Notes under the pieces: generated by a model | What the model was told of the DNA's origin: nothing | Database searches by the model: none | Seen by the model: only the letters and a program-made list of their open reading frames with translations | Source: Klebsormidium nitens | Lineage: Eukaryota > Plantae > Klebsormidiophyceae | Direction: 5' to 3' | Assembly (NCBI GenBank): GCA_000708835.1 | Contig: DF237216.1 | Coordinates: 1 to 64,000 of the forward strand | DNA: 64,000 bases | Shown: piece after piece, positions 1 through 64,000 of the stretch | Position numbering within the stretch: the stretch's first letter is position 1 | How the letters are laid out: each line of letters begins with the position of its first letter | Made by a program: the position numbers and the translations under genes

Positions 1-1889
1 AACGTACCGGACTGACCGTGACCAGCCGGCGGGATACCTTCGGCACCGGCGGGGCCCCGGGGTTTCTTTGCTGCCCGCCCGGCCGCCAAGTCCAAGTTCT
101 CTTGCGCTGGCTTTCGTAAATTCCAGCATGGTGGGCACGTGGCCTGTACGGAAATCCGGAAAGCAGTGACTGACCGAGGTAGGTACGTATATCTAAGATG
201 TGGACAGTGGGATCCAAGTCGGAATTCCGTCAGTTCCCGTCACAGCTCAGCCGTCAATTGTGGGTACAGCGGCCGGCCCGTGCCGCCTGGTGAGCCGTGA
301 CAGAGGCTCAGTGCCGGCGCTCAGCTGGCCCTCGATCCGGCGCTCCGGGCGCTTAGCTGGCCCTCCGCCGTACGTGAAGCGGCAAGCCGAGCAGGATTCG
401 AATTCTGTGGCACCTCGGCCCAGCCATGACGCGGGATTGCATCAGCCCTTTGGTCATCTCGAATCCGGCGGTCCCATTTGGCGGAAGCAGGCTGAGTCGA
501 AGGTTTCTTGTTTTGTTCGCCATTCTATAAAAAAGCGAACTGCGCTGAACTGACGAAAATGTCGGGAGGCTGGGAATATTTTGGCCGCCTTTTTGGAACT
601 CGAGTTTAAATTTTACACGGAAACACGTCTGAAGGGGCCACCCCTTCAGAATTAACTACCTATACCGGTGGTGTAATCCTCCGAACTTGATCCATGAGTT
701 CGAATTCTCATGCAACTTTGCAAGTGAATTTGGTCGCGACTTGTGAAGACCAGGCTCCTTTTTTGAGGAAGAAGCGCGATCATGGTTGCGAGATTACTGG
801 ACGTTTGCGACAGGCAATTGAAGGCTGATGGGACGTCTTGCCTACAGAGTCGAAGGCGCAGTGGATTGAATCGTGGAGAAGCGAGTACACGCGCTCCGGC
901 TTGCAGGAAGCAACTTCTAGGTGAGCTCTTCAAGTTCTGAGATGCATGATTGCTTGTTGGTGTTGCGGAAGCTGCTGGTGCAAGTTGCGCCTCCTTTTTT
1001 GCCGAATGAATTCGTCGAACATCATGTTGGCGGATATATTTCCTGAATCGTGCAGGAATGCAGGTGATGTGCATGATACACCAGCGCCAAGTTGCAAAAC
1101 GAAGAGCACGACAAAAAGCCCAGAATTTGTCCTTTGCAAAGCGATGTCTTCCTTAGACATTCTTGTGAACACATGGCGCATCTTTCTAGAAGCAGTGGGA
1201 GTCCAACTCACCGCTTCAGTCAGTGGTAATTCCACAAGTATTGTATGAGGTGGTTCCCTGGGGAGGCTTAGCACAGAACACACAGCCCCCTCTTTAATAT
1301 GGCAGCAATTCTAGCCCCCCGTAGTTGCAACAATCAGATGCCAACGAAAGCTGGCTCAAAATTGGTAGGAGATACATCTTGCAAAAATTTCCTACGGATG
1401 TATAGAACTGAGATAGTCCTGTTCAGTCTGGACTTCACCCGCCATATATGTTAGGTAATAAGGGATAGCAGGAAAGCATGTGCAGTTCTCTGAGAAAGTG
1501 GTACCTTAATACCATGCATCCACCACTCGTCACTATCATTTTGGCTCTTGCTTGAGACTGCCCTGGATGCCAGGACGAACTTTCAGCTTGGGCTGCATTG
1601 GCTCTTTGATTTTTGATTTTTTGTGTGTTGCAGGTCCTATGGGGCACAGTTGAGGTCTCAAAAGCTTGAATGAATCCAGAACATGCATATACAATTGCTG
1701 GGAGCATGGACTGCAAATATGACAGAAAGGTCTCACCTTGAAGAGCTTCTCTTTTGCTCCTTGACAGGTCTGTGAGAACGAGGACTGCCAGGGCAAGCCT
1801 GAAAGCTTGAGACTTGCGTGGATGGTGAGGAAGGTGCTCCAGCATGTAGTGGTGGGGGGCGGAGGTAGAAGACTGTACCAGCAGTCAGC

Positions 1890-4800
1890 ATGTCTGAGCG
1901 CGGGCTGAGTACCAGTTTACCGCATCCAGTCAAGAAGGAAATTAAGGAAGAGGAGTCCTCGGCAAGGCTGCCTAGCCGGGGCTCAGTAAAAAGCCAAGGA
2001 TGTCAAGCCACAGAGGCTATATTAGCTGCAGACGCATTCCTGAGTCAGGTAACACCCCATTTGGCACACGGTACTTTGATCAGCTCCAGTGTAGGAGCTC
2101 AGAAGAGGAGTCATTCTGTAGACAGTATTAGGCCTGTAAGAAAAGATCCCTCCACTGATGATGGCTGGTTCGCTCGCTCGTTTTCAGAGCCAGGCAGCTC
2201 AGCAACTGCAGGTTTCCACGGCGCTGGAGACGCCTTGTCAGCAAAGCAGTCAGACCCCGAGGGTCATCTCAGGCTACACAGACAGGCCACTTCAGACAAA
2301 GCAGTCCTTTTCTGTGATGAGTCCAGCCCTATGGAGGACTGTGCTCCTGCAGTTGATACTCAGCATGTTTCTCAGGAGGGGGCTGATGGAGGGGAAGCCT
2401 TGCCTGATTCAGCCTGGGGAGGGCAGCATTGGAATGCTGGTCAAGCTAAGGGAAGGGGGGGGCGGGAGGGGACTAGAAAAGGGCTTAACCTGAGCCGGGG
2501 TTCTCGCTCTTGGTCAAAAAAAGAGGACAGCATTCTGCTGCTGCACGTTGCAGCGCATGGAGAGGCGCACTGGAGAAAAGCAAGCGTGAGACTACAGCTT
2601 TTTCACCCCCTTGGTAACATTTTCTTCCTGACCTCCTGTTCCAACCAGAATCTCAAATTGCAAGCTTTTCTGAAGAATTGGCTACATAGGAATTGTTGGG
2701 TTTGACTGGACCATCCAGCGCCGTTAGATGTCAGGTCTGATGGCTCCGACATTGAAAGAGCGCACTCGCACTCTAACAGAACGATATAAAATGCATACCA
2801 AATCTTTCGAGTCAGCATACAAGCCAATAGACAAAGTTCGCAGGTGACCCTGCCATTACGATACCACTCGAGTTAAGCCTACATGAGGAAATTCATTGCT
2901 TTTTGGATTACAGGATTATGAGCCCTGATTCACCCTTCATATGCAAACAGCGTTTCTTCGTCACAAGTCGACAGCTGACCCTCTGAAACTGCAGGAAGTG
3001 TACGGGCTCAACCGCTCTGACAAGAGCTGCCGTCTCCGCTTCAAGAATCACCTTGCACCCAGCCTCAAGAAGACTCCACTTTCGGACGTAGAGTGGGCAC
3101 AAATCATCGAGCTGCACAAGCTTTACGGAAACAAATGGACCACCATCGCCAGCAAGCTCCCTGGCAGGTGACGCCTTTGATTCCATGATTGTCGTTGACC
3201 ATTTCAGTTCAGTCAGTCGTTTGAATGTTTCAGTAGCGTCGTTTTCCTGTCTTTGTGGTTGCTCTTTCCTTTCCCTTCATTATCGCTCCTGTCCTCCTCC
3301 TTGCTCGGGCTCTCAACTTTCTTGCATAAACATCTTGGAACGCTGATTGGTTGCAAGGTTTGACCTTCAACATTTGTGCGAAGAATGGCTTCTTCAGAAT
3401 TTTGTACAGAGATCGTCTTTGAATGAGCGGTGGCAGCAAGACTTGGTTGAAAAAGGTCGTTTCGAAGTCTGCATCTCCCTGCCGCAAGAGCATTCAAACA
3501 GCTATTTGTCTCTTGCTAATCTGCCGGTCCTGCGCTTACACATAACCAGCTCATAAGGATGAATGTTTTGTTAGATAATCTGGCACTGCATGACTGATGT
3601 TTGAAAAAGTGGACAATTCCTGGTTGAGAAATTCGCAAATCGTCTCCAGATTTTGTTGTGCTTCTAGGAGCCAGAGGCAGGGCGGAAGAAATCGGAAGAA
3701 ATGCTGTGTCGTCAGCCGGAAAGACGCTGCTGAGCTGGCACCGGCAACATTCCAAAGGGTAGTCGGTGCAAGCCGAGCTGAAAGTCCGTTTGCTGTGCTT
3801 CTTCATGCTACCGAACATTCAACCGTTCAGCTGGATAAAATTTCAACTTCTGCTCCCTAGCTAGAGCTTGAGTTTGATCGTCTCCTCACTTCCAGTTCTA
3901 CAGTTGCACACAAAGAATAAGACCTATGCTTTGACTTGCTCCTTTCTCGGCTCTGACCGAACGATCCTCTTTCCACAGAACCGACAATGAGGTCAAGAAT
4001 GCGTGGTACACGCAGCTGAAGCGGGCCGAGCGGAAGCGAAAAGAGCTCGACCTAGCGAAGCAGCCACGTTTTGCCATGGCCTCCAGCATCGAGTCCAACG
4101 AGCTGTCCACCAATCAGAAGCAGCGCCCGATCTCTGCAACCAGCGGCATCGACACAGAAGGGGACAGTGCGCGGGCACAATCTGCACCCCAGGGACGAGG
4201 CGCTAATCAAAGAAATACGGCGTGGGACCTCACCCAGGTACTGACGAAGCAAATAACGAACTTTTTGCGTTCTATGAGATCTTGGGGTTGACGAAGAGCG
4301 GTTGACACTGGTTTGTTGGAATGCTTTTGTTGCAGAGTGTTTGCAGCTTAGTCAAAAGAGTGTGAACCTAGAGACGCTTTTTCAAGTTAGCTTTGCGTTT
4401 TACTCTGGGATACTTCCACAATATAGAATCACGGTCGACCAGAGTCGAAGAGATGACCACCTAATTCGAAATTTCGAGTCGTTCTCTTACAACCTTCTGT
4501 TGCAGATCGAATTTCGACAGTTCAGCTTCTAAATACTTCGAAAGTAGCAAGCTCAACAACCTTGTCCAGTTTGACAGGCATGTAAAACCTTTTCTGCAGG
4601 AAGGGACTTTCAAGTTCCCTGCGGGAACGGGGAGTTCGAGCCTTGCTGGAGGATTCCCTCGCTACCCTTTGGGATACCCGCCTGTCTCTATCGCGCCACA
4701 AAGCGTACAGTCCCGAGCTAGCGAGAGCCACGGGTCATGGTTGGCGCAACCAGGTCCTGAGCAGCCATTCTCAGTGTGAGCTTCCTCTTATACCAACACT

Positions 4801-7800
4801 CTCCTTGCAATCTGACACCATGATGTCTCTAGTAATGTGCTTTCAGATGTATTTGCTTGGAGGACTTTAAGGACTTTTGCGGCTTGGCCAAGAAGAGCCT
4901 TCCGCTGAAGTAGTCTTTCTGAGTCTAGGACGCGAAAACAAGTGTGGCATTGCTTTAAAAAGGGAAGAAAGTGTCAAAGGGATTAACAAACTAGATTGAG
5001 TGCAGACCTTGCAAGGAGGCACGCGAATTGTTCTGAGGCCTGGTGCTGTCAAACATAGCTTGGGATTGATTTGGCTCCTCTTCCGCTCCTCCGAGGACTT
5101 TAAACATCTAAACTTGGATTTCGATCTCACGAGAAGGGTCTTTCTTCCTGAGGTTTAAGGTCGTATCATCATGGTGTAGGTCTATGAAGCTGCCTTCTGC
5201 TTGAATGCTCCACTTCTTCATTTCCAGGCTCCCTGTGACGCCCTTAATTTTCCACTTCTTGACAGGGACGATTTCCTCCTGTCCTCCCCACTGCCGCTCG
5301 CGCCAACTGCCCCGAGGATCGTTCCGGCGGAACGCTCCTCCGCTCCTTTTGGCGGCCCGTCCCCGCTTCAGAGCGCAGCCAATCCGCGGCCGCGGACCAG
5401 TTTAAGGTTTCCCTCTCCAAGGAGCGTCCGTTCCCTGACCAGTCAACCGTCCGCAATCAGCGTACCGTCCGCGAGCACTGCCCGGTTCCCAGCTCCCTCC
5501 ACCGCCAGCGGGCCGTACGGTTCAGGCGGGGCGGCCGCGAGCGCGCCCCTTTGGACGCTACAACAGCTCATGGCGAGCTGCGAGCCCGAGCCAGAGAAGC
5601 TCTCGTCAACGACCGCCGGGCCCCCGGCGATGTTCCGCTTTCCGCCCTCAGGGAGTCGGAATGTCTCAGGCGGACCGGGATTTTCACATGTCCCGGGGGG
5701 GACCTTTCCAAGGCCGACGGAGGCCCCTGCGGGGGGAATGAGGAGTCCCCGGGCCGTGAATGTCCTCGGGGGCGCGCCCTGGCGCTTCCAGGGCGACTTC
5801 GACGGCGAAAGCAGCCCGTGGCAACCGGTGCAGCTGAGGGCCGGGATCTGGACGGTAACCGGGGACAGCTGGGGCCCCGCCGTCCAACCGGGTGAGTCAG
5901 CTTTTCGCGCTCCCTAACCTAGCGTGACAAAGTCGTTTTCTCCGAGCGTCTTTAGGTCCTACTGAAGCGCAGCGGCTGCAAAGGACACCAGACTGAGGAG
6001 CCAAGGGAGCTTGACGAGAGCCGGAGAGTGCAATTTCTGAGTAAGAGCCTCTACACCCAGAAAAACATATAGCTCCGTCGTCTAGCAGAGCGTTTCCCGA
6101 AATACAGAACAATCACATTAGACAGGCTTGTGCTGGTGGATTCCGTTCGGCTTGCACAAGTTTTTTTGTCGTGCGAGTTTCGTATCCCAAGCAGTCACAT
6201 ATTGAAAGAGTGGACTTTATGCAAGCCTTTGAACTTGCAGTAGGGGATGCATCTGTTGATTCGGAACAGCTTCGCACCCAAAAGAAGTCAAATTCCATCA
6301 TGAGCTTCTTGCGTCTCTAGCTCGTCTCTAGATCTTTCTTTGCCGCCACGCAGCGCCACCCCCGTTCCGGCCGGTTGCAACGGACATCCGCCCGCGGACA
6401 CAGAGACAGCGGATTACGTCCCTCAGCGGCATGTCCAGAACCAACAACCTGCGCGTCAGAGTCGACAACCCGAGCGGTGAATACCCCCGGCAGGAGAATT
6501 TTGTCCAAAGCCTTGACCCGTGGGAAGGTCCTCAGCAGACGGAACTTCCGCAGAACCCGCCCTGGGATCCGGCGACCGATTTGAGCCTCGGCCCGGCCCG
6601 AGGACTGTCGCCGGTGCAAGCTCCGGAGCACCCGGATCAGGGGCTCGTGGTAAGTGAGAGCTTAAGCTGGGTAGGCCGTGCTTCTATCCAACAGTGCTTC
6701 AGGCTGAAGAACTGCCCTCGGAAGAGTTACCTTTTACTTGTGCAGGCTTGAGAGAGTAGCTTGGGTGATCCGCAAATAGTGATTGCTTTTCCGGATCCGC
6801 TTGAAAACGGTTATATTCTCGGTACGGCACGTAACTAAGATTGTTTGCCGCTCTCTTTCTTCGCTAAGTCTCGAAATTTTAGCGCCATCCTTGGAAGAAC
6901 CATTTTCGTGTGCAGGCTTGCGAGAGTTTCGATAGAGTAGCTTGGCTCGGCTGACTTCGATTGCTTTTTTGCAATCTCGCTCGAAGCGACAATCTCAAAA
7001 CGGCACGTACGTCGTTGTATTCTTATCTGCCGCTGTTTTTCTTTGCTGAAGCTCACACCTTTGGGGTATTCGTTCCGTGTTAAGGCATCCAAGTGAGGAC
7101 CAGGTCTCCCAAAACGCAAGAGTTCCGACTCTGAAACGAGTCGTCATCTAACGACGGTCTATCATTCAAAGACGGTCGCTTGTACGGGCTACCTATTGGG
7201 TTCCAAGAGCACCTTCCTTCTGACTTTTGTGGCAGTCATTAGTGCCTTCGACGCCCTTCGGAATGGAGGAGTTTCTCTAGCTCAAGCCGCACATCTCTGT
7301 GTTCTTCAACTGTGCCACGTAGGCTCAACAACTTCAAAGGCCAATTGTGCACTTGACTCTACGATTCCAAAGGCCAACTGTGCCACTTAATTAACGATTC
7401 CAACGGCCAACTGTGCCACTTGATTAACGATTCCAAAGGCCAACTGTGCCACTAAAGTCTACGATACTCAAGGCCCAACTGTGACACTCGACTCAACGAT
7501 CCCAAAGGTCAACGATCCCAAAGGCCTCGGCTCTCATCTTTTCTCTCCAGGCGCTTAGCCCGGTATCCACTACCCTACTGCTTCCGGTCTCCAGCTTCGT
7601 CCTCCCCCCGGTAGATCCGATTCCACCAGGCGCCGAGGGTGGGCTCCAGCACCCGGGGATCTCGCTCTCCCCCCCGCCCGACTTCTTCTGGAGAATCACC
7701 GACCACGTCAAGGACACCTTTGCAGCGAGCTTGGTAAGGAGACTCTCGCAGGATGCTTTGCTTCTAATCAGGCCGCCAGTGTGGTTGTCGGACAAATAAC

Positions 7801-8353
7801 TGTGCTCTAACGTTGTCAAGGTGTGGCCGCCGCCCCGAACCTGGTAACCTTCTTGTTAGAACCAGCTTCTAACAAGCCCGTAACCGACCAAGGTTAACCC
7901 CCAAACATGCAGGGAGTCTTTTGAGCAATGGTAAACTCTAACAATAGTAAGCTCCTGCACTAACAGTAAAAAGCTAACCCACAGAAGCACAGAAGCACCA
8001 CTCCGCACCTGAACCCACACTAACCTCCAAACTAACCCTACCCTTCCCAGGATGGTTACCTTACTACTGTTAAAGCTTACTATTGCTGAACTGAAGATTC
8101 TTGCATGCAGGCTCCCCCGGCTGCTCTAGACTACACGCGGTCGCCGAGCGTCCCTAACGATCTCGACTGGCTCGAGGCGGGTAGTGCGGTTTCCCGGGCC
8201 CCGTCCCTGGGAGCATATCCCGACACTTCGGACGTACGTGGCCTCCTGTCGGACGCCGGTGCGGACGCGGCCGCGGACGCAGGCGCAGAAGGGGACTCCC
8301 CTGACGAGGGAGACTTCCCCCCGTTGACCGGGAAGGATTACGAGGGCTTTTGA
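1890..8353 (+). CDS. MYB: Atypical R2R3-MYB transcription factor, spliced (~920 aa). Exons approx. 1890-2585, 2995-3167, 3979-4237, (4336-4361 uncertain), 4506-4775, 5266-5891, 6354-6649, 7551-7733, 8111-8353
   Basis: Spliced translation gives R2 SRSWSKKEDSILLLHVAAHGEAHWRKAS|EVYGLNRSDKSCRLRFKNHLAPSLKK and R3 TPLSDVEWAQIIELHKLYGNKWTTIASKLPGR|TDNEVKNAWYTQLKR, with phase-consistent GT-AG junctions. Downstream Pro/Ser-rich exons and an acidic last exon also join in phase. The MYB domain is secure; the 4238-4505 junction and the true start are less certain. Confidence 0.85.
6739..7070 (+). repeat. Two diverged ~170-bp tandem copies in a MYB intron, each starting with TGTGCAG|GCTTG
   Basis: Shared blocks tgtgcaggcttg / agagtagcttgg / gattgctttt / cggcacgta / tgccgct / ttc(t)t(c/t)gct recur at about 170 bp offset (acceptor-like AG ending at 6745 and 6915). 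Confidence 0.65.
7330..7525. repeat. ~33-bp minisatellite (aacgattccaaaggccaactgtgccact-type unit), about 5-6 copies
   Basis: Direct repeats of ccaaaggccaactgtgccac near 7335, 7367, 7400, 7433 and 7468, degenerating at 7501-7525; immediately upstream of the 7551 acceptor. Confidence 0.85.
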
Positions 8354-10429
8354 ACAGGGTACGGTGGCCCGGTTACACTAGAAAAGGGGGCCGGAGAGAA
8401 GCTGAAAAGAGATGAATGAGCGAAGCGCGTAGGGATAGGCTTGTAAAAGGAGCAGATTTGCGTTTGGATGGTTGAGGCACCGGGGCTGGGAGACGCGTCA
8501 AAAGGGGTTGCCGCAGAAAATTTTGCATAAGGCCTTTTTTTTGTTTTGGTAGCAGCGTCAGCTGGCGGCTCGTACGGCTTCGCCGCCGTGCGCTTCGGCA
8601 GTGTTTGTGGCCTGACCGCATCTTCCGTTGTAGGGGGCCTTTCAAAAGGTTGGAACGGTCTTCACATGCGGGGTATAGGAGTGTACAATTGTACAAGACC
8701 TGCTTAAGGCAGCGAGCCGACGCGGGTCTGCGACCGAGAAGATACGGGCCAACCAGTCTTCTCTGGTAAGCAAGCGATCAAGGCCTCGGGTATCAGTCAC
8801 GTTGCTTCTTAGCAATCAATGCCTCCGCACACGAACGGAAGGTGGGTGGCCCGCCCCCCTGCTGAACGGTAGCTTGGTAGATCACTGTAGTATGTTATGT
8901 TTGACTGGACCCGCTGTGATCAAGACTTATCGTGCTTTAGCTTGTGTAAGTTGCACATAACGCCAGCCGTACCATAGTAAAATAGCGCTTCGCGACCTTG
9001 CGCCCGTGTAGGTATAATTCGAGCATAGGTGGGGTAATTGATCGCAAGCGTTAAATGAATACTTGTGAGGCAGATCAATCAGGCACTCGAGTGGCAGGTA
9101 GGTAGGAAACGACCAGTTCCAGCAGATTGGGAACTTGCGTACCGATCTGGTCGTTGGATCACTGTATTGTATTGTATTTCTATATGCGTAATATGTATGC
9201 GTGGGAGCTCCACGTTCTTGACTTAACCTGTTAGGAACTGCTGCATACTCGCTATTCGATCGGACAAACGGGCTGAGGCTTGAGAGGGGATCTTGTACAC
9301 TCTGCATCCGATCCGCGGCAAACCCAGCAATTAACTGCCCAAGCGGGTCACCTTGAAGTCAGTGAAGTCTGTTCATTGATACATCGAACTGGCATTGAAT
9401 GCTCGTCTGGTGATGTGCTCTTTTCAAAACGCCGTAGCCACATGACTCAGCCATAGGCTCCTAGTATATGGCATACATAACTATGATCCAGCAGCCGTAC
9501 GGTATTAGGATCGCTTCAAGTTGTAAGTTCAAGTTCGTACCAGCCCGGCCTGCCGCAGTGCCATGTGGGAAGAACTATGATGTGCCGCCGGATTACTGGA
9601 GGCATAGAGCAATTTCCTGACCATTTGGATGTATACACATACCCTGCATGTGCATAGTATCTGGCACTGCGTGTCAGGCCTACGTGCAGTATATATGGGT
9701 GCACCGTACTTGATCAGCTTTGACTGCTTGCATTCGATGGTGTGACAGACGTTTCATAGGCAGGTTTAGAAGCACGACGGAAGTCCTGAAAGAAGCAGGA
9801 CAGAACCGTTCCTGAACGTCGGAAGCTTGTCACGGTCTCCGGCCTTGACTGCAGTTTCGTGTCAGAACTACTCTTTGTAATATGTTCGTCACACATGGTG
9901 AGAGTCGACTCTTAATCCTTCCTAGCTAGCTAGCTGAACGTACGACTCCCGCGAGATTGACCATGGTCGCGCCTGTTCCTTACATGCGACGGTAGAGTTC
10001 AAACTGCAAGGGCTTGATAGCCCCCAACCCAAATGACCTGATCCGAGCCTTAGCAAAATAAACCCTGAAAGCTTTCTACCCAAGTCCGCAGTCTAAGTCC
10101 CTCTTTCTCAGGTTTCTTCTTTCCACTTTACAGCTCGCCTGGATCGCTCTCGCTAAATGCTGAAACGACGTGGCCCTATTTCAAAGGCTTCCTCGACTAG
10201 CGCCTCTTTATATGTTGCATACTCTAGATGGTGACGGTTGCTGATGCAACTGAAAGGGCACTCCAAATCCTTCTATGACTCGACAGACCATTATATCATC
10301 CAGCAATTCTGACAAGATCCTAACACACCGCAAACCCAACACTGACTAGGATGCCGTCGTAGTATTGTACAAAGACTCTTTCAGTCTCTTTTAAGCAACT
10401 GCGACCATTCTCGTACCACCTTAGGCTTT

Positions 10430-13400
10430 TTACATACGGCACTTGAGGCGACCGTCCATGTTATCACACGCAAACCCAACGGTCTCTACCGGTACCGCAT
10501 CCGCCACGTCCAACCGGTCGCTCAGGAGTCGGCGCATGACGTTCATCTTCAGGACATTTGCTGCCGACTGAGCCGCCGCTACGTACCGGTTGAACTTGGA
10601 GTCGGTCGCCAGAAGGCCTGACGTCATGTAGTCGACGTCCTTGCCCTCGATGACGTCAGACGCATCGAAGCGTTCGGCGGTGCCGACGTCGGCCGCGGCC
10701 GCGCGGAGCGCGTCGCGGCGCGACTCGGCGAAGGTCTGGCCCAGGGCGCCGTGGACGGTTTCTGCAGATGGTGGCAGATGATGTCAGCATCTGACGTAGA
10801 GGAGCTCTACACATCGAAATCCGTTTGCGAAAGCGCGCAGGCAAAGCGGTTCGTACATGTTCTGTCTTATTTTGTTTCTCTTGTAAGAAGCAAGAGAATT
10901 CCAGAGTGAGATACAAGGTGCTTTAAGATGGACAGAGCGGGAGGGAAAAAAGCGAACTATTGACAACCTAGGGCCGTTCTTGCAACCAAAGAAGCGACTT
11001 TGCCCCATTGATTGGGCGACCTCATAGCCGATGGTCTGTCTCTAGCGGAACTTTGAACTCCATTGCACCAATACGCTATCAGCAGTTTCCAAGTGTCGAA
11101 CGCGCTCATTGGCAGGAGCTTTGACGATTGACAGGCTCAAATCACCCAAGACCGTTCCTAATTCGCAAAGGCTTCGCTTACAAATTCGGGAGACACGAGA
11201 AGTCAAAACACAGGATCGGAGACAGAGGAGAAGGTACGAATCAAAGGGAAAAGCGAAGAAGGGCGTCGAGCAAGTGCATGCTGACGTACCCGTGACGTAA
11301 AGCTTCTCAATCCTGATGTCGATGTGGTTTCCATGGGGGTGGTCGTGTTCAGCCGCGGCGACGGTGATGTTGAGGTGGTCAGCGATGTCGATGTAGTAGC
11401 TGCTGGCGTCAGCATAGCGGCGGACCGTCAGGCCGACGTCATCGTACAGGGTGCGACCGGTAGAGTTGGCTCCCGGGGCGAGCTCCCGGTCGCCGAGGCG
11501 GAAGACGAAGGGCGATTCGTTGGTCGAGAGGTCGGCGGACTGCAGGAAAAGTGTGGGGCGTTTGAGAATGATTCAAAATGCCCTTTGGAAAAAGGTCAGG
11601 ATTCGACTTCGAGTCAAAACATAAAAGCATCAGGATTTCGTTTTCGTAAAGACTGGCAGCTAGTCGGGAAGAAGGAATGTCTGTTCGACAACAGGTGCGG
11701 CATTAATACTCTGTGAGTTTTCAGAACGGAGAGACAACGTTGACCTTTGCAGCAGAAAGGAAAGGAAACACTGTGAATAGGTCACGCGCGTAGTATGTTA
11801 ATGAGGGTGGGAGGATAGAAGAGCACAGAAACAATGACAGCAAGACTTGAGCTCTCCGACGCAACCTTCTCACTTCAGATCCACCCGATCCTGTTCTCTA
11901 TCGCTCCTACAAGCAAATCAGTTGACCAACAAAGACATCCGCTAGTGCTGGCAGGTTGCTCGCAAGAGGCTTTGAAGAACAAGCGACCAACTCATCTCAG
12001 TCCCAGCACGACGTCTCCCTTTAAAGTCGGGTTTATTTATCGTGGACCGTTCGAGACATGGGTTGTCGAGCGAGTCCCCGTAACGGATAACCGATTTTTT
12101 GGGGAGTTTCAACAGCTAACATGGCGCACCTGCTTGACTTCAACGGTCAGCTCCCTCTCGTTGGCCCCTTCGTTCCATTTGAAGCCGAGAGCGGAGATCC
12201 AGGTTCCGTCGAAGCCGGTCGCCTTTCCGTCCTGGCCAATGAAGTGCGCGTTCACATTGATGTCTTTGTCCGTCACCAGGCTGAAGTGCTTGTCTGTGAG
12301 AATACACGAGGGGGATGTCAGAGGACGTATTCACACCGGGTTTTGATGAGCCTTGATTGGAGTGCTTGGCTTTGGGATTTGTACGGGAGAGGGGCTCAGA
12401 GGGCCGTGACCAATTGGAGCTACACTCAGACGCAAGACAGAGATGCGTCTCTGTGTGAACACGCGCAACCAGAGGGAGACGCGTGACCAGACTGAGGGAC
12501 TGATCATTCCGCCTGGCAGTAAGAAAAATCTGGGAGAAAGCAGATCCTTCGACGCATTCAGATATAGCGGAGAGGTCAGAACGAGGAGGCGGGGTGAAGA
12601 CAGAGCACGTGTTCGGGAGTAACTCACTGGGAAGTCCATGGAAGTCGTACTCGATTCCGAAGGCGCCCCGGAAGTGGGGGTCTGAGCAGGCAGTACCTGA
12701 AAGAAACGGAGCGACTTGATTCAGGTGTTAAGTGAAATTTTCAAAAGCTTCTTAAAGATGTGGGCTCTTCAAAAGCTTCTCAAGAAGAGCTTGCCAACGC
12801 AAAGCTGACAGCGGATAGCAACGGGAGTGAGTGTAAAGCAGTTGAGGGGAAGCTTTGGGATAAGTCAGCAGAATTTGATGGCAGATTGGATTGGGCTGGC
12901 TTTAGCGGGCTATCTCCAAAGGAGCCGTCCCGTTGCCTGCATTTCTCTAGTCCTTCACCCGTCCTTCATCTTTTTCCAGCTACTCGTGTGCTAGGCGCTT
13001 ATAGCACTTTCCCTCAACTTGCCGTTAGTGATGCGCAGACAATTCTTCCAACCAAAGGGTGCTGAATGAGACCAGCAGAGAGCCCCTTTCTTGATCCCCA
13101 AAACACTTCAGCTGCCTGGAAGTTCGGCTCTTGAATGAGCCCCCAAACAAGATCAGATCGATTTTGTTTGGACCTGTGCTCAACGACGATTCTTTCCAGC
13201 TGGACAACATAGATGGAACTAGTATGGGGAGCCTACCTTGTTTTTTAACGTTGCACTCGCAGTGCCACAGAGTAGACTTGTCAATGGGGTCAATCTGGCA
13301 CTTTTTCGAGCAGGCGCAGTCGGGGTCCTTGCCGGGCGTACCCGCAGGGCACGCATTGCATGAGAAGCCCGCAGCGTTGTTGCAGTCGTTGTTCACTCCC

Positions 13401-14229
13401 TCGTAGTAAAAGAAGCTGCAGCTCTTTACTCCGGTGTTGGCGTTCAACTGAGGACAGGAGAGAGATTGTAAAACATTAAGCAACAATCGATATGTCTCCA
13501 AAAGCTTTTTGAATTACACATGGACCTCGAGTTTTTGAGAGGACGATCGAGCTAGAGGGACTAGAATAATCTGAAAGGCAGTTCGCTGATCTCCTGGGAT
13601 GACTTGGGGTTTTGAGTGGAACATACTTCCCATTCACACAAAAGCTCTCAGAAATTGGCAGACCATTCAACACCTGTGTCCAGCCTGTGGAAAGACACAG
13701 CCACGAGTAGCACAAAGGGTTCATAATGATAGCACGTAGCGATTGACAGTGGAGCCCTCAGAGGATATCACTGGAAGCGGTGGCCCTTGACGGAAGCTTT
13801 TCAATGTGGCCCAAGCTAGCTCTACAGGCCAAATGGGAGCTCAGAGTAGAACAACGGAGTTCGGCGAATGAAAGTCCGTTCCGTTCCAGCAAAGTTCAAT
13901 AGATCCTGCAGTAAGTGCTGTTTATAACCGGCCATCCACTGGGAGCTTTTAGTCAGATCTCCACAGAGAATCACCATCAGGAAAGAGCATATGAACAACA
14001 ACTATTTGGTAATTTGTGAAAAGAAGACAAGATGCACCTGAAAGAAATGCGCCTGAAAGTGGAAAGTGTGAAGGAAACCAGAAGTTGCGCGTGACGTGAC
14101 GGCATACACGTACAAGGCACTCACCTGGCACACTTCACAGTCGAACGGCCCGATGCGCTGCGCGGACGACGTCATGCTGACGGCGAAGAACACCGTCAGC
14201 GAGAGGATGAGATACTTGGCGACGGCCAT
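10430..14229 (-). CDS. Secreted Cys-rich protein with root-cap / LEA-related (VWD-like) domain, 376 aa. Exons 14229-14125, 13447-13237, 12696-12628, 12293-12130, 11539-11290, 10761-10430
   Basis: All six exons join in phase. The protein has a signal peptide (MAVAKYLILSLTVFFAVSMTSSA), a 12-Cys N-terminal region, then CSDPHFRGAFGIEYDFHG...FSLVTDKDINVNAHFIG...GTWISALG and VHGALGQTF...DYMTSGLLATDSKFNRY, matching root-cap family motifs (DPRF.G.DG..F.FHG, INAHFIG, HGxLGQT). Confidence 0.88.
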
Positions 14230-14852
14230 CCTGTTGAGCTGGCAACTTCACTGGAAAGGGTGGAGCGAGAAAGGTGCTTTTGGCTTTCAGCTCCGATCAG
14301 TGGTCGAAGTGAGTTGCAAATGGAAATGACGAGTACATTTTGAGTGAGCCACTTTTATACTAGCTGCAGCTGGGCACATTCAGCAAGAATTGATACTTAT
14401 TTGCACCTGTTTGTGCTGGCCTGCAGAACAGTGCTAGACGCACGCAGGGAGTGATTCTCCAGACCGGATACAGAGCGACTCGCTTCACCCCACCTAGTGA
14501 ACGGCATTCTGAATTAACTTAAGATTGATAGCTGCCTGTAACTTCGGAAGAAGCAATTTGCCAAAACTACAGCTCACGCCTGATCGACTCGTTCGCATGA
14601 CTCTTGAGTAAGCTTAGCTGCCAGAAATACTGCCGAACATGTCGCTGAAAACATCTCAAGCTTTTTAATTTAGCCCTTTAATTCTCACACATTAGCATCA
14701 TGAATATCTAGTAGGTCGATCACTAGGCTCACCCTCTGTATGTTCATTCAGACTTGAAGACATTAAAAATACGGCACACCATATAACATTTCGAGTTAGT
14801 GGAAGCTCACGATCAAAGGAGCACCGTAAGAATCCACTTCTTTAACTGACTC

Positions 14853-15580
14853 GGCGTCAAATGTCATCGTACTTGTACAACGCTTCTGTTCGCGACCGGT
14901 CAGACCGCGGTCAGCCGGCGTCACCGGATCCGTACTGAAGGGAGTGCTTGAATGAAGTATCGTGGTCCGTACACACGTGACGCGGAGAGTCGTCCAATGG
15001 AATCTTTCTCTCATCACCACGGCCAATCATAAGCCAGCGCGCACGTGAGGAAAGTCGGACCGGGAGACAAGCGTGCCCGAGGCAAGCCCCGACTTTGACG
15101 GAGGGTCGCCGATTCCGACCGGGCGGCCGCAAAAACCGCCGGACCCTACGGCGAGGATGAGATTTCGAATCATTGAATCTCGATTGCTTGCATGGGGCTT
15201 GGGGCCCGGGGGACCTTGGCCTTGCATGGCCTGAGGTGACGAGGCCACGACTTGACGAAGTAACTCTGTAGTACTGACGAACGTCTTGGCGCGCCGTACA
15301 CCGTACCACACCGTACCACACCGTACCGTACGTGCGTACGTGCACACGGCTGCGTGCACACGGCTAGCTGCGACTTGCGTGCTACGTATTATGTGGCCGG
15401 CCACGCGTCCTTATCGCCATAGCTTCAAGTGGTGACAAGCTTGATTCGGGTTAAATCTTTCTGCGCCGGCTATTACGAAGATATTCCTCGCGGCCGGGCA
15501 TACATTATTAATATGAAGCACCTCAGAAGTGGGCGTCGGGATTTGCGTACAAGTGCCGACGGCGTCATGAATTTGACGCC
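14853..15580. mobile_element. Candidate degenerate non-autonomous TIR element (728 bp)
   Basis: Perfect 10-bp inverted termini ggcgtcaaat (14853-14862) / atttgacgcc (15571-15580), flanked on both sides by CTC. Further inverted blocks (acttgtac, cttctg) lie inside, plus an internal (CACCGTAC)n-like tract at 15295-15350. The TIR is short, so chance cannot be excluded. Confidence 0.4.
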
Positions 15581-17275
15581 CTCGATTTTGGCCGTCACTT
15601 TGCCGATGGTTTAAGCTACACCGTGCGATCTTGAAAAGACGTGCACGTCCTACGCCCACTTTAAGCCAGATCCACAGTACCAGAGATCTTATGAAAGTCG
15701 AGGCAGGCCAACCCCTCCGTCCAGAGAAACTTGCAAACTATCAAACTATGGCAATTGAACCTGCGGACCTTCGCACCGACCACAACGGGAGTGCACATAT
15801 TCACGTGCAGATGTATCGAACTGCACTCTAAGCTCTAGCGACCAACTGAGCTAGCCGAGCTCAGACCGATGCAACATTGATTGTCCGAGCTATCCATGAA
15901 TCGGCCCATCTGATAGATGGATTTGCCGTAAGCATAGAGTGACAAGTGCAAAACGCAGGTTCCAAAACAGATTTGATCGCAGGCGACCGTGAGGCCCAAA
16001 ATCTGAGCTGTAGTAGTGGCAGGCTCCATTTGCAATCAACAACCCAGCTCACTAGAATTTGGGCGAAGGATCAGCAAAGGATCAACGAAGGATCAGCTAA
16101 GCATTCAGATTCTACAATCTGCGGTTTACAGTGCCTTCGGATTTTGTAAAGAACATGACTTTGATGTGTGGCGCTTTCTGAAAACTTCGAATAACACAGA
16201 ACAACTTGAAACGGCTGAATTTGTCAACGTAATCATTGAACTTGCATGTAGGCAAGGAAACCAACGAGCTGACATAGGATTAGGCTAGGAAGACGTTAAC
16301 CTGAAGCAATATCATACGTGGGCCCGCGATTCAGCCTTCCTTGATTCCCTAGTCGACTACCGAGTCTTCTAAGAGATATTCCTATTAAAGGCTGTGATTC
16401 GATTGAATATGTCAAATACAAGACGGTTTGTGTATGTGGACCTTTGGTATCGAGTCCCGAGCTGTTGCATGGAATATTGAAACGATGCTTATCAGTATTT
16501 ATAGAATTGGTGTTGCAGTCGAGCTGTACACAGTCCTACGAGCTTCAGAATATTGCAGCAAACGAAAGGTGACCGAGCTCTTGTACGTGGTAAAGCCATC
16601 ACTGCTTTGCTACTCTGCAGCTAGACACTTCTTACTTTTGTCTTATTTGGCACACGTACATTTGCAACTTATTGCGAAGTTTTGCTACTTCTTCGTAGCC
16701 TGAGGCGTTTTGAAATACTGGTAGAATCTGTGATGTCGTCAGCTCAATCTTCAATCGCGCCCAGTTCCACATCAGATGCTCGGATTCAGTACTGCGAAAC
16801 CAAATGAAGAACAACCAGTCAATGGGCCTGGAAACTCTGTTCATGGCCAGTAAAAGAGGGACAAATCAAAAGCTATCTTCACTTTCCGTTTCTTCTTCCC
16901 TCCAATCGAAGCGCGCACGTCTTCAAAGCGCCATTTCACCACAGACGAACCCCAGAAACGATAGCGCCAGATAAGAGGTGCATGGGTCGTCATCACAGCT
17001 ACCATATTACTTGACGGATACAATACACGCGTAGTCGGGAGAACTTTTCGCTACATTCACTCGCCACTTAGCCAAACCGACATTGGGAAGTGCCCGGGGG
17101 AAAGTACGGAACTCTGCAGAAAGTACCGCCAGGTCATTGCAGTGCCGCAGACTCAGGTGCACGGTCTGCAATTTCACCGTACGGTAAGTTGGTACTGTTT
17201 TAAGTCTGTGGTACTGTTTATCGCGGTACCGGGTAGTACCGGACAGTACCGCACGGTACTCCCCGAGCCGGATGC

Positions 17276-18093
17276 NNNNNNNNNNNNNNNNNNNNNNNNN
17301 NNNNNNNNNNNNNNNNNNNNNNNNNNNNNNNNNNNNNNNNNNNNNNNNNNNNNNNNNNNNNNNNNNNNNNNNNNNNNNNNNNNNNNNNNNNNNNNNNNNN
17401 NNNNNNNNNNNNNNNNNNNNNNNNNNNNNNNNNNNNNNNNNNNNNNNNNNNNNNNNNNNNNNNNNNNNNNNNNNNNNNNNNNNNNNNNNNNNNNNNNNNN
17501 NNNNNNNNNNNNNNNNNNNNNNNNNNNNNNNNNNNNNNNNNNNNNNNNNNNNNNNNNNNNNNNNNNNNNNNNNNNNNNNNNNNNNNNNNNNNNNNNNNNN
17601 NNNNNNNNNNNNNNNNNNNNNNNNNNNNNNNNNNNNNNNNNNNNNNNNNNNNNNNNNNNNNNNNNNNNNNNNNNNNNNNNNNNNNNNNNNNNNNNNNNNN
17701 NNNNNNNNNNNNNNNNNNNNNNNNNNNNNNNNNNNNNNNNNNNNNNNNNNNNNNNNNNNNNNNNNNNNNNNNNNNNNNNNNNNNNNNNNNNNNNNNNNNN
17801 NNNNNNNNNNNNNNNNNNNNNNNNNNNNNNNNNNNNNNNNNNNNNNNNNNNNNNNNNNNNNNNNNNNNNNNNNNNNNNNNNNNNNNNNNNNNNNNNNNNN
17901 NNNNNNNNNNNNNNNNNNNNNNNNNNNNNNNNNNNNNNNNNNNNNNNNNNNNNNNNNNNNNNNNNNNNNNNNNNNNNNNNNNNNNNNNNNNNNNNNNNNN
18001 NNNNNNNNNNNNNNNNNNNNNNNNNNNNNNNNNNNNNNNNNNNNNNNNNNNNNNNNNNNNNNNNNNNNNNNNNNNNNNNNNNNNNNNNNNNNN
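17276..18093. other. Assembly gap (N run)
   Basis: Run of N. The left flank (17100-17275) is GTAC-rich and repeat-like, suggesting a collapsed repeat. Confidence 0.99.
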
Positions 18094-18229
18094 GAGGGGC
18101 CTTAGTAGTGCGAAGGGATTTCATTTACGACTTTAGGTGACTTGAGTAAGCGCCCAAAACCCCGGGGACAATTTCGGAAGTGGGCGCCGGATTCGACGGA
18201 AGGACTGGTGAGAGAAACCGACGAGTTAG

Positions 18230-19900
18230 TCACAGTAAAGCGCTCTGACCCACCCTTTCTGAAATGATTGCGGCGTGTCAATCTCGGCCGTGCCGGCGCC
18301 GAACTCCTCGTTACTTACAAGCGAACGATCAGCTTTCACATTCTGGTCGTACTCCAAGTAATCGACTGTGCTTTGATAATAGCTGGTAATGGAACCCATC
18401 TTGTATCTGGGAGTTCCCTCCAAGCAACCAAAGCCAGGAATGACCGGCTGCAAGGCCAGAAAAGACAGTCGGAGAAGTTTTCTGAGCCTGGGGCAAAGAG
18501 GCGTCAAAAGGATCCAACCTCACATTTCGACACCCACTTATGCCAAATTGCATGCGAGAAACGAGAGCTAGTCCCACTTGAGGCCAAATCATAAGCGTTT
18601 TGGGTCTCTCAGCCGGACGTTTGAGACCGGCGCGCGCGTCTGAGAGTGTTGAGGCCTCATAAACTTGCCTTCGTTTGCAGTGCGCGCGCGTGCGCAGCGG
18701 TCAGGTAAGTCCCACTGCCCGGAGCTCTCACCGTAAGTAGTATACGCCGGTCCGCTGTCCACCAGCGGCTGGCTCGCCGACAGAAGCTTGCAGCACCCGG
18801 CCGGCGGGCCGGCGAGCGCCTCGTGAAACTCCAGGACGTAGCTGAAGCCGACGCACGCGGGCACGGCCGCAAACGCGCCGCCGGGGATCCCCCTGACCAG
18901 GTTCCACGCGACGCACGCGGCCGCGCACCCGCTCTCGTTCGGGATTTGGAGGGCCAGGGTAATGCCGTCGTTGCTGCAGAACGACGAAGGTGGGAAGGTG
19001 CCGGTGGTACCGGCGGTCCCAATGAGGTTCGGACCGGGGCCGGGGACCACCGCGCGCCAAAGGTGACGTTCCGAGCTGCGCGGAGGCGTCGAGGGTTTTG
19101 AGGGTTTTTGGTTTGCGAGCCTCAAAAGTTTCACCTCTCACTGCTTCGTCCCTACAACCAGGAAGGTCGCAGTGATCCCTTCGATGACGAAGGACGGTGC
19201 ACGGATCTTTCAAAATACTATGTCCTTTACAGGTATCAGTGCATTCAAATTACGTCATGTATGTACTTGGTTGTCTCGGTCGGGAAATGATATGGTTCGT
19301 TCTTTTACCCTTCTGACTCCTCCTTTCATGTGACTTTGTCCAGCAATGCAAGAAGCAAGCGCGACGTCGGCTAGCCGCAAAGAGCTGACAATCTAAGGAC
19401 AATCTACGTGTCGATCCGTGGAAATACAGCAATCTTCCCGGGTAAAAGCTGGGTTCTGAGAATTCTCTCCAACACGTCTTTGCACTGCTAAAACTTCAGG
19501 TACGGGAGTGCGGTTTGCCTCTGAATGCGCGACACAACCGACAGCAAAAGTTCTCGATTCAAGCGTCGTACGTCGCGGCAAGAGATTCTCAAAACATACT
19601 TCAAAAAAATGTTTCAATTCCTGCAATCAAGATCGATCCAGACCGTGTTTTCCAAGGGCACAGGTGCATTTATCAGGCTGATCAAGGCGATCTTGAGACG
19701 TGGGGGCCGAACATCAGCACCAGTGGTCACGAAGCAGTGGGAAATTTGTGCGGCTTACTTGCGGCCTGCTGCGCAGTCGCCTCCGGCAAAGAGCCCATCA
19801 GGACGCAGGCGACGCAGGCCAAAGCCAGAAACAATTTCTTCCAGGCCGCAATTTTCTGGCTTAGCGTCTGTGTCTTCGTCGTCTGCCGAGACTGTGTGGA
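18230..19900 (-). CDS. Partial gene for a probable secreted protein with a PAN/apple-like Cys motif (best exon 19075-18732)
   Basis: Exon bounded by CGCAG| and |GTGAGA, with strongly GC3-biased codons in frame ...FCSNDGITLALQIPNESGCAAACVAWN...PACVGFSYV...GCCKLL. An upstream signal-peptide-like exon (KKLFLALACVACVLMGSLPEATAQQAA|gtaagc, ~19760-19850) is present. A fully phase-consistent model could not be built. Confidence 0.45.
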
Positions 19901-20624
19901 GGAGACTGGAGGCTGATGTAAGCGGTTCAAAACGGAGCGGAGTGTGGCTTTGTCTACCGTTCTGCCAAGGCACAAGGGAAGAAGCTGGCTGCTGAAATGT
20001 GCTTCCAAACACTTTGTTATGTCAGAGTGCACTTGCCTAGTACCGAATGGAAGCGAGCGAGTGGGCAGTGAGCTGCTATCCTGACAACAATGAAAGAGTG
20101 GGCAGACTCATTGAAACGCCCCCCTTGCGAGAGTCCCTCAAACTTCTATCTGTAAATACTGCGTTCGGGTTACTCACGTCCTTTTCAGCTCTTCCCCTCG
20201 GCCGTGGCAGTGTGGAGTGCGTCAGGCTAATTGGAGGTCCTGGAACGTTCTTTGATACATGTGGCCCGTTTGCTTCAGGCGACCAGATGTCACAGTACTG
20301 GTTGCCAGAATATGGATGCACATTGGGTAACCGCACTCCAGACACAGATGTTACCCATCCTTCCTTGAGGCAGCACCGGTGAACCCGAAAGTCAATATAC
20401 AGCTGGCCAGGATGTCCTGAAGCAGCTCGACTCGAAGCCCTCATTTTCAGAGGATTATAACGGCTCGCTATTTGTCATCTTTCAGCTCTACTAAAACGGG
20501 CTCATCGGCAAGGCTCAAAACGAGGGGGCCCCCAAAACGCCGCGGCGCTTACGCTGGGATCCGCCACGACGTCCTCGTAATGGAGAACCACGTGGCGCGC
20601 CCCCGCCAGCATGCGCAGCGCGGA

Positions 20625-21168
20625 NNNNNNNNNNNNNNNNNNNNNNNNNNNNNNNNNNNNNNNNNNNNNNNNNNNNNNNNNNNNNNNNNNNNNNNNNNNN
20701 NNNNNNNNNNNNNNNNNNNNNNNNNNNNNNNNNNNNNNNNNNNNNNNNNNNNNNNNNNNNNNNNNNNNNNNNNNNNNNNNNNNNNNNNNNNNNNNNNNNN
20801 NNNNNNNNNNNNNNNNNNNNNNNNNNNNNNNNNNNNNNNNNNNNNNNNNNNNNNNNNNNNNNNNNNNNNNNNNNNNNNNNNNNNNNNNNNNNNNNNNNNN
20901 NNNNNNNNNNNNNNNNNNNNNNNNNNNNNNNNNNNNNNNNNNNNNNNNNNNNNNNNNNNNNNNNNNNNNNNNNNNNNNNNNNNNNNNNNNNNNNNNNNNN
21001 NNNNNNNNNNNNNNNNNNNNNNNNNNNNNNNNNNNNNNNNNNNNNNNNNNNNNNNNNNNNNNNNNNNNNNNNNNNNNNNNNNNNNNNNNNNNNNNNNNNN
21101 NNNNNNNNNNNNNNNNNNNNNNNNNNNNNNNNNNNNNNNNNNNNNNNNNNNNNNNNNNNNNNNNNNNC
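20625..21168. other. Assembly gap (N run) inside a sulfotransferase exon
   Basis: Run of N. Both edges read CCGCGCTGC on the minus strand (AAL.. / SAL..), suggesting the gap may be oversized or artefactual. Confidence 0.95.
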
Positions 21169-21234
21169 CAATAGTGGCAGCGCGGCCTCCTGCGCCGCTT
21201 GCACCGCTCGTAGTTTGGCGGCCAAAAGTGCGGG

Positions 21235-21830
21235 GGTCCAGCTTCGGCTTGTATTCCGCCAGCTTTTCCGCCTGCGGGGGCGCAACGGAACACTTCTGAG
21301 TGAAAGCAATTGCCGCAAAGCATAATTTTCGGTCTTTGGCATTGGTCTGGGGTCCAGCTTTGGTCAATTGGACTCCGCCAGTTTTTCCACCTGCGGAGGG
21401 CGGAACGGAACGGAATTGTGAGTACGAAGCAATCGACGCGGAGCGAACAGACTTTGCAATCATTTTTAATGGTCTGGGGTCCAGCTTCAGCTCGTATTCT
21501 GACACCATCTCCGCTTTATCAGGGCGAAGCAAAACGGAACGGAACCCTTTGAGCGGCGGCGCGATCCCCGCAGAGCAGATTTTTCAGAACTATTGACAAT
21601 AGTTTGGGGTTCAACTTTTGCTCGTACTCCGTTAGCTGTTCCGCTTGCGCAGGGCGGAGCGGAACGGAACCACTGTGAGCACGATGCAATTGCCGCTATG
21701 CGAAGAAACTACGCAATGATATCTTAATGGTCTGACTCCAGCTTCGGGGCTTGCATTCCGCCAGCTTTTCTGCCTGCGAACAGCGGAACGGAACGCTTTG
21801 AGGATTAAAAAAACGCCGCTGCGAGACTTC
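21235..21830 (-). repeat. Five ~120-130-bp tandem units, each an intron 3' end plus the first ~45 nt of the AEKLAEYKPKLDP exon
   Basis: On the minus strand each unit has gttccgttccg...gcag|gcggaaaagctggcggaa-like sequence. Intact AG at 21272, 21391 and 21774; AG lost in the two middle units. Confidence 0.85.
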
Positions 21831-24800
21831 AAATTTCAGCGTTTGTTTGTATCCAGCCTGGATGCCGAACGCAGTGAGTCGGAGGTTTCAAAACCTCAAG
21901 GCGGAGATCTAGGGTTAACCGTATCGTAGAGGTCCCAGCCTCATCCAGTTGCTGCCCACATTCCGCCGGCGTTCCGACCTGCGCAGGCTGGATCGGAACG
22001 GAACGGTAGATTCTACACCTTCGCATCAGTCTTCGTGAATTCAAGCTTCTGCTTGTGTACTAACAGCAATGCGCCTGAGACGAATAGAACGGGACGCGTT
22101 CCGGTCGCACAATTCTGGTCGTATCTCCTCGGCGAATCCGCTGGAGCCTGTCCGCCGGAACAGCACCAAACGGAAAGGCCGCATGCGCGCACGGGAGCCA
22201 GTCCGCCCAATGATTGGTCACACCCTGTGAGGAAGAAGCTTGCTTCCAGAGCGATATTCTGAATTGAACCATCTGGCAAGAATTCTGTCCGGCTAAATGA
22301 TCACGAAGCATCATCTCAAATTCGGTCGCCTTCGGGTAGTTTGAATGAATTCACTGCACGGAGAAAGCAAACGGTTCCTGCCCATTTGGCGACTCGAGGA
22401 ATTCAGACCTTTAGATATTGCTAACACAAAAGCTGAATCCAACATCGTCTGAGTCGCTCGCGCTTTCTAAGGTTCTCCATCCATTCAGAGCTCGTAGGAA
22501 GCACCGCACTTCACAGAAACTGCTTGGAAAAGGATCTGCAATCTATTCCCATTATCTGACCAGAAATGCGCCCAGGTCTTGTTTCATTCTGAGCGCACTT
22601 TTTCTCACCTGGTTGAGCATCCACTTCAACCCAACCGCCCGGAGGAACTTCTCCTCCGCCACGCGCCCCAGGTCGTACACGTCATCCAGCCGCGCGCGCT
22701 CGCGCGCGCCGTGCCACGTGTGCCCACTGAACAGCTCCTCGTGGCTGCGCACGTGGGGATGACTTTTCAAAAGCGTCTCGAACCAGCCGCTCCCGGACCG
22801 CTGCATCGACAGCAGAATGAAGGGCGCGACCGGCGTGCACGCGCAGGCGCGCGCGCGGCCGCGGCCGCGTGGCGCGAGGTAAAAGCGCGGAGGGCCGCCG
22901 GCGGGTACGGGAGGACACGTGGAATCGTTTCGTTGGTTGTCTGCGGTCCTTTCGGATTCAGAGTCGCGTTCACTTAAGTCTTTCTGGCTCAATACGTGAC
23001 ATTTCGAGCGCCCGTTTGCTTCTGGGCTCTCCTTTCCATCACTCCTCTCGTCACCTTCCGTATCTTCCTCGTCAGTGCTTTTTCCTTCTCTGCTGTCAGC
23101 TTCCTGCGTTTCCTTCAATCTGTTCTCACTGCCCTTGTCTCTTCAGTCATTCTCAGTTTCCCTTTGCTTTCCTTGTCTGCGCTCTTACGTTCTCCTTTCA
23201 AATTCCATTAATCTAGCCACAGAGTTCACCTCTTGCACCGCTTCTCCGTCGCTCTTGTCACGGACTGTCTCATCACACTTTTCGCCCCCTCAAAGCGCCA
23301 TACGGGGCTCTTCTCTGAGCTGCGGAAAGCTTCCTGAAGGAGCGCTCAAAGGAACGGGTTCCTGGCCTGTAGTGCAAGAAGTAATAAGTCAGAGGGGTTC
23401 CTGGTCAGCACATTCATTATATTAAGACAAATCAGAGGGGGGGGGTTGAATGCCGACAATGTTACGGGAAGCATGTATATATTCAAGGCGTCTATTTCTA
23501 TTCAATCTCCGCGCCACCAGAAGCTTCTTAAGTGGAGGCGGCTCACAGGTAAGGACAATAAAAGATGGTAGAAGCAAAGGCGCGCTGAGATAACTGGATA
23601 CATGTGCGAGATGAAGGAAGCCGCTCAGTAAGAGATGCCCTGTCTTTACTGGACCGCCCTTTTAACAGAAGTCCTGCCGGAGAATGGGAGACCACAGCGA
23701 ATGGGAAGATTAAGATTGAAAAGGTCAAAAGTGCGATCGAAAGCCAGGGTTCCGGGCTTTTTTTAAATCCTTTGAAGAAGCAAGTGAGATAAAGATGGCT
23801 TACTTGGGGCCGTGCTCTCTCGAGCATATCTTCTATGGATCCACAAGGAGCTTGACAAGACGACCCACAGTAGAAAGAGACCTCCTCTGTCGGGTATTGT
23901 CAACGCCATGGCTTGCTTGCCCTGCTTCCTTTTGGCCATGGAGAGAGAATCACAGGCGGCTAGCTTAAACAAAGGGTGCAAGGTAAGCCGTACGTAGGAC
24001 TCTGCTTGAAATAATCTGATTAGAAGAGAATGAATAGCCCAGAATGACGCAGCATCCGATAGGAACCTTGTACAGGCGAAAGAAAGAAAGGCACGGCTAG
24101 TGCTGATGAAGCAAAAGCTGGTCGATTGAAGCTTTGCCTGGGACCTCGTCATCCGTCCTGGAGAAAGTCAGCCAGACGAAAGCCGTGCTAAACGCAGTTG
24201 AGTGTCTACATCTTTTGGGTTTCTGCGATTGTAACGGAGAATTCGAGGCGTAAAAGCCGCAATGGATCAGTGAGACGTATTGCTACCACTATGACTCAAA
24301 TCATACACAGCGACTATTTTCATCACAAAGCCAAAGGCGTGACCTTGGAAGCGGCATCTTGTAAGAATAATGCTGAAGGTAAGCAATGGTTTGGCAGTTC
24401 AGTATGAGGACGTTGATGTTGTCATCATGAGCACTCCTTGTCAAAAGGCTGGAGATGTTTAGTGCGAGAATCTCGGCAGACTACATAACTTTGCAAATCC
24501 CCGGGCCCGCCGCTTCTGTTTGTTGCACACTGCTGAACGGCGCCTTTCTAGTTGCATGGCAGTTCTTTAGTAGGGGAAATAACGCCCTACTCAGAGAAGC
24601 ATACAACACAGGCTGGAATTGAGATCTGTTAATTTAACTCTGGGCATGTTAGTTTTCCCTGCCCGAGGATAATCAGGCATCCAAAGCGTTGAGAATCTTG
24701 TGCCCTCCACACGAAACGCAATGTCAATTTTGTCTAAGTGCAGTCCCTAAAGAAACATGCCTGTAAGTCTCAAAGCATTACCGTCCATGACAGAAGTCAA

Positions 24801-25175
24801 ACCGCCCTCGTCAGTTCTGATTAAACCGGGTTACGTCGCTCCAACTGTGGAAATCGCACCCGCAGACCAGGTGAACCGACCTTCAGGAAGACTTCAGGTG
24901 AACAGAGAGAGTCGACGATGACCGACGGAATTGCCGTTAACAGCTTAACGGTATCGCCAGTGATTTGATATAAGGGCCGCAAGTTTGACTCTTCAAACCA
25001 GGCCTCACCGATTCTTACAAGCCGCGTGGGCAATCTGTACCGCATCCGAGCCTTCATGATTTGGGGAAAAAAAGGGAAAATATTCTTTTGCAGAGAAACC
25101 CAGTTTGAGTTCAGATCGCTTCAAAAGTCGCATCTTTTACACAGGAAGAACCTCTTCCTTCCTTCCTCTACCATG

Positions 25176-25781
25176 CTACCCGTAACATCGATCCAAAGTG
25201 ACATAGTCTCTCCTACTGAGCAACTCATTTATGTGGAGTCGACCAATCAACCTCAAGTCGCTGTCTATTTCGATGAGAAGAGCCTTCAGCCTCAAGAGCT
25301 TTCTGTCCTTCAATTCATACGCTCTTAATCGAAGCCACCTTGCGGAGCTAATCACCGCTTTCGTCACGCCCCACTTTGAGAAGCAGTACTGCAAACATCC
25401 TTCTGTGCTCGGATAATCCTCCACAACGTTCAAAAGACGCCCTAAAATTCTCTCCCTTTCACCTTGTCGCTTTATCCGTTCTATCTGTGCTCCGATCCGG
25501 GAGTTTTCTTCAATGCCTAGCCTTTCAGCCCAGCGGCGCAGGCCCCCATCGACTGAGGGTTTGAAAATGTCCTGTAAAGAATGCTGACACCATTCTCTGA
25601 GCGTGACACATCGTCTTTCTAGAGCGTCCAGTCGGATGTTTAAAAGTGCGTCGTACGTCAAAACCGAGCCTGCGAGGGAATCTCGAAGCGGGCGGGCCAC
25701 GCATACCAGGCGGCCCAAGTCCGCCACACTTAGTTCCTCACGTTGGACGAGCAGGTAGATGACGTCACCAAATGCATCCAT
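25176..25781 (-). CDS. F-box-like/helical family protein, copy 1 (201 aa, single coding exon)
   Basis: ATG at 25781: MDAFGDVIYLLVQREELSVADLGRLVCVARPLRDSL resembles the F-box consensus. C-terminal WGVTKAV..RWL..RKLLRL is shared with the paralogues. Confidence 0.75.
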   Translation of the reverse strand: MDAFGDVIYLLVQREELSVADLGRLVCVARPLRDSLAGSVLTYDALLNIRLDALERRCVTLREWCQHSLQDIFKPSVDGGLRRWAERLGIEENSRIGAQIERIKRQGERERILGRLLNVVEDYPSTEGCLQYCFSKWGVTKAVISSARWLRLRAYELKDRKLLRLKALLIEIDSDLRLIGRLHINELLSRRDYVTLDRCYG

Positions 25782-25875
25782 GCTGGCGTGCCGTTTCCGC
25801 CGTCTCGTCACGGAAGCGGCGGAGAGAGCGGATCCAAGTTCTCAAAGAAGCGTCGACAGCCCAAAGACCTGCGCA

Positions 25876-26862
25876 CACAGGGAGATTTGGTTTTCTCCCC
25901 CCCTTTCTCCCCCCCTTCTCTCCTCTCGGGGGGCGGAGAAAACATTCTCCCCCGGTCGGGGCCGAGTGGGGGAGAATTCTCCACCACATAAGGGGCGGAG
26001 AACGGTCTCCCCACGGAGGAGAAATTCTCCCCCTTCTGACGATGCGGGGGAGAACAAGGGGAGAATTCTCCCCCTAGTTAACCAGTGGGGGAGAAAATTC
26101 TCCCCCTACTCTCCCCCGCTCCTCTCAGGCGAAGGCGGCATGCAAGCCGTTCGAACGTCCAAATGATGCATTAAAAGTTGTTTGAGTATCCTTTGGTGTT
26201 GCTAAAAGCATCAATTTTGCTAAAGGTTTAAATTGCTCGGTTTTATTAACTTGTCTATATTTTGGTCGTCCAAGCCCCCACTAAGGTATTTGCTTAGCTG
26301 TAAACTGAATCAGAGCGGATGGAATTCACGAACGTACTTTAATTTCCGTCTCTACTAGAGAGCTTTTGAAGATAACATACACGCTAAAAGAGGCGTAGAG
26401 TCTTTTGCAAGGCGCAGATTCTCAAAATAGTCACTACATCAACGGTATATAAATTCAAAGCTGATCCCTAGCGGTACACAGAAGTGAAATAGCTCAGGTG
26501 GTTAAGGCGTCAGGTCTAGCAGTCGGAAGACAGGGGTTCAAGTCCGGGTGGTGACAAGCCTGCAACATTTTCCAAAATCAATTTCTATTTTATGTTTTAG
26601 CATTCAAAACCTTTCTTGCCGGTCTCACCAAGCATACCCGGGTGCGTTTTTTCAAGATTTCCAAACACTTTCCAAGAAACGAAGCAATTTTTGAGTGGGA
26701 GAGAAAAGTGGAGGAGAATTCTCCTCCGGTGGGGGAGAGGGGGTGGAGAGTGACGGTTCTCCTCCCCCCGGGGAGAAGTGGGGGAGACAGGTGGGGAGGC
26801 ATGTCTCCCCCGGTTCTCCCCCTCTTCTCCCCCCGGTGGGGAGATAACCAATCCTCCCTGTG
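25876..26862. mobile_element. Non-autonomous CACTA/CMC-superfamily DNA transposon (987 bp)
   Basis: Termini CACAGGGAG...CTCCCTGTG; 25-bp TIRs match at 22/25. 3-bp TSD GCA at 25873-25875 and 26863-26865. Subterminal arrays of GGAGAA/TTCTCC motifs in both orientations. The paralogous locus near 30790 lacks the insert. Confidence 0.9.
26483..26557 (+). other. Degenerate tRNA-like sequence (Pol III A-box and B-box) inside the CMC element
   Basis: A-box TAGCTCAGGTGG (26490-26501) and B-box GGTTCAAGTCC (26535-26545) at tRNA spacing. The acceptor and T stems do not pair, so it is not a functional tRNA. Confidence 0.7.
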
Positions 26863-27764
26863 GCAGAGAAGCTGTTGAGGCTATGGTACAAATTTAGGGA
26901 CCTTGACGACACTCAACAGATCGGAGAAGCTTCTTGGGCGGAATCAAGGCGGATCTGTTGCGCTGAACTAGCCTAAGAAATTGATGGTTCAGACTTTGCG
27001 AGGACAAGCTAGTAAGGGCCTCAACCCATGCTGCTGCTATCTGCCGCTTTATCCGCAAGCTCTGTCCTCCAAGTTTTCAACAAGGAAAGACGCTACTGCA
27101 AGAAGAGGGCCCGGAGCTCTTCAAATGTCACTTGAAGTAAAGACCGCTGTCAGATTCAGTGGAAGACGGGCAGGTTGAAAGGCATTACGTTGAGCTTAGA
27201 CCATGGGGATTCACCTATGCAATCAGCAGTACTCGTATAAATCAGCCGAAGATGACTCCAACTTTGGACTTGCAACAAGCTTACGGTTTCTCCTTGTGAG
27301 CAACAGACAGTTCACGTACTCAGTCTTTAAAATGCTTCCAACTTTGCAAGATTGACAAGATTGTTCCACCAATAATAAGATCCAGGTTCGAGGCGTGTAC
27401 TCTGAACAAACGAACACAGAGTCCCATCTAAGGTCGAGTTGATAACCAAACGAGGGAGCTTACAAAAGAACCGCTGCTCCATTTGTGACCTTTTCTCCGC
27501 ATGATGGGTGGCAGTGAAACGCCGTGCCAACAAGCCATCAGATGGCACTGGCGTCAGATTACATCAGCTTGTTGCTGTCATTCCAAGCCACGGAGTACTC
27601 AGGCGACCTACCTCAGAATGTTCAGTGCGGCGCTCCTTCGCTTGTTCTGACGAGCTTGTCTTGTTCAGCGTACCAGGCCAGTTTTTTTAAAATCGCACAT
27701 CCTACAGTAGTTTCTGATGCACGGTCCCAGCCTGTAGGTAGCTTTTTGTGAGTGACCTGAGAAA

Positions 27765-27925
27765 CTCAGGCGCGGCGCGGCGCGTACGTCGCGCGGCATA
27801 TGGCGCGCCGCGCCGTGTCACCCGCCCGGCCACCGCGCGGTTGCAACCCGGCGGGCGCGTCCGGCACAGGTCCTAAACCAAACTCGGAACCCTTCGTCCG
27901 AGTTTGCGGCCGCGACTCGGACGTG
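27765..27925. promoter_or_regulatory. GC-rich putative bidirectional promoter island between F-box-like copies 1 and 2
   Basis: CG-rich inverted repeats (ggcgcggcgcg...cgcgccgcgcc) and GCGGCCGCGACTCGG, located between divergent genes and homologous to 31740-31870. Confidence 0.5.
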
Positions 27926-28738
27926 CCTGCAGAGCGGCGTCTGGAAGCCTTTGTGCGAAAAATACTTGAATGAGGTGCTAGTATCAGGAGCTTCGGGAGC
28001 TCCGCCCAGACGAAACCCGCTCTTTTGGTTTCAGGTGCTCTTGAAAGGTGTTTTTACACGAGGTGGGTTGGCGGACACGCGCCTTTCTTCTGTAAACTTA
28101 GCGATATTTAGTGCATACACTAAGAGCATATTGGACCTGTGCCAAGATTGAAGTGAACTTTTTTGAAGTGTTTTAAGTCGTCTTGCATCTTACGGTACTG
28201 CGTGTAAGTGCAGTCTTAACCTGTGATCAAACCCTGGCTTCTTCAAAGCTAGGGGCGCTGTTGACGTTGCAATATCAGTGCTGGTTGAACAACTCAGCGT
28301 ACTGGACAAATGATTAACTCGGATGAATAAGAGAACTTGGTGAACTGGCTAACAAGTGGTGGGCTAACGCCCAGTCATAAGTAGAAAATAATTTGTGATA
28401 CTTTTCGGTTTTTACTAAAGAGGACATGATTGGGACGTGATGATAAGCAATTGGCATTGCCAAGAGATTAAGGCGGAAACCTACGGACTGATGCTTGCAG
28501 AAAGCCGGAACAAACACAGGCCAAGCTTCCGCTTTTGCTCTGTTGTCCACAGCTAGTGATCAGGAGACTGGTCCCTGGACTTGCTTTTGGAGACTTTTCC
28601 CCAGACATAGGGTTCAGTCACTGAGTCGAGAGTGTGGAAACACTTAGAGAGATTGAAACACTCACGCCGCAACACTAGCTCTCTGCATGCCTGCAGAAGA
28701 AGTAGTCGGTGAGGGCGATGCGGAGTTGTTACGAAGCT

Positions 28739-29353
28739 ATGGAGGCCACCAGTGACGTCATCTACCTACTCGTACAACGTGGAGAACTAGAGGTGCGAGA
28801 CTTGTGCCGCCTGGTCTGCGTGTCCCGGGCACTCAGAAGCTCTCTCGCCGGAACGGTTCTCACGCGCACCGCAGTTTTGAGGTACCGAGTAGAGACGATA
28901 GGCAAGCGGTGTGATGTCCTTGAACAAAATTGTCAAAATTTTCGTTACGTTCTTCTACGAGATCTTCAACGCCACTGCGAAGAATACTGGGCTCCTGAGA
29001 CTCGTAGCTATCTTGAACGGCTCAAGCTGTTGAAGGAAAGACTCCACCGGGTCAAAGCCGACCTAGAACGGTTGGGGAAAGAAGATCCGGGTCCGCTTAA
29101 AAACGGTTTGAACTCTTTGGAGGGGTACTTGACCTTAGAAGGACCGGAGGAAGTTCAGCGCTGCGCAAAGTTTTGGGGCATAACAGGAGCGTTGAAGCAG
29201 TGTAATGAGTGGCTTCGAGAATGGTCGTTTTGGGCACGGCAGAGGAAGCTTTTGGCGCTGGGCAATAATCTACAGAGATTCGAGTCGGAATTGAGTTTCG
29301 CCTGCCGGATGTACAGGCTAGAGGAACTGTTGCGACATCGAGGTTACATGTGA
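28739..29353 (+). CDS. F-box-like/helical family protein, copy 2 (204 aa; alternative ATG at 28718)
   Basis: MEATSDVIYLLVQRGELEVRDLCRLVCVSRALRSSL... with WGITGALKQCNEWL...RKLLAL. 5'-UTR acceptor cctgcag at ~28696. Confidence 0.78.
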   Translation: MEATSDVIYLLVQRGELEVRDLCRLVCVSRALRSSLAGTVLTRTAVLRYRVETIGKRCDVLEQNCQNFRYVLLRDLQRHCEEYWAPETRSYLERLKLLKERLHRVKADLERLGKEDPGPLKNGLNSLEGYLTLEGPEEVQRCAKFWGITGALKQCNEWLREWSFWARQRKLLALGNNLQRFESELSFACRMYRLEELLRHRGYM

Positions 29354-30069
29354 TGGGCGGAAAGAAAAAAAGGCCAGAAAATAGAAGTCCACCTGGTTCT
29401 GATCTGCTCTCGTTCGGATTGCCACAAATTAAACGTATGAAATTTTCTGCACGTAGCTTTTGAGAGTGCGAGCTTTCAAGTTACAGTGTTTACTTGCTGC
29501 ATATCAGACCACGGGGTCCATTGGCAGAAACGCGGCCACCGAGAGTCCTTCAAACACAGCAGTATTCCTATGTAGAATGGCAATACCTTCATGAGTTTGT
29601 GAGAGAGATTGAGTCTGCTTCTTCTGACATTTAGAGCTCCATTCATGAGATTTGCGCCGCGGTTCTAAGCAGTGCCAGTAATGCTTGAGTGCTCGAGGAG
29701 AGATGGTAATTCATCGGCAAAGGGTTGCGCCGGTAAACAGAGGTCGTCTGAAAACATTCGGGAAAACCGATTCTACTTCAACGGGCGGATAGCTTTGGTC
29801 CAACTGAAAGCATCATGCAGCGGGCCAAATAGCTCGAGACCAGCAGTACGCTTTGAATTCCGCGCAGGAAATGGACGTATGGCAGCGCACATGCAATACA
29901 AAAAACAGGGCGCGCGGTCGCGTTCATTCTCGTGCTCTCAGGATCGACAGCAAAGCCTGTATCTGGGAGGGTTTAACAAGGATCAAAATTCTGTTGTTGT
30001 AAAGTCCTCGCTGGACATACTAGTCGACTGCATGTTCTGGAAGCGATATGTACGTCAACTTTGACTTTT

Positions 30070-30709
30070 TACTCTCTAACTTGATACATTGGAAGCAAAC
30101 GGACAGAAGTCCCCATGACGAGTATCTTCCCCACACGGTATGCATCACCTATTATAGACGATAGATCTAGGTCCAGTTCAATCAGAAGAGCCCTCAGCCT
30201 CACGAGCTTTCCGTCTGCCAATCAATGTGCGCTCAAAGCCAAGCCATGCAAATTTCAAACTGCGCTTCCTCTTTGGTCAAACCACAATTTGAAGCAACAA
30301 ATCTCAAAAACTTGGTGTTTCAATAACCTTCCAGGATGCTGAAACGCTAGTCTGGACTTCCTCCAGTCCCTCTACTCCACTCCTGTCCCGGGCAACTATG
30401 CTTTCACCCGGGCCGGTTCCTTTCGTTTATTCACCCAATCGAGCAACTTGCTGCGCACCTCTGCCCTTGAATCTATGCCAATGATCCTTTAATTGTCTTC
30501 CTTGCGCTGTTGACAAAGGCTTCGAGCGCTAGGGCGCAACGGCTTTCTAGAGCGTCCAGTTTGTACCTCAGAATGACGGCACGCGTCAGAACCGTGCCGG
30601 CGAGGGAATCTCGAAGCGGGCGGGCAACGCATACCAGGCGTCCCAAGTCCGCCACACCTAGTTCCTCGCGTTGGACGAGCAGGTAAATGACGTCACCAAA
30701 GGCGTCCAT
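30070..30709 (-). pseudogene. F-box-like family copy 3, truncated and frameshifted
   Basis: The N-terminus is nearly identical to copy 1 and the ORF stops at 30473. Downstream, other frames retain LSAH*LADGKLVRLRALLIELDLDL, homologous to copy 1 LRAYELKDRKLLRLKALLIEIDSDL. Confidence 0.8.
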
Positions 30710-31739
30710 GCTGGCGTGCCGTCACGGAAGCGGCGGGGAGAGCGGACCCAACTTCTTAAAGGAGCGTCAGAAGCTCCGAAGTCCTGCGCAAACAATCCGT
30801 TGTTCAGGGTACATCAAGTATTAGGTTCAGGGGATTCCAGGGAACTAGAAGGACTTTCAAGACTGCGAAGCAACGAGAGCTTTCAAAACGAGAAAAGCGG
30901 GGTACTTTTCAATATGCTGACCTAGATTTGTACCGTCACGAATTGATATTCGTTTCAGAGCTGACATAGAAAAGTAAGGGCCCACTGCGGCGTTCGTGCC
31001 GCTTCACCCGCCAGCGCTGTCCCACAATTTGTCACAAGGAAAGACGCTACTGCAAGGAGAGAGCCCAGCGCTCTTTACATGCCACGAGCTTGAAGTAGAG
31101 ACTGTGGTCAAAGTCAGTGGCAAACTAGGCAGTTTACAGGCATCGCAAGGAGCTTAACAGACCAAGATGAATCGCTTACCACTGATCAATGTTAACTAAC
31201 AGAAACCCCGACTTCGAATTTGAGCAACAGGCTCCCCGTTATTCCTGGTACAGTAGCTATTGACCCTAACTAAACAAGGAACACAATTCAGGTAATTTGA
31301 ACAAGGGGACCAATGTAAGGTCAAGCTACGTAAGAACGTTGAATAACAAAACGAGGGCGTTTATAGAGAACACAGAACTGAGACCGAACTGTGCGTACTC
31401 TCCTGACATCAAGTGATGGGTAGAAGAGAATCCATTCACACGGGCTATTATGTGGCAACGTCGCAAGTGGCACAAGCCGCGCTCGGTTCCCTTTGGCTTG
31501 CAATTGACGTCCCGCAAACGGGGGTTTTTGGCAGGCGTGCAGCTACCAGCTTTGAATGTCCTGTACGCGCTACAAGGCTTTTGTTGTTGATCAGATTGTA
31601 CTGATGAGCTGACTTTGCAAAACAGGCCGAGTCTTGGAACAATTGCACACCCTCATGTGCACGGCTTCTTATGAAGGTGAGTCCACGGACAATCACTACG
31701 TGAATGAGAATTGACGGTCCTGAGAGGCCGAGATGTGGC

Positions 31740-31870
31740 GCGTGGCCGCTCTCAGTATAGTAGTATAGGAACGGATCGACCGCCGTCGCGGCCGCGCCCT
31801 GCCGCCCTATAAAACCCTTCGAATTTTCTGCAAACCCCTCGGACTTCGCGGCGCGGCCGCGACTCGGTTT
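31740..31870. promoter_or_regulatory. GC-rich putative bidirectional promoter island between copies 3 and 4
   Basis: GCGGCCGCG at ~31788, CTATAAAA at ~31807 and CGCGGCGCGGCCGCGACTCGG at ~31846; homologous to the 27765-27925 island. Confidence 0.5.
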
Positions 31871-32643
31871 TTGCAGGGGGTCATGCAGTCGCGCCAGGGC
31901 TTGGATACGACAAATGACAAAGTCAGCACCTGGAAGCGCCTGTGCGACGAACTCCAGGTTGCTCAAGTATTGGTGATGCGTTCTGCTTTTGGTCTCAACT
32001 GATCTTGACGGGCAATCGCAACTGAGGTAAGTTATTCACGCGCCTCTCTTCTCTGGAAGCGATGAGTGCGATTACTGAAAAGGGAATCTGTGCCAACATG
32101 CGCATGGAGTTGTTGCTCTGATTGGTGCCCTCGTCCTGCTTACATGCACTGCGTGTAAGTGCAGTCTGATCTTCTGTTCGAATCCGGCTTTCAGAATGCT
32201 AAAAGCTGTTTCGATTTGAGTGCTGGAACAACTTGGGATGCTGGAAGTCCATGCAAACGAATTCTTGTAACAAGAACACTGTTCAAGGTTTAGGCTATTG
32301 CCCAGTAAGTGAGACGCTTTGAAGGCTTTGTGTTTTCTCACGTATGGGCGGGACTTGCATGAAACAGTTACAGCGGCCACCGCTAAAAGGAGCTAGGCGG
32401 AGATTTGCTTGCCAAGTGCAGATCAAACCTTATGCCAAGCTTCTGCTTCTGCTTCCTGTACAATCTTTAAAACTTCTAATGCGGTAATCCTTTCCTGGCC
32501 TTGATGTTTGGGAGTTAATTCCAATCCGCTGGCCTCACTAATTCAGGTTGGGAAACCATGAAACAAGCACTCAAGTCGCATCAGCTTTTCGCTATTTCGC
32601 ATGCCTGCTGCAGGAGACGTCATTGGTAAACACGCGGGTCTAG

Positions 32644-33282
32644 ATGGAAATGGACGCCTTCAGTGACGTCATCTACCTGCTTGTCCAACGGGAAGAACTA
32701 GAGGTGCGGGACTTGGGCCGCTTGGTCTGCGTGTCCCGACCGCTCAGAAGCTCTCTTGCCGGACCGGTTCTGACCCCCGCCGCCATCGTGAGGTACCGGG
32801 TCGATATAGTAGACAAGCGGTGCGAAGCCTTGAGAACCGCTTGTCAGAATAACAAGAATCTCCTTCTACAACGAGAGCTGGAACGCCAGATACTCCGTGA
32901 TTGGTATCCCGACGGTCAGTATTATATCAAACGGCTAGAGCGGTTGCAAGGGAAAAGCGACCGAGTCAAAGCCAACTTAGAGAAGTTGCGTAAACAAGCG
33001 GAGGTAGAGGGCCCGCTGGGAGCAGTTTTGATCCGTTTGGAAGCATATTTGACCGTAAAAGGGTCGCAGCAGGTTGAGCAATCCGCGAAAAGTTGGGGCG
33101 TAACAGGAGCAGTTACGCAGTGCAAGGAATGGCTTGGAGCATGGACGTACCGGGCACAGAAGAGAAAGCTTCTGAATCTGGGCGGTGTTGTAAAGGAACT
33201 GCGGGAAGATTTGATGGAAATATTCTGGATGTACAGGCTAGCTGAATACAGACTGCAGCGGCTTCCATCATATTTAAGATAG
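32644..33282 (+). CDS. F-box-like/helical family protein, copy 4 (212 aa)
   Basis: MEMDAFSDVIYLLVQREELEVRDLGRLVCVSRPLRSSL...; colinear with copy 2 throughout (RVKANLEKL, GPL, YLT.KG, WGVTGAVTQCKEWL, RKLL, MYRL). Confidence 0.8.
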   Translation: MEMDAFSDVIYLLVQREELEVRDLGRLVCVSRPLRSSLAGPVLTPAAIVRYRVDIVDKRCEALRTACQNNKNLLLQRELERQILRDWYPDGQYYIKRLERLQGKSDRVKANLEKLRKQAEVEGPLGAVLIRLEAYLTVKGSQQVEQSAKSWGVTGAVTQCKEWLGAWTYRAQKRKLLNLGGVVKELREDLMEIFWMYRLAEYRLQRLPSYLR

Positions 33283-35435
33283 GCCAGAATTGCACAACTG
33301 GTGGTGCAGGTGTCACTTGGTGGGAGTCATGCACAAGGGCCGGGATAGAATCAATAGCCTCTTTTTTGGAGACCGCCAGAGCTGTGGTTTACAACCCGAG
33401 AGTTGTTTCGTTTATCTTGCATTTCTTTACCACAACATCTAGAAAGGCGAAGTAAGTACAAGGCCATGTCAGAGGGTTGTCAATGCTCATAAGAAGAATC
33501 CAGAGCAGAAAGATTTAGATCTGGATGCTTGAGCGCTATGATGATGAATAAATTCACTTGTAGTGCATTTCCTTCATTTCATGAACTCGAAGAACACAGC
33601 GCTCCGTTCATTGAGCATGTCTATGGACACACTTGAGAGCCCATACTATCACGTTCGCGCGTCATCTCGATGAAGAATGCAAAAAAATATAGTACCGCGC
33701 AGCTTTGTGGCCGCCTCTATTGCCTGCCAGCTCTCGCGGTCAGATCACTTCTGCTCGCTGAAGAGGAGAATACCCGATGTGTCTAGCTTCGTACAGCCCA
33801 ACTTGCTCCTCAGTACCTCCGACGCATGCACCGTTTGGACTTTCATGCAGCACACATATGTACAGTTTCTATGCTGTTACTCTCCTTACGTCCTCGCAAG
33901 TGTACAAGTGAATACCACAGGTGAGCCCCTGAAGCCACTGCTTGCAGAGACCGATGACGTCAAGGATCTCGGGCCCCTTAACCTCGCACCCAAGATATTG
34001 TTTTTGGCGGATTGTTCGATAGCCACCAGAAAGGCGTGGGATATTGTACATCGTCGATTTCCGCAAACTTCGCACCTATTGAATCGCAGACTTGTTGTGC
34101 AACATTTTGGGTGCGGGTTAAAGGTGCCCTGAGGATGGATCAGCGGCCTCTGGGCTGTCGCGCCTTCCAGGTGTGCTTCATGTACTGCTCAACTGCTCCA
34201 ACAATCGAGTGGCCAATGCAACATAGCTTGTAAACATGCATCGACGCCCGCGCGCCGTGCGGCCGCGCTAGTCTCCAGCCCGCCAGCTGCAGCCTAAATC
34301 CCGCGGAAGCCGCCGCGCGCCACGGCCGCGTGTGCCTTAGCTCCGTCAGTCTGACGCGGTTCTGACGGTCGCTTGCCTTACTGAAAAACGACTGGCAGGC
34401 CTGAACAAACTAAAAATTCAGATTGAAGCTGTCGTGCAAAGAACCCCCTGGCCAGCATCAGATACCCGGAAGGCTGTTCGAAGGGCGCCCAGAAGCCAGC
34501 CGGCCTGGTAGATCGAATCAAGAATTAATCACTAAGCAGGCAAGGTCACGACGAGGGCCTCCGGAGAGTTTGGGTAAGCCAGGTCAGACGACGGGCATGC
34601 TAAAGGTCAGTTGCTTTACGGTATCTGCGACAGAGTGGAGGCCTCACAAAAGCCTCGCTGTAAATCAGGTCATGGGAGCTGGTGTAGAGTACTGATCAAT
34701 GGCACGGAGCGTTTGTTTCAAGAAGTCACGTGGGTTTGTTCACGGACTTTTTCTCTCCTCACAGGGTGCTTTCAAAGCGAAACTTGCAAACCTTATTACG
34801 AATAGAAAACATTTCTCGAACATCGTCCTTGCTTTGAAGCATTCGCGTTCGAGCTTCCTGTTATGCTCAAGACGGAGAACCTGGGCTGTGTTTGTGCAGG
34901 CAACTGCTTTTTTCTCCAATGTCTGGGAGGGGAAATTTTCGTATTGCAGAATGACCTTCCTACTGATTGATGCTCCTTTCCCCTTTTTTCTGCTGTGATC
35001 GTTCTTCGGAAATTCGTGACTTTTCTTGCCCATCCTTAGTATATATTTCTTAACCGTCCTCAATAGCTTTCTCTTTTCAAGCACCTTAGAAGATGTACGG
35101 TCACGATCTCGAAATCTATAGAAATGGTCGGATTGCTCACTAGGTTATCAGTAGTTAAGGTTACTTGCTCCTTTAGCTTCAGCCGTTATTCTCTCAAGTT
35201 CTGCGCTAAAACAATTGGCAGACGCATGAATAGTGGTGCTGCATAGTTTCAAGTTCTAACCGACCAGGTTTAAGGCAAACACACTTCAGCTTCTTCCGAG
35301 CAAAACCATCAACTTTAGCGGACTAAAAGACATTCATGTCCTGTCAGGTTTTTCGATCAGCCCACACGAGCGCACAGCGTCTTGAGACGAGCGCTCACCT
35401 TCGAACAAAGCGACACTAGAAGAGACGCTGTAGGG

Positions 35436-36056
35436 ATGGCCGCTTTTGATGACGTCATCTACTTCCTCTTCCAACGGGGTGATCTGAGTCTACGGGACTT
35501 AGCCCGCTTGGCCTGCGTGGCGAGCCCAAAAAGAGACTTTCTCGCCTCCTTTCTCACGTCATCCGAGGTAGTCAACTTTCGGGTAGACACTTTCGAGTCG
35601 CGCAAGAAGAGTCTTCGTGGAAGATGGGAGCCTCTGAAAGGAAGACTGAGCGACGCTTCACTCCGCCGGTCGAGCCGTAGGACCGAGGCAACGGAATTTG
35701 TGGATGAGCTTCTTCGTACCGTAGAGCTGATTTTGGAAATGGAAGAGAAGGCCTTGAATAGGTTGAAGCGGGTACGAGCGGCGCGCGAGCGGTTTGCTAG
35801 GTTTCTGAAGACGCGCTTTTGCGCGCCGCGGGTTTCGCAAAGGCATGAAAGTACAGCGGGATTTATCAAGGGAGCCGCCGCCGCGAAGGTCGCAAAGTGG
35901 CTTGCGAAGGGGCCAAAAAAGGCAAGAGAAATGCAGATCACGGCATTCAAGTTAACGAAATCTTTTGATAAGCTTGAGGAACTCATCGAAGTCAGTGGAA
36001 CTTTTGAATCGAGTATATTCATGTATCTCGCATTCTACTGGCGGCAGCTTGGATAG
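35436..36056 (+). CDS. F-box-like/helical family protein, copy 5, most divergent (206 aa)
   Basis: MAAFDDVIYFLFQRGDLSLRDLARLACVASPKRDFL...; charged helical body. GC island with GCGGCCGCG upstream at ~34250-34330. Confidence 0.72.
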   Translation: MAAFDDVIYFLFQRGDLSLRDLARLACVASPKRDFLASFLTSSEVVNFRVDTFESRKKSLRGRWEPLKGRLSDASLRRSSRRTEATEFVDELLRTVELILEMEEKALNRLKRVRAARERFARFLKTRFCAPRVSQRHESTAGFIKGAAAAKVAKWLAKGPKKAREMQITAFKLTKSFDKLEELIEVSGTFESSIFMYLAFYWRQLG

Positions 36057-39000
36057 CAAAGGACTCTTCGTCGTGAGCACAAGTGGCATAAGCGAAGATA
36101 CTCAAGTTCGACGAAACTGTATTCAGCTTTACCATTCGGGAAGGACAGGGGAGAGATATCTGTGCAAGGAACAGATGTATTGATATTGGTACCGGCTCAA
36201 TCCAAGCAGCAACTCCAGACTATCATGTGCAAACAGCTGTGCCCCTTCCAACTCCAATTCTAAAGGCCGCCGATTTATCTCGTCTTCCTGCAGTCATGAA
36301 GTCCTCGAATTTGTAAGCTGCAACGTTTCATACGGAATACCTAGACCCATCTCCCGACCTGTGTTCAGAAGGTTCGGAGCGGCGCCGAATTTTCTGTTGG
36401 GTTTTATGTTGGATACGGCTGATTGAAGGGCATGCCCCGGATCTTCCTTTTGCGCTTACTTGAGTCACTACGTATACTGAATTCGGCCAGTTCACTGGCC
36501 ACAGACGAACTGTGTTGAGCAAAAGGCTTAAGTCTGACCCATATTTTTACCAAGTCGGCAACCTGTCCGAATGCTGCTGTAACGGGGCTGTAACCGGCCC
36601 TTCTTCCCCGCCTTTGAAGCAATTCTGTACCCAGTTCCTGAGGGCATCTTCTGTGGCCTTTTTAAGTTGGCATCATCGCGCCGTGGTATCATTCGATGAA
36701 GTTTGCGGAGCGCGAGCCTGTCCTAGCGTATGTAAGACTTGCATAATTGAAGTACTTGATTGGACATTGAAGTCTAATCACCATGCTGTCGTCCTGGCAG
36801 GCATATGGTGATTTCCAAGCAGTGATGAGTGAAAACTTGGTTATTCGATCGGGCTGCATCTGGGCTGTCACTGCCTGCCGGGGGCTGCTTTTGACGCGCG
36901 TTCGAGTGCTCTGTGCATCTGCGGCCGCTCGCGCTAGGAACCGTTGAGGCCGCGGCGCGGCCGCGAGACGACGTCCTGATTTAGATTCCACAGAACATCA
37001 TCAACGCGCAGAATATACGAAGCGGCCTGGAATATTCTCTGAGTTCCAAATGACCAACTCGTTCATTTGGTTGTATGCAAACGTAAGTCAATTCTAGCTG
37101 ATCAGGCCGATTCAGTTGCATGACCACGACGAATTTGCTGGTTTTGACCCGCTCGTATCGGGCCATAAAACAATCCATGCAGCTCATTGTTGCGTGGGTT
37201 GTCGACATGCTCCTCGAGAAAGCCAACCAAGATTCTCAAACGGCCCTCCTGCTTTCCCGTTCCGCAGGAGCTCCATAGCCATGGCCAGTAGTCAAGGGCA
37301 AGGAGCCCATTACCGGCGCTGGATCCTGCTACTAGCCCTATAATCAGGGAGTATCCACAGAAGCACGCCTGATCGAATCTTGCAAAATGTTTACTCTGGT
37401 CCTTCATCTGCACACCGGCCAGCTAAATCTCAGTCGCGCCCCAGTGCTTTGACCAAATTTGCATTCGCTGGTCGGCCCATACTGGCCGACGACTCGAACG
37501 TGCTGATTTCCATTGCCTCGCCTCTCACTAGATCTTGTTGAAGTTTCGAACTCAAACCGTTGGCGTCTGATCTGCCGCTTGGCAGACATTTCTTCAGTGA
37601 TTTAGTAGGCGCCGCGGAACCGGGCCGGCCGCGGCCGTCGAATTGAGCCCAGCTGCACGCACCCGCCCGCCAGGCCCCGCCGCCCGCTGCCATGACACTT
37701 CCATGTGCTTAAAAGTTTTAGCTCCCAGCGGCAGATGCCGGCTGTGACATGTGCACTTGATGAACAGAACAGTGAACACAGGGGGATTGCGGCGCGTTGC
37801 CAGCCGCCAGCAGCCGTGAGAAGTGAGGCGCTCAATTCTTGGCTCGGATGCTGCCGGCCCGTTGCTCCACGTTGCCTTGGGCGTGCGTTTCATATACAGT
37901 CAAGCGGTATCGAAAGGGCCATGTCTCATGACTTCAATAGTCAACGGTCCAGCGGAGTTGCATTCGGACAAGTTCGTTTCCACAAAACGAGTGACCAGGT
38001 GCGAAGTTGATTCTTGTTAGTTTACGATTCTGTTGTTTCTGCTCGTTGCATGCCGAGTGGACGGCCAGGCTTAAATCGAAGCCCTACCTCGTCGCATGCA
38101 ATGCATCTCACCAGCGCTTTTCACCGATCCGCAATTGAGGATCTCTGGGGACTGGGGTCAAATACCATTAGCCAGATAGCCTGCAGCACTACATAGAACG
38201 CTGAGTCACTTGTGGGGCCCTCAGCCGCTGGTGCTAGCTTAACTCCTGGCGGGCTGCTGGAGAAGGAATGTGCGCAAAGACTGGGGCTAAACAGCGGCCG
38301 CTGTTAAGGCGGAAGCCCATGTGTGCCTCGCTAGCTATTGGTTCATTGATCTGCGCGCCTGACTCTTCCCTTGCCTTCTCTTCTCAAGTATCGACCTGCT
38401 AGTCACTCTAGGAACATAGGCACCTGACATGAAGATCAGAGGTATGCATCCGAGGAATCCAGGCCATCAGGCAAATGTCCTGAACCAGCTTCTAGTTTTG
38501 CACGAGCTGCAACGAGGTTTTCGGCCGCCTGGCCGACGCAACTGATCCCGTTTGTGGAACACGTGGCATGTGAGTCGATGATGGAATATCTAGCAGAGCT
38601 GATCATGCAGTCTCAGAGTCGTAGAGGATTAGACGCGCCGCCGGCCAGACGGCGGCCGCATGTTGATCTGGGCGGCCGGGCTACAGCCTGTGCAGGAACG
38701 TCATGCTGCCACTCATACAATTACAAGCCTTGAAGTTACCATCTCTCAAAACCACGATAATTAATGCAAGCTGTTGCAAGCAAGTTGGAAAGTTGCAACT
38801 GCAACTGCAAATAATGAAGTGATGTAGGATAGGTACGTAGCAAGCCTTCTTCACATTCTGAGTCAGCCTGGAGTCACTAGCTTTTGCTGCTTTATACACT
38901 GATCAGGATCTGTAGTTGCGTATTGCAGCACGTGCACGTACAGCAGAATGTCAGAGTCCGTTCAAATCCGTACATGTGGGGCGGGTCGTCCGGACCGTTC

Positions 39001-39978
39001 CGATTTAATGTCAACAGCCGCTTGGATCAACCGGGCTCCAGGGAACTCCAAACCCAAGTCGAAACCGTCAAGGTTTCCTAGGAGGGAAACTGACAGTCTG
39101 GCCTGCGAGGTGCCCATGACCGGCTGGCCCGGGTGCCGGTATAATGTAACCCAGCCCTGAAACCCGAAAATAACCAAGCAGCTACCCGGGCCCTTGCTGT
39201 GTCGTGCGCGTGCAACTTTCTGCGTCATATGGTAATAAATGTAACTGCCAGCCTGCAGCTTGGGAAGAAGCAAACCGAGAGCCAACCTGCAGACTGGAAA
39301 GCAGACTTTTCTAGACCAGATTACCTGCCCTCCACACATTTCTAGTACGAGCGCTTTCTCGAGACATGATTGAGTTTCTGCTGCTTGTTGAACTGAGAGG
39401 TTGGCAGCGAAAAGGCTCTAGCTACTGGCATGGCGCCCGGTTGACTCCTGCTGCACCAGCAAGATACAAGCTGCTTTGGAAGGACAGAGGCCAAGTCCTC
39501 GATCAAGTTGATGGGACCTGGTCACCTGGCATCTGCAGCTGGCATGATGATTTTGGGGACCCTTCAGATTAGAAGGTCCTTCATAACCCGGCAAGGGCTG
39601 AGCGCTTGAGCTTGAATCGGGCTTGAATCTGGCTTGAATCTGTGTGCCGTGCAGCAATCTAAGCAGGTTTCGTTCAACTAATTTTCCTGGCTTTCGACTC
39701 AACTACAATCCGGGCGGCGTCCTTTCAGCTCACCGTCAGCGCAGAGTCTTGCTCACAGGCAGGCTTCTTGACCTTCGTATGATTCCTCAGAAGAATCTGC
39801 AGCTGATCTCATCGCCAGCTAGCACTGAAGGTGATCAAGCAGTCCCCAAAGTTGTAGCTATAGAGTCGGTCCTGGAGACCATGACATAGGTACAACAGCG
39901 GTAAAGGAAAAGGATATTGATTCTTATGGAGGGCACCTCATCCTAGAAACAACCCAGTTACTCTAGGTAAAGTACGCA

Positions 39979-42900
39979 ATGGGGCCTCCGGAGGAAGAGA
40001 CACATGCTCCCAACTTGATCCAGGATGACGTAGGACAGAGGTTTCAGCTCGGATCATCGTCTCTGGTTGACAGAGTGAAGAGGTCAGGCGCAGGCACACA
40101 AGAGGCTTCACTGCACCATGAGAAGGGCATGAATCACTTTGGACTCTCCTTGTCCACCCTGAATCTTTCCACCGGAAGCCCCCTACCAGCAGGTATGGTG
40201 CCCGGAAGTGCGTCTATCATGATGATGCAGAGAGAGCTTTTCAAGAAAAGACTGACTAAGAAAACAAGTGCGAAAGGGATACAGCAATGGGAGGTCTGCG
40301 CACTACCAGAGGAGAAGCATCCATCGAGGCGTCGGTAAGTAGCTGACCTTTGCAGCCTTCTTGCCACAAGCATTGGGTGACAATCTGGACATGTTTTCAA
40401 CAGCCTTTGAGTTTGATTATTGGAGGTTGCCATGCTTCCGAGTCTCCTCCCAAAGCAATCTGATGTGGTGCAGACATGGAGTCACATACCGTTCAGCAAT
40501 TTCAACTCGACAAACTGATTATCATTCAGCTCAGGCCTTGACTGTATGCTTGTGCAGGTCTGCAGCCTCAGTCAAAGTTTCATCAACGGCTGAGATTGTA
40601 GTTCCAGCTTTAGAGAAAGTCCTGGCTGAGGTGAGTATATTAAGATTCCAATAAGCATTTATGAGCACCGGTAACTATAGTTGCTTAGCTTGCTGGAAGA
40701 AGCAATGCCTCGCACGCCAGAATACTAGGTCGATGACAACAGAGCTTTTCGGGCTGAATGAGAATTGCCCGGACTTTTTGCACCTTTATACTCACAGCTT
40801 ACTTTGTTGATTTTGTGCGCAGGCTGTGCTGACAGATGAGCAACGCATCAGCGTGCAATTCTCAATTCAAGCAATACAATCCAGGACTCTGTACGAACCA
40901 AGAATCAACGTTGCGGCACATTCCTCCGCAGACAGGCGCAATACAGCTCAGCAACTGGTCTCCATAGGAGAGCTGAAAGTAGTTGACGAATCGTTCAGAT
41001 GGCTAGCACAAGCGTACCACCTAGGTGAGCTCTTCAAATGGACATAAATTGCCTTGCTTGGTCGTATCCAACTTCTGTACGCAAAAGAGACGCAACAATC
41101 CTGCAACGAAGAAAGAAAGATAACAACCCTGCCCTTAGATATGTTGTCAAGACAAGAATTCAACAAGCGGCGTGTGTTTCAATTCGTCGTCGTTCTGCGT
41201 GATCAGTCGTTTGCACCTCCATGCAGATCAATACTCTAATGTCAACGGGGCGTTCGCTTCCAAACCCCTCCCAGCAACCAGCGACTTCCATCAGCCGGAG
41301 CAGAGCCAAGCTCCCAGTCTCTTGATGTGAGGGAATGATCTGCTCTTCTCTGAAGCTGGCAGTTTTGATCAAGGAGCTCATGTGAAAGCTTAGAGTATAG
41401 CCGGCCCTCTAATGCGTACTTGGTGGTTTCGTTTGCAACCTTATGCATCATTCTGCTTTGAAACAACCTCTTCACCAGAGGTTGGAGCTTTAAGATGGAG
41501 GTAATCGTTTAAAAGTTGTCATGTCCCTTCATTCTGAATCCTGCAGCAAATCTGGATCATCGCCTTGGCTGAACCGCCTTGCGCAACCTGAGCGGAAACA
41601 GATTGACAAGGAAGGTCGAGAGACTCTACAGAGGACTGGCAGCACGGGAGAATTGAGTGTTGAGAAGGTCCAGGCAGAGGACGAAAATGTATCCGAGATG
41701 CTAAAAGGGATCCACCGTCGCGACTTTGACGTGTTTGAGTAAGTACTCGCTGGTCGAGTCCGTCGCAAGGTCAATTTGTTTTCTTGCTTGCTCTACTAGT
41801 CATTGTCAAGAGGAGCAAACAAAGTGGTAACATATGATGCTGTTCAAGCCTACGGCAGACGACAAGACTTTCTGGCTTCTGACAAACCACACTATTCGAA
41901 AGCAAGGTGTAACACAACATGCTTCAGCGTCTGAGAGACATCTCATGTGAAGTTCGGCAACTATCAGCTATCGTGTTACGACGTCTCAGCGCTCTTGTCT
42001 TGCTAACAGATTCGCTACCGCTGATGGGGGTGTGGTGCTGAAGCCGGTCGCATCAGCGATTTTCAAAGAACTGGGGCTACTTGAGAAGATTAACATTGGC
42101 AAGCAGACGATGGATGCCTTCCTCGCATCCATCGAAGCTGGCTACTGTGAGGTAAGGAGGCAACGTCCCCTAACAGCATACATACGTCTAGGAAGTGGAT
42201 TGTCGATACCTTCCTTGTCTTCCTACCGTTTTCAGTTGTTACGTACAGCAAGTTATTGACCCCCCTGGAATGCTACCAAGTGACTTTACAGACGAGGATC
42301 TCCTCGTTTTCTCTCTTGGTCTGACGGAGTTTACGAAACTGGGTGATTGGCTTGCTTTGCCCAGGTTCCCTACCACAACGCGTGTCATGCAACAGACGTT
42401 CTTCTGGCGGTGTACAGTCTCATTTCGAGCAGCTCAATGGTGAGTTTAAAACTGAGGCACTCGGATCTACTGAATCGCTTGCTGCTGATGCATTCGTAGT
42501 CCCATTCATGCTTTTAGTCTGTCATCAGGGATTCGCTTCCCACGCGGATCGACAAGATCACCTGCCAGAGACGCATGCGAGCTTCCTTGGAGCGTGCAGC
42601 ACGCTTCAGCAAGAGCTTTGAAGAGATGTGTTGTGCGTCAGCTATTGAGCAAAACTGATCACAAGGTGTTCACCAATGATATGCGTCGTTGTGCAGGCGT
42701 GGATGACTGACCACGAAGTATTCTCGCTGTTGATAGCGGCGATTATTCACGACTTCAAGGTAAGTCTGAACCCGTCGCAAGCCAGTATCTTGACGCTTCA
42801 ATCTTCGTTCAGCTCCAAGAAGCAAGTCTGAACTGTATCTGAGCAGGCAATTCAAAACGACGTGATCAACCTGAGGAGCTAATAACGGAGTCAGAGTTGT

Positions 42901-45900
42901 TACACCTCTTTCGCAAGTCTTATCAGTTAACTTCTTCAGCCAGCGCTCTCGTTATCGTCCTTGGTTTCAATTCTTACCTACGCGTGTTTGCAGCATCCGG
43001 GCGTGAGCAATGGATACCTCATTGCAAGTCGGGACCCTCTTGCCACTCGCTACAACGATCGCGCTGTGCTGGTAAGTTCTGCTGACAAGCTGAGGCTCTC
43101 TGCACTGGCCACAAAGTAGGTTTCTCCGTGCAGATATTTGATAGGTTTTCAGTCTTAGCTTCCTTGGCTTCAAGGATTTGTCTCTCTTCGTATATCTTAT
43201 CGTTGACACAGCCTAGATGACGTACTCGTGCATTTCCTCCTGACTTCCAGATTTGACCTTTCAGCTGCTCTCCGCATCTTGTTAAACGAAGTGACGATTC
43301 TGACACTTCGATGATCGGTTTTGCATGAAGGAAAACTACCATCTGGCGTCATCCTTCTCCGAGATTTACAAGCCCGTTCAGGTGAGCAGTATACGGCTTC
43401 CTTCTCGAATTACTTCTCGCTTTGATCGCTAAGGAGAGACTCAGGGTCTGTCTGATACATCCCGCCGCCAACAAGGAATACATGCAGAACATGCTGTCTG
43501 CATCAGATCAGGCGGTCGTGGCGGTATTGTTCAAGGGCCTTGTCTTTCCATCAGGACTTTTGACCAGGACTGCCCTACCAAACATCACTTTGTAATCTTC
43601 AAGCTCAGCATCTAAGTCTGCGTGTGACCTTGCGAGAGCGGCTCCAATCACTCGCTTATATCCACGCTCTTTGACCAATCTTTTTGTGAGCCTCCCGTTT
43701 CAAGGCCTCATATTTACCCATCTCTTGTTGCAGAATATCATGAAGGGTTTCTCGTCTGAGCATCAGAAGGCTATCCGGGCGCTCATCATCCAGCTGGTGC
43801 TGATCACGGACATGTCTGAGCACTTCAACTTCGTCAACAAAGTGAGTAGATTTGAATTCTTGCCGGAAGCTCCAGGCCGATTTGCAGGGTTGGACGGCCC
43901 TTCTCACAGTACAGGCATTCAGTCACACGATGCCTCATCCTAGCACAAGAAACTTGGTAAGCTTTGGCAGCCAATTCCAGCTGCCAAATTGACCAGGCAA
44001 ACACAGCAGTAATATAAGATCACCAGTACTTCTGACACTTTCTCGCTCAGGCGCGTTCTAGCACCTCGTGACTTCAAGTATAAAGCCAAGTTGCAAACAT
44101 CTTTACATTGCTGCAGTTCAAGGCGTTCGTTCTGGGACCAGACTTCAGCCTCGAAGACCAGCAACACCGGCTCTACGTTTTCCAGGTATGCAAGTCAATT
44201 GCCGGCACCATAAAATGCCTCCATTTAAGGTTTCTTAAGTCTAACTTCTAGGCCCAGCAATTGCCACTCTATCAAGTGCTTCTCAGGACAAGCCGCTTTC
44301 TTGTTTAGCCATTTTGCATCATCAAACTTTGCAGCACTGCCACATCGCTTCTGTTTGCTTGATTGCATCCTAAGATGCATGTTGCATGATGCATGTTCCC
44401 TTGCCCTTTCCCGCGGCCTGTGATCAGCAACCTTGCCACGCATTCAGAAGCACGAGATCTCTTAGTTGCGCGCTAGCCTTTTAACCAGGGATTCTGCTCC
44501 GCAGATGATCCTCAAATGCGCTGACCTCAACAGCGCTGCGAAACCACTCCGCTTAGCCAAAGTGTAAGTGACAAGCCTCGGTCGCATGTACCGGCCTGCT
44601 CAGATTACCCTGGCTCTCTCGGGTTTTCACAGATTTAGAGGAAACTCACGGCTTAAAATGCTGGTGCTGAAGAGAGGCGTTACGAACTGCAACGTCACCT
44701 GCTAATTGGTATCGCTCCTGAAAGACGGGACTGCTGAAATTCAAAGTCTTTCGCCCGTCTCTTGAAGATGAAAATTGGAGGACGTGATCCAGAAGAGGCA
44801 CTCACAGCAATATAACGAAGTAAGCGCCCCAGCACCCGTTTTTCTTCCTCCTCGCAGATGGGCGGATAGGGTCACAGACGAGTTCTTCAATCAAGGAGAC
44901 CTCGAAAAGAAACTGGGACTTCCGGTAGGTCACCACATCCTCTATCCTGGCGCCGACCTTCCTTTCAGCCGTACAGAGGGTTCGTATGAAGACTATTGAC
45001 GTGGTGGGGAGTATCCTGTCTTTCCGAGAGCGGAACTCGTTGACCGAACCGGTTTATGAGACGTAGAGCCGTTCGGCCATATGTACATGTGCCGAGAGTC
45101 CAGTCGTCATACCCATCCAGTTAAGTATCGTCTAGATCCAAATCAACAAAGGCGAATTATCAAAATTCCTACCTTAGGCGACTGCGAGCGGAGGCCACAT
45201 ACTAATGGTGCTGTTAGATCCACTCGATGTTTTCAAAAAGTCGAGGAAATTCACCAATCGAGGACACTAGTCGGCTTACATCACGACCTCTCAACCGCGA
45301 AATTTACGTATGCAAAACATCGATGTGCGGTACTATCAAGCTGTCGCCCTCAGTGGAGAGATTTGAGCAGCCGAGAAACTTGTTAATCTTTCCTGGAATC
45401 ACGTGACAGACGGCTCCAATCTGGGTCCAAAATCAGAGTGCAGGACGATCCCTTTTGCTTATATGTGAGAATCTGAGCAACTGTGATTGCAATGTGCTTT
45501 CAGGTGTCACCAATGTGCGACAAGCAGGCGGCAGACATTCCGAGGCAACAGCTCCGCTTCATCGATTTCATCGTAAGTCTGCCCCAGTCTGTGAAGCTGG
45601 TTTGGAACCGCGTCTGACATCGTTTTTTGCGAGAAATGTTGGAGGCAAATTCACGAAAACGCTCTGTCCGCTCGAGAACTCACAAAAAAATCCGCCCTTC
45701 GCCAACGGGATTTGAAGTCGAAATGCGCCGTGTTTCTATGTGTTTCTATGTTTTTTTCTATGAACGAACGGTCTAATGCTGAACGCCGAGTGTTCGCTTG
45801 GTGCAGGTGCAGCCAATGTTTGAGAGCTTCGCGGAGTACTGCCCAGCCCTCGACGAATGGTTCCGGGTGCGTTGAACAAAACTGGCTGTTATATCGAGAA

Positions 45901-46264
45901 GATTGCTGTGACATTTCAGAATCCTATGCAGAAGCGGACAGACAAATTGTTTTATCTGCTACAAAGCTCGACTTTTGACGTAAGTCATTGTTGACTCAAG
46001 AGCTGCAGAACTGTGCGAAGTGTCTCTCTCAGAGGTTGCTTGGACTGTAGCGAACCAGCTGTCAGACATCACGTAGCTCGCCGGAACGCATGTTCCCAAG
46101 GTCAGAGAGTCCCGAATATCCGTCCTTTTTGAAATGCTTGAGCTCTTCGGTCGCAGGATCTGGAGAACAACAAAGAGTACTGGGAAAGCCAGTGCAAAGG
46201 CGCGCAGCAATGCTCAGGCAGAGCCATGCGGCGATCCAACAGCGAGAGGTCTCTCAAGTTGTAG
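39979..46264 (+). CDS. PDE: Class I 3',5'-cyclic nucleotide phosphodiesterase (PDEase_I/HD domain), 17 exons, 623 aa
   Basis: Exons 39979-40334, 40558-40630, 40823-41024, 41227-41326, 41547-41738, 42010-42151, 42365-42439, 42697-42759, 42994-43071, 43331-43381, 43734-43841, 44117-44185, 44505-44563, 44858-44924, 45504-45572, 45807-45866 and 46157-46264 all join in phase. Motifs PYHNACHATDV, AAIIHDFKHPGVSN, YNDRAVLENYH, LVLITDMSEHF, KCADL, EFFNQGD.EK, QLRFIDFI, NNKEYW. Confidence 0.93.
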
Positions 46265-47423
46265 GGTCGATGCTCTGACACAAGACGCTTAGCGGATTAT
46301 TTGACATTTAATGGCTCTCAATGGACATCTGAGGTAGGGCGCCATCATTCGCGGAAGAAACACTGCACCTCCATGGCCGGTCAACCTCCACTAGCTTGCA
46401 TAATCACCGTCAAAAGGTATCAATCGGATACAATTGAAGGTTAACGTTAGCTTTCAAATTTATTCTAAGCAGAGCATTGCACTGGACCTCACCCAACGTA
46501 CGGCAGTCCATGAGAGGCCGGACTTCCATTCCAACCTAGGCAGCGTTAGTGGACGTGGCTAGTTCATTGCTTAACAAGGTACCGCAAACGCAAGCAACCG
46601 TTGAAGCATCCGGTGATCCCCAGGCCCTGAGGCTCGTGTCCCAACTTTCATTATAGCGAATTCTGCGTCACACGAGCCTCAGCACTTTTCATCGAATATA
46701 TGCGTAACGCCTTTGAAACTTGCATGGTTGAGTGCATGAGAGCACTGTTTATAGGATGCAGTAGCTCCCATGGCCGCGATATGCGCGGCCTTGCATGAAA
46801 TATAGGCAATGATGCCAGCCGCGCTGGCCGGTTATGAGTCCCATCCAGAACATGATGACAAATTAGTCATTTAGGGCAGCAGGCTCGGGCCCCACATATG
46901 TGCGGGCCCGTACTAGACGTGTATATAGGCCGCGCGTGATTGCATTGGACGCCGCAACGTACCGCTTATGGCATGATTGCAGTGCGCAGCGTATTACAGG
47001 TGTTTGCATGCCCGGCGGCCGCCCACTTAGTCCGGCACCCAATTAGATTGGGCGGCCCAGTCGGATGCATGCCAGCACGTGTACGATTCATATCACAGGC
47101 CCGGCGGCAGACGGGCCGTCTCTTCGCCTGCAACGGCGCCGCGCATCAGGGCTTGTGCATGTCGGATGCGTGACCGACCTCACGATGATCAGCTTTTGCT
47201 TTACAGGCCTCTCCTTGCGGCTTGACATGTCCGGTAAGTATGAAGGGTGCAATCTAGCCATTTCTGTCACGGTATGCAGGACAATTCAGGTGAGACGTTA
47301 AAGAAATAGCAACATCCTGCTGACTGGCGAGACAGCTCTGTGAGAGCCCACCTTTGCACAAGGATCAATGATCCAATCTACCGAACAAGTCCCTAGACGT
47401 TACCCTACGATTAAAGCGCTCAG

Positions 47424-50400
47424 TCATTGGCTGGCACCGAGCTGTTTTGGGGTCTTGAGCCGTGCTTTGAAATCCTCAACCATGAGCGGCAAGCCCTCAC
47501 GTAAAGGCACTTTTGGCTCCCACTTGAGTAGCGCCTTGGCCTTGCTGATGTCAGGCTTGCGCTGGTGTGGGTCATCAGCAGTGTTTTCACGGTACGCAAT
47601 CTGAGCGGCGGGGTCAATAACCTCCCGCACGACCTGAAACAACAGGAGGAAGATGTATACCAGAACCATAGGTTCTTCTGAAACGGGCAGAAGCGAGGCC
47701 CGAAGACTATGTAAGGGTGATCTGCCGCAGAGCCGGGTATGCAGTTTGTGCGACCTGTTAAGAATTGTATGCACGGCCTTGGATAGAGAAGCATCAATTG
47801 TGAGCCTGTGTCTCGTTAGAGACACATAAGGAGCATGCTGTGGGTCTGGACCTTTTCAAGTAACAGCATCATTTAGAAAGAGACGGGGGGGCTGAGCAGC
47901 TTCGAATCAGAAGCGTGCGGAAACAGAGAACTCTCAAAATGCCGACCGCAGCCAGCTCGCACCGTCTGCCTCGCCGTGAAAGGTGCCCAGACTGAACGGG
48001 TCCAAGAGAAGCCAATAATATGGAAAAATCCCTTCACGAGGAACAAATGAAGGGGTGTGTTGTTTTGGCGGAGCTCGACGGGCTCGCCAAAGGAAAGCAT
48101 TTAGAATCTCCTGTCCTTACTTCTGAAACCGTAATGGGAAATTGGAGAGAAAGAAAATCGGGAAACAAACAGAAGATGTAGGCACCCAAGGGAACAGCTC
48201 AAGCGTAGTACACTCCCCGCAGGTCAAACATTCCGCAACTGTAAAGAGTCATTTCGCAAAGAGTAAAAGGGAAACGGCAAGTATGACAAAGATGGAGGTA
48301 AGCTGCGCCGTATGGCTGGGGAAATGATGGTCGGTGTGGATGCCCACCTCGGCGAGCTCGAGCATGGTAAACTCCTTGAAGTCAAAAGGTTTCCAAATTG
48401 CAGAGAAACAATTTTGGGAGATCGAGTGGGAGATTGCAAACTTAACGAAGACGGAAAAAGCTGCGCAGAATGGCTGGGAAATGATGATTGGTGTGAATGC
48501 CCACCTCGGCGAGCTCGAGCATGGTGAACTCCCCGGGGTTGCCCAGGTTGAAGGGGCCGATGTGCTCGCCGTCCATCAGGGCCATCAAGCCGGCCACCTG
48601 CATGACATCAGCATGATGTCAGCGAGGGGTCCGCAAAAAGCGGCCTCTGGACCGTCCGGGCCGAGATGCAGGACGAACCACGTCCACTGCTTTGCAAACC
48701 CTTGGACAGAGGAAAAGAGAGGGTATGGATGACGACATCAGCATGCTGCAAACTGCTGACATTATGGTGGATATGACGCTCGGGCAGAGGGTTGCAATTC
48801 CGGCTGCCGCATCCGGTATTGCTGAATGGACTCCCCTGCCCCTTCACACCGTGCGCCGGGCCAGTGCTGAAAAACTCCTCCACAGGCGCTTTCGCAAAAA
48901 CAGGGTCCGTTCTCGGGGGCCGCGGATTGTTAACTGCTTGAGGGAGCGCCGCACATTGGCAAAATGGAAACAGGTTCACTAAGCCCACCAAAAATATAAA
49001 CCAGGTTCAAAGCGGAAAGACGTGAAGAGTTACGAAAGCGCCGGCCTTGCAGAGCGCCTTACCAAGTCGGAGACGTACTGGAAGCTCCGCGTCTGCTTCC
49101 CGTCCCCATACACCGTCATTGGCTCTTTTCGCAAGGCCTGCAACGAAGACGGCGGTGGTTGGAGGAAACCCACTTGCGAAAGGGAAGCAATGGGAGCAAA
49201 GTATGCGAGCTGACGGTTTTTCAGCCCATGTGGCAATTTTCAGAAATTCAGATACGAAATGCGAGGAATCCTGACGCCAAAGGTTAATGGTGTGCGCGGT
49301 TCAAACGTTTTATGGCGGTATAGGAATCCAACAGCAGATGTCGACGCATTTCCTTTTTCTCGTCCTGCAAACAGCGCGCGGGAGCTCGCACACCGTACAA
49401 TAACCCCATGCAAGAAAGAGCCGTCGAATGATACAGACAAGACGGCTGAGGCGGGCGTTACTAAGATTAATGGAAATTGGTAAGGGTGATTGTGTAATTG
49501 CTAGAGACTGGTACATGTTTATCCAAAAGGAAACGAAGGAGGGCGGCTTCCTTGTAGAGTACCTGGGCCACAAAGTTGCTGACGACACGCCCGTCGTCGA
49601 TGAGCATGCGCGGGCCGTACGTGTTGAAGATACGCGCAATCCGCACCTGCGCCGTAGACAAAAGCAGAAATGCGATTTCGTTCCTCCCTGTGTGATAACT
49701 TCCTCTGCTAGTCCGAGCCACTCCGCTTTCCTCGTTAACTGGGCGACAACCACGCAGATATTCGTATTTGCGTTGAAACTTAAAGTCCCAATCCAGGCAA
49801 GCCTCTGTCCTTTGGCAAGTCCGACTTGTCCAATGAGATCCGCCTGGAACAGAAGCGGCACAAAGCCTCGCATAACGACTCGAGAAAGACATCGTTCCTG
49901 AATCTTGCTCCAGCAAAGCATCAAGAGCAGCAAAAAGCCGGACGCAGAAGGTGAAAGACCGCAATTTGGGCACGTCGAGCTTGAATGTTGAAACTTAATC
50001 GATCTGAGCAACTTACGTCGACCCCACTCCCTCGATGGTAGTCCATTGTGAGCGCCTCCGCGGTCCGCTTGCCCTCATCGTAGCAGCTCCGCTCGCCTGC
50101 AACAAAAATTCAACCTTATATTACCAGTTTTTTTAAAAAAATTCAGGAATTCTGCGAAAAAACGACGTTTCCAAACAATGGAACCCTGTAAGACAGGGTG
50201 TCTGAATGGTCTTGGTACCGAAGCAGCAAAGGCGAGAAGCAACGATTCACAGATCTTACGCATATCTGAAAGGAAATGACCCGCAGTAGCACTGTTGCGT
50301 TGCAGCATGTCATCTATGATCTATGATATTCGTTGCAACCATGAGCAGGCAAATGAGGTCAAAACAGCGGACTTGAGACGCTCCTTTTCGCCTTAATGTT

Positions 50401-53400
50401 GGGCAGTCCGCATGCACTATTGGCAGCGCTGAGCGATTGGTGTTGTCAACAGCTTTTGCAGATGGCATCAAAAGCCCGAAATCCCGCTCCCAACAAGCAC
50501 TAGTCCTTGCGCATCAAACGTCGACACGCAATTGGATACTTGTTGCGAATCATTTGGCATCAACTGGGGTGGGTTCAAACATCCGGCTCCATCGCTTCCA
50601 TAGGACGACTTTATGCGATTCAAGCACAGCCTTTTGAAACCACCAATCGGTGCATATTGCAATCAAGGATTATTCAGACTGCACAAAAGGGACAGCGAAG
50701 AGCAGAATGACGTTTAGTTACACACAGAGATGCTTTTCCAGCTGCTTTTCAACCATCCGATGCAGCTTTAGAACATTAAGAATAGAAAGTTAGCCTAGCC
50801 CATTTTCAGAACCAATCACCGTGGAAAAACAACTCCAACTGATGGAACCAGTGCTAACGAAGATAAATTCTGTGAGATAGGGACAATCGAGAAGAGGCAA
50901 TGCAGAACGGCCCTAACAAGGACACCTTCGCACATTGACTCTAGCAATCAAAGACAATGACCCAAATCTTTCTGGCTTCAGTTAGATTGTTGGAGATCCC
51001 TGTCTGGCTTGAGTTGCAACGCCAGACTTTGCCCATCAAAGCCACTTGACGTCAATAAGCAGGTGGTCCGACTTGTGAGCTTGTGTCGAAGACCTTCCCC
51101 GTGATTTTGACTTGTGTAGAGTATCGACAGGGACTTGTGAGGCCTCAGGGATGCTCCTTTCATAGTGGCAATGGGAATGCGCCGACCCTACCAATACCGT
51201 TTCTCCATACCGAGAAAGGCTGTGCTCCCAGTGAGTAATCTCTACCTCGCCACCAATCTTGCTCATCAAACCTCGAGCGACTACAGAAAGAAACATGCAG
51301 CCCAAGAAGAGATGAGGCTCGTGGCAGAATACCGCAGAAGCTGAATGGACAAAGATGGAACGAGCAAAAGAGTGCACTCAAACTCTAATTAGAACAACTG
51401 GAGACAATTGGCACTCTTTACAACTCTGCTTTACGACGGCATCAGACCCGTCCGCAACAAAGAGGATTTAAGATTTCCAACAAGGGTCGGAATCATCAAA
51501 GCGGTACAAGTTTGCGCACAACAGCAAAACCGGAGTTGTCAGCCTGGGCCTCAAACGGTTGAGTAAAACGGACAACCGGCGTAACTGCCAATATTCCAAA
51601 GCGGCCCTCCACCAATGAAGACTAGCAAAGGCATGGCTAAAGGGCCAGAATGAACCGAGCGAAGAAAATTGCGGAGCTCTCTGAAGGCTATGTCCTTAAG
51701 CCCCCGCACGAAACTCAAGCGAATGTCGTTCATTTGCAGATTGATGAAGCACTTTCGATCAAGAAGTTGATCAGAAAAGCGTGCAATTCTTGGTCTTTCC
51801 TGGACTGCAATCGGTCCAGTCGGTTATTCAAGGACATCACCATACCGCCCAAACGAGCATGTGAGCACGGTGCGGACTAGAGCAAAGTTAAAAACTGTCG
51901 GAGATGGAATGGCGTTCTTTGCAAGGCTCTGGAGTCGGATGCTGCTTTCAACTTTCTATTTACATCATAGCCCGTTCAAGCGTGCGGCGAAACCAAGGGA
52001 ATGTGACAATCAGAGAACTCTGGCACAAACCCAGCACGCAATAGGCGGGTAGCGATTCAGAAGGCGACGAATCACTTTTACAGTTTACAGAGAGGCTAAC
52101 AGGCTCTGGCGTCGGAGGATAGGAACCCAGCATGGGCGAGTCAAAGCGCTCCTGCTAGCCCAGCCGCTAGTCTCCTCACAGCCAGTCCTAATATTTCGGA
52201 CGGATTATCTGGACAGATTTTCTGGACGAATTTTCTGCAAACGCGAAATGTAGTAGAATCGCTGACCGACGACTTGCAGACGCATGACCCATGACGACAC
52301 TAACAGAGAGGGGTATCTCAGAACAATACACCCGTCAACTCCGCAGCTCCATTGTCCTACTCCACTGCAACGACGGGGTGAGAAAGAGGCAATGGACTTT
52401 CAGATTGACTTACGAGATCAAAGCAACAAGCCGGCTCCTACTGATAGGCTCCCACTGATGATGAATCTGAGTAAGGGACAGACACAAAGAGAATTAAAAC
52501 AAAAATGAAGGAGAAGGAAGTCACAACGCTTACCAAACACAAATGAACAAAGAGGAAGAAAGAAGTCACGACAGACAGGGGGAACGAAGCGATTAAATAC
52601 CAGATAAGCAGAGCAAAGATGGTCAAAAGGGGATGATGCATCAAGGCGTACCAATTGGGTTAACGTGGCCCCAGTACTCCTCCGTCTGCGGATGCTGCTC
52701 CGGATCCCCGTACACCTCGCTCGTGCTCGTCACCAGGAACCGCGCCTTAACCCGCTTCGCTAACCCGAGCATGTTGAGCGTCCCCATCACGCTCGTCTTG
52801 ATCGTTTTCACCGGGTTGTACTTGTAGAAGACGGGGGAGGCGGGACACGCCAGGTGGTAAATCTGGTCGACTTCGAGCATCAGGGGCTCGACGACGTCGT
52901 GGCGGATGAGCTCAAAGCGGGGGTCGCCGAAGTGGTGCGCGACGTTCTCGCGCCGGCCCGTGAAGAAGCTGTCGACCACGACCACCGAGTCGCCGCGCTC
53001 CAGCAACCTGCGCAGTTGATAGGCACGCTCGTGAGGCCAGCAATCAAAAAACAATACCGTTGACCAATACGAAAAGCCCCAACTTCAGCCCTCCAGATCG
53101 TACGGTGAGGTTGCATTTGATTCTCTCTGCAGTTGCAAGGGCGAATCTGAATCCTGCCGGCGACGTTTCCACATATTCAGGGGTCGCCGCGCTTCCGAAG
53201 TTTTGACTTGACATTTTTGCCCAGTTGGTGGACAAAAGGCCAAATGTGTCAAGAAAACAGGAGACATGTCCATTAATTACGCGGCCCAAACAGAAAAAGC
53301 CAATAAAAAGCTCATCCAGCAGGTCAGGGACAGGATACAACATCCTTATTTCTGAGCTTGGGTCCTCTTCTGGAATATCAACCACGATCGAGGTAAGTGC

Positions 53401-54985
53401 CCTGACCATCACGTTACCAAAATACACCGGGACAGCCAGAAGATGCTAAAAGGGCACGATCAAAACGAGCATGTACGACTTTCTCAGAATGTCTTTCCAA
53501 AGCCCGCATTGAAACCTGTCGGCGACAGAAGAAACAACCTCCGAGGACCAGAACAACTGTAATAGAAGCTGCTCCTATCAAAGCCCAGTTGTCATTCTAG
53601 AACGGCGCTCTGTCGGCCTTTCTGACGCCTGGGAAACATTCTGCTTTCGCAATTGTGCTACATTTCTTCCTTGCTGCTTAAACTTTCGCAAGCTCCAAAT
53701 TGCACTAACTGGAAACTATGCCTTAGTTATAGGCTAAAACTTTGAAAACTCGTGTGCAAACTCCCCAAACATTGCAAAATGGAGCACGACATCAGTCGCC
53801 TTGAAAGGCGGGCTTTATATGGCCCAGAAGGACATTGGCTTGCACAGAAGGATCAAAACATATGATACAATGGTGATAGGTAGGAGAACCTTCCAGGGAT
53901 AAATGCAGGTCCAAAGTTGGCGTCTCCACCACTTCTCGAAGTTATCCAAGTGTGCCGCCACTAACTATGCCCCATTTCATGGTCCCTATTGCCGAACCAG
54001 ACCTCCGTCCCAAAGTCAGATCATCTTGGGTGAACAGAATTTGGTGCTAATTCTCTTATTAATATGCCCCAGTGGGCTTCACATCAGAATCAGCATTTTC
54101 AGTCCCGAACTTGAGATCTCAGTTGACGGCCCGTCCAAATCCTTGCAGCAATCCGGTCCTTACGATCAGCGAACCCTAATGCCTGCGACAAAATCGAGAT
54201 CCGCACGAGACACCGCACCTGTCAACCAGATGGCTCCCAACGAAGCCCGCTCCTCCAGTCACCAGGATCCTCTTTCTGGATCGCGGCAGCGGCATCGGTT
54301 TGCTCTTCACAACCGCAGACTCGAGTCCCTTCTCCTCCACCACCCGTCTCTCGACCACCTCGTCCTCTTTCCTCAGAGAAGCTGCGCCATCGTCTTCAGT
54401 CTCATCCAAGTCTGGTTCGGCCTCCTTGACCAAAGCTGACTCCCTTTTGCTCTCACTCAATCGGGTCTGAGTGGCCCACTTCTCTTCCGCTATCTCGTCT
54501 ACATCCATGGGGTCTACCTCATCGCTCCGGTCCTTCTTTTGCACTGCTTTCGCTGCGTCGTTGAGCTGCTTATCAACAGAACTTGCGGCATCGCTGGGCT
54601 TCTTCTTATCGACCTTCCCAAGAGCCTCGGCTTTTGTGAGCCCCTCTTTTGATCCCTCCACTTCTTCCAGTTCCGAAGGCCATGACTCCGTCACCCCCCC
54701 ATCAGACTGGGCCACCTCCTCTGCATGGGTTTCAAACTGAGGTTCCGCGATCCCCCCGGAAGCATCCCCCTTCACAGTGACTTTTATCGGATTAGCCAGA
54801 CTCGGCTCAGAGTAACCAAAATGCTGCCCTGTTGGTTGGTACACGTAAAGCAGAGCTGCAATTGCGATGCCGGTGAACACAAACAGCGCTTTGCCCCGAC
54901 ACAAGCAGCCCAAACCGCAGCAAACGTTTCGGGGGGGCGGCTTCCCGTTATAGCGGTGGGGCCGAGGCACCCCCCGGAACGCCAT
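47424..54985 (-). CDS. UXS: UDP-glucuronate decarboxylase (UDP-xylose synthase), membrane-anchored type, 7 exons, 554 aa
   Basis: Exons 54985-54219, 53007-52652, 50096-50017, 49646-49563, 49137-49063, 48597-48505 and 47633-47424 join in phase. Motifs [79 protein letters not shown]; N-terminal TM helix. Confidence 0.96.
48260..48531 (-). repeat. 157-bp-offset tandem duplication of a UXS exon 3' end, donor and intron start
   Basis: gag-tt(c/t)-accatgctcgagctcgccgag|gtgggcat occurs at 48531-48497 and again at 48374-48340; the adjacent intron sequence is also homologous. Confidence 0.88.
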
Positions 54986-55818
54986 TGTTAGGGCTTCCAG
55001 CTTAAACCTCTTCGTTTGAGTCTCTTCAACGGATCTGAAATCGGCAAGCCACAGCAGATGTAATCCTTCTGCAGTTCAACTGTCTGCACATACGATTGCC
55101 TGAAAGTGAGAAAGTGCATCCAGGTGTGCAAACTTGCAGAAGCAATTTTCCAGAGGGATGAGCAGAGGAGCAAACGCCGCATTCCCAAGCCACATGCGGG
55201 CTCTAGGATCAGCTCCTACTACTAGATCAGCTCAGACCTGGAGGAAACGCCTGCCGCCCTGCCCATCCCAGCCGCGCACCCAAATCCAAAGGACATTGGT
55301 CCTTTCTGTCGTGCAGCAGCATGGGGGCATTCAATATTGGCGCGGATTCAAAAATCAGCTTGCTCAGGAGCCCCGCAGAGCCCCGGGTACTTAAAAGGAA
55401 AAGTTAAAACCTTAACCGAAAATGATACAAACCATTTACCGGCTTCTCGTACCCAATCTAACCCCGAAGCTAACCCCAAGTGTGCCTCGGGTGCTTAAAT
55501 CGTTGTCAAAGAAAGATCTGAAAATTGAAACAATATGTAGGGCCTACCGTTGGGTTTGAGCACCAAGTCAGCTGATCAAATCACCCTATCTAGTTGCTGT
55601 TTATGCAAGCCGTGGATCATATCCATCGACGCCTCTTGTGAAAAGCTTGCTTGCAGCCGACGCAACTTAGCGCCGATTCTTAGCCGTCAAAAGCGCAAAC
55701 TATGGTCTTGATCCTTATCGGACGGCGCCAATCCCTTCCCCCCTGGACACTGGTGGCCCTTCCTTCTCAAGTTTCCTCCGGCCATTGTGCTCTGCAAAGG
55801 AGAGCTCTGCATTCATAA

Positions 55819-56227
55819 GGCCGTCCGAACTTGATTGCCGGTTTCCTGTCCCCGACCGACCCAAATTTCGAGAAATGTCCGAGTCGGCTGATATAATATT
55901 TTGGTTTTGAGATGCAGAAACACCGATATCCTTCACAATTTGAGACGTATGGTCCAAGTATGAGGCTGCATATCAGCCGCAACCAAGCAAAGTCAATGCT
56001 CTGGAAGGTTGGTACCGGTGTCCCAGACTCAAACTTCTACCTGTCTGCGGCACACACAACAGGTACCAACCGGGGTGCCTCTTTAGAAGTCAAACGGGCC
56101 CGGTAACGCTAATATGGGGCAAAATAACCCTTACCATTTTTCCCAGAATATTTATCAAATCCTTCCGACCGACCGACCCACCCCTGGAGGGGGTGGACAG
56201 GAAACCGGAAATATAATTCGGACGGCC
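55819..56227. mobile_element. PIF/Harbinger (Tourist-like) MITE, 409 bp
   Basis: 33-bp TIRs starting GGCCGTCCGAA, matching at 29/33; TAA on both flanks (55816-55818 and 56228-56230); no coding capacity. Confidence 0.88.
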
Positions 56228-56829
56228 TAATATTCGAGACCTTGGAGGGCCATTTTCAGTGGGAATTTACAGACGGACGAAGGAGGTGCATTTCATGGGT
56301 GTTTAAGCTCGAGGGTATTGCGAATGTCCTTCCTCTCGCACAATTAGCACCTCTCCGTGGGCTTACCAAGCTTGCCGTCCGTTGTGCACTGTTCTCTGTG
56401 GTTACGTCAGTAGGGTTTGGTAAAAGGAGTCGCCCTTGCACAGCCTTTTGTGTGTCGGCCTGATAGTGAGGTGAGGATTGCACCTGATGCTTAATCTTTA
56501 CTGCTTGATTCTCTCATGCTAGATGCTGTACGTCCAGTTGATTGGCTGCTTCATTGTGGTGTAAAGAGGTGATTCTTGACTCTGCGTTTCTTGTGGTCCG
56601 TCCGCCTGATTACTCCCCGTTTGCTAGAAGTGGCTTGTTTGGGTAATGAAATTCGGAGCTTTCTTCTGAGCTCTGCTCAACATCGTGACCTTTCCGCATT
56701 GAGAGGCACCAACAATCTGCAAGCACTTGAAATTTGCACAGGCAACCCCCAACGAACGAATCAAAGAAGGCACTCAACCACGCGTATGCTGGCTCCTGCT
56801 GTCAGTGAGAATATTCTCGGTTTGCTCTG

Positions 56830-59800
56830 CAGGCTCACTACCTGGTGTGATGGCTTCTGTTGCTGCAAAGCATGCTGGCTCGCTCCATGTCCAATGCTGG
56901 GCAAAGCAGCCTTCTGCCGTAGAGGATCAGAAGCTTTCATCTTCTTGGGAGCACGCTGTAATTTCGTCCGGAGCCAGCAGGAAGTCGGTGTGCAGAATGC
57001 AGGTGCGGTGCAGACGGTCTATCCTCCTCCATTCATCGGTTGGGCCACTTGCTGGCAAGTTTTGAGTACACTGCACATACACGCGCTCGCATATGGATTT
57101 TGCTCAAGTTTGTGGTCAGCGTGCAAGGAGGAAGTAATGGTGGGAGTCAAAAGCGATTGCAAGGTACACACAGCGGCCAGAGATAGTAGGAAAAGCAAAA
57201 TCCTTAGCAATTCGACTCGCCATTTTGAGCATCAGGGCGTCAACTCCTGGCCTCTGTCGAGTACACTCAATTGCTCTTGTTCCAGATTATGGACGTTGCT
57301 GAACTGGATTCTTGATCGGCCATCTCTTGGCCCCAGATCAGATCACCTACTTTCACTTGCTGTTGTGCAGGTGAGGGGTTGGGGCCTCCCTCTGAATACG
57401 TTGGGACCGCGTATTCCGCAGCCCCGAGGCTGCAGGCGAGCAGTCGTTTCATGCGACGCTAGGCAGCCACACAAGTCTGGTGCTGAAGTGAGCAGTCAAC
57501 CTCTGTCCTGGATTTGGTTTCCTGACAAAGTTTGCCACGCTGAGCACTTAAGGTTATGAAGTAACAAGCATCAAGCATAGCTGCTTGATACATCTGCAGC
57601 ATTGAAGAGTGGTGCTGCCTGCAGAAAGCAGTCCAAGCTAAATTGCTTCTAAACACCAAACAAACTGGCATGCATTAACGTTCTGATTGAGGCTCTGATT
57701 TTCAAACAGCTGCTCAGCAATCTGGTGCAAGTATATTTGGGGTTTCTGACTCTGGGGACGGGAAGCAATTTTAATTTACAGACTCTATATACCCCACTCT
57801 GCTATCAGAATTTAGGGCTTAGTAACTCAAGGTGTATCAGTTGAACCCAAAATGCAAGGCCCAACTCATTCCTGATCATGATACAGTTTCAGAGGTCAAG
57901 AAAGCCGCCGCGTCAAATCATTTGTGTCAAACTGTGTTCCTTGATTATCATAACCATTGCGTTCAGAGCACGTATTTGCCGGCGGAAGGACTCAGTTCAT
58001 GATTAGCAAACCGCCAAGCAATCATGATGTTTTGCCAATGTCACCAAACGAAGAAAACCACCTCACTCAAGGCTTTGGTTCTTGTGCTTCTGCAGCTTCC
58101 TGAGAAGCGGAGCCGGGGCGGCTTCCGGTTGCAGAGTGTTGCGTGGCTTCCCCTTGTGTTGGCCATGGCGTCAGAGACTATGACCGGCGAGATCCATGTG
58201 GATCCTAGCATGGATTTCTACACCGACTGGCACTTCTCGCAGGAGTTCATCAAGCACTTTTGTAAGCGAGGCCTACTGCCTCAGCCTGAGTTGTTGCCTT
58301 TCTAAATTGGATGCATTCCTCGTAGCAACTTGCCTCCAAAACCGACTGGCACTTCTCGCAGGAGTTCATCAAGCACCTTTGTAAGCGAGGCCTACTGCCT
58401 CGGCCTAAGTTGTTGCCTTTCTAAATCGGATGCATTCCTGACAGCAACTTGCCTCCAAAGTGCTGTTGAAGAACAGTAAAGCAGATATGCAGGCAACTGT
58501 CTCCCAAATCGAGCAGTTGGAGAAGGGCTTTTTGAGTCAATGAACTCCTCTGCATTCAACTACTTCGGAGTGTTTGAGACATGGCTCCTGAAAGCCCTCG
58601 GTTTCTTGCTTCAACCCTTGTCCAAAGCAACAGGTTAGCTGCTATGTATATGTTATCCAGGAGCCAAACTCGAAGGCCCAGATGTATGGGGAACCCACAC
58701 CAAAAAGGAATGTCAGCAGTTGCACAAACTCGTTTGACTCTGGACCTCAATTTGTTGACTGTTGGAACAATGGTTGAGGCCACATCCAAGGAAGCACCGC
58801 CGTCGAGAGCAGACTTTGCTAACTAAAGTTCTTGGGTCTCTGACGAGGGGCGTTGTTTGGTGTGCAGATGTCGCATTCATTTGCTGCTTCTCCTTTGGGT
58901 GCGTGTACTTCGGCTCCTTGAAGGTAGGTCCTCCCTGCCAAATGGGGCAGCGCACCTTTTGATTCCTATCTAGGGCATCTTTAGAGCAAGATATGCCATC
59001 CTGTTGCAAATGCTTTCTTGCAAATCGCAATCTAGTTGCGTCCATTTCCTCAAATGTTGCTTGCCAGTCTGGTTTTGATTCTCATGCTACCTTTGTTCCG
59101 CTTGGATAACTCCCTTGTTGCTAGATTTACAGCAACTGTGCACTTCGCATCAGAGTCCCGCAACTCATGGCCTTCTTGGCAAGTGTGCTTGAACATTCTC
59201 GTTACTCTCTGTGACTCTGGACGTGTCAGTGTCTTCGACGTCTTATTTCTGTAAGGATGGTCAAAAGGCCTTTGCTTTCAGCTTCCCAGAAACCAGCCAG
59301 CTTTAGGAAATGGTATTATGACCGCCAGTAAGTCTGAGCACTTCGTATGCATCAATTCGGACCGATTTATGCATAGGCGGTTCCGCTGGCGATCAATGAC
59401 CAGTGATCTCAATGGGACGGTTGCCGCAGTATTCCTTGCTTTGAAAAGTTGCAGGTCGTTTACTGATTGAGCCTGCTGCCTTGTGAAACATTACAGTAGA
59501 CGGGCACGGTCTCTTAAGGTGGTGGTGCCCGAACTCGACCTTTAGCAGCCTGCAAAATCACCCCCATGAACCGTTTCCTTGCAGGATCCCTTCTATGAGG
59601 GTCCTGAGTCCGGCTACCGGGAGGACGGCGGAAACGGAACGGCGCACTGGTTCTACGACGTGGTAAGTCGCCTGGCCAAGCGTCTTGGGAGCTCCGTTGC
59701 CCTCTACATCTTGAAAGAATGGGAGGCGTTCTTTTGATCGTCAAGTGCTGAACAGATAGGGAGAGACCGCTCTGCCAGCACTCCGCCTACTTGCAACTTT

Positions 59801-60650
59801 TTGAGGAGAGCCTCGTCACTTTCCAGTCTGCACTTATGCAGTACATGTCGACGTAGGCCGCATCGACCTAGTCGGTCCCACTCAGTATGCGACATGACGT
59901 AAGGTCCGGCATTTGATTGGGCCGCGTGTCCAAACCTCCATGTGTCGATCGCAGACCGGGGTCCGAGCCGCTTCAAATATGATTTGATGCTTAGCGTCAT
60001 TTTATCGTCATCTTTTGACCTTCTGGAGAATCGGACGGCTCCAGTAACCAATGCGTGCATCGAACGGTTTATCGGGCTACCTACATATTCATAATTTGCT
60101 CTTACAGATAACTTCCTAGCTACTTGGCTCATCTATTCCTACACTTATCTCTACCCTTATCTCTCGTTTCCCTCTTCTTTTCCCCTCTTTGCTTTTACTC
60201 TTATCTCTCTTTTCCTCTCTATCTCTTGCCCATCTCTTGGCTGTGAGTTGGACCCCACCTCAGAATGAAGGTGATTTGCGTTTTCGCAAGAGCAGTTCTA
60301 ACTTCTATTAGCAGCATATCATCAGGCTGAATATCGTCCTTTTGCTCTGGACCTCTTTGTGGGCGGCTTCTTGAAGCTCCCTAACAACCTTTTTGGAGAG
60401 ACAGACCGGCACTGTTGCCAGTCTGCATGTCGCGAAGGAGAGGAACTTCAGGTCCTTCTGTACTTTGGAGATGAAGTATGCATGTCGTCTTCTGCAGAAA
60501 GAGGAGGAGGAGGAGGCCAGCCGGGAGCAGCTGGCGAAGCAGGTGCTTGCGCTCGAGATGGCGCAGAAGGAGAAGGTGGTCCGGCAGCTGGAGGAGCAGC
60601 TGACCGTCAGAGCCGATTCTGCGGAGCCCAAGGAGACTGTCTCATCCTTG
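56830..60650 (+). CDS. Multi-exon gene of unknown function with a C-terminal coiled coil (model incomplete)
   Basis: Exons with good splice signals and coding-like translation: 58096-58261 (LPEKRSRGG...DFYTDWHFSQEFIKHF), ~59585-59662 (DPFYEGPESGY...WFYDV), ~59760-59851 (LCQHSAYLQLFEESL) and ~60495-60651 (EEEEEASREQLAKQVLALEMAQKEKVVRQLEEQL). Phases were not fully resolved. Confidence 0.5.
58222..58459 (+). repeat. 119-bp near-identical tandem duplication spanning an exon end and donor site
   Basis: accgactggcacttctcgcaggagttcatcaagcac(t/c)ttt|gtaagcgagg...gcctccaaa at 58222-58340 and 58341-58459. Confidence 0.93.
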
Positions 60651-60724
60651 TGTAAGTATTGGTTCCTCATGTTGTTCTCATTTCCAATCTTGTCCCGGGG
60701 CTCCGGACGGCGTCACAAGGTGTC

Positions 60725-60880
60725 GCTGGTATTGAAATATACGAGCTTACTAAGCTATCCGATTAGTTAGTGTTCTCAGCGGGTGTGCTTAACTGCTGGC
60801 ACCCTTGGAGAGATACGAGCTTACTGTGCTATCCGAGTGGTTAGTATTCTCGCCGGGTTGGCTTGACTGCTTGCGCCCTG
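60725..60880. repeat. Two diverged ~75-bp tandem copies
   Basis: atacgagcttact..gctatccga..gttagt.ttctc..cgggt..gctt.actgct occurs twice. Confidence 0.7.
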
Positions 60881-62207
60881 TGAATTGTCCAGACTTTCTC
60901 GACAACATCGCTGCAAAGGCGGTTTGTTTTTCACCAAAGAAGAAGCGGCGAAAAATGGTATCGTGGAATAGGCACAATTCCTTGCTCATGTTTCTGCTGT
61001 GCGGTTCCAAAGCGTAGCACGTTTCCGGGAATGGACGCAACTCTGTTTATGCCACTGCCTACTGACAACCACCCGACCCATGTTGGTGAAAACGTGCTTC
61101 AACCAGGACTCGCTTGATGTGCTTTCGACATACTTTTGTATATGCTGACTTGTTCTGCGTCGCTTGTCACATTGCAGGATGGCCTAAATTGTCTGCGAAT
61201 GATCAGGTATGCTTGCATGTAGAATCAGACCGCGTTGATTCGGGTTGTACATCACATCTTGATAGGTCGCATTGCTCGCACTCTTGACGGAGACTTGGAA
61301 GCATCTATCATCCATTGACGGTTGCTTTGACGCCGCCTACGCAGATGAAGCTGTGGTTTCACTTCATATTCTTAGGCGCTAGCTGTTAAAGCATTGAACT
61401 GTATCCGGCCACGATTCAAGGTTGTCTTAACTCTTGGAAATCGACTCTCCAATTTAGTAATCTTCAAACTAGCTAGACATGCCACGACGGCTCAGCAGTG
61501 GTCCAAGTTATCGAACCTTGCCATGCCCAATGAAAGGGGCCAACTTGACTGCAGTTTCAATGGGTATAATCTGTAATCGACATTGGGTCATTGTCGCCAC
61601 GTATGTAACAGTGTCACACCAGGCCGCCGAGGTAGGATGCATATACTGTACAGATCGGTGCCAGCAGTCTTTTTACATTGTATGCTATGAAGTAGTAGAC
61701 CATGCTGGTCCCAAGACTCTGCTTACTGTGCTATCATAGTATCGCTAGAATAATGTGAAGCTAATGATGGGCTAGGGGCCTTATTGCTCAGAGATATACA
61801 TACATGCCAGGACACGCGTACCTAGCTACATCCGCGCATGCACAGTTGTAGTCGAGCATGACGATCATGCTCGCTTGCTCATGACGTACCTATATATCAC
61901 AGTAGGGCGGGGGCATAGTGAGAGCAAGCCGCATGCGACCGTTACTGATCGATGCGCTGCGGCCCGATCAGCCTGACCTTCAAGGCTTACTTCCCAATCT
62001 TTTAATGACCGCATGTCATAATTGACACCCTATATAGCGTTAGGTTCGGGTTGGACTTAGCATGGGTTTTCTGATTGATTGACTATCCGGCTGCTGACGG
62101 GCACTGAACTGCATGCCATGATGCGCTCACTGGCTCCCGCAACCCAAAATCATGCGACTGCAAGAAGTGTGCCGCCGGTTCAAACAGTAGTGATCTCGAT
62201 CATGAGC

Positions 62208-64000
62208 CTACTCTTGCTGGCCCACAATCACTACGTTTCTAGGCGATATCTCGGGATCGAAGAGGGGAAACATTCGCACCCCACCTTTCGACGCAGTTGA
62301 TCTCTGTCCCTTTCCTAAACTGCCAGTGTACAGCTTTCCTTGCTCTGGAAGTGACGCGCTCGTACCCTCCAAGCACTCGTTCATGTACATGAACCGGTCA
62401 AGTAAAATCAGTGACTCTAAGGGTCCCGCCATGGCCGTCCGAAGGGTCCAAAAGGGTCCGACGAGATCCTGCACGGAAAGAGCAGCCGTGTTGAAAAGCT
62501 TTACCGTGGATCTCAATGTTCGATCACTCCTTACCCTCGATAAAAAAAAGGATGGAGAGGTCGTCTGTGTACATTTGCTCTGCGGGTTTGGGTCAACTGC
62601 GCAAGGGAAATAGTTGCAGCCACCTTCCGCTCTGAGAACCGGCCACCTTTACAGGGTGAGAGAGAGAGAGGTACAGGACGACCATTGATGTTTATGGTCA
62701 CGCAGGGAAAAAAAATCAAGCTGATAAGTGAGGTCCCGTTTGAGAAACGGACAGCTCTCCAATGAGGCCGCACAACGTTCCTCATAAAGGGTGCATCAGA
62801 ATCCGAGATTTCCAATTGCTGGAGTTCAGAGAACGCTTTCTCGAGAATCTCCCAAAAGAAGCGTTTCACCATACTTGAAAATGAAGGATCGGTATAAATG
62901 TCAATTCACAGCAACAGATAGCCTCCGCACACGCATCCAACATGGAATTGAGGAGCGACGGGAAAGCTCACATGAGAAAACAAACGAGGAAACTCGATAC
63001 AGTCTTCGTTGACCTAGAGCGCGTCAAACGGCCTGAAGCACCTGTTCAAGTGCTCCGCCCAGAAGAGACGCGGTCAAGCGAACCCTCTTACCTTTGACGA
63101 ACGGAGAGACTCCCAGACGTCCCCGATCTCGTTCTCGCTCACTTCCGGCAGGCCCAGCCGCTGCAGGGAATCCCTCGCAAACTCCACAAAGCGCGCGCGC
63201 TCGCTAGCGCGCTCTGGGGACGACCTTTCGTCTTCATACACCCGGGAAGACGCTCGGAAGCTCGTTTCTAGGGGGCCTGCTTCCGCTGCTACAGGTGTCG
63301 CTTGGCCGGCTGAGTCGGTCCGCTTTGACGAGGGACCAAGAGAGGACGGGAGGGTGTGATCGGAAATCAAGTCGGTGTCAGACGGGCCAATTTTGACGAT
63401 TGAAGATGGCGAAGACCCCACATGACTGGACCTCTCTTCCTTCAACCTATCGTTTGCAAGTTCGGGACGGCACTCTGAGTGCACTCCCGGGCTCGCGTCT
63501 CTATTCTCAGCTCCACTCCCGCTCTTTCTAATATTTGCACCGTTTTGGCTCGCTTTTCGCTCCCCCGCGCATGCTACACTAGTCTCGTGTTTGCTTCCCT
63601 CAACCCCTTTGGCAACCCTAGCCGAGCTCGTTTCTTCGTTAACCGAACAACCGTTAATTGGGGGTTCGCTAGCCGGGGCTTCGCTGACCAGGGGTCCACT
63701 AACCGGGGTTTCGCTGACCGGGGTTGCGCTAAGCGGGGCTGCGCTAACCGGAGTTCCGCTAACCGGTCGCTTCTTCTGCTTCCCGAGCACCGGCTTCGTC
63801 GCCCAAACGGCCGGGAAGTGCCTCGCAAGGAGCGTCTGGAATGCTGCCCTCAGCGTGTGCTTCGTGATGACGTCAGCGAACCCCGCCTCGCTCTGCGCGC
63901 GCCACCTGTCAGCGCTCTGGCAGGCGAGCATCCGGCCGTTGATTCCCAGGCCCCCAAACCCCGTGGCTTTCACCGCCGCGCTGAGCGGAAACCCGTATCG
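62208..64000 (-). CDS. METTL25: METTL25/RRNAD1-like methyltransferase, last two exons (64000-63092 and 62468-62208); 5' part outside the window
   Basis: YGFPLS...GRMLACQSADRW...LRAAFQTLL, then F(W)TLRTAMAGPLESLILLDRFMYMNE and PLFDPEISPRNVVIVG, typical of the METTL25/RRNAD1 C-terminus. The phase-0 junction AAG|GTAAGA...GTGCAG|GAT is consistent. Confidence 0.85.
63665..63770 (-). repeat. 15-bp coding minisatellite (PVSxx pentapeptide repeats) in the METTL25 exon
   Basis: Translates RPVSGTPVSAAPLSATPVSETPVSGPLVSEAPASEPP. Confidence 0.8.

Follow-up and report, generated by a model that had tools for sequence, protein, structure and literature searches.

Introduction

Lineage-specific FBX loci of plants are weakly constrained and poorly expressed and have been described as 'genomic drift' (Hua et al. 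2011, PMC3030570). Among 10,811 plant F-box loci, 3,589 carry no recognisable C-terminal module (PMC3030570), and such a module is not obligatory for F-box proteins, since many FBXO-type or unclassified ones are without it (PMC3030570). In Caenorhabditis, the FBXA, FBXB and FBXC families are clustered, species-specific and subject to fast turnover, and their box is conserved whereas the substrate side varies; they comprise hundreds of genes in which an FTH or FBA2 domain is defined, and these expansions have been reported to show positive selection (PMC8665587).

We analysed a 64-kb window (the whole stretch of DNA, 64,000 nucleotides, at the beginning of contig DF237216.1) of the streptophyte alga Klebsormidium nitens, in which a group of short paralogous genes lies within 11 kb. 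The F-box is the segment through which a protein attaches to the SKP1 ubiquitin-ligase machinery. The cluster probably represents a small family of minimal F-box proteins, built on a locally duplicating head-to-head gene pair, with a constrained box and a relaxed body. As such, the family is a new subfamily of the well-known fast-turnover F-box class and not a new kind of system. It has in common with the plant FBX loci (PMC3030570) a putative N-terminal F-box followed by an unclassifiable C-terminus, the arrangement in tandem clusters, the restriction to a single lineage, relaxed purifying selection, frequent pseudogenes and little or no evidence of expression. However, the box has here diverged beyond the reach of the Pfam models used to define the plant loci, the proteins are only about 205 aa long with the box beginning at residue 1-3, about ten members are detectable in all public data, and the host is an alga and not a land plant. 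The nematode families are similar in their clustering, turnover and asymmetry between box and substrate side, but no positive selection has been demonstrated for the algal family, in which dN/dS is below 1.

Results

Organization of the gene cluster

The window was searched for the N-terminal motif DVIY[LF]L[VF]QR..L...DL.RL.CV with a six-frame regular expression and a six-frame HMM, and exactly five sites were found to encode it (Table 1). The first-pass annotation had counted five paralogous genes; all five motif sites were recovered, but c5 is dead, its short N-terminal ORF being followed by a region decayed by stops and frameshifts, so that four intact genes (c1, c2, c3 and c4, about 205 aa each) and one pseudogene are present. 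The four intact copies run without interruption for 201-210 codons from the conserved ATG and are single-exon as ORFs. The N-terminal ORF of c5 shows 93% DNA identity to c1 over 139 nt.

The c1 gene is oriented head-to-head with c2 and encodes the putative cryptic F-box followed by a predicted helical-bundle body carrying the WGVT...WL...RKLL motif, while c2 is the window copy nearest to two proteins of a related alga (P0001 and P0002). This C-terminal motif, in the form WG[VI]T...WL...RKLL, had been attributed to four copies; it is intact in c1, c2 and c3, but c5 retains only a broken remnant and c4 is divergent and has no WG motif. The c4 protein has the same N-terminal box, its body shows 14-20% identity to the other copies, and it is a separate, older subfamily. 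Among copies and relatives, identity reaches 43-82% over the first 45 residues and 14-64% over the remainder.

Table 1. Coordinates of the genes, predicted domains and repeated elements of the cluster (positions in the window).
Feature	Position	Strand	Description
c1	25176-25781	-	Intact; 201 codons plus stop; N-terminal HMM E 3.6e-31
c2	28739-29353	+	Intact; 204 codons plus stop
c5	30069-30709	-	Pseudogene, c1 type
c5, N-terminal ORF	30473-30709	-	78 codons
c5, C-terminal remnant	30153-30296	-	Decayed; two in-frame stops
c3	32650-33282	+	Intact; 210 codons plus stop; alternative ATG at 32644
c3, putative cryptic F-box, residues 1-45	32650-32784	+	Predicted helices; predicted SKP1-contacting segment at residues 3-33
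c3, body, residues 40-210	32767-33279	+	Predicted elongated antiparallel helical bundle
c4	35436-36056	+	Intact; 206 codons plus stop
Duplicated head-to-head cassette, c1/c2 and c5/c3	25176-33300		Paired genes and spacer homology
Spacer homology block 1	27042-27198/30997-31156		Shared between cassettes
Spacer homology block 2	28197-28241/32148-32192		Shared between cassettes
Upstream motif GCATGCCTGCAG	28685-28696	+	43 nt 5' of the c2 ATG
Variant of GCATGCCTGCAG	32599-32613	+	37 nt 5' of the c3 ATG

Size and distribution of the family

A profile search of 1.84 billion protein representatives returned ten matches, every one on unannotated algal-type contigs; they are proteins of about 140-270 aa that all have the N-terminal 65 residues in common. 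Intact homologues are present in at least two other sources. None of the ORFs occurs as an exact sequence in a collection of 15 billion proteins, and they may therefore be unannotated. The family is thus far restricted to K. nitens and close relatives, and it is real and coding.

The N-terminal segment

As the first-pass annotation had proposed an F-box at the N-terminus, the segment was compared with the F-box profiles PF00646, PF12937 and PF15966, taking the gathering score as the criterion. The whole proteins c1 to c4 gave no F-box match at E<=10 in a Pfam scan, and neither did any window copy among the segments that were scanned singly. When 14 N-terminal segments were compared with the F-box models, two matched, both below threshold, and none reached the gathering score; one belongs to the distant relative P0010 (15.2 bits, E 0.019, against a cut-off of 24.3 bits) and the other to one among six further segments, which include three window copies. 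The P0010 alignment places residues 12-35 on positions 10-34 of the 47 of the F-box-like model, and the hydrophobic spacing of the family, L-x5-L-x6-V-[SA]-[RK]-x-[L/W], falls in the same register. With respect to the F-box consensus, the hydrophobic ladder and the V-[SA]-R element are present, while Leu-Pro is missing, with Ala-Phe in its place, and Trp is replaced by Leu.

The c3 protein was used for structure prediction. The AlphaFold2 model (m08dd5017a530, built on 12 sequences) had a mean pLDDT of 80.1 and a pTM of 0.68 and showed short helices at residues 2-13, 19-28 and 30-36 ahead of long helices, that is, the predicted three-short-helix unit of about 40-50 residues that characterises an F-box. 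In the ESM Atlas, all the named neighbour clusters of residues 1-60 were F-box or F-box-like; the highest score was 0.90, a value that shuffled proteins reach in 4-10% of cases.

Docking was then predicted by co-folding c3 residues 1-67 with a SKP1 protein of 154 aa (Pfam Skp1 1.4e-29, Skp1_POZ 9.4e-20), which is plant-like and comes from a giant-virus contig and not from the alga itself. An ipSAE of 0.63 was obtained in three runs, compared with 0.00-0.03 for the controls (best of three, 0.03); the partner pLDDT was 77-78, and the runs had no fewer than 97% of contacts in common. In the calibration of the tool, 51 of 78 solved complexes but only 2 of 108 mismatched pairs reached the mark applied. 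Since SKP1/F-box complexes are abundant among solved structures, passing this mark is to be read as likeness rather than as binding. In the predicted interface, residues 3-33 of c3 face SKP1 residues 90-153, and 11 of the 13 conserved family positions fall within it (hypergeometric p = 4e-4). The box is thus predicted to dock on the C-terminal helices of SKP1.

Compared with canonical F-boxes (Skp2, Fbw7, TIR1; PF00646, PF12937), the segment resembles them in its predicted three-helix unit of about 40 residues, its matching hydrophobic spacing and its predicted packing on the C-terminal helices of SKP1 (residues 90-153). It differs from them in that helix 1 does not open with Leu-Pro, helix 3 has Leu instead of the conserved Trp, helices 1 and 2 are one to two residues further apart, and neither an above-threshold HMM match nor, by profile search, an F-box match in the PDB was obtained. 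In fact, the family profile retrieved no F-box chain from the PDB at E<=10, the best matches being MarR-type winged helices (E 0.06-0.08). This suggests a different assignment, in which the N-terminal unit would be a winged-helix or HTH-like DNA-binding domain and the proteins small coiled-coil transcription or chromatin factors. The two best PDB matches (E 0.057 and 0.078) cover, in MarR-family regulators, the region of helices 2-3 in ungapped alignments of 25-31 residues, and 2 of the 14 members weakly match MCM5_C, a winged-helix domain (E 0.057). However, none of these E-values is significant, the AlphaFold2 model contains no beta wing after helix 3 and no strand anywhere, no HTH family occurs among the named ESM neighbours, and the SKP1 co-fold passes while its controls do not, with the conserved residues in the predicted interface. 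A DNA-binding role is on this evidence decidedly improbable.

Four independent lines, namely the hydrophobic spacing, the AlphaFold2 model, the language-model neighbours and the SKP1 co-fold, point to a highly divergent F-box. The original proposal is supported by the predicted structure and docking, but not by a Pfam match above the cut-off.

The C-terminal body

In the c3 model, the body consists of predicted helices at residues 43-82, 88-118, 122-149 and 151-207. A Foldseek search with the body returned nothing at E<=0.001. Alignment of residues 40-210 with VIA-align gave a Z of 13.8 with TBK1 (6nt9_A; rmsd 4.5 A, 156 aligned residues) and of 10-12 with BAR domains and designed bundles, values in a range that the tool itself describes as usual for any helical bundle. 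The body is similar in overall shape to the TBK1/IKK scaffold-dimerisation domain, to BAR domains and to designed three-helix coiled coils, but sequence identity is 5-13%, indicating a common arrangement and not kinship or shared function.

The Pfam scan of c1 to c4 revealed no domain, and none of the substrate modules LRR, WD40, Kelch or FBA was found, in agreement with the earlier assessment that the C-terminal part lies outside the standard F-box partners. As modelled, the body forms an elongated antiparallel bundle of helices of a generic kind, without a specific relative.

Duplication of a head-to-head cassette

The c1/c2 and c5/c3 pairs form a duplicated cassette, with ATG-to-ATG distances of 2957 bp and 1940 bp respectively. 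Homology between the two cassettes is limited to the genes and to short spacer blocks (Table 1). A head-to-head pair of two diverged paralogues thus occurs twice in the window, and it is found again in a contig of a relative (L004). In these pairs, the c1-type and c2-type genes would share a divergent promoter region of 2-3 kb.

Genes that are multi-copy, intronless and unannotated could also be ORFs of a transposable element or of a virus integrated in the genome. This origin is extremely improbable: no relatives were found on 2.9 million viral contigs, the intervening ORFs carry no transposase, RT or integrase domain, and no terminal repeats surround the units, the cassette homology being confined as described above. 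Moreover, the G+C content of the cluster equals that of its surroundings, and dS values of 0.7 to >2 mark the copies as old and not the product of a recent burst.

Selection, turnover and expression

Pairwise dN/dS in the box was 0.16-0.38 in the bootstrapped pairs and up to 0.50 over all pairs, while the body showed values of 0.43-0.83. Bootstrapping was applied to 14 comparisons of box and body, and the 95% interval lay below 1 in 12 of them; some pairs had a body dN/dS of 0.73-0.83 with intervals spanning 1. For most pairs the ratio is significantly lower than 1 in the box as well as in the body, also between species (c2 versus L001A and L005A). The body therefore shows relaxed constraint and not demonstrated conflict.

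Turnover by birth and death, as first suggested, is supported by the pseudogene c5, by a further pseudogene with an in-frame stop in a relative, by the duplicated cassette and by lineage-specific duplicates that the relatives possess on their own. The dS of the first 45 codons is lower than that of the rest; together with the 93% identity of the c1 and c5 5' ends, while the rest of c5 has decayed, this suggests gene conversion.

Expression was sought in four sequencing runs, presumed to be RNA and drawn from as many studies. No contig was found for 24900-30850, and words of 27800-33700 occurred in no run, a weak test that covered assembled contigs only and had no positive control.

These data bear on a further reading, in which the loci would be F-box-derived but effectively non-functional 'genomic drift' duplicates, silent or nearly so, with a 5' end kept partly by gene conversion. 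The absence of transcript contigs and of the exact ORFs from public protein sets, the loss of one copy in five and the stop in the relative's copy, the body dN/dS intervals that include 1 and the pattern of dS at the 5' end are all compatible with it, and exactly such a class of loci has been reported (PMC3030570). However, four ORFs of 201-210 codons are still open after the divergence indicated by dS, purifying selection is significant in both domains for most pairs and between species, intact homologues exist in other sources, and the expression test was weak. We consider drift alone rather unlikely.

The first-pass annotation had also inferred that the proteins are SCF adaptors in genetic conflict, either in anti-pathogen defence or as a selfish toxin-antidote locus. 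In this reading, the head-to-head A/B pair would be the functional unit. The gap in identity between box and body, the recurrence of the diverged pair in the window and in L004 and the confinement of the family to one lineage would fit this idea, and F-box expansions of nematodes and plants have been tied to such roles (PMC8665587, PMC3030570). Nevertheless, pairwise dN/dS never exceeds 1, the analysis turned up no partner, no target, no domain of toxin type and no neighbour related to pathogens, expression was not seen in the RNA runs described above, cassette duplication alone may account for the pairing, and the sequences are too few for site-wise selection tests. Nothing so far supports a role in defence or as a toxin-antidote locus, and we regard this reading as improbable. 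Little chance is likewise given to a more specific version, in which c1-type and c2-type proteins would heterodimerise through their bundles into one SCF receptor acting in a lineage-specific conflict, with adaptive change of the body instead of drift.

Proposed mechanism and significance

For the minimal F-box family considered probable here, the following mechanism can be proposed. The first 40 or so residues would constitute a divergent F-box of three short helices, without Leu-Pro and with Leu for the usual Trp, and this box would pack against the C-terminal helices of SKP1. The other 165 residues or so would make up the elongated antiparallel helical bundle, which, by analogy with known F-box proteins, may bring a substrate to an SCF ubiquitin ligase or may pair two such proteins. 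Local duplication of the head-to-head pair would enlarge the family and decay into pseudogenes would remove copies, while the box would be kept by purifying selection, perhaps with gene conversion at the 5' end, and the body would evolve under relaxed constraint.

The locus offers a compact case of a known pattern, with a constrained putative SKP1 dock, a diverging body, a pseudogene and a duplicated cassette within 11 kb. The family fits the established birth-and-death evolution of F-box genes and would raise a new question only if the conflict reading were true. If the F-box assignment is correct, standard HMM annotation misses some F-box genes of streptophyte algae, which were recovered here only by SKP1 co-folding and language-model features, and it follows that SCF adaptors at the base of the land-plant lineage have probably been undercounted.

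A conserved upstream motif

Finally, a short motif, GCATGCCTGCAG, was detected upstream of c2 and, as a variant, upstream of c3 (Table 1). It also occurs 5' of the relatives' genes in L001 and L005, with a distance to the ATG of 37-43 nt. The motif may be a 3' splice site or a cis element, and it could correspond to the splice acceptor noted earlier ahead of the start codons.

Copies of the family and their arrangement

The motif DVIY[LF]L[VF]QR..L...DL.RL.CV was searched in all six frames with a regular expression and an HMM, and it occurred at exactly five sites in the window; the six-frame HMM returned no family copy beyond these five. Four of them (c1 to c4) carry frames of 201-210 codons, while the fifth, c5, is a dead copy whose short ORF shares 93% DNA identity with the 5' end of c1 across 139 nt and whose frame is disrupted beyond it, leaving a remnant of the C-terminal motif with two in-frame stops. 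This C-terminal motif, WG[VI]T...WL...RKLL, is intact in c1, c2 and c3, whereas c5 has a decayed form of it and c4 a divergent stretch in its place. The first-pass annotation had described five genes, four of which would share the C-terminal motif; its observation was mostly right, provided that it is read as four genes and one pseudogene, with the motif intact in three copies.

Features of the window and of related contigs, with coordinates and strand
Feature	Position	Strand	Description
assembly gap	17276-18093		run of 818 N
assembly gap	20625-21167		run of 543 N
sulfotransferase-like exon	22552-23118	-	Sulfotransfer_3, E 1.7e-5
c1	25176-25781	-	ORF open from conserved ATG
c2	28739-29353	+	ORF open from conserved ATG
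c5	30069-30709	-	pseudogene, 78-codon ORF then broken frame
c3	32650-33282	+	ORF open from conserved ATG
c4	35436-36056	+	ORF open from conserved ATG
NAD-dependent epimerase / UDP-glucuronate decarboxylase-like gene start	54176-54985	-	protein motif
GCATGCCTGC(TGC)AG	28685-28696 and 32599-32613		upstream of c2-type genes
GCATGCCTGC(TGC)AG	contigs L001, L005		about 30-40 nt upstream of gene ATGs

The copies c1 and c2 lie head to head with an ATG-ATG distance of 2957 bp, and the same arrangement holds for c5 and c3 (1940 bp). Short homology blocks in the spacers of the two pairs show that the locus derives from duplication of a cassette of about 4 kb carrying a divergent gene pair. The copy c4, downstream of c3 on the same strand, is a separate, older branch of the family. 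The two spacers differ in length by about 960 bp, that of c1-c2 being the longer (compare 25879-27042 with 30794-30997), and the extra DNA, at about 25895-26798, is flanked by imperfect inverted arms of about 93 nt that are TCTCCCC/GGGGAGA-rich and of low complexity; it may represent a small insertion or a mere simple-sequence expansion.

The window is eukaryotic, with a G+C content of about 50% and two assembly gaps, whose N runs gave rise to artefactual long "ORFs" and low G+C bins. The sulfotransferase-like and decarboxylase-like neighbours have no visible tie to the cluster.

A probable divergent F-box at the N-terminus

The first-pass annotation had compared the N-terminal motif to an F-box. 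Whole c1-c4 sequences returned no Pfam F-box match at E<=10, and the HMM check of that reading was therefore negative. When 14 N-terminal segments were submitted, F-box matches were obtained for two, both sub-threshold, the best being that of the distant relative P0010 (15.2 bits against a cut-off of 24.3); the other Pfam matches (Sas-6, MSG, DegV, SURF4 and others) were dismissed as noise. Profile searches of the PDB, carried out with a whole-family profile and with a profile of the N-terminal 67 residues, retrieved no F-box chain with either. Their best matches were MarR-type winged helices (E 0.06-0.08), which were judged to be chance, as was a 14-3-3 match (E 0.07). A winged helix at the N-terminus would be the competing reading, and the scores in its favour are all non-significant.

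The conserved hydrophobic spacing and the V-[SA]-R-x-L element agree with the F-box consensus, in a register identical to that of the Pfam partial alignment. An AlphaFold2 model built from 12 sequences was judged confident (mean pLDDT 80.1, pTM 0.68) and showed short helices at residues 2-13, 19-28 and 30-36 and no strands; a first run with 5 sequences had reached a pLDDT of 52 and was excluded from the fold searches. In the ESM Atlas, the named neighbour clusters of residues 1-60 were without exception F-box or F-box-like (highest score 0.90), which we treat as a lead for F-box identity and nothing further.

The SKP1 partner for co-folding was obtained with a degenerate pattern built on the conserved motif NDFTPEEE, which led to nine giant-virus contigs (L008-L016, IMG/VR), several of them with complete intronless SKP1 genes. 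The gene used, L016:2263-2724, comes from one of these contigs and not from the alga itself; it is plant-like and matches Pfam Skp1 (1.4e-29) and Skp1_POZ (9.4e-20). With residues 1-67 of c3 it gave an ipSAE of 0.63 in three of three runs, while the three controls gave 0.00, 0.03 and 0.00; the c3 partner had a pLDDT of 77-78, and the runs had at least 97% of the contacts in common. In the calibration, 51 of 78 solved complexes attained this ipSAE mark, as did 2 of 108 mismatched pairs. The predicted interface joins SKP1 residues 90-153, its F-box site, to c3 residues 3-33, and includes 11 of the 13 conserved family positions (p = 4e-4); L17, L25 and V28 are invariant residues on the box side of it. 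Since complexes resembling solved ones can pass through memorisation by the model, this result shows a modelled likeness to an F-box and does not prove binding by c3.

The proposed F-box thus found support in the predicted fold and in predicted SKP1 docking and none above threshold in HMM searches, and taken together the evidence makes it fairly probable that the N-terminus is a genuine, very divergent F-box. Two other SKP1 frames on the viral contigs deserve mention: on L015 (4380-6392, minus strand) a 671-codon ORF begins with the SKP1 domain and continues into a large C-terminal part unrelated to it, and on L012 the frame has an insert within the conserved C-terminal helix region.

The predicted helical body

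Residues 40-210 were modelled by AlphaFold2 as an elongated antiparallel helical bundle. Foldseek returned nothing at E<=0.001 from the PDB or from viral models (BFVD), and the best ESM Atlas row was a PspA/IM30-like bundle (TM 0.59); in these whole-model fold searches (PDB, BFVD and ESM Atlas) the small N-terminal box was swamped. VIA-align against the PDB gave the TBK1 scaffold-dimerisation domain (Z 13.8, rmsd 4.5 A, 156 aligned residues), followed by BAR domains and designed bundles (Z 10-12), values of a size that calibration showed to be typical of helical bundles in general. As modelled, the body therefore matches generic helical bundles and no specific known module. By analogy, we infer a role in substrate binding or dimerisation.

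Constraint on the two parts of the protein

dN/dS was estimated by the Nei-Gojobori method for fifteen pairs, seven of them bootstrapped, separating the first 45 codons (the box) from the remainder (the body). Box ratios were 0.16-0.38 in the bootstrapped pairs, with a maximum of 0.50 over all fifteen, and body ratios were 0.43-0.83. For c2 versus c3 the values were 0.23 (95% interval 0.07-0.58) and 0.59 (0.37-0.89) respectively; for the relatives' copies L001A versus L005A, 0.34 and 0.54 (0.33-0.91); and for c2 versus L001A, 0.38 and 0.61 (0.38-0.95). Among the bootstrapped pairs, the body interval spanned 1 only for c1-c2 and c2-L005A. That frames of about 205 codons stay open at dS values from 0.7 to more than 2, and that the ratios are of this size, shows lasting constraint at the protein level, which is strong in the box and relaxed in the body.

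In this pairwise comparison of few sequences no pair had a dN/dS above 1, and positive selection was accordingly set aside. A role in conflict or as a toxin-antidote locus, which the first-pass annotation had put forward, is unsupported, with zero positive evidence.

In 11 of the 14 pairs with both values estimable, the first 45 codons had a lower dS than the remainder. This difference, and the near identity of the 5' ends of c1 (25656-25794) and c5 (30584-30722) beside the decay of the rest of c5, suggest some gene conversion limited to the 5' end, which encodes the box.

Relatives and origin

Among 5.8 billion proteins a word-indexed search gave one relative. When 1.84 billion representatives were searched exhaustively with a profile, ten matches were obtained, two full-length and eight partial with the likeness confined to the first 65-110 residues or so. 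One more came from a second profile search, the net gain of the word-indexed searches being P0011 alone. All are unnamed or "hypothetical", and their contigs, from one Logan run and one JGI metagenome, have the G+C of the window (about 50%). On each of the Logan contigs L001 and L005 a c2-type gene is followed by a c1-type gene in convergent orientation, the arrangement that c2 and c5 have in the window. A head-to-head pair lies on L004.

In the c1-type copy of L001 (2502-3069, minus strand), an otherwise well kept frame is interrupted by a stop that follows the box (LERR*ATLEG); possible explanations are a young pseudogene, an assembly error and read-through. P0008 and P0011 lie on separate contigs (L002 and L006, JGI 3300060284), and about 8-10 kb downstream both contigs have fragments of PP2C genes. 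The probable explanation is a single locus in two haplotypes or strains, or else a segmental duplication.

A transposon or virus origin was rejected for now, as the ORFs between the copies have no Pfam domains and the search of viral contigs yielded no relative: patterns were matched in viral and metagenome contigs, yet tblastn confirmed none as a relative.

Expression and comparison with plant F-box loci

No indexed RNA run contained words of 27800-33700, and no contig fell on 24900-30850, an interval that takes in c1, c2 and c5, in four presumed RNA runs from four studies, covered as assemblies only and with no positive control. This is absence of evidence, not silence. The missing transcript contigs are noteworthy beside the absence of the five ORFs, as exact sequences, from a collection of 15 billion proteins.

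In a study of 10,811 plant F-box loci, 3,589 had no recognisable C-terminal module, and a large share followed a pattern that the authors attributed to genomic drift (Hua et al., PMC3030570). The cluster resembles such loci in being restricted to one lineage, clustered, under relaxed constraint and little expressed, and in having pseudogenes. It probably represents a new, previously unrecognised F-box subfamily within a gene class already known. It is of value chiefly because it illustrates how F-box genes of a streptophyte alga can escape standard annotation.

A conserved upstream motif

Every c2-type gene, whether from this genome or from the relative, is preceded by the conserved motif GCATGCCTGC(TGC)AG, which occurs only twice in the window against 0.01 expected. 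Judged from sequence, it could be the 3' splice site of a 5'-UTR intron, with GCATGCCTGCAG as the predicted acceptor. Alternatively, it could be an RY-like (CATGCA) cis element, which we take to be of the type bound by B3 factors.
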